Shown: positions 1-35,371 of the stretch, one piece after another
Layout of the letters: each line of letters begins with the position of its first letter
Numbering within the stretch: position 1 is the stretch's first letter
Assembly (NCBI GenBank): GCA_964525635.1
Contig: CAZGJX010000037.1
Coordinates: forward strand, 1-35,371
Direction: 5' to 3'
Source: an uncultured archaeon
Lineage (GTDB): Archaea > Asgardarchaeota > Lokiarchaeia > Sigyniarchaeales > SOKP01
Length of the DNA stretch: 35,371 nt
Translations under genes and position numbers: made by a program
The notes under the pieces: model-generated
What the model saw: only the letters and a program-made list of their open reading frames with translations
What the model was told of the DNA's origin: nothing
Databases searched by the model: none

Positions 1-295
1 TTCTTTTGTTCTTTTTCACATCAAAATTGATTATTTCTTGATAGCTATAGATTTTTTTTCTAAATCTCCGAATAAATATCCCCTTTTCATATATAATGAG
101 AAACTTTAAACTACCTATCAAACTAAAATAAAATATAATAATACAAAAAATACAAAAAATAAGCCCAGAGGTCCAACCATATTGTGACATAACAATTGTG
201 AGTAAAATTAAACCGAATGTCACAATAAATCCAATAACCTTTACATCCTCATTAGCAGTAATTTTATAGATTTGATTTCCTCGATCCATAATCAT
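1..295 (-). CDS. Membrane protein, truncated by the window edge (2 TM helices then a possible bacterial PH-like domain)
   Basis: Hand-translated, not in the ORF track: MIMDRGNQIYKITANEDVKVIGFIVTFGLILLTIVMSQYGWTSGLIFCIFCIIIFYFSLIGSLKFLIIYEKGIFIRRFRKKIYSYQEI..., open to position 1. Confidence 0.7.
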   Translation of the reverse strand, partial: MIMDRGNQIYKITANEDVKVIGFIVTFGLILLTIVMSQYGWTSGLIFCIFCIIIFYFSLIGSLKFLIIYEKGIFIRRFRKKIYSYQEIINFDVKKNKR

Positions 296-353
296 ATTAT
301 GAAATAATTTTATTTAAATAGTGCAATAAGATTATTTTAAAAAAAATAAAATT

Positions 354-896
354 TTATTTATTATTATATTCAGGAACTTTTTCTTGATTCAGTTTTAATT
401 CATCTGACTTTAGTTTCAAGGAAAGTTTAGTAAATAATTTTTGAAGATCTAATTGGTAACCAATTAGAGGTGTCAATCTGACTTCATTTGTTTTTTCATT
501 TATTTCAATGTATCCTTCTTTTTGTAAGATATTTAAATCATCTAAAATATCTTTTTTTTTTCGTAATTCTTTAATTTCCTTAATTCTTGATACCCCTGAG
601 TTTGAAAATGAACAAATAATCACACAAAATAATGTAGCTGCTAACTTAGATTTACCTTTAAATGGATTTGCTATAACTAAGTTTGACATCTCATCATCAT
701 ATGACACAAACCAATGGTCATCTAAGGGATTAAATCTTATATAAAGCCCCAATGGTTCAACATATTTTGATAAGTTTGTTATTAATTCTTGAAAATATAT
801 AGATTCATTTCTCCCATTGATTTTTAAAGCATCAATTATTTCTTGCTTGGTTGCTCCAATTTGATGTATATTAACTTTTTTACTTAAAAAATACAT
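354..896 (-). CDS. scpB: Kite subunit of an SMC complex (ScpB/Nse1-like tandem winged helix)
   Basis: Lies after smc and the kleisin gene. Motifs LITNLSKYVEPLGLYIRF and LNILQKEGYIE...VRLTPLIGYQL resemble kite WH-A and WH-B. The true start may be ATT at 917, just after AGGTGA. Confidence 0.65.
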   Translation of the reverse strand: MYFLSKKVNIHQIGATKQEIIDALKINGRNESIYFQELITNLSKYVEPLGLYIRFNPLDDHWFVSYDDEMSNLVIANPFKGKSKLAATLFCVIICSFSNSGVSRIKEIKELRKKKDILDDLNILQKEGYIEINEKTNEVRLTPLIGYQLDLQKLFTKLSLKLKSDELKLNQEKVPEYNNK

Positions 897-928
897 TAAA
901 AATGATAATTGATTAATTTAACTCACCT

Positions 929-1579
929 TTAAATATATATTGTGGATGTTTCATGCTTATACTTTATTTTTTTTATTTGTAATAGATGAAGCAAATAGAC
1001 AAATTTCTCATATATTTCTATTTGATCTTGAATACCATCAAAAATCTTATCAAAAGAACAAGGTAACTTATTTTCTATTTCTTTAAAAAACTCCAACATT
1101 TTTTCAGTAAATTTTTGAGTTGGTAATTCTAATATAAAATCTTCTTTAACATTATCTCGTCTTAAATGCTCAATTATAACAGGGGGTGCTTTATCCTGAG
1201 TTAATTTATTTTTACTAAATTCTAAGAAATCATAAGATAAAGATTGAAGACTGAATTCTTTTATCCAGCAATCATTAAATAGTTCTATAATATCAGCATC
1301 ACGAGGATTAGATTTTAAATATATATCAAATTTTTTCTCATCTTCTAGAGAATTTAATAAATCTTGGAATTCTTTAAATTTATCATCAAGAAGCTCGCAA
1401 GCTTCTATATATACTTTGGAATAATTATCTATATTTAAAATATTTAAAGTATTTTTTAATTCGTTAAAAATTGGTACTAATTCTAATTCCAATAATGAAA
1501 TTTTTCCATTTTTAACATCATCATAAATATTCTTTATTTTTTCTTTAATCTCATTTGATAATTCTTTGAATTCAATCAT
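929..1579 (-). CDS. scpA: Kleisin (ScpA/Nse4-like)
   Basis: N-terminal VKNGKISLLELELVPIFNE...EACELLDDK and C-terminal FDKIF...EIYEKFVYLLHLLQIKKIKY...IYI match the ScpA N-helical and C-terminal WH patterns. Abuts the smc stop codon. Confidence 0.75.
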   Translation of the reverse strand: MIEFKELSNEIKEKIKNIYDDVKNGKISLLELELVPIFNELKNTLNILNIDNYSKVYIEACELLDDKFKEFQDLLNSLEDEKKFDIYLKSNPRDADIIELFNDCWIKEFSLQSLSYDFLEFSKNKLTQDKAPPVIIEHLRRDNVKEDFILELPTQKFTEKMLEFFKEIENKLPCSFDKIFDGIQDQIEIYEKFVYLLHLLQIKKIKYKHETSTIYI

Positions 1580-4500
1580 TTATTTTTCTTTATTATTTAT
1601 TACTTTTGGATTAAAAACTGTAGAAATTTCATTTTCTCCTACTCTTGCAATACCTATTAATTTCTCTGCGAGTCTATATAATGCATTTGATGATTTTGGT
1701 AAAAACATAATCAATTGTATTGGATTTCTTTCTAAAGTTGATTTTATTAGTTCATAAGAGATTTCAGCATTTTTATCATCTAGAAACATAGAGGCTTCAT
1801 CAAACATACACAAAGGTGATGGATGCATTTCTTGTAATGAAAGAATTAAAGCAATTGCTACCATTGAAACTTGACCTCCACTTAAAGCGGTACAAGAAAG
1901 CAAAGGTTTATTTGAAGTTGATGCTTTAATATCCACACCAAGTTCTTCAAAATCTCCAATAAGGGTTAAATCACAATAAACATGTATATTTGTTTCATCA
2001 AATTTATTATTAATCTTTTCTGTTAATTTTGTCAATACATTCTGAAATTTATTGTAATAAGTTGTCTCTAATTCTTTCTCAGTTTTTATTGCTGCATTGA
2101 TATCTTTTTCCATATCTTCTTGATTTTTTGAAATTTTATTTAATGAAGACATAATATAATCTTTTTCAACTAATATAGATTCATCAACATCGTAATATTG
2201 GAGTATTTTTCTATCGATGGAAAAAAGATCTTCTTGAATCTCCTCGATAGGTCGAAGTTCAATCTTTTTCTCCTCGACTAAATCCCCAATTTCTGAATCA
2301 ATTCTCTCCAAATCCTCATTCTTTAAATTAAGTTCTTGGTTTATTTGATTTAAATTAATAGATTCTTGTTCTAATTTTAATTCTAATTCAACTCTTTTTT
2401 CATCTAAAATACTTTTTACTTCTAATTGTTGTTTTCTATTTTCTTTTTGATTTTTTATATTAGCTTCTATTTCAAGAATAAGATTTTCTACATTTTCCAA
2501 CTCTTTGTATATATCAAATGCATCTTTATCAGCATTTTGAAATTCTACTTTCTTTGATTCATGCTTTTCATTTAAAATTTCTAATTTATTATTGATTTTA
2601 TTTATATTTTGGTTAACTTCATTTATCATTTGTTTATTTTCTTCTAATTTTGAATCCCATCCTTTCTTATTTTCATTTAAATTAGCCAAAAGAAATGGAA
2701 TTTCTTTAATTCTTTCATTCCAATTGAAGAAATCGGGTTCTTGTTGTTTTTCAAGTTCCTCTATTTGGATCTTTAAACTATTAATTTCTTCTAGATCTCT
2801 AATATTAGATCTTACAATTTCCCCTTTCTTTTCATACAAATTATTTTTTTTTGTAGTAATTCTTCTTCTTTGATTGTAGTTATAATACAGATCATTAAAA
2901 ATCTCCTTCTTCTTATATAATTCTTTCTGTGTATTATCCAATTGAGATGCTTTAACTTTTAATTCAGAAATTTTAGTATTATAATTTTCAATTTCTTTTT
3001 CTAATTGATCTGCTTGTTCTTTTTGGGTTCCTGTACTTAATAAACCTTTTAATTTTTTAAGATAAGGAGTTTCATAGACATATTTATATGAAATTATTTG
3101 TTCTCCCTTTAGGGTTACACATTTACCTTTAAAATTATACTTTTTATAAATCTCTTTTCCCGTTCTATAATCATTTACTACTAAACAATTCTTAACCTTT
3201 GAATAAATTACTTTTTTTATATTTATATCATTTGTTTTAATTAAATCTGCTAGATAACCTAAAACTCCATCAGCTTCAAAATCCATTAATGGTTGGATAT
3301 TCTCTTTTTTTGGAACATAAATATGGCAATATGCATGATATTTATCTTTTAATCTTTTTAACAAATCTAAAGTTTCCCAATCCTTTGCAACAAAACTATA
3401 TAATAATTTCTCACCCAATATTGATTCAATTGCATAACTAAGACTATCATCATATTTTATATGATTAATTATAGGACCAATAACATCTAAACTACGTTTT
3501 TTAATATCATCTTTTAAAATATTGATCTCTGTTGGTAGAACTAATCTACGATTATTAAGGGAATTTTGTAAATGACGGAATTGATTTAATCCACTAGTTC
3601 TTTTAATCTCTAATCTTTTAATCTCTTCTTCCAAAGTGAATAATTCTGCTGTGACTTTATTAAGTTTAAAATCAAATTCATGTAATATATCTTTTGTAGG
3701 ATTTTCTAAAAACCATCTATTTTTTTCTAATTTGTGGTTTATATCTTTATAACTTTGAAATAATTGGTCTATCTGACTCTCAATATCCTTAATTAATAAC
3801 TCACTATCCTCTATCCTCTTCTTTAAATTTTCTCTTTCTGAAATTATTCCATTATATTCATCAAGAAAAACTTTATTTTCTTCAATCTTTTCCAATAGTT
3901 CCTTCTGTTCTTTAAATAAGTTCTCTATTTCTTCTTCTATTTTGTTCTTTTCAGAATTAATATAATTAATATCTGCTTGGATCTTTTCCTGTTGTTTATT
4001 ATGATTTTTTACTTGTTTTTTTAAATTCTTAATTTCATCAAATATATCATCTAGCTCTTGTTTTAATTGTATCTTTTCATTCTGCCATTTCTTGATTTTT
4101 TTTGTTATATCTTCTTTTTTATAGTTATTTTCACCTAATTCTTTAGAAAGATCATTTATAGTATCTTCAATATTATTAACCGTTAAGCTAATTTTTTGAA
4201 TTTCTTTAAAATTGATTTCTTGATTTTGCTTATTTTTATGAATTAAAGAATCAAGTTTTTTTACTTCTTCAGTTAAATCAACTATTTCTAATAGCAATTT
4301 TTGACGATTAGCCCATAATAATTCATCTTCAAGCTTGCTTTTTCTCTTTAATAATTCTTTTTTCTTTTCTAATCGTTCTAATTTAGGTTTAAGTGAATCC
4401 ATACTAGTGTTAAGTGAATTTTTTCGCGTTTTAAGAGAAATTAATTCATTATTCAAGTCTTGGATATCTCTTTTCTGCTGTAAAATTTCTTCTCTTAAAT

Positions 4501-5047
4501 CTCTCAATCCAATTCCATGTTCAAGAAAAGAACATAATTCATCTGGTTTTAATTCCTTTATTTGGTCAATATGCCCTTGACTAACAAATGCAAAATGATT
4601 ATCTGGATTATAGTTTAAACTAGATATGATCTCTTGAACTTGATTAGTCTTAACTTTCACAAAATCCTTTTCATTTTTCTTTTTTATAGAATAAAAAGGA
4701 GAATGATCCCTAATAACAGTACGTCTAATTTGATATAATTCCCCCCTCTTTTTAATAGTAACTTCTACCATAGCATGATCTTGACCATGTCTTATAAAGT
4801 CTGACCATTTTTGATACCTTAAATCACGTTCATTACTCCCTAATACAAATTTTAGAGCTTGAAAGATAGAGGTTTTACCTGACCAATTAGGTCCAAGAAC
4901 TATTATAAACTTTGAACTATTAAATTCCACTTCATCTCGTTTAAATGAGAGGAAATTTTCTAATATTACTTTAGTAATATGGACTTTATTTTTTATTGAA
5001 TAATCTTTATTATTATCAGTATTTTCTTCTTGAATTTGAACATTCAA
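1580..5047 (-). CDS. smc: SMC-family chromosome ATPase, Smc5/6-like
   Basis: Walker A GPNWSGKT, Q-loop FVSQG, long coiled coils, hinge (VIGPIINHIK...AIESILG...CVTLKG), signature LSGGQ, Walker B MFDE, switch QLIMFLPK. TTG start preceded by GAGG. Confidence 0.95.
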   Translation of the reverse strand: MNVQIQEENTDNNKDYSIKNKVHITKVILENFLSFKRDEVEFNSSKFIIVLGPNWSGKTSIFQALKFVLGSNERDLRYQKWSDFIRHGQDHAMVEVTIKKRGELYQIRRTVIRDHSPFYSIKKKNEKDFVKVKTNQVQEIISSLNYNPDNHFAFVSQGHIDQIKELKPDELCSFLEHGIGLRDLREEILQQKRDIQDLNNELISLKTRKNSLNTSMDSLKPKLERLEKKKELLKRKSKLEDELLWANRQKLLLEIVDLTEEVKKLDSLIHKNKQNQEINFKEIQKISLTVNNIEDTINDLSKELGENNYKKEDITKKIKKWQNEKIQLKQELDDIFDEIKNLKKQVKNHNKQQEKIQADINYINSEKNKIEEEIENLFKEQKELLEKIEENKVFLDEYNGIISERENLKKRIEDSELLIKDIESQIDQLFQSYKDINHKLEKNRWFLENPTKDILHEFDFKLNKVTAELFTLEEEIKRLEIKRTSGLNQFRHLQNSLNNRRLVLPTEINILKDDIKKRSLDVIGPIINHIKYDDSLSYAIESILGEKLLYSFVAKDWETLDLLKRLKDKYHAYCHIYVPKKENIQPLMDFEADGVLGYLADLIKTNDINIKKVIYSKVKNCLVVNDYRTGKEIYKKYNFKGKCVTLKGEQIISYKYVYETPYLKKLKGLLSTGTQKEQADQLEKEIENYNTKISELKVKASQLDNTQKELYKKKEIFNDLYYNYNQRRRITTKKNNLYEKKGEIVRSNIRDLEEINSLKIQIEELEKQQEPDFFNWNERIKEIPFLLANLNENKKGWDSKLEENKQMINEVNQNINKINNKLEILNEKHESKKVEFQNADKDAFDIYKELENVENLILEIEANIKNQKENRKQQLEVKSILDEKRVELELKLEQESINLNQINQELNLKNEDLERIDSEIGDLVEEKKIELRPIEEIQEDLFSIDRKILQYYDVDESILVEKDYIMSSLNKISKNQEDMEKDINAAIKTEKELETTYYNKFQNVLTKLTEKINNKFDETNIHVYCDLTLIGDFEELGVDIKASTSNKPLLSCTALSGGQVSMVAIALILSLQEMHPSPLCMFDEASMFLDDKNAEISYELIKSTLERNPIQLIMFLPKSSNALYRLAEKLIGIARVGENEISTVFNPKVINNKEK

Positions 5048-5068
5048 AATATAAAACCTCTATTTTAT

Positions 5069-6325
5069 TTATTTTCCAAATGATTTTTTAATCAAATCAA
5101 TCTTTTTTTTTGCTTTTTCTAAATTGATTTGTGCTTTTGCAGGGGGATCATTTAAAATGAAAGGATATTTAGATAATAATTTCCTATCAATTTCCTCTAA
5201 ATGTTCATTTTTATGAAGTTTATCAATAATAACTACAAGATTATTATAATTTTCTGAAGCAGCATTTTCATATAATTGATTTAACATGAAATCCGAATAA
5301 CTCTCTGATTTGATATTATCAATAAAACTTTTTATATCATGTTTGGATGTGTTGTTTTTTCCATTTCCAGGTAATTTTATACTTATGAGATCCTTTGTTT
5401 CTTGTAACTTCTTATCTTTATGATTATTAAAAAGATGTTTTTTATATGAGGGTATAAATTCTCCTGATTCAATTATTTTAATAATAATTTCAGTAATTTC
5501 ATTACTTTTTGTATTCAGTTCAGAATTAAGATGATGCTTTAAAATAGCAATCTTTAATAGTTGATTAATTTCTTTAACTTCCCAATTTTCGGTAAGATCT
5601 GTGATTACATCTACATCAAAGGTGATTTTTTTATTTTTTTCCATAAAATGTTTTAAAACTTGGTGGCGTTCACTTTTATTAATAGATGGGATTTTTATTA
5701 AAGAATCAAAAACATCAAAAATTTCATCTGAACTCTTTATAATTTCATTATAATCTTGATTGATCCAAATTAATAAGAAATTTTTCTTTAAAAGTTCTTC
5801 TAAATTGTCTTTTTCTTTATAAAAATATACAAATTTATTTAAGACACTTTCATTCTCATAAATGTCTTTAAATTTTTCATTTTGATTAATTACTAAAACA
5901 TTCTTTTTTTTTTTTAATTCTTTTTTGTTGTTATTACTTTCTGAATCCTCACTTTCTTCGATTTCTTCCTCAGATTTCAAAATTTCATCGAATTTTGATA
6001 AATACTCAAAAAAATTATCGAAAAAATTCGTGGGATTATCTAATATTTTGGATTCTTTCAATTGAATATAATTTATGTAAAAATTAGAGGTGATTAATTT
6101 TAAATAGTCTAAAATATCTGTACCAGAATGAATATTAATTAAGAGATTTCCTTTTAATTTCATATAATTATTAATTTCTAAATCTTCTGATTCAGTTAAT
6201 ATTAATTTTAAATAATTGATGATTTCTTTATATTTTTCTCGATGAAAAATATCCTCTTCTTTGATCCTGACTTCTGAAGGATTTATTATGTTAAAATATT
6301 CCAATGTAGTTTTTTTTGGAGGCAT
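5069..6325 (-). CDS. Degenerate (probably inactive) AAA+ ATPase-like protein
   Basis: GNLLINIHSGTD sits at the P-loop position without GKT. The AAA lid-like segment FDSLIKIPSINKSERHQVLKHFM...FDVDVITDLTENWEVKEINQL is recognisable. AGGTGA RBS upstream. Confidence 0.6.
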   Translation of the reverse strand: MPPKKTTLEYFNIINPSEVRIKEEDIFHREKYKEIINYLKLILTESEDLEINNYMKLKGNLLINIHSGTDILDYLKLITSNFYINYIQLKESKILDNPTNFFDNFFEYLSKFDEILKSEEEIEESEDSESNNNKKELKKKKNVLVINQNEKFKDIYENESVLNKFVYFYKEKDNLEELLKKNFLLIWINQDYNEIIKSSDEIFDVFDSLIKIPSINKSERHQVLKHFMEKNKKITFDVDVITDLTENWEVKEINQLLKIAILKHHLNSELNTKSNEITEIIIKIIESGEFIPSYKKHLFNNHKDKKLQETKDLISIKLPGNGKNNTSKHDIKSFIDNIKSESYSDFMLNQLYENAASENYNNLVVIIDKLHKNEHLEEIDRKLLSKYPFILNDPPAKAQINLEKAKKKIDLIKKSFGK

Positions 6326-6706
6326 CCTTTAGATCTCACCTTTTTTTTAAAGAAATGTTTTAGACATAAAATTAATGGAAATTAAGAATAATAAATTTTT
6401 TCACGATTTTATTGTTAAAAACATTGCTTATTTTAACAATTTATTTATTATCGACAAAAATTATCTAATATTACTTATTAATGACTGTTAAAAAACTTAA
6501 TTAAAAATAGAATTTAAATGGATATTCATCAAAATTAATTCATGGTTAATAAATTTAAACAAGATTTACACATGCATTGATTATTTTCACATAATTATAA
6601 TTAATTATATATAGAAATTTCATCATAACTATTACAATAAATAAAATATTTTACCATCTTATTATAAAATTACTTAATCAAATATCTAAAGAAGGAATTT
6701 TTTATA

Positions 6707-7552
6707 ATGGAAAGGCGATTTATTACACCATTTATTATCTCACTTTTTATAATGATTTTCGCTGTTTCTTTTTCATTTATTATGTCTTTATCAAACTCTG
6801 CTGATGATAACTTAATTCCCATATTACCTGGAAATTACATTTCGGATCTTATTTTACTCTTCATTATTGATTTTGGTTTCATGTTATTGATGTATTTTAT
6901 TGGTCCTTTTGGAGCAAAATATTTGACAAATTTGCATAAAGGCTTAAAACTTAATAGATATGAATATTTTGTAATCCAACCAGAAAAGCAATTGACAGGT
7001 AAAAGAATTATTTTGCGTTGCTTTTTTCCTGGTTTTTTAGCTATTAACATTGGAATTTACATTGCTCTTTATGGTGAATTTAATAGTTTGTTTTTTGTAG
7101 ATGCGAATGCTCAAGGATTACCTGTTACTATTGAGATGACTACTTGTTTAATTGGAATACCAATAGCATCCGTAATTATAATACCTATTTGGATTCTAGA
7201 ATCTTCGGGATTAATGTGTTCTTTAAATCAAGAAAAATATAAAAATCGTGTTTCACCAGACATCGAAAGCGTTGGGAGCGATTTTACCTCATTAATTAAA
7301 GGTTATATTGGAATCTCAACGGTTACTACATATATCATAATCTTATATAAGTTTTTCCAAACAAGTAATGATATCGTAACTATAATTATAGTTGTATTTA
7401 TTGACCCATTTTTAATCATACTAATGTTTATCTTAATTTCATTATTATTGGAATATAAAGTGGATGATGTTAATAAGCGATTTATATCAAAAATCGAAAG
7501 AAAAGGAATTGATATCACACCTCAAATTGTAAGAATTGAACCTAAAGATTAA
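6707..7552 (+). CDS. Multi-pass membrane protein of unknown function
   Basis: 281-aa ORF with about 6 hydrophobic segments; AAGGA upstream. Confidence 0.8.
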   Translation: MERRFITPFIISLFIMIFAVSFSFIMSLSNSADDNLIPILPGNYISDLILLFIIDFGFMLLMYFIGPFGAKYLTNLHKGLKLNRYEYFVIQPEKQLTGKRIILRCFFPGFLAINIGIYIALYGEFNSLFFVDANAQGLPVTIEMTTCLIGIPIASVIIIPIWILESSGLMCSLNQEKYKNRVSPDIESVGSDFTSLIKGYIGISTVTTYIIILYKFFQTSNDIVTIIIVVFIDPFLIILMFILISLLLEYKVDDVNKRFISKIERKGIDITPQIVRIEPKD

Positions 7553-7722
7553 TTATATATTTATCTTGAATTTTTTCTTGACTCATAATTGTGCTTGTGA
7601 TGGTTGAGTTATTTGAAATCTAAAATTATTGGAATTTATTTACAAAAGGAGAATAAATTAAAGATAAATAATTTTTAATTATTTAAATATAAAAAAATAA
7701 TTTAATATATTATAAATAGCAA

Positions 7723-9009
7723 TCATAGGACTTCATAAATTGCATCTAAATATTCTTTTAATTTCTGAACTGTAGTTCCTCTATAATGTAGTGCTTCTAA
7801 TGCAATCTTCAATTCCTCAGCATCTTTAATCCATCCTTTAGCATCATCTATGCATTTACTAAAATGAATTTCAAGATTTTTTAATATTTCAATATACCAA
7901 GGGAATTTTTTAACGGTATCATTAAAATCTGATTGATTCTTATCAGAATTAAAAGGTGATAATTCCTGAATTTCAGCTTTGAGTTCTTTTAGTATCACTA
8001 TGCATTTGCCTAATTTCATACCGACTCTTTTTGCAAATGTCCTATTCATCCATTTTCTTGCCATTAATCCTAAATCTTGTGTTTCTTTTTCAATACTTTC
8101 AACAATTTTAAGTACTTCATTGGTGGTATTTAAAGCTTCTGAAACATACTTGTTCATTTCCTTTTTGTTTTTAATTATTTTTTTTATATTTATGTCTTTC
8201 TTTTTTTTCTGGACTATCAATCCTAATTTCAAAAGAGCTGAAAATGGTTCAGCAATTTGGCCATGGTAATCTTTTGCATGAACTATTGTATATGCCCATC
8301 CTGCTGCACAATGATCTGCGGGCATTAATCCTTCATATCCCGGATTTACTCCTTGATTCATAAATTCTTCTTCAGTCATTCCATACATAGGGGCAATAAT
8401 AGGAATAGATTCCCTCAATCCGGGGGTATCAATCATTCCTGGGCCAAAGATAAACACAGATATATTTGTTTCATCTAATTCAGCAGCTAAGGATTTTCCA
8501 ATTGAAGTTAATGCTGTCTTTGTTGCAAAATAAGGTGCCATATAGGGCATACCTTCGGCAGAAGTCACAGTATTGATTATTCCAAAATTCTTTTTTAGCA
8601 TATATGGTAAAAATGTTTTTATTGCAGCTATAGCTCCACGAATATTAACATAATATACTTCATCCCACTCCTCCAAAGATAAATCTTTAATTTCTCCCCC
8701 CATAGAGAAATATGCATTATTTATTAAAATATCAACATTATCGAATTTTTCAATTACTTTTTTCTCTAAATTTTTAATATCTTCCTCTTTTGAAACATCT
8801 GTTTTTATGAATATTGCATTTCCTCCTTCCGATTTGATTAATTCTTCCACATCTTTACCATAATCTTTAATCTCAGCAATCACTACATTAGCTCCTAACC
8901 AAGCCAAAGCTCTTGCAAGTTCCCTCCCAATTCCCCTACCTGCTCCTGTAATAATAGCCACTTTATTAGCAAGTGAATCTTTATTCAATCCTAGCTTTTC
9001 TATAAACAT
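7723..9009 (-). CDS. Short-chain dehydrogenase/reductase with a C-terminal helical extension
   Basis: TGAGRGIG, NNA and catalytic YFATK motifs, plus about 165 extra C-terminal residues. Confidence 0.9.
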   Translation of the reverse strand: MFIEKLGLNKDSLANKVAIITGAGRGIGRELARALAWLGANVVIAEIKDYGKDVEELIKSEGGNAIFIKTDVSKEEDIKNLEKKVIEKFDNVDILINNAYFSMGGEIKDLSLEEWDEVYYVNIRGAIAAIKTFLPYMLKKNFGIINTVTSAEGMPYMAPYFATKTALTSIGKSLAAELDETNISVFIFGPGMIDTPGLRESIPIIAPMYGMTEEEFMNQGVNPGYEGLMPADHCAAGWAYTIVHAKDYHGQIAEPFSALLKLGLIVQKKKKDINIKKIIKNKKEMNKYVSEALNTTNEVLKIVESIEKETQDLGLMARKWMNRTFAKRVGMKLGKCIVILKELKAEIQELSPFNSDKNQSDFNDTVKKFPWYIEILKNLEIHFSKCIDDAKGWIKDAEELKIALEALHYRGTTVQKLKEYLDAIYEVL

Positions 9010-9054
9010 TTAATCTGACCCTTTTTATTCTTATTTTTAATTTAATATAATTAA

Positions 9055-9097
9055 TATGACTATATAAACATTTAGGTCAAATGGTCACTTAGTCATA
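9055..9097. promoter_or_regulatory. Candidate TetR operator region between the divergent SDR and TetR genes
   Basis: Inverted repeat TATGACTA (9055-9062) / TAGTCATA (9090-9097); GTCA recurs every 8 nt at 9076, 9084 and 9092. Confidence 0.5.
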
Positions 9098-9131
9098 ACT
9101 TTTAAAGAAATGTTTATTTTATATTATCATA

Positions 9132-9746
9132 ATGCCAAAAGGTTTTACAAATGAGGAAAAAAGAATTATCAGAAATAAATTAATTGAAAAAGGAATAGAA
9201 TTATTTGAAATTTATGGTGTAAAAAAAACAAATGTTGAAGAACTGACTAATTCTGTTGGAATATCGAAAGGATCTTTTTATCTTTTTTATAATTCTAAAG
9301 AAGAATTATTTTTTGATGTTCTCAAAAAGACTGAGAAAAAACTAATTAAAGAAATGAGACTAATAATTAAAGATATGAAGAGCAATCCAAGAGAAGTCTT
9401 TAAAAAGTTCCTACGATTTCATATCAAGAGTCCAACAGAAAATCCAATCATTCAACAAATCGCTGATAAAAATATAAGAGAATATATTATTAGAAAAACG
9501 AGAAATGTCCCTAAGCTAGAAAAATATCTTCAAACTTATGATTATCTTCCATTATTTATTAAAATGTGGCAAAAAGATGGTATTATAATAAATAAAGATC
9601 CCGAATTATTAGCAGGTATTTTAAAAGCTATTTTTACAATTGGATTGGATGATTCTATAAAAGAATATATTGGAAGAGATAGATTACCAGAAGTTATTGA
9701 GAATTTAATTGAAATTATAACTGATTATATGATTAATTTTGATTAA
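9132..9746 (+). CDS. TetR/AcrR family transcriptional regulator
   Basis: GIELFEIYGVKKTNVEELTNSVGISKGSFYLFYNSKEELF HTH. Confidence 0.93.
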   Translation: MPKGFTNEEKRIIRNKLIEKGIELFEIYGVKKTNVEELTNSVGISKGSFYLFYNSKEELFFDVLKKTEKKLIKEMRLIIKDMKSNPREVFKKFLRFHIKSPTENPIIQQIADKNIREYIIRKTRNVPKLEKYLQTYDYLPLFIKMWQKDGIIINKDPELLAGILKAIFTIGLDDSIKEYIGRDRLPEVIENLIEIITDYMINFD

Positions 9747-9940
9747 TATTTAAGAAATATGAAGATGGTATTTTTTATTTAAAAAAAGATAAACCAAAAA
9801 AAAAATCTAATAATTCACTATGGGGAGAATATCGAGGTAAAATTATATAATTTTATTCTATAAATCTTAATAGTTTAAAAAGCCCCTTTTCTCAAAAAAA
9901 TACAAAATTATTAAATATCAAATAAATCTAAATTGTATTT

Positions 9941-10398
9941 ATGAAATTAATTAGTAATGATTTTAAAAATAATGAATTAATGGATAAGAAATTCTCGTAT
10001 CGAGCAGAAAATTTATCACCTCACTTAGAATGGGAAGATTTCCCAGATGGAACAAAAAGCTTCGCCATTTCTTGTAATGATCCTGATGCTCCAGTAGGAG
10101 ATTGGGTACATTGGATCGTTATTAACATTCCTGCGAATATTAAAGAGATATACCAAGGAGGACCAGTTCCAGGAGAAGAATTAGAAAATGATTTTGGGAA
10201 AAAAGGATATGGAGGCCCTTCAATTTTCGAGAAATCCTCATTATAGGGAGACCTCCTAGTGGAACCCATAGATATTTTTTTAAAATCTACGCTCTTGATG
10301 CAAATAAATTGGAAGATGTGAAGAAGAGTAATTTTAGTGAAAAAATAAAGGGACATTCAATTGAATCTGCTGAATTAATTGGATTATATAAGAAATAA
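9941..10398 (+). CDS. YbhB/YbcL (PEBP/Raf kinase inhibitor-like) protein, join(9941..10221,10251..10398), 142 aa after splicing
   Basis: Exon 1 has SPHLEW and DPDAP...WVHW. Removing 10222-10250 restores [22 protein letters not shown] and an open frame to TAA at 10396-10398. Confidence 0.85.
10222..10250 (+). other. Putative 29-nt bulge-helix-bulge (archaeal-type) intron in an mRNA
   Basis: Exon helix GGAGG(10211-15)/CCTCC(10252-56), 4-bp central helix CCCT(10216-19)/AGGG(10245-48), 3-nt bulges TCA(10220-22) and AGA(10249-51). Confidence 0.8.
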
Positions 10399-10479
10399 AA
10401 TATTTTTAATTTTAAAAATTCGAAACAAATATAAATTCTTGAATAATAATATCAAAATAAAAATCAATAAAAAAATATT

Positions 10480-10566
10480 ATGGATCCTTTTTTGATATTT
10501 ATAGGAATTTTAGTGGTAGTTGTAGTAATTATTATTATACTTGTGTATAAATATGCTCTTACTTAA
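10480..10566 (+). CDS. 28-aa single-TM peptide, paralog 1
   Basis: MDPFLIFIGILVVVVVIIIILVYKYALT; paralogous to 10802..10888. Confidence 0.75.
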   Translation: MDPFLIFIGILVVVVVIIIILVYKYALT

Positions 10567-10801
10567 TCAATAACTATTAAATTTATAGTGATTAATTAAG
10601 GTGATTTTCTTTTTTTCTTTATATTTTGAAAAAATATACATTTCTATATTTCTCTAAAAAAATCTAATTTAATATTCATTAAAATGGTTTAAATGGATGA
10701 TTCTTACTTTTTCATAACATTTAAATATCTAATTATATAATAGTATATTGAGGTATATATATATATAAAATGAAAAAATAAAAATAAAGAAGTGATGAAT
10801 A

Positions 10802-10888
10802 ATGGATCCCTTTTGGATATTTATGGGTGTGTTCCTTTTGGTTTTGGGATTAATTATTGGTCTTGGCTATAAATATGGTCTAAATTAG
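10802..10888 (+). CDS. 28-aa single-TM peptide, paralog 2
   Basis: MDPFWIFMGVFLLVLGLIIGLGYKYGLN; AAGTGA RBS-like motif upstream and a T20 tract downstream. Confidence 0.75.
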   Translation: MDPFWIFMGVFLLVLGLIIGLGYKYGLN

Positions 10889-10891
10889 TCA

Positions 10892-10911
10892 TTTTTTTTT
10901 TTTTTTTTTTT
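10892..10911 (+). terminator. Poly-T archaeal-type terminator
   Basis: T20 run starting 4 nt after the stop of peptide paralog 2. Confidence 0.55.
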
Positions 10912-11249
10912 ATTCATTTAACTCCTATCCAATATAACTTGATTGAATTCTATTGAATATTAGTTATTAAGGTTAAAAGTAAAAAAATTAGAATTAAAAA
11001 TTATAGTTATTTATATAAAGTCTTATTAGGTATAATTAATTATTTTTAAAAAATAAATATAGTTAATATTTATGAAAATAAATGCTTTTTATTAATAGAA
11101 GATATTCAATTTCCTGTTTCTATTTCAGTTTATTTTCCGTTTGGCGTTGGAATGAATAAATCATAAACAACGGGTTTTTTTTTAAAGAATTATCGTAATT
11201 TCTTTTTAAAATATATAATTTAGAAGATTATTAAATAACAATAAAAATC

Positions 11250-11939
11250 ATGAAAAAAGTAGAATTTGACTATGAAAAAATTATACTGATAGGAAGAAGG
11301 TTCAATGAGTATGAGAAAATGTTCAGACTTAATGATTTTAAACCAAATGGTATCCGTATATTAGATGTCGGATCAGGAGTAAGTTCCTTTTGCTCTGAGG
11401 CTCAGAATCTAGGATATGATGTTCTAGCTATAGATCCAATCTATATCAATAATGTGAATTATCTTAATTTAAAATGTGCTAAAGATCTTGATATTGTTAT
11501 TGAAAAACTTGAAGGTAAAGAACATTTTTTCATTTGGCAGATATTTAAAAATAAAAATCATTTAAAAAATCAAAGAGAGACAGCATATAAAACTTTTCTC
11601 AAACATTATGAGAAATATCAAAACAAATATTATATTTATGGGTATTTACCAAAAATCAAATTGAATGATAATCAAATAGATCTAGTCATTTCATCTCACT
11701 TATTATTTTTCTATGATAACCTATTAGACTATGAATTCCATAAAGCATCTTTAGAAGAGATGATTAGAATTTGTTCAAAAGAGGTTCGAATTTTTCCTAT
11801 TATCAATCTTGATAATAAAAAATCAGAATTTCTAAATATTCTAAAAGAAAATGAATTTAAAAACTATAAGATATCTATTGAAAGAGTGGATTTCGAATTT
11901 TATAGAGGAGCAAATGAAATGCTAAGAATTGTTAAATAA
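11250..11939 (+). CDS. Class I SAM-dependent methyltransferase
   Basis: ILDVGSGVSSF motif I and DLVISSHLLF. Confidence 0.88.
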   Translation: MKKVEFDYEKIILIGRRFNEYEKMFRLNDFKPNGIRILDVGSGVSSFCSEAQNLGYDVLAIDPIYINNVNYLNLKCAKDLDIVIEKLEGKEHFFIWQIFKNKNHLKNQRETAYKTFLKHYEKYQNKYYIYGYLPKIKLNDNQIDLVISSHLLFFYDNLLDYEFHKASLEEMIRICSKEVRIFPIINLDNKKSEFLNILKENEFKNYKISIERVDFEFYRGANEMLRIVK

Positions 11940-11952
11940 TTATTTTTCATTA

Positions 11953-12357
11953 TTATTTAATATTGAATGTTAACAATTTATTTAATGTTAAGATATAATA
12001 TTCTATTTTTTCTTTAAATATCTCATAATGAGTAAATCTTCCTCTTTTCCATCCTCGAATTAATCCTATTTTCTCTAACTCTCTTAAATGATGGGAAATA
12101 GTAGATTGAGATTTGTCTAAAATTGCTTCTAACTCACATACACAATAATCTTTACTCAATAATACTTTTATAATTTTCAAACGTTCTTCATTGCCTAAAA
12201 TATTACAGAAATTGAGAATATCTGTAAAAAAATCATTTTTATATAAATTTTTCCCCAAATTTTGTAATTCTTTAAAATATTTTGAAACATCAATATTATT
12301 CATATCGACACAGCTTTCTAATGTCTCTATTAATTCTATTTGTCTCTTTTTGTTCAA
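11953..12357 (-). CDS. arsR: ArsR/SmtB metalloid-responsive repressor
   Basis: RLKII...YCVCEL...SQSTISHHLREL (alpha3 CVC site); divergent from acr3; TTG start with AGGAG. Confidence 0.9.
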   Translation of the reverse strand: MNKKRQIELIETLESCVDMNNIDVSKYFKELQNLGKNLYKNDFFTDILNFCNILGNEERLKIIKVLLSKDYCVCELEAILDKSQSTISHHLRELEKIGLIRGWKRGRFTHYEIFKEKIEYYILTLNKLLTFNIK

Positions 12358-12524
12358 TATAAACTCTCCTTCAAGGAAGAATAAAATTTAGTTTTTTAGT
12401 TATAGAAGTCAATATTATATATAAGATTGATCCTTTTAGATTCAAATCGATATACTTAAATCTCAAACAATATTTAATGAATATAAATGTTAAAGATATA
12501 GAATAAAAAATAGTTTGATTTTAA

Positions 12525-13553
12525 ATGATCGAACAAGATACAAAAAAAAAAGAACTGGGTTTTTTTGAAAAATATTTACCTATTTGGATCGGATTTTGTA
12601 TTTTTATTGGTATTCTTTTTTCAAGAGTTTTACCAGAATTAAGTGCTGCGATTGATAAATTTAAAATAGGAGAAATATCAATACCTATTGGCATTTGTCT
12701 CTTCTTAATGATGTATCCCGCGATGTTAAATCTTCAATTCTCAGAATTAAAAAAATTAGGTAAAAATCCTAAACCCATAATTTTAACACTCATTTCTAAT
12801 TGGCTGATTGCACCCTTTATTGGACTAGCTATGGCAAATCTATTTTTGCAAGGTGAAGAGGAATTAATCTTTGCAATTATTTTACTTTCAAGTTCACCTT
12901 GTACCGCAATGGTTTTAGTATGGGGTTGGATGGCTAAGGGTAATCAAGAACAAAATGTTTTGAATACAAGTCTTAACACAATTACAATAATATTTTTATA
13001 TGTCCCAATGGTATCTCTCTTATCAGGAATTCAGAACATTCATATTGACTGGATTCTTTTAGGTCTCTCTTTAATCTTTTTTATTGGACTCCCTCTATTA
13101 ATAGGTATTATTTCCAAAAGGATAATTATAAAGGTAAGAGGTAATGATTGGTTTCAAAACATCTATAGACCAATTGTAGGTAAAATATCTATTATAGCAT
13201 TATTGACAACATTAGTAATTTTATTTTCATTAAATGGAAATGTTTTAATTCAACATCCTGATTTGATGGTTCTTATTACAATTCCTCTCTTACTGGGATT
13301 TATAATAGTTGTTGGTTATAACATTTTAATTACTAAATTATTTAAACTAAAATATCGTGAAGCAATTATTACTGTGATTATTGGTTCATCAAGCCATTTT
13401 GAAATTGCAATAGCTACAGCAACAACCATGTTTGGATTAGGATCTATCGCAGCACTCGGAACTACTATGGGATTATTTTGGGAAGTTCCTGTAATGCTCT
13501 TCTTAGTTTATTTGGGCAAGTTTCTTAAAAAGCGAGATTTTTGGGAGTTTTAA
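12525..13553 (+). CDS. acr3: Acr3 family arsenite efflux transporter
   Basis: FFEKYL..W, LFLMMYPAM, PCTAMVLVW, SSHFEIAIA and EVPVML motifs. Confidence 0.95.
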   Translation: MIEQDTKKKELGFFEKYLPIWIGFCIFIGILFSRVLPELSAAIDKFKIGEISIPIGICLFLMMYPAMLNLQFSELKKLGKNPKPIILTLISNWLIAPFIGLAMANLFLQGEEELIFAIILLSSSPCTAMVLVWGWMAKGNQEQNVLNTSLNTITIIFLYVPMVSLLSGIQNIHIDWILLGLSLIFFIGLPLLIGIISKRIIIKVRGNDWFQNIYRPIVGKISIIALLTTLVILFSLNGNVLIQHPDLMVLITIPLLLGFIIVVGYNILITKLFKLKYREAIITVIIGSSSHFEIAIATATTMFGLGSIAALGTTMGLFWEVPVMLFLVYLGKFLKKRDFWEF

Positions 13554-13562
13554 TAAAATTAA

Positions 13563-13682
13563 AAGGAAAAAAATATTTTTCAAAATTGTGTGGTTATTAA
13601 TGGAAAGAGAATAATTATAACAATTAATGAACTTGAAAGAGAGTTACTAAAAATTCTAAACGATAATGGAATTATTATCTAA
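13563..13682 (+). pseudogene. Possible C-terminal remnant of a small thioredoxin-like protein
   Basis: Frame reads ...VVINGKRIIITINELERELLKILNDNGIII*, like the C-terminal half of small redox-disulfide proteins found in ars operons. No CxxC N-terminus. Confidence 0.3.
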
Positions 13683-13735
13683 GAAATTAAATTAACTCAA
13701 TTTAAAAATATTTTAATAATTAGAGAGGTGATATT

Positions 13736-14080
13736 ATAAAAAAAATAACTTTTCACATTAGTATGCCCTATAGTGGATTATCTGAAGGAAAAATCTTTAA
13801 CATAGAAATTAAGGATGATGGTACATTCCCCGAAGCATTAGCCATGGTTGATAAATATATTATGAATAATCCAGAAGAATCAATTTTTCCCTTATTTGAT
13901 GGATTTATTCATAATTACTTACAATTATTTTGGAATCCTAAAGAGAATAAAATATATGAGGATTGTGGTTTAATGCCTTATGGTCCTGGAAGAAAATTTA
14001 TACCATTAAGAGATAATCCCGATTTTATCTTATATCCCAATAGCATTATTGATTTACAATTAGATCCAGGATGCTGATGA
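13736..14080 (+). CDS. MoaD/ThiS/ubiquitin-like beta-grasp protein, candidate selenoprotein ending ...DPGC-U
   Basis: The ORF track starts at ATG 13763, but the frame extends to ATA 13736 just after GAGGTGA. Pattern KITFHI...KIFNIEIKDDGTFPEAL...ILYPNSIIDLQLDPGC, then TGA TGA (14075-14080) and a downstream SECIS-like hairpin. Confidence 0.6.
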
Positions 14081-14200
14081 GATAAAATAAAAAAAAAATT
14101 AGATATAGGGGAATTTAAAAATATACTGAGAAAAAAATATGGAAAAGATAACAAACACTTTAAACATTATTTTAAATAAAATAAATATTAAAAAAAAAGA

Positions 14201-14236
14201 ATGAAATCTTTTAAAAAACGCTTGTGAAAGATTGAC
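14201..14236 (+). promoter_or_regulatory. Eukaryote-type SECIS element candidate
   Basis: AUGA core (14201-04), 12-bp helix with one A.G mismatch (AAUCUUUUAAAA/UUGUGAAAGAUU), apical loop AACGC, and GA at 14234-35. Confidence 0.7.
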
Positions 14237-14331
14237 GTTAGGATTGCGGCCTAAATTTTTTAATATATTTTACACTTTTAATAATATTTTATAGAAAAAA
14301 GATTTTTATCTAAAATAGAAATTGATTAATT

Positions 14332-14769
14332 ATGAAAAAACTTAATGTTCTATTTTTATGTTCACATAATCAAGCACGTAGTCAGATGGCAGAAGCATTC
14401 TTAAAAAAATATGCCGGTGATCTCTTCAATGTTTATAGTGCTGGTTTTGAACCAAAAGGAATTCATCCATATACCAGAATTGTAATGGAAGAAAAAGGAT
14501 ATGATTTAAGTGAACACAGTTCTAAAGATTTAAAAAGATATTTGGGGGAAGTTCATTTTGGAATTATTATTACTGTTTGTAAAAGAGCAAATGAATTATG
14601 TCCTACTATTCCAGGGGTATCAACAAGGATATTGTGGGATATTAAAGATCCATCTAGTTTTAATGGAACAGAAGAAGAAAAAATAGATAAATTTCGCCAA
14701 GTTAGAGATATTTTAGAAAAAAAAATAAAATCTTGGTTAAAGGAACAAAATATTAAAGTCAAATTATAA
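14332..14769 (+). CDS. arsC: Thioredoxin-dependent arsenate reductase (LMW-PTP fold)
   Basis: P-loop FLCSHNQARSQMAEA, resolving Cys pair TVCKRANELCP, and WDIKDP. Confidence 0.92.
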   Translation: MKKLNVLFLCSHNQARSQMAEAFLKKYAGDLFNVYSAGFEPKGIHPYTRIVMEEKGYDLSEHSSKDLKRYLGEVHFGIIITVCKRANELCPTIPGVSTRILWDIKDPSSFNGTEEEKIDKFRQVRDILEKKIKSWLKEQNIKVKL

Positions 14770-14819
14770 TCAATTATCTTTCCCTAAAGTATTTATAATC
14801 TAAGAGAATATTTTTCTTT

Positions 14820-15503
14820 ATGGATGATGAACTCTACAAGAAAGTTGATGACTACATCAAAAAATTGTTTACTCCAGAAGATAATATACTTCTTTCAACG
14901 ATAAAATCTCTTGATAAAGCGGATATGCCTCAACATAGTATTTTTGCCAATCAGGGAAAACTACTTCAGATTTTTGCTATGCTATGTAATGCAAAAAAGA
15001 TTCTTGAAATAGGAACTTTAGGTGGTTATAGCACAATTTGGTTAGCAAGGGCATTACCGGACGATGGCACGCTTATAACTATTGAAATTGATCCAAAATA
15101 TGCAGAGGTAGCTAGAAAAAATATTGAGAATGCTAATCTAAGTAAAAAAGTAGTAATTAAAATTGGAGAAGCATTATCAGTGCTGGAGACCCTTGAAAGA
15201 GAAGAAGGTTATATATTTGATTTGATTTTTATTGATGCTCATAAACCTTCTTATGTAAAATATTTTGAATGGGCTCTTCGATATTCGCACGTTGGAACAT
15301 TAATTGTTGCTGATAATGTTATTCGAGAAGGGCAAGTTCTTACTCCTATTAGTAATGATGATAAAGTAAAAGGTGTGCAACAATTCAATGAAATGCTTGC
15401 TTCTAATAAAAAAATTCATTCAATAATTATTCCAACTATTACTGGTAATGGTTATGATGGAATGGCTCTAGCACTAGTCAAGAAAAGTAATATAGGTGAA
15501 TAA
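14820..15503 (+). CDS. O-methyltransferase family 3 (caffeoyl-CoA OMT-like)
   Basis: ILEIGTLGGYSTIWLA, FDLIFIDAHK and IVADNV. Confidence 0.93.
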   Translation: MDDELYKKVDDYIKKLFTPEDNILLSTIKSLDKADMPQHSIFANQGKLLQIFAMLCNAKKILEIGTLGGYSTIWLARALPDDGTLITIEIDPKYAEVARKNIENANLSKKVVIKIGEALSVLETLEREEGYIFDLIFIDAHKPSYVKYFEWALRYSHVGTLIVADNVIREGQVLTPISNDDKVKGVQQFNEMLASNKKIHSIIIPTITGNGYDGMALALVKKSNIGE

Positions 15504-15600
15504 AACGGTCAGAAATTCAATTCACAATTTATAATTAAATATATATAATACTTGAACACAATTTTAATAATATTGTAAAAAATAAAAAAAAAGAATAAAT

Positions 15601-16308
15601 CTAATTTTTAAGGAAAAATGATTTAATCTTATTTGGCATTATGTAGCCAAAATAAAATACTATTGCGCTTAATAATAGAATAATCCTGTTAATGGGTGTA
15701 GTAAAGATAACTTCCATTATAGATCCTATGAGAAATAATATAAAAGCAAGAAGTAGGAATTTTCCTCTTAATTTTATTTTTGGATCATCTAACTTTAAAG
15801 AACGATAAGCAAATAAAAAACCAGTAACTATAAAAATAGATAATATATAAAGAAGTAATATTATTGTTAATGGTTCAAAATCTACATCAACAGGACTTAA
15901 TAAATTCCCTACAATATCTACATTATTGTATAAAAAATAAATCAGTGATATTTCAAGAATTATTGAAATTAAAATATGAATGATAATTAAAACTTTCCAT
16001 TTATTAATCATTAATGGTTCTTTTAAACCAACAAGCCATATTAGTAAAAATAAAGGTAAAAAACCTGAATTAAGAAATAAGTATAATTCCTCAGTAATTC
16101 CAGTTTGATTGAATAGCGCGACAATAAAACCAATTGTAGAGGGCCACCATGGTTCACTAATACCAATCCAAGCGATTCCTACAAGAATCACCTTTTTTTC
16201 CTTTTTAATTCTATATTTTGAGATAATCATCAAACCAACAATTACACATACTACTACAGTTAAAAGACTGAAAATCCCATTTAAAATTATTTCATTAGAT
16301 AAACCCAT
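15601..16308 (-). CDS. 7-TM membrane protein of unknown function
   Basis: About 7 hydrophobic helices; resembles stand-alone sensor-type 7TM domains. Confidence 0.75.
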   Translation of the reverse strand: MGLSNEIILNGIFSLLTVVVCVIVGLMIISKYRIKKEKKVILVGIAWIGISEPWWPSTIGFIVALFNQTGITEELYLFLNSGFLPLFLLIWLVGLKEPLMINKWKVLIIIHILISIILEISLIYFLYNNVDIVGNLLSPVDVDFEPLTIILLLYILSIFIVTGFLFAYRSLKLDDPKIKLRGKFLLLAFILFLIGSIMEVIFTTPINRIILLLSAIVFYFGYIMPNKIKSFFLKN

Positions 16309-16478
16309 ATTTATTTCACTATTAAGAATAAAAGAAAATTAAATATATATAAAAAATATCAATTTAAATTTCTTTTTATTATTTTGAAATTAATGATTTT
16401 AATACCACAAATAACAACTTCTTAAAATAGAATTTACAAGAAAAATTAAAACAAATTGAAGAAATTTTAAACCAAAAA

Positions 16479-16586
16479 TTACTTCGAATTTTGATTTAAT
16501 TTCTTGTTATTGAGGATATATTTTATTATATGGTATAGAATATATATAAAGATTCCAATCAAACCTATTGATCCTAATATAATCAT
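16479..16586 (-). CDS. Possible small single-TM protein
   Basis: Hand-translated MIILGSIGLIGIFIYILYHIIKYILNNKKLNQNSK (extendable to GTG at 16610): a TM segment followed by a basic tail. Confidence 0.35.
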   Translation of the reverse strand: MIILGSIGLIGIFIYILYHIIKYILNNKKLNQNSK

Positions 16587-16800
16587 TAATTGGTAAGGAA
16601 AGAGATCCACATCAACCCTAGTAAATAATAAAAATAAAATATCATTAAACCTCTTTTAATATATTTGAGTTGTATTAAATAATTTTCTCCATAAATGGTA
16701 ATTTTTTATTTAATTTAACCATATCTCTATGTTTCAGTAAAATATATAGAATTAGATTATAAAAAATAAAATTTATAGATAATTTAGGGAAATATTCAAA

Positions 16801-17388
16801 ATGAATGAAGATTTGCTTGAAAAAGTAGAAAATTTTGCGTTTAATAACTCTGATATTGATGATATTCATGGATTTAATCATGTTAAAAGGGTTTATAATT
16901 TATGTATTGATTTAGGGAAAAATTTAAATGCTAATTTGTTAACATTAAAGATTTCTGCTTTACTCCATGATATTGGTAGAAAAAAAGAAAATATAAAAGA
17001 AGATAAAACAAATCATGCTATTATTTCTGCCAAAATGACAGAAGAATTTTTAAAAATGTATAATATTAGCCTAACTGAAATAGATTTGGATAATATTATT
17101 CATTGTATCATAACTCATTCTTTTTCTAATAAAATCAAACCTAAGACTATTGAAGCTAAAATCCTCTCTGATGCAGATAAACTTGATGCAATTGGAGCAA
17201 TTGGATTATACAGGACAATTGCATTTACAACATTGAAAGAAGGGGGTATAAATAAAGTAATTGAGCATATAGAAAATAAAATAATCAAATTAAAGGATCA
17301 ATTATACTTAGATATTTCAAAAAAAATAGCTAAAAAAAGACAAAAAATTATAATACAATTCTATAATGAAATAAAATCAGAAAAATGA
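16801..17388 (+). CDS. HD-domain phosphohydrolase
   Basis: HGFNHVKRV, ALLHDIG and DADKLDAIGAIG. Confidence 0.93.
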   Translation: MNEDLLEKVENFAFNNSDIDDIHGFNHVKRVYNLCIDLGKNLNANLLTLKISALLHDIGRKKENIKEDKTNHAIISAKMTEEFLKMYNISLTEIDLDNIIHCIITHSFSNKIKPKTIEAKILSDADKLDAIGAIGLYRTIAFTTLKEGGINKVIEHIENKIIKLKDQLYLDISKKIAKKRQKIIIQFYNEIKSEK

Positions 17389-17399
17389 TACTTTATTGA

Positions 17400-18281
17400 C
17401 TAGATCAAATGGCGAAATTTATCTAAGTTTAAAATTGTATCTATTAAAATCTGGAAGTTTTCTTTATTCCCATGAATTAACAGTAAATGATTTTTAATAG
17501 GAATAATTGCTTCCATTCCTCCTAACCACCATTTCTTCTTAAATTTTAATTTTATGTAAATATTCATTCCATGATATTGATGAAAAGTAGTATCTTCAAA
17601 TTTCATATTTTCAAATCCAGGGATTTTATGTTTTCTAATTTCATACTCCGTTTTAGTTTTAAAAATATCAATTGCTTCTTGGATTAATTTATTATCATTT
17701 TCAATATTCTTTTCAAAAATACAAACGATTAAACCACAACCTTTTGGAAAACCTTTTCGCCCTTTAAGTTCATAATCTAAAGTAATTTTTCCTAAAATAT
17801 CTCCATACTCTACAACTTCTGTTTTAATATTCCAGCCTTGTTCAACAAGAGGTTTGAGATATTTATAGCCTCCAGGGTGTATTGTATCAATTGAAAGCTT
17901 TTTTGATCCTTGATATATAATATCAAGGGTATCTCCAATGAATAGGCTTTCTTTCTTTAACTTTTCTAACTCTTTTTCTTTATTTTTAATAATTAAATTT
18001 AATATTTTTAATGGTGGTTTTGCAATATATTTAAATCTTTTTGGATTTTGAGAAATTTCTTCTGAATAAACCCAATCCATTTTAGTAAGTCTTTCCATAA
18101 TAGCATAAATTGTAGTTCTCCCTATCTCTAATTCCTCTTTTATACAACCAACTATTTCTCCTCGTTCTCCTCTTTTTATTAATGATAAGTATACTTTTGC
18201 TTCCTCATCGTTGAGACCAAAATCTTTAACAATTTCAATATTTTCTTGAGTTATACTGTCATAATTTTGTCTATATTCCAA
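17400..18281 (-). CDS. TrmB-family HTH transcriptional regulator
   Basis: FGLNDEEAKVYLSL...IGRTTIYAIMERL...PKRFKYIAKPP. Confidence 0.85.
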   Translation of the reverse strand: MEYRQNYDSITQENIEIVKDFGLNDEEAKVYLSLIKRGERGEIVGCIKEELEIGRTTIYAIMERLTKMDWVYSEEISQNPKRFKYIAKPPLKILNLIIKNKEKELEKLKKESLFIGDTLDIIYQGSKKLSIDTIHPGGYKYLKPLVEQGWNIKTEVVEYGDILGKITLDYELKGRKGFPKGCGLIVCIFEKNIENDNKLIQEAIDIFKTKTEYEIRKHKIPGFENMKFEDTTFHQYHGMNIYIKLKFKKKWWLGGMEAIIPIKNHLLLIHGNKENFQILIDTILNLDKFRHLI

Positions 18282-18326
18282 ATTAAAAACCTATCTCTAA
18301 TTTTAATAAATTCTTTTTGAAAAAAG

Positions 18327-18346
18327 TTGTCAAGATATGATGACAA
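18327..18346. promoter_or_regulatory. Candidate operator of the TrmB-like regulator
   Basis: Palindrome TTGTCA-N8-TGACAA in the divergent intergenic region. Confidence 0.5.
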
Positions 18347-18422
18347 TAAAAAGACCTTTAAATATAATTTTAATCTTTCTTATCTTGAATATAAAATATT
18401 AAATATAATAGAGGTAAATTAA

Positions 18423-18539
18423 ATGGTAAATAACAAGAGAGTTCAATTTAGGTTTGTCGGTTTTTTAAATAGAATGAATTATTTAAAATTCTCTTTCTCT
18501 AATAATCTTGTTTTATTTATCATTAATTTATATTTATGA
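18423..18539 (+). CDS. Possible 38-aa leader ORF or gene remnant
   Basis: GAGGT RBS then MVNNKRVQFRFVGFLNRMNYLKFSFSNNLVLFIINLYL; its TGA overlaps the GAGGTG RBS of the next gene. Confidence 0.3.
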   Translation: MVNNKRVQFRFVGFLNRMNYLKFSFSNNLVLFIINLYL

Positions 18540-18554
18540 GGTGTAAAAAAAAAA

Positions 18555-19253
18555 ATGAATAATACAAAAAATAAAATACCTCCAAGAGTACCTGAAGGAG
18601 AATCTATTGTAGAAGAACCTGAATTTACTATGGAGGAACTTAATCAAGCTTTTAAAAAGCGTATGAAGGAATATCAACATTTTGTTGATTTCATTATTGA
18701 TGATCTTAAAATAAAAGAAAATTCGAAAATATTAGAAATAGGTCCAGGACCTGCTTGGATTAGTATTCTTTTGGTAAAAAAGAAACCTTCAATAAAATTG
18801 ATTGGCTTAGAGATATCTGAAGATATGATCAGTATAGCTCGTCAAAATATAAAAAATGAAGGTGTAGAAGATCGAATTGAATTTATCAAAGGAGATGCTA
18901 AAAATATGGTAGATATTAAGAATAATTCGTTTGATGCAGTAATTACTCATGATAGTTTACACCATTGGGAGGATCCTATAGCTGTTTTTAATGAAATTTC
19001 AAGAGTTCTAAAAAAAGATGGAATTTTCTATATAAGTGATGGACGACGTGATCTTGGCATTGGTGCTAAAATTATTTTTCAAATTGCGAAATTAATTGTT
19101 CCAAAAAATATTCGTTATTATTGGAAGACATCTATAATGGCAGGATATACACCAGAGGAATTAGAGGAAATCTTAAATAAATCAAACCTGCAAGATCTAT
19201 ATCAAATAAACACAGATATCTTTGATTTATCTGTGCATAATAAAATATTATAA
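18555..19253 (+). CDS. Class I SAM-dependent methyltransferase (UbiE-like fold)
   Basis: ILEIGPGP, FDAVITHDSLHHWEDP and RVLKKDG. Confidence 0.92.
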   Translation: MNNTKNKIPPRVPEGESIVEEPEFTMEELNQAFKKRMKEYQHFVDFIIDDLKIKENSKILEIGPGPAWISILLVKKKPSIKLIGLEISEDMISIARQNIKNEGVEDRIEFIKGDAKNMVDIKNNSFDAVITHDSLHHWEDPIAVFNEISRVLKKDGIFYISDGRRDLGIGAKIIFQIAKLIVPKNIRYYWKTSIMAGYTPEELEEILNKSNLQDLYQINTDIFDLSVHNKIL

Positions 19254-19266
19254 TTTTTTTTTTTTT
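19254..19266 (+). terminator. Poly-T terminator between convergent genes
   Basis: T13 immediately after the methyltransferase stop. Confidence 0.45.
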
Positions 19267-19267
19267 A

Positions 19268-20530
19268 TTAATTTACTTTTGGAATTAAAAGAATAAAATT
19301 ACTTCCTTTTGAAAAATCATCTTTAACAACATTTTCAACCCATATTTTACTGTTATATTTTTCTAAAATAATATTTATTAAAGATAATCCCAATCCTAAT
19401 CCTCCATGATCTCTTTGTGTTTTATCTGTTCTCTCAAGAAAATTTTTTCTTTTAGATCATCCTTGATACCTATACCGTTATCTAAAAATTGAAATTTATA
19501 CATGTCTTTTTCTTCGATTTTTACCTCTGTAATTTTAATATTAATTTCTATTGTATTTTGTTTATTATGAAGTATAGCATTTATCAATAGATTTTCAAAG
19601 ATATCTATAATAAGTTCATTAGCAAGTATTTCAACTTTCCTTAACTCATGTTTAAGATTAATTTGAATCGATTTCAGTTTAAAAGTATTTTTAATATAAT
19701 CTATTACTTTTATGAGAATGGGAAGAACATCAATTTTATTAAATCCCATTTTTTCACTGATTTGAGATAATTTCCTTATATTTGAAACTAAATCTTGTCC
19801 CTCTCTCAATTTGTTCTTTTAAAATAGTTAAAATTGATTTAATTTTTTCATTTTTATTTATTTCCCCAATAAACATTGGTAATAATTCTGTAGAACTTTT
19901 AATGTTTTGAAGTATATTATTTATGTCATGTGAGAATAAATCTTTTAGAAATTCTATTCTTTTATATGCATTATTCGACTCATTTACTGCTTTTTTTATA
20001 CTCTGAGCAGATATATCCATTATAACTCTTATAAGAATAAATAAAATCAACGCAGGTATATTTGGAATTATTTCTGTAATAGTTCCAAAGAAAATCATTA
20101 ATATATCAATTAATAAAGCAAAAATCAATCCTGAATAAGGTTTTATTGTAATCGAACCAATAATAATTGGAATGATAAAATATACTATACTCCGTCCATC
20201 TAATAATTCATGTGGAGAATCTGCAAGAATTATTAATAAGGTTATTTGGATTAAGAATGTGTATGTAGCTATGATTCTTGAGAAATAATTATTTATTATA
20301 AAAACAAAAATTCCAATTATTATAAATATTAAAGATCCTATAGGTACACTAAAGAAAGCTTCTTCAGATTCCTTAGAAACTTCTTTTGGTAATAAAGGAT
20401 TGAAAATAAGGAAAATAATAAAAGCGAGAACGATAAAACCTACTATCAAATAATTTAATATCTTTTGCTTCCTTAAATCTTCAGAATCTCCTTGACATCT
20501 CTTGAAAAATTTCTCTCTGAATGATGCCAT
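19268..20530 (-). pseudogene. Membrane sensor histidine kinase with two frameshifts
   Basis: TM region plus H-box FSHDINN (19754..20530), N and G1 boxes NLLINA and DNGIGI (19396..19809), and G2 box HGGLGLGLSL...WVEN...GSNFILLIP in a further segment ending at TAA 19268. Confidence 0.85.
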
Positions 20531-20674
20531 AGTTACACATTAAAATAAGAAAATTAATATATATTAGAAAGACGACATATTTAATTATTCGTTTTTCATA
20601 ATTATATCTCTAAAAATATTGATATTATCTTATCGAAAGCATACAAACTCCTATTCATTAATAAATATATAATT

Positions 20675-21709
20675 TTAGAATCTTCTTTTTTTTTTTATAT
20701 ATGCTTGAAAGGGAGTTTTTGGTTCTAAAGAGATCCATTCTTTATTAAAATCTAAATTTGAAAGAGATCTTAATAAATCAAAACTAATCCATCGAGAGGC
20801 TTGAGGATATCTTTTATTTTCCCATAATCCAAATTTACCTTGTTCCTTTCTAATAAAAGTAATGAAATCAGCTATTCTCTCATCATTGATACTTGCACCC
20901 ACTCTCCAACATAAATTTAAAAGATGAGCAATATCAAATTTAGCCATAAAAGTTATCCATCCAAAAGATTTTTCTAGTCCAAGTAGTCTGGCAATAGTGA
21001 ATCCAAGGGTGTTTCTTAATTTTATATTAGTTCCTAAGATTAAATCTAAAGCCCGTTTAGCTTCGTTACTACTTCTTAATTTTGGGTGATATGCAAAACA
21101 TGATAGTACTGTCGTAGTGTTTGACCGACAACCAAATTTAGAGTGAACCAAATGCCTATATCCTGCAATTCCTCCATAAATTCCTGCAGAAATTCCTACT
21201 GGCCATGCTCCATCATCAAGTTTCTGTTCTAATAACCAATCAAATGCTCTTTCAACTCTCTTATCTGTTGAATAACCTGTCATAAGGAGACCCAAAAGTG
21301 GAATTGCCGTTTGAACAGGCATCATTTGATAACTATTTTCTTCATCCACTAATATATCTCGTCTTGGCATTTGCCAAGAGCCATCATCCAGTTGTTTAGT
21401 AAACATAAATTCTGCTGCCTTTCTAATGGGAATAAATGAAGAATCAAAACCTAAAAAACCAAGTCTCTGGAGTACTACCGATGTAATATGAACACTATTC
21501 TTTGATTCTATTCTACTTATACTAAATGAATCCCAAGAGCCATTTGGTTTTTGTAACTTTATTAATTCTTTAACTAAAGGATCTTGTACTCGAAGTTTTA
21601 ACAGTTCAATCACTTCAGGATCTTCTTTTGGACGATTTAAAAGCTCCTTTAAAATAAGGTATCGCAAACATGGAGAAGGGTCTATTAATAAAAGAGGAAT
21701 CCACGTCAT
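20675..21709 (-). CDS. Prenyltransferase/squalene-cyclase-repeat (QW) alpha-alpha toroid protein
   Basis: Repeats QKPNGSW, QLDDGSW, KLDDGAW and EQGKFGLW; no DxDD motif; ATGA overlap with the upstream gene. Confidence 0.75.
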   Translation of the reverse strand: MTWIPLLLIDPSPCLRYLILKELLNRPKEDPEVIELLKLRVQDPLVKELIKLQKPNGSWDSFSISRIESKNSVHITSVVLQRLGFLGFDSSFIPIRKAAEFMFTKQLDDGSWQMPRRDILVDEENSYQMMPVQTAIPLLGLLMTGYSTDKRVERAFDWLLEQKLDDGAWPVGISAGIYGGIAGYRHLVHSKFGCRSNTTTVLSCFAYHPKLRSSNEAKRALDLILGTNIKLRNTLGFTIARLLGLEKSFGWITFMAKFDIAHLLNLCWRVGASINDERIADFITFIRKEQGKFGLWENKRYPQASRWISFDLLRSLSNLDFNKEWISLEPKTPFQAYIKKKRRF

Positions 21710-24700
21710 AATAATACCTCCAAAACTTCTTTAATATATTTTGCTGTTGGTGTCAAACCTTTCGCAATATGCTCTGGTGGGCCTTTAGCAATAACTCTAC
21801 CACCCTCTGGACCTGCTCCGGGTCCCATCTCAATCAACCAATCACAAGCAGCTAATATATATGGGTGATGTTCTATAATTACTACTGTATGACCATTTTC
21901 AACTAGCAAATGTAAAACATCAATTAATTTTGAAACATCTTCTAAGTGTTGACCAATAGTTGGTTCGTCTAAAATATATAATGTATTTTTCTTTGTTTTC
22001 TTACCTAACTCTTTTACTATTTTAAGTCTCTGAGCTTCCCCACCTGAAAGTGTTCTTGCAGGTTGATTTAATTGTAAATATCCTAGTCCCACTTTTATAG
22101 CATTTTTTAACTTATTTGCTATAGTGACATTATCTTTAAATAAATCAAATACTTTCTTTATAGATAAATTATTGAGTTCTGAATATGAAATATCTTTATA
22201 ATAAATCTTATGGGCTTTCGCTTGTAGTCCGGAACCTTTACATACATCACATATCTCTATAATATCAGGTAAGAATTTCATATCTATTTTGGTGTATCCT
22301 TTACCATTGCAAATGGAACATTTTTTAGTTAAATCCTTCTCTGATAAATTTAGGAATTTACAATCCTCGGTTTCAGCGTATATTTTTACAAAATTTTGTT
22401 CTAAGCCAAGAAACTTTAGTGGACTTCCTATTTTTTTTTTTGTCTGATCAATGATAATTGTTTGAGGCAAAGTGCCCTCAATTTTATCATATATTCCAGG
22501 TTTTATGGGTTCTCTTGATACAGAAGTAGTATGATTCTTAGGTATAAGAGCTCTCCCCAAAGTATCAATTAATAAAGTACTCTTTCCTGAGCCAGATATA
22601 CCACAGATACCTACTATACACCCATGAGGTATCTTAACTATACCTCCCTTAAGATTATGTTCATATGCCCCATGAATTTTAAGCCATTTTTTTTGTGTTC
22701 TTCGTTTGCTTGGAATATTAAACTTTCTTTTTCCATTCAACCATTCTGCAGTAATGGTATTTGTTTTTTTTATCTCTTCTATAGATCCTTTGGCTACTAT
22801 TTCTCCACCATTTAATCCTGCTTCTGGCCCCATATCTATGATATATTCTGCTGATTCAATAAATAAAAGATCATGTTCAATTATTATTATTGTATTTCCT
22901 TTATCACGCAATTCTCTTAAAATATTCAATAAAGATTGAAGTTCAGAGGGGTGTAAGCCTCTAGAGGGCTCATCTAGTAATATAGTTAATGAAGATAAAT
23001 TACTCCCAATTAAACCTGCTAGTCTGATTCTTTGAGCTTCTCCAGCGGATAATGTTTCTACAACTCGATTTAGATGTGTATATCCTAAACCAATTCTTAC
23101 TAAAAATTCTAAACGATTAAAGATAATCTTGAAACTATTTATGATAAAATCATGTTGAAATTGTTCAGTAGATTGCTCCCTAAATTTTTTATATAATTCA
23201 TTTAAAGGTGTTTCAGCTATTTCATGGATATTATAACCAAGAAAAGAGAATTTAAGATATTGAGGCCGGAAACCCGTACCATTACATTCGCTACAGAGCA
23301 TTGTGTCAGTAAAAGTTCCGCCAGTATCCCAATCCCTTAACCATTGTTCATAAAATCCTTTAAAAATAAGATCTTTTGTATATCTTTGACCTTTTTTATT
23401 CTCAATGTGACATGTTAAGGGTTTTTCAGCTCCAAAGAGAAATGCTTTTTTAGCTTCTTCTGACATTTCATTCCATGGAGTTTCAAATTGATTGAATCCA
23501 TATCGATCAGCAAGAGCTTGTATAAAATAATAACCTACATTATAAGGCTTACATAGATATCCTTTAGGGAAAAATCCTGGAGAATACATTGCTCCCTTAC
23601 ACAAAGGTTTTTCAGGATGGATAATGAGCTTATCAGGATTAGGCACTTGATTAGATCCAATACCATTACATTTTAGACAAGCGGCAGAATAATTTGATGA
23701 GATAAAATGTCTTGGTTTTGCAATTGGTAAAAAAACATTGCATTTTTCACAATACCATTTTTCCTTCCTAACCATATGTTGTTTACATGTTGGGCATAAT
23801 ACATCTCCAATATATGAAAATAGATTTGCTAAATGAAGATTAATATCTGTAATTCTGCCAATGGTAATACGTAAATTAAAAAACCATCCTAGCCTTTTTT
23901 TTTCTGAGGATATTAATGCGGTAATCCCAAGTCCTGATATGTTACTAACCAGAGCTTCTGACCTTTCTTTTGTACTTTGTCTTTCATACATTGATAAAGT
24001 TTCAAAATAGCGCCTTCTTGCTTCAGCTTCTAAAGTATCAATTATTAGGCTTGATTTTCCTGAACCAGAGACTCCAGTAACCACAATTAATTTTCCTTTT
24101 GGAATTTTTGTACTAATATTTTTTAAATTATGAACATGAGCATTTTCAATCACAATATATGATTTTTTTTTTTTTCTTTCCTTCTTTAAAGTTGATGTTG
24201 GTTTAATAGAAGCATCCTCTTTAAGAGCCTTACTAGTAAAAGATCTATTATTTTTCATCAATCCTTCTAAAGTACCTTGATATACTAATTCACCTCCTTT
24301 AGGACCAGAACCTGGACCAAGGTCAATGATCCAGTCTGCAGCTCTTATCATATCAATATTATGTTCTATAATGACGATAGTTGCTCCCGATTCAATTAGT
24401 TTTTTTAGAATTGTTAATAATCCAGCTAGGTCTTTAGGATGTAAACCTGTTGAAGGTTCATCCAGAATAAAAATTTGATTTTCTAATGTATTTCTTCCGA
24501 GATATTTTGAAAGTTTAATTCGTTGGGCCTCACCGCCCGAAAGTGTGGGGGATGGTTGACCAAGAGATATATATCCTAAACCAATATCATTAAATGCTTT
24601 TAGCATTTTTTTTATAATCATAAGATCTTTGGCTGTCAATCTATTTTCATTCTCAAAAATCTTGGTAACTTCATGAATTGGCAAATCATATAACTCTGCT

Positions 24701-26580
24701 ATGGAAAGTAATCTATCTCCACAATTTACTTTTTCTAATAGAACTTCTTCAGAAAATCGTTGACCTCCACAATCAGCACATGTAATCCAATTAGATGGTA
24801 AATATCGCATCTTAATTTCTAAGGCACCCATTCCATTACATGTTGGGCATTGGCCTTCTGAAGTGTTAAAGGAAAAATAAGTTGCTTTAAAACGAGTATT
24901 CTTCTCATATAGTTTACGGATAATCTCAGCTATTTTTGTATATGTTGCAGGATTAGAACGTGGATTCTTTCCTATTGGGCTCTGATCCACTAACACTGGA
25001 TTAAGCTTTGGACCGATTAATTCATCACATCCAATAGGTTTTTTTTGCTTAATACTATTATATAATATTTCTTCTATCAATGTACTTTTCCCAGAACCAG
25101 AAATCCCTGTTATTATATTAAATCGATTTAAAGCAATTTTAACATCAATATTCTTGAGATTATGTTTATTTGCACCTTTAATTGACAAGAATTTCTGAGG
25201 GGCTAGTTTTTTTTGTGGTAATTTAATTGTTTCTTCAAAGCTAAAAAATTTACCCGTTGAAGTGTCTGCCTTCCATAGTTCAGCAGGAGTTCCTGTAAAA
25301 ATGATTTCTCCACCTTCATTACCAGCACTTGGACCGATATCAATAACTTGATCAGCCATTATTGTTGCTAACCTATCATGTTCAATATAAATCACAGGAC
25401 CTGCTAATTTATTGAGTTTTGGAAGTAGCCTTGCCACATCTGCTGGATGTTGACCAATCGTAGGTTCATCTAAAATATGAGTAATATCTTCTAATTCACT
25501 AAGTAGGGTTATAGCTAATCGAACTCTTTGAGATTCTCCTCTTGAAAGTGTAGGTGAAATACGGTCTAAGGTCAAATATTTAAGACCTACAGCATCTAAA
25601 GCAGCTAATCGTCTTTTAATTTCATGTATTAATCTATCTGAAGCGGGGAGGTCATCTTTCGAGAATAGTTCGAGAAGTTCTCCCACATTCATTTCTAAAA
25701 ATTTAGGAAATAATAATCCAGACCACGTAACATTTGATGCAAGAGGGTGAAATCCCGTATTATTGCATTCTATACAACCTTTACCTTTACAGTATGGACA
25801 ATTCCTTTTGAAATGAGTCGGTTCTAATTCTCCAAACCATCCACCACAATTAGTACAAACCGGTACTCTTGCTACGATTATTTCCTGATTTTCAGTCTTG
25901 ACTAAATAAGAATTAGCTCCTAGTGCTGCCCCTGTCTGAAGAATATTATAGAGTTCATTTACAGGAGTATTACTATTGATCTTATTTAGTGTAATTTGAA
26001 TATTATGAGGTTTATTCCAAGTTAATGGATTAGAATCCCACTCCTTTCCATCAACGATAATGTTGTTTTGACCAAATTCTTTAATTAAACTCTCTAATAA
26101 GGTCATATGACTCCCTTTAACATTCTGTACTAAGAGCACTGATATAGTCAGAGTGCTATTTCTGGCAAATCCTTCAATCTTGGAAATAATTTGTTCTTCC
26201 TTCATAAAATATAAATTATTACCGCAAATATGGCACCTTCTCTTACCATATCTTGCATAAAGTAATTTTAATAATGGAATCAGTCCCATAGCTGAAGCTA
26301 AAATGGAATTTGGATTACGATTAAGCAAATTTTGACCTAATGCGATTGTAGGACCTATTCCAGTAATTGAACGTACCTTAGCGGGAGCTATATTGATTTC
26401 TTCTTTATTAACTGAAAAAGCTTCTAAGAAACGTCTACGTGCTTCCTTATATAATATATCAAAAATCAGTGAGGACTTACCAGAACCAGATACACCTGTA
26501 ACCACAGTTAATCCATCATAGATGTCTACATCAATGTTTTTTAAATTATGTTCACTAGCTCCACGTATTTTAATTTCCAT
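21706..26580 (-). CDS. uvrA: Tandem-fused double UvrA-like ATPase (four ABC domains)
   Basis: Four Walker A motifs G(V/I)SGSGKS; signatures LSRGE, LSGGE, LSAGE, LSGGE; four LDEP motifs; Zn-finger CxxC pairs. The likely start is ATG at 26580 after GAGG (the track gives 26586). Confidence 0.9.
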   Translation of the reverse strand: MEIKIRGASEHNLKNIDVDIYDGLTVVTGVSGSGKSSLIFDILYKEARRRFLEAFSVNKEEINIAPAKVRSITGIGPTIALGQNLLNRNPNSILASAMGLIPLLKLLYARYGKRRCHICGNNLYFMKEEQIISKIEGFARNSTLTISVLLVQNVKGSHMTLLESLIKEFGQNNIIVDGKEWDSNPLTWNKPHNIQITLNKINSNTPVNELYNILQTGAALGANSYLVKTENQEIIVARVPVCTNCGGWFGELEPTHFKRNCPYCKGKGCIECNNTGFHPLASNVTWSGLLFPKFLEMNVGELLELFSKDDLPASDRLIHEIKRRLAALDAVGLKYLTLDRISPTLSRGESQRVRLAITLLSELEDITHILDEPTIGQHPADVARLLPKLNKLAGPVIYIEHDRLATIMADQVIDIGPSAGNEGGEIIFTGTPAELWKADTSTGKFFSFEETIKLPQKKLAPQKFLSIKGANKHNLKNIDVKIALNRFNIITGISGSGKSTLIEEILYNSIKQKKPIGCDELIGPKLNPVLVDQSPIGKNPRSNPATYTKIAEIIRKLYEKNTRFKATYFSFNTSEGQCPTCNGMGALEIKMRYLPSNWITCADCGGQRFSEEVLLEKVNCGDRLLSIAELYDLPIHEVTKIFENENRLTAKDLMIIKKMLKAFNDIGLGYISLGQPSPTLSGGEAQRIKLSKYLGRNTLENQIFILDEPSTGLHPKDLAGLLTILKKLIESGATIVIIEHNIDMIRAADWIIDLGPGSGPKGGELVYQGTLEGLMKNNRSFTSKALKEDASIKPTSTLKKERKKKKSYIVIENAHVHNLKNISTKIPKGKLIVVTGVSGSGKSSLIIDTLEAEARRRYFETLSMYERQSTKERSEALVSNISGLGITALISSEKKRLGWFFNLRITIGRITDINLHLANLFSYIGDVLCPTCKQHMVRKEKWYCEKCNVFLPIAKPRHFISSNYSAACLKCNGIGSNQVPNPDKLIIHPEKPLCKGAMYSPGFFPKGYLCKPYNVGYYFIQALADRYGFNQFETPWNEMSEEAKKAFLFGAEKPLTCHIENKKGQRYTKDLIFKGFYEQWLRDWDTGGTFTDTMLCSECNGTGFRPQYLKFSFLGYNIHEIAETPLNELYKKFREQSTEQFQHDFIINSFKIIFNRLEFLVRIGLGYTHLNRVVETLSAGEAQRIRLAGLIGSNLSSLTILLDEPSRGLHPSELQSLLNILRELRDKGNTIIIIEHDLLFIESAEYIIDMGPEAGLNGGEIVAKGSIEEIKKTNTITAEWLNGKRKFNIPSKRRTQKKWLKIHGAYEHNLKGGIVKIPHGCIVGICGISGSGKSTLLIDTLGRALIPKNHTTSVSREPIKPGIYDKIEGTLPQTIIIDQTKKKIGSPLKFLGLEQNFVKIYAETEDCKFLNLSEKDLTKKCSICNGKGYTKIDMKFLPDIIEICDVCKGSGLQAKAHKIYYKDISYSELNNLSIKKVFDLFKDNVTIANKLKNAIKVGLGYLQLNQPARTLSGGEAQRLKIVKELGKKTKKNTLYILDEPTIGQHLEDVSKLIDVLHLLVENGHTVVIIEHHPYILAACDWLIEMGPGAGPEGGRVIAKGPPEHIAKGLTPTAKYIKEVLEVLL

Positions 26581-26605
26581 ACACAATCCTCATGTTTATC
26601 AAAAA

Positions 26606-29116
26606 TTATTTTAAATATGGACCCGTTTTTGAATTTTTATTATTTTTCATCTCTTCTGGTGTACCTATAAAGATTATTTCTCCTCCTTTAGGACCTCCTC
26701 CTGGCCCTAATTCAATAATATAATCCATAAATGAAAGTATATCGGGATCATGTTCAATAATCAACACACTATTTCCTTCTTGGACTAGACGATCTAATAA
26801 TTCCATTAATTTTAAAGAATCATAGAAAGATAATCCTACAGTTGGCTCGTCTAGAATATAAAGTGAATTTCCTTTCCTTATTTTTCCTAATTCTTTTGCT
26901 AATTTAATACGTTGAGCTTCTCCTCCACTCAGAGTTGGAGCGGGTTGTCCTAACTCTATATATCCCATACCAATCTCATCAAGTATTTTGAGAACATTTG
27001 AAATATTAGTTTGAGATTTAAACAATTCTAATGATTCACTCACGGTCATATTAAGAACATCTACAATTGATTTATTTTTATATTTAACTTCCAATATTTC
27101 TGCTTTGTATCTCTTGCCTTTACATTCTTTACATTGTATTGTAAAACTACTTAGAAATGAAATTTGTAAATCTTGTTCACCACTTCCTTTACACATTGGG
27201 CATCTACCGTTATCAGAATTATAAGAAAAATGACCTGGTTTATATTTTCTGTTTTTCGCTTCTTCTGTTTTAGCAAATAAATTCCTTATTTTATCCCATA
27301 TACCTATATATGAACAAGGTGTAGATGTTTTAACTCTAGAAATTGGTCGTTGATTCACAACGACAATTCCTTCTAAATTTTTCCATCCTTCAATAATTCC
27401 AGAATATTCTAATAATTCATCACCATTTTCTCCATTGTCGCTATTTTCTCCCTTTTTTTTTTGAGTTTTACTGATATATCTCTTGAAAAAGGGTGTTAAT
27501 AATGGTACAAGAGTATCTTGTATTAAAGAACTCTTTCCAGAACCTGAAACTCCTGCAATTCCTACCATCATATCAAGGGGAATTTTTACATTAATATTTT
27601 TAAGGTTATTTGTTTTAGCATTGTAGATTTTTAAAAAATTCCCATTTTCTTCATTAAATTTACGATTTTTATTGACTTTTTGTGGTAGAGTAATTCTATT
27701 TTCTAGATAATTGCCTGTATTTGAGTCATTATTTTTCCTTATTCCATCTAAATTACCTTGATAAACAATTCTTCCCCCATTTATTCCAGCTCCAGGTCCG
27801 ATTTCAATTATTTCATCTGCGATTTCAATAAATCTTTTATCATGTTCAACAACAATAATACTATTACCTAATTTTTTTAGTTGCTCTAGAATTTTAATTA
27901 AAGAATCTTTTTCACATTCATGTAAGCTCATACTTGGTTCATCTAATACGTATATGAGAGAATCAAGTCCACTTTCTAAATGTATCATAAGAGATAATCT
28001 TTGAAGTTCACCACCACTTAAAGTAGGTAAAGATCTATGAAGATGTAAATATGAGAGCCCTACATTCATCATACGTTTTAACTGTTCAAGTATACTTTCT
28101 TTCATTGCCTTCCCTTGAATAGAATTAATACCTTCATTGTTAAGATTCTCTATATGTTTAATTAATTCTTCAATTGTCATCATTGATAACTCTCCAATAT
28201 GTTTATTTTGAATTTTGATATCTCTTGCTTGTTCATTAATTCTATATCCATGACATTCATCACATTTTTTCATAGTCATAAAATTTTTAGCTATTTTATG
28301 TCTTCTATAGTCACTTTTACCCTCTGTCCAAGCTCTTTTCATATGAGGTATAATACCTTCAAACTCTCTTTCTAATTCCCCTGAGAAATTTTTTGATTCC
28401 CATTGGAACTTAAATTTTTTTCCTTCACCACCATAAAGGAATAATTGCTTTATTTCTTCAGGTAGATCTTTATATGGTGTATTTATATCAAAGTCATAAA
28501 ATCTGGGTAATTGCTCAACAAATCTTATCTGATCTGCAAAAACTGCGGATCCTGCTTTTGTTATTTGAATTAAATTTTTGTTATAATCCTTTACAATCAT
28601 TTCCTCCGTATAATGCATAGTATATCCTCTTCCTTTGCAATTTAAACACATTCCACTTAGTTCATTGAATGAGAAATACTTAATTTGAAGTCTATCCACC
28701 TTCATACCACATAAATCACATTCAAGATTATAATTAACAGGTTCTTTACAAATTGGACATAATAGAATTCCTTCTGTTGCATATAGCATTCTAAGTAATC
28801 CATATATCCCTGTCTTAGTTCCTACTGTTGAACGAGGATTAAATACTCTGGTTGTTCTTTGTTCTACAGCTACTGTAGGGCTTAAACCTTCAATAATATC
28901 AAAAGGTTTTTCATCTTCAAATTTAGGAGGAAATCCTATTGATTGTAAATAACGATTCATTCCTTCATCAAAAATAATATCAAATGCTAAACTTGATTTA
29001 CCAGAGCCTGAGACTCCAGTAATTAGAATTAATTTTTTCTTTGGTATATTTACATTTACATCTTTTAAATTATGTATTCTTGCTCCAATTATCTTTATTT
29101 CATTCACAACATTCAC
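26606..29116 (-). CDS. uvrA: UvrA-like ATPase lacking the UvrB-binding domain (class II / UvrA2-type)
   Basis: GARIHNLK, two GVSGSGKSS, two LSGGE; only CPICKEPVNYNLECDLC where the UvrB-binding domain normally lies. Confidence 0.9.
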   Translation of the reverse strand: MNVVNEIKIIGARIHNLKDVNVNIPKKKLILITGVSGSGKSSLAFDIIFDEGMNRYLQSIGFPPKFEDEKPFDIIEGLSPTVAVEQRTTRVFNPRSTVGTKTGIYGLLRMLYATEGILLCPICKEPVNYNLECDLCGMKVDRLQIKYFSFNELSGMCLNCKGRGYTMHYTEEMIVKDYNKNLIQITKAGSAVFADQIRFVEQLPRFYDFDINTPYKDLPEEIKQLFLYGGEGKKFKFQWESKNFSGELEREFEGIIPHMKRAWTEGKSDYRRHKIAKNFMTMKKCDECHGYRINEQARDIKIQNKHIGELSMMTIEELIKHIENLNNEGINSIQGKAMKESILEQLKRMMNVGLSYLHLHRSLPTLSGGELQRLSLMIHLESGLDSLIYVLDEPSMSLHECEKDSLIKILEQLKKLGNSIIVVEHDKRFIEIADEIIEIGPGAGINGGRIVYQGNLDGIRKNNDSNTGNYLENRITLPQKVNKNRKFNEENGNFLKIYNAKTNNLKNINVKIPLDMMVGIAGVSGSGKSSLIQDTLVPLLTPFFKRYISKTQKKKGENSDNGENGDELLEYSGIIEGWKNLEGIVVVNQRPISRVKTSTPCSYIGIWDKIRNLFAKTEEAKNRKYKPGHFSYNSDNGRCPMCKGSGEQDLQISFLSSFTIQCKECKGKRYKAEILEVKYKNKSIVDVLNMTVSESLELFKSQTNISNVLKILDEIGMGYIELGQPAPTLSGGEAQRIKLAKELGKIRKGNSLYILDEPTVGLSFYDSLKLMELLDRLVQEGNSVLIIEHDPDILSFMDYIIELGPGGGPKGGEIIFIGTPEEMKNNKNSKTGPYLK

Positions 29117-29123
29117 TTCTTTT

Positions 29124-29795
29124 CTATAATTTTTTTTTTAAAATATAATGTGCACAATCATATCGTTCTGGATTATTTTTAACCGTGGAAATCTCCTTTT
29201 CATGACTGCTTAGGTTAATATATAAATCTGGATTGATTTTTTCTTCTCTTAATTTTTTAAGGATTTTTTCTAGTGGTTCATAATAATCAGTCCACCAACA
29301 TACTTTTTCCCAATTGATTTTACCATATAATTCAAATCCAAATTTGTCAATCAAACTCATATTTTTTTTCATATTCATAATTGTTTCTGTTAAAATAAAG
29401 AAACCCCCAGGTTTAAGTAGATTATAACAAACTTTAAATCCTTTATTAAAACCGATAATATGGATAACTCCTTCTGCCCAAATAATATCATAATCTCCTT
29501 TCTTTAATCCTGATTTAAGTAAAGAGCAATTTTTTGTAGTAATTCGATCATTTAGATTTCTTTTTCTTATTCTTTTATTGAATATTTTTAAAGATTTATT
29601 ATCTATATCTAATGCAATTATCTCACAATTAGTTAACTTTACCAATTCTAATGAAACAATACCAGTACCACATCCAATATCAATGATTTTAGGATTATCT
29701 ATTTTTGGAAGTAGATTAAAGGTTTTTCTTGTAAATTTAAGAAAAACTTTTCGAAAATCATCGATATCTGGAATAACATTCATATACAACTTCAA
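29124..29795 (-). CDS. Class I SAM-dependent methyltransferase
   Basis: IIDIGCGTG, YDIIWAEG and LLKPGG. Confidence 0.92.
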   Translation of the reverse strand: MKLYMNVIPDIDDFRKVFLKFTRKTFNLLPKIDNPKIIDIGCGTGIVSLELVKLTNCEIIALDIDNKSLKIFNKRIRKRNLNDRITTKNCSLLKSGLKKGDYDIIWAEGVIHIIGFNKGFKVCYNLLKPGGFFILTETIMNMKKNMSLIDKFGFELYGKINWEKVCWWTDYYEPLEKILKKLREEKINPDLYINLSSHEKEISTVKNNPERYDCAHYILKKKL

Positions 29796-29802
29796 ACCTC
29801 AT

Positions 29803-30972
29803 TTATATTGATTCTTTTATTATTTCCCAAGCTTGGCTTTCTAATTCATACCATTCTTGGATTGTTTTATTAAGTTCTGGTATCTTATCCTTCCAAATAT
29901 TTATTTCATCTTTTACTCCTTCTTCTACTTTTTCAACTTCAAGATCAATCTTTTTAAGTTGCTTACGATAGTCTTTCTCTCCCTTCTCTTGAATCTCATT
30001 AGTCCTAAGAAATAATTCACGCATTTTTTTCATATTAGGTAAATCATCTGGTAGCAATAGTTTTCCTATAATGTGAATAACTTCAATTATTTTTTTAAAA
30101 TTTTCAGACGCTTTTAATAAACCATCATTATTAAGTAATAATCCTGCCTCTTTAAGAAAGTCCTTATATAAATTTCTAAACATAGCACCCCCTGTACCTC
30201 CAGTTTCTATATAAATAAAATTCATAACTAATCCAAATGATAAATCATTTTTATTGAAATCTTGCACCCATGATGGAAGCATTGTACGCCATTTTTGAAA
30301 CCCTGAAAGGCCCATGTTCTTAATAGGTGGATTATACATAAAATTAAGATTTTCTTTTATAGCAGAAGGAATAATATCCTTAATTGGTTTGATCTTTTTC
30401 GGAATTAAAAGTTCCACTAATTTATTTTTAGCTGGAAAAGGAGCAAATTTACTATTCCTTGCAGCCTTTAATTCTTCATAAGTTATAATAAAAGGATTTG
30501 CGAAACGATCTGAAATATATGCTTCATCCTTTTCTTCATCAATACCATATGTAACAAAAGTATGTCCTCCAAAATGTCCTGCTCCCTCATTTGGAATTTG
30601 TACACCTTCACCAAAAAAGAATGGGCAGTATGCAAAATCAACAAATGTGATTGCTGGTTGACCTCTTTCTAATATATTTATTAGATTATTATGAGCAGTA
30701 TTTATGGAAGCCGTTTCGGTAACTTTAACACTACCACCTAATCTATTAAGTATTCTTTCAAATACTTCCGTCTTCTTAACTCCAAGTCCTAAGGTCATGG
30801 GAAATGGTAGTCGTTTCATATAAAAATAGAAAAAGCCTAAACCTGAACATAATCCTAAAAGCATTGGCTCTGAAATGTTTATATTATAATGAGCTAATAC
30901 TTTTCTTAAACTAGATAATTGACAGTTCGAACCCGTCATATGCTTAAAATTATCAATTACTAATCTTACCAT
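29803..30972 (-). CDS. BtrH_N/DUF4872-like papain-fold Cys protein, paralog 2
   Basis: GSNCQLSSLR (Cys), SEPMLLGLCSGLGF, HFGGHTFVTYGID...SD and ETGGTGGAMFRNLY. Confidence 0.8.
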   Translation of the reverse strand: MVRLVIDNFKHMTGSNCQLSSLRKVLAHYNINISEPMLLGLCSGLGFFYFYMKRLPFPMTLGLGVKKTEVFERILNRLGGSVKVTETASINTAHNNLINILERGQPAITFVDFAYCPFFFGEGVQIPNEGAGHFGGHTFVTYGIDEEKDEAYISDRFANPFIITYEELKAARNSKFAPFPAKNKLVELLIPKKIKPIKDIIPSAIKENLNFMYNPPIKNMGLSGFQKWRTMLPSWVQDFNKNDLSFGLVMNFIYIETGGTGGAMFRNLYKDFLKEAGLLLNNDGLLKASENFKKIIEVIHIIGKLLLPDDLPNMKKMRELFLRTNEIQEKGEKDYRKQLKKIDLEVEKVEEGVKDEINIWKDKIPELNKTIQEWYELESQAWEIIKESI

Positions 30973-30986
30973 TTTTTATCACTCTC

Positions 30987-32135
30987 TTAATTTTTTATTT
31001 TTGATAATTTACTAAACAGCTTTTCTTCTTCATTAACAATATAGAAAGCCATATTTTGTAATTCCTCGATTGATATATGATTTATACAATCTTTATCATA
31101 TTCATCAGCAGCACTTTTGAGAATTTCTGCTATATTAGTCCAATTATCAGCAGATGTTTTAATCATTGGAATTACTTCTTCGATAATTTTAAAATCTTCA
31201 CTTGTCCATGCTCTAGGACCTTCTTTAAGTTCTGGAAGTATTAATAATTCTTCAAGGAATATTCTATAAAGATTGCGGAAAGCAGCTCCGCCCGTACCCC
31301 ATGTTTCTATGTATCCATATATCAACTCAAATGTAGCTTTAGATACTGGTATTTTACTATTATTAAAGGGACTTTTAACAATTCCTTGTAAGTCATCTCT
31401 CCAATTTTTTATTGAATTTGCAAATCGCTTCAATCCTTGAATACCTACATTGTTCATTGAAGGCCTTAGGATATGATTTACAACTTGTTGTATAGCAACT
31501 TTTATCCCTGCTGCTAAAGGGGGATGTTTTCCATCTGGTCGCCGAATCATAGAATATTGAGAATTTTCTGGGTGTAGATATATTGGACCTTCTTTAGATC
31601 CTCTTGCTTTTTTTAAACTTTCGATATTTACTTCTCGAAAATCTCTAAATTCAGTATCTCCTACTAAAACAATACCTTTCTCCTCATCATATCCTGCTAA
31701 TGTAATTGCATGTCCCCCAAAATGGATTTCTTCATTTTCATCTTCATTTATGTATGGTAGATAACCTAAATCAACTTGGAGAATCAATGGAATATCTTGT
31801 TCTATTAAGATTTTAGCTTCTTTCCATGCCTTATCAACACTGGAAAAAGACTGTTTCCTTAATGTAATACCCAATAATCGACAGGCTAATGAATTAGGGG
31901 TGATTGTACCTTGTTTTCCACCTATAAAAATAGGTGTATCAATTACCTCATTTTCTGTATTGGGTATACTTATTGATTTATCAAAATATACAAATCCTAA
32001 AGTTGCATCAAGACCAAAAGCCATAGCTTCAGACATAGGAAAACCATAAAATTCAAACATATCTCTTAAGGCAGAGGATTCACAATGAACTCCCGATTTA
32101 TGAACAAAATTATTTATTATATGCTTCTGGGTCAA
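30987..32135 (-). CDS. BtrH_N/DUF4872-like papain-fold Cys protein, paralog 1
   Basis: GVHCESSALR, SEAMAFGL, HFGGHAITLAGYD...GD and ETWGTGGAAFRNLY; TTG start with GGAGG. Confidence 0.82.
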   Translation of the reverse strand: MTQKHIINNFVHKSGVHCESSALRDMFEFYGFPMSEAMAFGLDATLGFVYFDKSISIPNTENEVIDTPIFIGGKQGTITPNSLACRLLGITLRKQSFSSVDKAWKEAKILIEQDIPLILQVDLGYLPYINEDENEEIHFGGHAITLAGYDEEKGIVLVGDTEFRDFREVNIESLKKARGSKEGPIYLHPENSQYSMIRRPDGKHPPLAAGIKVAIQQVVNHILRPSMNNVGIQGLKRFANSIKNWRDDLQGIVKSPFNNSKIPVSKATFELIYGYIETWGTGGAAFRNLYRIFLEELLILPELKEGPRAWTSEDFKIIEEVIPMIKTSADNWTNIAEILKSAADEYDKDCINHISIEELQNMAFYIVNEEEKLFSKLSKIKN

Positions 32136-32694
32136 CTTGACCGCCTCCTTTTTTTATTTCCTCTAAAACCCAATCCAAAAATTTTATGTCTGTATCTAAT
32201 ATTTGAATTGGATGGATAAAAAGTCCTTTCACATTTAATGGATAATGTGAGGCATTTTCTAACATGTCTTCCAATTCCCTTTTATGTTTCTTTATTTGAT
32301 TTAAAGAATTTGTAAATGCTTCAATTTGTTGTTCTTGGGTTAAATAAGGAAGCATTGAAAAAGCTACATAATAATCCTTATCATGTCTACCTATATATTC
32401 TCGTAAAACTCTATAAATTTTATTTTTTAAGACATTTATACCTATGTCTGTGACTTGGTATACTTTTAACACTCGATTATCAACCTCCTCTACCCATTTT
32501 CTAATAAATTCTTTCTTCTCTAGATATTTTAGAACTCGATATATTGATGATTTCCCTATATTTGTCCAATTTCTCATCCCCCTTTCCTCAATTTTTTTAT
32601 TTATTTTATAAGCATGACTGGATTCCTCAGATACCAATCCTAACACTATAAATTCAGCGTGATTAAGCGAGTTCTTATCATTTTTTCTTGACAT
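32110..32694 (-). CDS. PadR-family transcriptional regulator
   Basis: IVLGLVSE...HAYKI...WTNIGKSSIYRVLKYLE...KVYQVTDIG. Confidence 0.9.
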   Translation of the reverse strand: MSRKNDKNSLNHAEFIVLGLVSEESSHAYKINKKIEERGMRNWTNIGKSSIYRVLKYLEKKEFIRKWVEEVDNRVLKVYQVTDIGINVLKNKIYRVLREYIGRHDKDYYVAFSMLPYLTQEQQIEAFTNSLNQIKKHKRELEDMLENASHYPLNVKGLFIHPIQILDTDIKFLDWVLEEIKKGGGQVDPEAYNK

Positions 32695-32727
32695 TTTATA
32701 ATTATTAAATATAAGTTATTTTTAATA

Positions 32728-32756
32728 GTCTCATATGAGACGGTCCCATATGAGAA
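32728..32756. promoter_or_regulatory. Tandem palindromic operator upstream of padR
   Basis: Perfect 14-bp palindrome GTCTCATATGAGAC (32728-41) and near copy GTCCCATATGAGAA (32743-56), just downstream of a minus-strand TTTAAATA box (32772-79). Confidence 0.75.
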
Positions 32757-32992
32757 TATAATCAAACTTCATATTTAAATATTGTCATGAAATTCTCGAT
32801 TAGGAAATACTTAAATGATTATATTTTATACAAAGAATCTGTTAAAGTATGAAGAAGTCATTAACAGAAATATTTTTCAAAAGTGTAATCCATTATAAGA
32901 TATCTATTCAGATATTATCCAAATTTTTATATATAGAAATTAGGACATAATTATTAGAAGATATAATATTTATTATATGTTTTATTATTAAA

Positions 32993-34765
32993 ATGCTGAA
33001 TAGACCACCCCAAAATGCAACTTCTGGGGAAAAAATATTTTTTAGAAGACTTGAGACTTTTTTATCAAAAAATGATAATATAATTGGATATGTTGAGCCT
33101 TCGTTAGGAGGACATCGACCAGATTTCATATTATTATCATCTTTTTTTGGAGTCATTGTTGTAGAAATAAAAGATTATGATACTACAAATATTTTAGAAA
33201 TTAGAGAAACAGGACAATGGAAATATTTTAAAAATAATAAAGAAGCCTTTATTGGAAATCCTTTTGATCAGCTCTATCAGTATTGGAGAATAATAAAGGA
33301 CAGAATCGGTTTTTGTCACTATCCAAATCATATTAACATACCTATAATTCAAATTGCAGTTTTTGCCCAAATCTCTAAAAATGATTCTATTGCTAAAGAA
33401 ATACGAAGATTATCGCCAGAGAAAATATTTCTGTGTTTTAAAGAAGATATTTCAAATAATAAGGGCTTTGAAGAATATCTTAAAGATGTTTTACCATTAG
33501 ATTTTAAATTATCCTCTGAATTTTTTCAACTTTTACGAGGAAATCTTTTTCCTATGTGCCGTCTTCCCACTTTAAAACAAGCAGATTTGACCAAATTTTA
33601 TAAATCAGAAGATAAAGTACAATTGTTAGATCGAGAACAAGAAAAGCTTGCTCTCGAAATAGGAGAAGGACATAGATTAATCTTTGGAGTTGCAGGAAGT
33701 GGAAAAACCATTCTTCTAATTTCCAGAGCTAGATTTCTAGCAACTCGACACCCTAATTGGAGAATTCTAATAATATGTTATAATAAATTACTCAGAGATC
33801 TTATTTATCAATTAATTAAACCTCAAAATTATAGTTGTGATATAACAATAAACACTTTCCATGGGTGGATTAGAAATTATATTATAAGTGCGAATAATAA
33901 TTTTTGGCAACTTTATAAAGAAGCTCAACATAGAGCAGAAAATAAAGGAAAATTAACAGAATTTTTCCATGAAGTTGTTCCAAAATTATTTTTACATATG
34001 TTGGAAGATATAGGAGATAATAAAATCCATTATGACGCTATTTTAATAGATGAGGCTCAAGATTTTGCACAAGAGTGGTTTAAAGGGATTGTTCAAGTTT
34101 TGAATCCTTCAACAAATTCATTATTAATTACATGTGATGGAATTCAAGGGATTTATGCTAGAAAAAGGTTTACATGGTCAAGTGTTGGAATTGAAGCAAG
34201 AGGAAGAGTTAAACGCTTTGAAAAATCTTATAGAAATCCAATAGAAATAGGGATAATTGCCCAGAAAATCTTACCTACGAGTCTTAAAAGTTTAATAGGA
34301 CAATTTGATGAATTTCTTCCCACAAAAGAATTTTTAGGAAATCATGGATTGGTAGAATTAATAGTTTCTAATACTAGAGAAGAAGAATACGAAAAACTTG
34401 CAATAAAAATCAATCAATTATTAAAACATCCATATACAATATTATTACTTTTTAGACGTAATATGGTTAAATGTAGTTATGATCATCCATTTTTCAAATA
34501 TCTGAAAAAATTAAATTTAGAATGGAACAATTTAGAAAAATTTAATCATAATATTCCTGGATTGTTAATTGGAACTATACATGGAACAAAAGGATTAGAG
34601 TTTGATACAATTATTATTCCAGAAATTGATACCTATAAAACAGATAAAGATCGCCAATTGCTTTATGTAGGGATAACTCGTTCTCGAAAAAAATTAATTT
34701 TAAGTGCTAATCAGTCAAATGGTAATTCTGACTTTATAAACACAATAAAAGCACTTCAAACCTAG
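32993..34765 (+). CDS. NERD nuclease domain fused to an SF1 (UvrD-like) helicase
   Basis: PDFILL...VVEIKD nuclease motif, GVAGSGKT, IDEAQD, TIHGTKGLEFD and LYVGITRS. Confidence 0.9.
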   Translation: MLNRPPQNATSGEKIFFRRLETFLSKNDNIIGYVEPSLGGHRPDFILLSSFFGVIVVEIKDYDTTNILEIRETGQWKYFKNNKEAFIGNPFDQLYQYWRIIKDRIGFCHYPNHINIPIIQIAVFAQISKNDSIAKEIRRLSPEKIFLCFKEDISNNKGFEEYLKDVLPLDFKLSSEFFQLLRGNLFPMCRLPTLKQADLTKFYKSEDKVQLLDREQEKLALEIGEGHRLIFGVAGSGKTILLISRARFLATRHPNWRILIICYNKLLRDLIYQLIKPQNYSCDITINTFHGWIRNYIISANNNFWQLYKEAQHRAENKGKLTEFFHEVVPKLFLHMLEDIGDNKIHYDAILIDEAQDFAQEWFKGIVQVLNPSTNSLLITCDGIQGIYARKRFTWSSVGIEARGRVKRFEKSYRNPIEIGIIAQKILPTSLKSLIGQFDEFLPTKEFLGNHGLVELIVSNTREEEYEKLAIKINQLLKHPYTILLLFRRNMVKCSYDHPFFKYLKKLNLEWNNLEKFNHNIPGLLIGTIHGTKGLEFDTIIIPEIDTYKTDKDRQLLYVGITRSRKKLILSANQSNGNSDFINTIKALQT

Positions 34766-35052
34766 GTATTAATTTTGCATATTGGACATAAATGTTTCCC
34801 AACAAATACAAATCTATCTGATGGAGTTATTAAATTCAAATTTAATAATTCTGTTGCTAACAGAGAATTTTCAGAATAATCTTTAAAAATAAATTCATCT
34901 ATATTCAAATTAACATTTTCATCTTTAATTGATATCTCTGCTAGAGGAAATCCATTATAGTCTTGTAAAAACACCGCTAATTGTCCATTATTATAGGTTT
35001 TTAATCTGAATTTATAATCCAAAAGTTCTTTATTTCTTTCCATTACAATCAT
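34762..35052 (-). CDS. Small hypothetical protein (DUF4313-like pattern)
   Basis: TYNNGQLAVFLQDYNGFPLAEISI...LITPSDRFV; convergent 4-nt overlap with the helicase. Confidence 0.55.
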   Translation of the reverse strand: MIVMERNKELLDYKFRLKTYNNGQLAVFLQDYNGFPLAEISIKDENVNLNIDEFIFKDYSENSLLATELLNLNLITPSDRFVFVGKHLCPICKINT

Positions 35053-35371
35053 TTAAATCTATTTTTTTTTATATATGCATTAAAATTTAAGATAAAGAGA
35101 GTGAAAATTTATTGATATAAAATTAGTTTATGAATTTATTAAAAAAAAAAAACCAAGATTTTATTTCTATTGATACAAAAAATCTTCAAAGAATTAGATA
35201 AATACTATCTTATTTCCTAATAAAATTATATTTCTAAGACATTAAAAAATATATCTTCAATTTTTTATATGAATAATTTAAATATGATTTTAATATAATT
35301 AGAATTATTTATAACATATTATATAATTTAGTATAATTGCATCGAGATTGAATTTCAGACGATGATCGTTT

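Follow-up and report, generated by a model that had tools for sequence, protein, structure and literature searches.

The gene for a protein of the YbhB/YbcL (PEBP) family in the 35,371-nt stretch of DNA analysed here (the window) is interrupted by 29 nucleotides, which shift the reading frame and bring a TAG into the conserved GYGGPxPP motif. This raises the question of whether the gene has been inactivated or whether the insert is removed from its mRNA. As described below, the insert is very probably an intron of the tRNA type in a functional protein gene, with the splicing endonuclease EndA cutting in both bulges of a fold of the bulge-helix-bulge (BHB) type and the ligase RtcB joining the exons. 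The host genome (4.45 Mb, 27% G+C, 100%-complete) is that of a member of Promethearchaeota: a genome of the same genus was deposited as Promethearchaeota archaeon Zod_Metabat.578, and the named YbhB homologues come from Promethearchaeota/Lokiarchaeia. This agrees with the probable Asgard host proposed in an earlier note, which had been made from the letters of the window.

The anatomy of the locus is summarized in the table. The sequence at 10211-10256 is as that note had described it, with the insert and its TAG in the GYGGPxPP motif and with all pairs and bulges of the BHB present (GGAGG/CCUCC, CCCU/AGGG, UCA and AGA, AU/AU and GAG/CUC). Without splicing, the frame that begins with the ATG at 9941 ends at the TAG after 101 aa. 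Removal of 10222-10250 gives a 142-aa ORF that ends with the TAA at 10396-10398, restores the motif of the YbhB family and has no other lesion, just as had been claimed. The predicted join 10221/10251 reads GGCCCTTC followed by ACCTCCTAGT. The two exons match contiguous halves of the Pfam PBP profile, and these are the sole PBP matches in the genome; the spliced product carries the PF01161 domain with its DPDAP, HW and GYGGPxPP...HRY motifs. Intact 142-aa homologues are 70-85% identical to it.

Table. Features of the ybhB locus (positions in the window) and further host genes with BHB inserts (contig:positions); a slash within a motif marks the join.
Feature	Position	Strand	Remark
ybhB (YbhB/YbcL, PEBP family) gene including insert	9941-10398	+	Sole PEBP gene of the host genome
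Exon 1	9941..10221	+	Codons 1-93 and nt 1-2 of codon 94 (Ser); PF01161 profile 2-84, E 4.6e-23; TIGR00481
Putative BHB intron, 29 nt	10222..10250	+	Frame-shifting; in-frame TAG 10244-10246; homologous insert at same site in 8 other loci
Exon 2	10251..10398	+	Last nt of codon 94, then codons 95-142 and TAA; PF01161 profile 85-135, E 7.4e-9
Exon-exon helix, 5' strand GGAGG	10211..10215	+	Pairs with 10252-10256; paired in 9/9 orthologues
Central helix, 5' strand CCCT (exon)	10216..10219	+	4 bp with 10245-10248
5' bulge TCA, 3 nt	10220..10222	+	Predicted cut after 10221, by BHB rule (PMC2738675)
Intron hairpin	10223..10244	+	22 nt; imperfect stem, AU/AU pairs, GAG/CTC closing 5-nt loop
Central helix, 3' strand AGGG (intron)	10245..10248	+	Pairs with CCCT
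3' bulge AGA, 3 nt	10249..10251	+	Predicted cut after 10250, by BHB rule
Exon-exon helix, 3' strand CCTCC	10252..10256	+	Pairs with GGAGG
aIF2-gamma	C142:4667-4695 (L085)		Join GHVDHG/KT; 29 nt
CTP synthase (pyrG)	C17:44839-44869		
RpoB N-terminus (rpoB)	C41:87-118		
RNase HII (rnhB)	C4:30164-30193		Join DEAG/RGP
EF-2	C151:5048-5079 (L118)		Join GHIDHG/KT
RadA (radA)	C44:13663-13693		
Phosphofructokinase (pfk)	C22:16745-16776		Join GGG/DCPG
ThiF/E1 enzyme	C178:567-596		Join GVGAL/G
CinA-like protein	C26:35462-35491		
Thioredoxin	C1:45712-45743		Join WCGPC/K
MoxR	C1:63071-63101		

In the predicted fold, the central helix of 4 bp (CCCT/AGGG) has a 3-nt bulge on each of its two strands, located 3' of the helix, and is flanked by an exon-exon helix of 5 bp and by an intron helix whose stem is imperfect in the window. 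Cleavage behind the second nucleotide of either bulge would give back a functional reading frame. We note that in the free MFE structure (-12.9 kcal/mol, vs -11.3 for the BHB-constrained one) the inner helix is shifted by one base, so that a register with a 2-nt 5' bulge is preferred by 1.6 kcal/mol. Removal of 10223-10251 leads to an identical protein product; therefore, the exact register rests on the BHB rule and not on the protein. When the insert was shuffled with the exons fixed (200,000 shuffles), the 4-bp central helix arose in 0.28% of cases, and together with two inner pairs in 0.045%. Rfam gave no match within the window. A group I or group II self-splicing intron was rejected: the ribozyme core of these takes up hundreds of bases, whereas the insert has only 29 nt and lacks such a match.

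Comparison with relatives bears directly on the function of the interrupted gene. Exon 1 was matched at E <= 1e-30 in 44 of the 135 genomes of the family, many of which are incomplete. Three of these 44, all from the genus of the window, have an open frame of 103-104 codons, and in the others it is at least 143 codons long. A protein search gave more products of 100-104 aa, which end right after GYGGP[SA], and their contigs were taken into the comparison. The ortholog comparison proposed in the earlier note thus came out in its favor: in all nine loci (the window and 8 others) a 29-nt insert follows the second base of the codon after GGP, in the same phase, and its removal leaves an intact ORF with GGP[SA]PPSG-H and no second lesion. 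The nine inserts are homologous and non-identical. Among the intron-bearing orthologues, excluding L076 (which has an indel in exon 1), the mean pN/pS was 0.27 for exon 1 and 0.31 for exon 2 at a pS of about 0.58, and the p-distance of the insert was 0.23 vs this pS. Judged from these values, exon 2 and the insert are both under selection; in other words, the part of ybhB downstream of the stop is seen from its codons to be under purifying selection at the protein level.

The paired positions of the fold show correlated changes. In the nine-row alignment, 86.9% of the BHB cells are paired, vs 36-58% in slid registers, and five BHB pairs have double changes, a number that none of 500 shuffles reached; these figures are descriptive and are not p-values, since the window supplied the structure and the rows are related to one another. 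In the intron hairpin, 76% of the cells are paired, and three pairs have double changes. An A-U pair of the exon helix became G-C in L076 via two synonymous changes, and the first pair of the central helix became A-U in L075. This first pair is C-G in five orthologues, A-U in one and an A.G mismatch in three. As a result, the central helix is paired at 4/4 positions in six of the nine and at 3/4 in L005, L007, and L048, whose sequences place them with the relaxed BHB motif, a form common in cbf5 introns (PMC2738675). Furthermore, the two synonymous third codon positions opposite each other in the exon helix form Watson-Crick partners in 9/9 intron-bearing genes vs 15/39 intronless ones.

An intronless relative, P0087, known from a metagenome DNA assembly, is 89% identical in nucleotides and 85% in amino acids to the spliced window gene. 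At the site of the insert it reads CCT TCA CCT, which is the predicted join. Among the public proteins searched for the spliced form, none of 142 aa exceeded 87% identity to a spliced product of the nine loci, and P0087 was the closest to that of the window; the public databases carry ybhB as fragments of 98-104 aa. Another candidate, P0080, was rejected as a case of the intron, being chimeric or an unrelated truncation.

A ribosome that shifts frame within the 29 nt, or hops over them, would make splicing unnecessary. This recoding would find a hairpin at the site, and the frame of exon 2 is open through the insert in six of the nine loci, the window included. However, in L007, L072, and L073 the third codon of the insert in that frame is TGA, and no conserved slippery heptamer was seen in the nine-row alignment. 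A frameshift would add about 10 residues within the invariant GP-x-PP motif, and a hop between matched codons (CCT to CCT) would lose two conserved residues, although codon 94 tracks the Ser/Ala of the family. Recoding also leaves the exon-intron pairing with its BHB geometry unexplained, and we regard it as very improbable.

The earlier note had suggested that splicing may also apply to other genes of such genomes that look like frameshifted pseudogenes, and had proposed a genome-wide scan for BHB junctions. The scan gave a divided answer. In its strict form, which required a canonical BHB whose removal joins two coding frames, the ybhB locus came first by energy, and there were 7 candidates at a constrained energy <= -3 kcal/mol vs 0, 1, 4, 1, and 0 in five decoy sets; the enrichment is modest. 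In its looser form it gave 26 hits vs 12-23 in decoys, that is, no enrichment. This means that the BHB shape alone is not diagnostic and that the list of genes rests on homology. A join was accepted only when it restored a family motif or a contiguous profile, and the list is a lower bound. At least 11 further host genes with BHB inserts of 29-32 nt were obtained (Table), in line with the suggestion. Each insert breaks the frame or holds a stop, and the profile matches are contiguous over the join or start directly after it. One candidate (C203:961-989) without a family match was dropped, and the AMP-binding (acs-like) host genes that were checked are uninterrupted.

Two of the split genes, those for aIF2-gamma and CTP synthase, are single-copy in the host genome. 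Of 30 relatives compared for aIF2-gamma, 8 have the insert at this site, 11 are intronless and 11 went unscored by the search pattern. These inserts have diverged, and in one relative the central helix ATGG/CCAT has changed to ACGG/CCGT, a compensated change. Loss of the intact aIF2-gamma P-loop would probably be lethal to a cell, so such inserts must be bypassed or removed. ybhB itself is dispensable within the family, as its presence in 44 of 135 genomes indicates, and the argument from essentiality therefore comes only via the other split genes. Within the GTPase P-loop (GH[VI]DHG/KT), aIF2-gamma and EF-2 have their inserts at one and the same codon position and in the same exon context, with different intron sequences; this suggests a site preference or repeated targeting. 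In an EF-1alpha-like translation GTPase gene at C50:17295-18020 (-) of the host genome, the TIGR03680 match falls into two pieces inside one open frame of 471 codons.

Several other genes of the window may be described here. On the minus strand at 19396-20530, an ORF of 258 aa overlaps one of 137 aa that carries HATPase_c; together they resemble a single frameshifted histidine-kinase gene. They could be joined by a weak BHB candidate of 34 nt (19762-19795), which may be due to chance. Two UvrA-like genes lie side by side at 21706-29116 (-), one of 836 aa and the other, which seems to be a double UvrA, of 1626 aa, and a NERD-UvrD helicase gene at 32993-34765 adjoins this pair. Tandem BtrH_N/DUF4872 genes lie behind a PadR regulator at 29803-32135 (-). 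At 929-5047 (-), an SMC-like gene (1155 aa) precedes two others, one of 216 aa that matches OapB weakly and one of 180 aa that matches nothing in Pfam; the three possibly form an SMC operon.

The host encodes the enzymes that such splicing would require, namely an EndA with intact catalytic residues and an RNA ligase. There are two EndA paralogues (PF01974), on contigs C18 and C105. The first is closest to the catalytic alpha subunit of Aeropyrum pernix (E 4e-37); counted along the alignment, its Y143, H151, and K182 align with the triad Y125/H133/K164 of that enzyme, and its K60 with K44 of the loop associated with broad substrate specificity (PMC3241643). The second is without the catalytic His motif and, from its sequence, looks like a structural subunit. 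The two paralogues, one of them without this motif, are consistent with the (alpha-beta)2 form of EndA reported for most Asgard genomes (bioRxiv 10.64898/2026.10.13.758758). RtcB is encoded on contig C119 and is intact (E 3e-166). Many tRNA genes of the host bear introns. Two large tRNA gene arrays, C54:19098-26273 (22 genes) and C146:5782-7574 (5 genes), are mostly intron-less, vs the scattered, intron-rich tRNA genes elsewhere, and are possibly a mobile element or contamination. A tRNA-Sec gene is found at C50:9907-9999, as expected for Lokiarchaeia. Together with the orthologues, the selection, the covariation and the further split genes, the enzyme genes lend support to the proposal of the earlier note that mRNA splicing of the EndA/RtcB type occurs in this lineage.

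Another enzyme might splice the insert, or the insert might be removed from the DNA in part of the population. Close relatives without the intron do exist as DNA, and the A.G mismatch in three orthologues departs from the canonical motif. Against a different enzyme, the geometry is exactly that of the EndA rule in ybhB and about ten other genes. As for the DNA, the stretch is present in salt-marsh metagenomes: runs X1 and X3 contain it entirely in one contig with zero differences (X1 being possibly the window's own source and X3 a different sample), and X2 and X4 cover the insert piecewise, again with zero differences. The joined form of ybhB was absent from the contigs of these four runs, from which rare variants drop out. 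A search of sequencing runs for the stretch listed no RNA run, a result that has no bearing on its expression. The insert has neither terminal repeats nor a further copy in the host genome. Both versions of this explanation are thus highly unlikely, and cleavage by EndA with ligation by RtcB is preferred.

Inactivation of ybhB by an insertion whose BHB shape is incidental is still less credible, and we give it hardly any weight. A frameshift plus a stop codon is what usually marks a pseudogene, and ybhB is patchy in the family. However, nine copies have remained without a second lesion despite a synonymous divergence of about 58%, and the pN/pS of exon 2 largely refutes inactivation. The insert is conserved above neutral sites and has compensatory changes, and inserts of the same type occur in single-copy essential genes. 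Although the genome is a metagenome assembly, an artefact of assembly or sequencing, which the earlier note had named as a possible refutation, can be excluded for practical purposes, since independent runs are identical and diverged homologous inserts occur in 8 other assemblies from other studies.

From the sequence anatomy, its conservation, the selection on both exons, the covariation and the enzyme genes, all of them shown here, we infer transcription, cleavage, ligation and a protein product of ybhB. The ybhB pre-mRNA would fold locally into the BHB, half of which consists of exon bases. The two-subunit EndA would cut after the second base of each bulge, and RtcB would ligate the exons into an mRNA for the full 142-aa YbhB/PEBP protein. 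The 29-mer would be released, probably as a circle, by analogy with known archaeal introns. mRNA that escapes splicing would give the truncated 101-aa product. The ybhB intron would then be one of a dozen or more coding-gene introns of 29-32 nt in this genome.

The history of the intron was examined on a DNA tree of 37 ybhB coding sequences, with the intron removed and unrooted. The intron-bearing genes are not monophyletic on this tree (AU p = 1.5e-5). Six changes of intron presence are seen, at least four of them forced by well-supported branches, and the protein tree agrees. For both L071 and L075, there is a sister gene that lacks the intron. The intron of L071 differs from that of the window at 10% of sites, and synonymous sites differ at about 50%. 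Tandem ybhB paralogues at L003 and L015 (genomes G025 and G006) are both intronless, and in G001 an intronless second paralogue lies beside the intron-bearing copy. The intron may have been gained once, long ago, and then lost precisely several times, or it may have passed from allele to allele; the unrooted tree would accommodate both. A test for co-conversion of flanking codons in pairs of intron-bearing and intronless sister genes gave 5/10 vs 18/100 and 3/10 vs 24/100, a comparison confounded by selection on pairing. It is conceivable, and in our estimate rather doubtful, that these micro-introns are a mobile class still spreading between alleles and lineages through coding genes of Lokiarchaeia, so that EndA/RtcB splicing gates the expression of many genes, among them essential ones, and could be used for a global control like that of XBP1. 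One old gain with repeated precise losses and selection on the intron accounts equally well for the patchy pattern in ybhB.

A regulatory role, which the earlier note had considered possible, found no support. The patchy gene, the intronless sisters among close relatives and the like introns in unrelated housekeeping genes fit tolerated introns better than regulation. Most likely, the ybhB intron is spliced constitutively and is tolerated, rather than being a switch. This would fit introns that are tolerated wherever an exon can supply half of a BHB.

In archaea, a BHB intron in pre-mRNA is known from cbf5, the pseudouridine synthase gene of Desulfurococcales and Sulfolobales (Watanabe 2002; Yoshinari 2006; Yokobori 2009, PMC2738675). 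Introns in further archaeal coding genes had been predicted and were unconfirmed as of 2009 (PMC2738675), and a 2020 paper gave cbf5 as the only additional BHB intron reported, beside its own case in a 5' UTR (PMC7714728). The ybhB insert resembles the cbf5 intron in being short, in lying within a conserved coding motif with a BHB or relaxed BHB at the junctions, in its predicted cut after the second bulge base, in the hetero-oligomeric EndA of the host, and in gain or loss among relatives. It differs in the gene and the phylum, and in that inserts of one size class (29-32 nt) occur within a single genome in 12 or more coding genes, including single-copy genes for translation and nucleotide synthesis. 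Splicing of cbf5 was demonstrated on cDNA, whereas the case for ybhB is comparative. The non-canonical BHB introns of Asgard archaea described in a 2026 preprint, which deals with tRNA genes only (bioRxiv 10.64898/2026.10.13.758758), share the motif, the (alpha-beta)2 EndA background, repeated gains and a similarly small size; in ybhB, by contrast, the intron would lie in an mRNA, with an exon helix made of codon positions. In the HVO_1309 mRNA of Haloferax volcanii, a BHB is processed by EndA, as it would be in ybhB, but the site is in the 5' UTR and the reading frame is uninterrupted (PMC7714728). Our search of mostly open-access literature found no report of BHB introns in Asgard coding genes. 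The eukaryotic XBP1/HAC1 mRNA is cut by IRE1 at two stem-loops under the control of stress and is ligated by tRNA ligase. The ybhB intron would be similar in being a short, frame-shifting, non-spliceosomal mRNA intron joined by a tRNA ligase, and different in its predicted cutting by EndA at a BHB rather than by IRE1 at stem-loops. A role of RtcB in XBP1 splicing is described in PMC8718801.

These comparisons indicate that the new part would be the use of a known splicing route, that of crenarchaeal cbf5 pre-mRNA, in many coding genes of a lineage neighbouring the eukaryotes. Splicing of archaeal mRNA is on record for essentially a single coding gene, cbf5 (PMC2738675, PMC7714728). On the splicing model, the annotations of Lokiarchaeia contain truncated or missing proteins, with aIF2-gamma, CTP synthase and RpoB affected besides YbhB. 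If splicing of the inserts takes place, intron-bearing protein genes exist genome-wide in the archaeal lineage nearest to eukaryotes and are handled by tRNA-splicing enzymes that eukaryotes still use for the ligation of XBP1/HAC1, and this would bear on how interrupted genes were tolerated before the spliceosome.

Follow-up and report, generated by a model that had tools for sequence, protein, structure and literature searches.

A probable selenoprotein with two adjacent selenocysteines on a predicted ubiquitin-like fold, encoded in an arsenic-resistance locus of Lokiarchaeia

The window (the whole stretch of 35,371 nucleotides analysed here, from an uncultured archaeon of the class Lokiarchaeia) contains an arsenic-resistance locus. 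An ArsR-family repressor (11953..12357, minus strand; Pfam HTH_5, E = 3e-16) diverges from the arsenite efflux permease Acr3 (12525..13553, plus strand; Pfam SBF, E = 6e-40), and an ArsC of the low-molecular-weight-phosphatase type follows, also on the plus strand (14332..14769; Pfam LMWPc, E = 4e-19). The subject of this analysis is a small plus-strand gene that Acr3 immediately precedes and ArsC immediately follows. Under translation table 11 its open reading frame (13763..14077) terminates in LQLDPGC. The stop is double, TGA TGA at 14075-14080; 32 further codons are open behind it (14081-14176), up to a TAA at 14177-14179, and the ATGA of a hairpin begins at 14201, 121 nt past the second TGA. 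A preliminary description of this DNA had pointed to the LQLDPGC end, the tandem TGA, the 32 open codons and the hairpin, and had proposed a selenoprotein; its positions are exact to the base.

Is TGA a stop codon in this organism at all? The genome has 26.8% GC, and among its open reading frames of at least 300 codons 1126 end in TAA, 227 in TAG and 204 in TGA. TAA is the prevailing stop, as had been said, and TGA, which closes 204/1557 (13%) of these long frames, is an ordinary minority stop, so that reassignment of TGA across the genome is ruled out. Taken by itself, the window makes a weak case for anything out of the ordinary: the calculated chance of a 32-codon open frame at 27% GC is ~6%, and the single-sequence fold of the hairpin element is insignificant (z = -1.3). 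What takes the observation far beyond chance is the evidence of the relatives: a conserved TGA-TGA, a coding signature downstream of it, and a covarying SECIS element.

A word-indexed protein search yielded 30 relatives, every one from Loki-type metagenome bins; in two of these database entries TGA had been translated as Trp, giving Gly-Cys-Trp-Trp followed by a peptide that matches the window's extension. Scanning a single genome for each species provided 62 loci, 58 of them complete, and Gly/Ala-Cys-TGA-TGA is kept in 58/58 of the complete homologs, down to ~45% identity, with 31-41 conserved codons behind it. The gene is present in 138/400 genomes of the phylum, is confined among them to the one class Lokiarchaeia, and reaches 117/134 in the window's own family. 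Every full-length match listed for the 138 genomes has 2 or 3 in-frame TGA codons; the sole match with one TGA extends only over model positions 1-118. The extension itself (14081..14179, TAA included; consensus EKVKNRLDIGxFKxxIRKKYGKxNExFAHY) varies in the manner of a coding sequence. For the 30 codons that directly follow the TGAs, 57 sequences show nucleotide diversities of 0.26/0.18/0.45 at codon positions 1/2/3. Where codons differ by a single base, the difference is synonymous in 61% of cases, whereas random change would make it so in 18%; stops in frames 0/1/2 of the extension number 0/146/190. Since neither a start codon nor a Shine-Dalgarno (SD) sequence separates the TGAs from the extension, the ribosome very probably reads through both.

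One expectation of the preliminary description, an interchange of Cys and TGA among homologs, is contradicted: it is the Sec pair that is invariant and the Cys that can be replaced. Homologs with Cys in place of Sec were not found, which is unusual for selenoproteins, and neither were homologs that end GC-TAA or GC-TAG without a SECIS. In the two Sec-less homologs, Val-Ser or Ile-Thr takes the place of Sec-Sec. One Sec-less homolog adjoins a NifU_N gene.

The selenocysteine insertion element of these archaea, the lokiSECIS, comprises AUGA, a 9-bp stem, an 11-nt loop with five adenines first and G last, and then GA (Mariotti 2016, PMC4989117). The window element (14201..14235, plus strand) conforms to this in every published feature, with 0 mismatches: AUGA at 14201-04, a 5' stem AAUCUUUUA (14205-13) paired, 9/9, with the 3' stem UGAAAGAUU (14225-33), the 11-nt loop AAAAACGCUUG (14214-24), and GA at 14234-35. 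In an alignment of 49 SECIS elements the stem cells are paired to 95.7% (41-54% in slid controls), and compensatory changes are seen at 7/9 stem pairs, with 0/500 shuffles reaching the observed values. What had been described as a SECIS-like hairpin is a true lokiSECIS. It lies 112-139 nt past the first TGA in 53/57 loci; relative to the terminal stop it stands a few bases to ~30 nt behind, or overlaps it. Searching the 4.45-Mb genome with the strict pattern yields five matches, the window element among them; another is placed behind a VhuU/FrhA gene with the motif FDCULSCAAH, a third behind HdrA-VhuD (VhuD has two Sec), and the remaining two are weaker. (A technical note: a family-specific covariance model gives 66.1 bits at the window SECIS, with 150/13,599 candidates scored, and retrieved only this gene's element, being too specific for those of other genes; an Rfam scan of the window at gathering thresholds gave no match, the lokiSECIS included.) Immediately downstream, sequence reading and folding indicate a small hairpin (UUAGG...CCUAA) and then a U6 run (14238..14261, plus strand), a possible transcript end; the scan for terminator-like sites found none, and its companion sigma-70 promoter scan does not apply to archaea. 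A look through public sequencing runs turned up no RNA data set in which this DNA is represented.

The apparatus for decoding such a message is at hand. The genome has a tRNA-Sec with anticodon TCA (59.9 bits, ARAGORN) and, beside it, SepSecS (379 bits to Pfam PF05889; E = 1.2e-145 to TIGR03531); an EFSec (256 bits); a PSTK that is full length at 178 bits, under the equivalog cut-off; and a SelD with one in-frame TGA and so itself Sec-containing. All the components that the preliminary description had asked for are thus present. Across the phylum, SepSecS is found in 133/138 genomes that carry the gene (the other five are 66-95% complete), and in families that are without SepSecS the gene occurs in none. 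Standing 21 nt past the stop, the lokiSECIS very probably directs Sec decoding with the genome's tRNA-Sec, PSTK, SepSecS and EFSec.

Could the gene nevertheless simply end at Gly-Cys, the two TGAs being a double stop, and owe the conservation downstream to an RNA element or to a separate small ORF? The short form is what gene callers annotate, tandem stops do occur in nature, and the ~6% chance of the open frame is not prohibitive by itself. Such a reading founders on 1) the protein-level signature that abuts the TGAs, in frame, in 57 sequences and with no start codon or SD of its own; 2) the covarying SECIS that stands downstream; 3) one type of paralog (type C, below), in which a third TGA is conserved two codons before the pair; and 4) confinement of the gene to Lokiarchaeia, whose families nearly all have SepSecS. 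It is extremely improbable. The gene, 13736-14179, very probably encodes a 147-residue selenoprotein in which both UGA codons (14075..14080, plus strand), conserved among the homologs, are read as Sec114 and Sec115. The proposal of a selenoprotein of an uncatalogued family is to that extent borne out by the conserved TGA-TGA, the coding extension and the covarying SECIS.

Three types of paralog exist, often in tandem: type A, with Pro-Asp-(Ser/Pro)-Gly-Cys-Sec-Sec; type B, with His-Ala-Asp-Sec-Sec, so that Cys113 is not universal; and type C, with Ser-Ala-Sec-Gly-Sec-Sec and thus three Sec. The window gene is of type A and is a single copy in its genome. In two cases, loci L020 and L024, the type A gene has no SECIS of its own and a type B gene behind it does, an arrangement which suggests that one SECIS serves both genes, as it does for HdrA-VhuD.

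The 5' end of the gene is scarcely less deviant than its 3' end. The window's first ATG, at 13763, lies downstream of the first beta strand (IKKITFxIS), which is conserved and confidently predicted; starting there would delete it. Upstream, a TAG at 13721-23 closes the frame, and in 22 loci there is likewise an in-frame stop shortly upstream, with no canonical start before strand 1. Codons 2-10 vary as coding sequence does (0.26/0.18/0.51 at the three codon positions) and include an AGY/TCN serine switch. Direct reading of the sequence places a Shine-Dalgarno-like GAGGTGAT at 13725..13732 (plus strand), and this core or a close variant of it stands 6-10 nt 5' of the first codon in 51/54 loci. 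The homologous first codon in those 54 loci is ATT in 28, ATA in 7, ATG in 5 and ATC in 1, with GTC/GTT/GTA in 7, TTA in 3 and TTT in 3 making up the rest. Because strand 1 is conserved, the SD-like core is in place and the upstream stops come without a canonical start, the family seems to use a near-cognate codon for initiation, which in the window is probably ATA (13736..13738, plus strand, by homology to the relatives' first codon, and the position at which the preliminary description begins the gene), possibly the ATT at 13733-35. (A GTG within GAGGTGAT was considered as a start and rejected: it belongs to the SD-like core, and at many loci a stop follows it or it is not in the frame of the gene.)

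Residues 1-113 (13736..14074, plus strand), which end in Asp-Pro-Gly-Cys113, are predicted to form a beta-grasp domain. The AlphaFold2 model, built with 39 homologs, has pLDDT 87.2 and pTM 0.86, and its topology is beta-beta-alpha with more strands after it, the last at 103-109; the extension contributes three helices (114-119, 124-135 and 143-146). The best Foldseek matches are Urm1 and SAMP1 (probability 0.95-0.98, E about 0.02). Two runs of VIA-align, one of them independent of Foldseek, return SAMP1 at Z 6.3-6.8 (86 residues, rmsd 3.8 at 6.8), CysO at Z 6.1-6.5, the transcobalamin beta domain at Z 6.5 and MoaD at Z 5.4-5.6: the Z values are modest (<8) and the matches, over residues 1-116, are unanimously beta-grasp. 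The preliminary description had anticipated a fold of this SAMP1/CysO/MoaD-like kind, and prediction upholds it with that modest Z. It had also put the Cys motif in the place of a Gly-Gly tail, and structural alignments of the predicted model, in which the last strand runs into Asp-x-Gly-Cys-Sec-Sec, do place Gly112-Cys113-Sec114-Sec115 at the Gly-Gly end of SAMP, MoaD and CysO. The likeness that it drew to the C-terminal tail of thioredoxin reductase does not survive: Cys113-Sec114-Sec115 is internal to a chain of 147, and of the two endings offered it is "GCUU plus extension" that applies, with a 32-residue extension that is conserved and predicted to be helical. Residues that are invariant include Asp110, Gly112, Cys113 (which the other paralog types replace), both Sec, His144 and Tyr145. 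At the level of sequence the protein stands apart: no family was matched in Pfam (E up to 1) or NCBIfam (E up to 10), ThiS/MoaD and Urm1 included, and a profile search of 1.84 billion proteins brought out only 41 representatives.

A fold whose nearest counterparts are sulfur carriers, with its motif exactly at the Gly-Gly position, invites the thought that this protein too is a carrier, of sulfur or selenium, bearing a persulfide or perselenide on Cys or Sec in place of a thiocarboxylate, for example for thio- or seleno-arsenicals or for cofactors; the NifU_N scaffold gene beside one Sec-less homolog would fit. Against it, this chain has no free C-terminus at the motif, its neighbours within ~4 kb include no E1-like adenylating enzyme or sulfurtransferase, and its sequence lies outside the ThiS/MoaD and Urm1 families. 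The idea is quite improbable.

The neighbourhoods of the 62 loci also bear on function. An Acr3 homolog is found upstream on the same strand within ~4.3 kb in 35/62 loci, ArsR in 28/62, and ArsC immediately downstream in 11/62. ArsM-like methyltransferases (Methyltransf_31) are immediately upstream in several loci, and in ~15 loci a ferredoxin forms a pair with a fusion of a methyltransferase and a CdhD-like domain; ferredoxin genes are upstream in 15 loci. Further companions are a 96-residue protein without a known family (immediately upstream, ~24 loci), a YdjM-family membrane protein (downstream, 24 loci) and an HD-domain protein (14 loci; in the window it lies at 16801-17388). At four loci the next gene encodes a GDCCVxC (seleno)protein (56 bits to NF041374), named for a cysteine/selenocysteine-rich motif and having four conserved TGAs; at one locus (L027) it appears to share its SECIS with the neighbouring ubiquitin-fold gene.

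What, then, would an arsenic operon do with two adjacent selenols? As(III) prefers to be bound by three soft ligands; in ArsD these are a vicinal pair, Cys12-Cys13, plus Cys18, and arsenic trioxide and other arsenicals target the Cys-Sec pair of thioredoxin reductase. On account of this chemistry and of the ars-locus context, the binding of As(III) by the Sec pair and a third ligand is tentatively favoured as the most likely role. The adjacent selenols, joined by Cys113 as the third soft ligand, would form a site that binds As(III) or a related soft metalloid with high affinity. Made from an ArsR-controlled operon, the protein would capture arsenite that has entered the cell directly or that is the product of ArsC, and would either buffer it or hand it over to Acr3 for export; in the relatives, an ArsM-like methylase may be the recipient. 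Its part would be that of an ArsD-like chaperone built on selenium and on another fold. (There is no ArsA on the window's contig; ArsA-family matches occur only on contigs C41 and C154.) Two considerations count against the site as drawn: Cys113 is replaced in type B (His-Ala-Asp) and in type C (Sec-Gly), and three directly consecutive residues make for strained geometry around a single As(III) centre. The account as a whole, a Sec-Sec beta-grasp protein that captures As(III) within an ArsR/Acr3/ArsC operon, we regard as probable, if only just.

Selenoproteins known to date are mostly redox proteins (PMC13188914), and the UxxU pair of SelL is, according to a work cited in PMC4989117, a diselenide redox centre. 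The protein might accordingly be a redox shuttle, its Sec-Sec diselenide (or a selenenylsulfide with Cys113) cycling with the selenol form and delivering electrons to ArsC, to ArsM-like enzymes or to others: ArsC follows the gene immediately in the window and at 11/62 loci, ferredoxin genes are upstream in 15, and oxidoreductases adjoin the gene in a distant clade. Yet ArsC is lacking at most loci, whereas Acr3 is frequent; the window's ArsC has Cys10, Cys83 and Cys90 (read from its sequence), a relay of its own that we take to be of the thioredoxin-coupled type; and no reductase that could recharge a shuttle is among the conserved neighbours. ArsC relays of this type are normally recycled by thioredoxin. 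For these reasons (ArsC mostly absent, a relay of its own, no conserved reductase) the redox shuttle is weaker than arsenite binding, and we think it rather unlikely. Of the two functions that the preliminary description had offered, the arsenite chaperone is thus plausible, given how often Acr3 is near, and the electron shuttle for ArsC is the weaker. It is kept alive by the distant clade just mentioned, whose context is not one of arsenic: at 30-50% identity its members retain Pro-Asp-Ala-Gly-Cys-Sec-Sec, the extension, and a SECIS-like hairpin at equal distance, and adjoin genes for a RagA-type GTPase, aldehyde:ferredoxin oxidoreductase, a flavoprotein and enoyl-CoA hydratase, with no ars genes. 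Given such neighbours, the ancestral chemistry may have been generally redox and not specific to arsenic.

The arsenite-binding reading can be pressed further, into territory that we find possible but doubtful: a dedicated selenium-based metalloid chaperone whose Cys-Sec-Sec "claw", mounted on a ubiquitin fold in place of its Gly-Gly tail, feeds Acr3 or ArsM, and whose synthesis is doubly throttled: initiation would be at a conserved codon other than AUG, and the decoding of two UGA codons in succession would depend on the supply of selenium. If the chaperone reading is true, this would be the first selenium-dependent component of arsenic resistance in archaea, and one that belongs to a selenoprotein family without a cysteine counterpart.

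Seven selenoprotein families have been reported for Asgard archaea: SelD, FrhA/VhuU, FrhD/VhuD, HdrA, PrxL, AhpF-N-like and DsbA-like (Mariotti 2016, PMC4989117; Huang 2024, PMC11227280). All were found by homology to known selenoproteins, a route by which families without a Cys counterpart escape. The present family is absent from the published Asgard catalogues (PMC11227280, and a 2026 review, PMC13188914, have no CUU-motif, ubiquitin, beta-grasp or MoaD-like entry) and is widespread in Lokiarchaeia; having no Cys-for-Sec variant, it was missed by searches that proceed through Sec/Cys pairs or through known families. Its prevalence, in the class and in 117/134 genomes of the window's family, equals that of several of the seven. 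A literature search on adjacent or tandem selenocysteine brought up nothing relevant. The family offers a natural case of two UGA codons (three in some paralogs) in a row or nearly so with one eukaryote-like SECIS, and the combination of tandem UGA with a single SECIS that seemingly serves two genes bears on processive Sec insertion before SBP2. It also brings a new chemistry to the tail position of the ubiquitin/MoaD fold. There is a practical consequence as well: hundreds of deposited genomes annotate the gene truncated at both ends, at the 3' end by the TGA and at the 5' end by the non-AUG start.

How does the protein compare with systems that are already known? With SAMP1, MoaD, CysO and Urm1 it shares, at Z 5.2-6.8 and with 77-88 residues aligned, the predicted fold of residues 1-116, as well as a reactive chalcogen motif that closes the last strand; it differs in having neither Gly-Gly nor a free C-terminus but a 32-residue helical extension instead, in matching none of their sequence families, and in having no E1-like partner close by. 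Animal thioredoxin reductase, a flavoenzyme, carries Gly-Cys-Sec-Gly with its one Sec on a flexible tail at the extreme C-terminus. Common to both are Gly-Cys-Sec, a sequence with an avid reactivity towards arsenicals in the enzyme, and the adjacency of S and Se atoms, whereas here the motif is internal (112-115), with two Sec and no flavin domain.

ArsD is, like the present protein, small, soluble and encoded in ars operons, and the soft-ligand trio Cys12-Cys13-Cys18 of the one would have its counterpart in Cys113-Sec114-Sec115 of the other. ArsD, whose fold is thioredoxin-like, has cysteines as its sole ligands and works with the ArsA ATPase, while the window protein is predicted to be a beta-grasp with selenol ligands, and the pump in its neighbourhood is Acr3; the likeness is one of function, which for the window protein we infer.

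The comparison with the known lokiSECIS genes runs along two lines. The recoding system is shared, and its 3'-UTR element is placed near the stop or overlapping it; multi-Sec genes are found among them also, and neighbours can share a SECIS, as HdrA and VhuD do. On the other hand the family is new, its fold is new among selenoproteins, its Sec residues are directly adjacent, it has no Cys homologs, and its context is metalloid resistance and not hydrogenase or heterodisulfide metabolism. Comparable in circumstance are bacterial metal-linked proteins with several Sec: the GDCCVxC (seleno)protein of NCBIfam NF041374, MbdU and SaoC (PMC13188914). These too are small, belong to resistance loci and probably use Sec as a metal or metalloid ligand; they have no kinship in sequence or fold with the window's family, which is archaeal and is decoded with a SECIS of the eukaryote-like kind.

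The first codon of the Sec-Sec gene is non-canonical and is kept so across the family: among the 54 loci compared it is ATT in most, ATA in the window and ATG in five. It is preceded by a strong Shine-Dalgarno (SD)-like element, GAGGTGAT (element and first codon together at window 13725-13738; homologous sites at loci L005-L063 of relatives' genomes). In 22 loci the conserved first β-strand of the protein has no canonical start ahead of it at all, and deposited gene calls place the start too late, or at a GTG within the SD itself.

Some loci hold the gene in tandem copies (L020:4450-4995, L024:4440-4986, L018:3330-3890 and L041:2040-2597). Among these, type B paralogs carry the motif His-Ala-Asp-Sec-Sec, and type C paralogs Sec-Gly-Sec-Sec, with three Sec. 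The upstream type A gene (with Gly-Cys-Sec-Sec, as in the window) has no SECIS of its own in L020 and L024; L018 has three SECIS elements within 1 kb. In the window, a short hairpin (UUAGG...CCUAA) with a run of six U stands directly 3' of the SECIS and ahead of arsC (14238-14261), and may mark where a transcript ends or is processed. Two homologs dispense with Sec: P0054 (L080:1274-1747) and P0069 (L081:181-576) retain the Cys and the extension, but the two Sec positions are occupied by Val-Ser or Ile-Thr. The P0054 gene adjoins a NifU_N gene, and an Arf/Ras-type GTPase gene lies on the same contig.

Elsewhere in the window's own genome (G000), the VhuU/FrhA and HdrA-VhuD selenoprotein genes (C86:15945 and C109:7887, both on the minus strand) each have a lokiSECIS; selD contains an in-frame TGA (C26:33700-34494). 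A Loki-type Sec-Sec gene with ars neighbours is also present on two contigs that are probably mis-binned or mislabelled: DATKTW010000027.1 (L024), recorded as a Nanopelagicaceae bacterium, and JAENXI010000157.1 (L064), recorded as Bathyarchaeota.

Several neighbours of the Sec-Sec gene recur. Directly 5' lies a gene whose 96-residue product has Asp-Ala-Cys-Ala-Cys as a conserved motif (L014:3663-3950, L049:3670-3957 and about 22 other loci); the protein has no family match in Pfam or NCBIfam, and the window lacks its gene. Between acr3 and the Sec-Sec gene, about 15 loci hold a pair that may constitute a module for corrinoid-dependent metal(loid) methylation: a fusion of about 550 residues, joining a SAM methyltransferase to a CdhD-like (corrinoid-protein-like) domain, followed by a 2x[4Fe-4S] ferredoxin (for example, L049:1581-3281 with L029:3180-3569). 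An HD-domain protein gene (window 16801-17388) is a repeated neighbour too: 13 other loci have one, lying 1.2-3.7 kb downstream of the Sec-Sec gene.

In four loci the next gene, directly 3' of the Sec-Sec gene, is small and zinc-ribbon-like, and four TGAs within its frame are conserved (L078:3545-3769, L079:1509-1730, L018:4584-4790 and L027:2175-2348). In L027 one SECIS is probably common to both genes, since the sole element stands behind the second. This second gene matches NCBIfam NF041374, the GDCCVxC domain-containing (seleno)proteins, at 56 bits.
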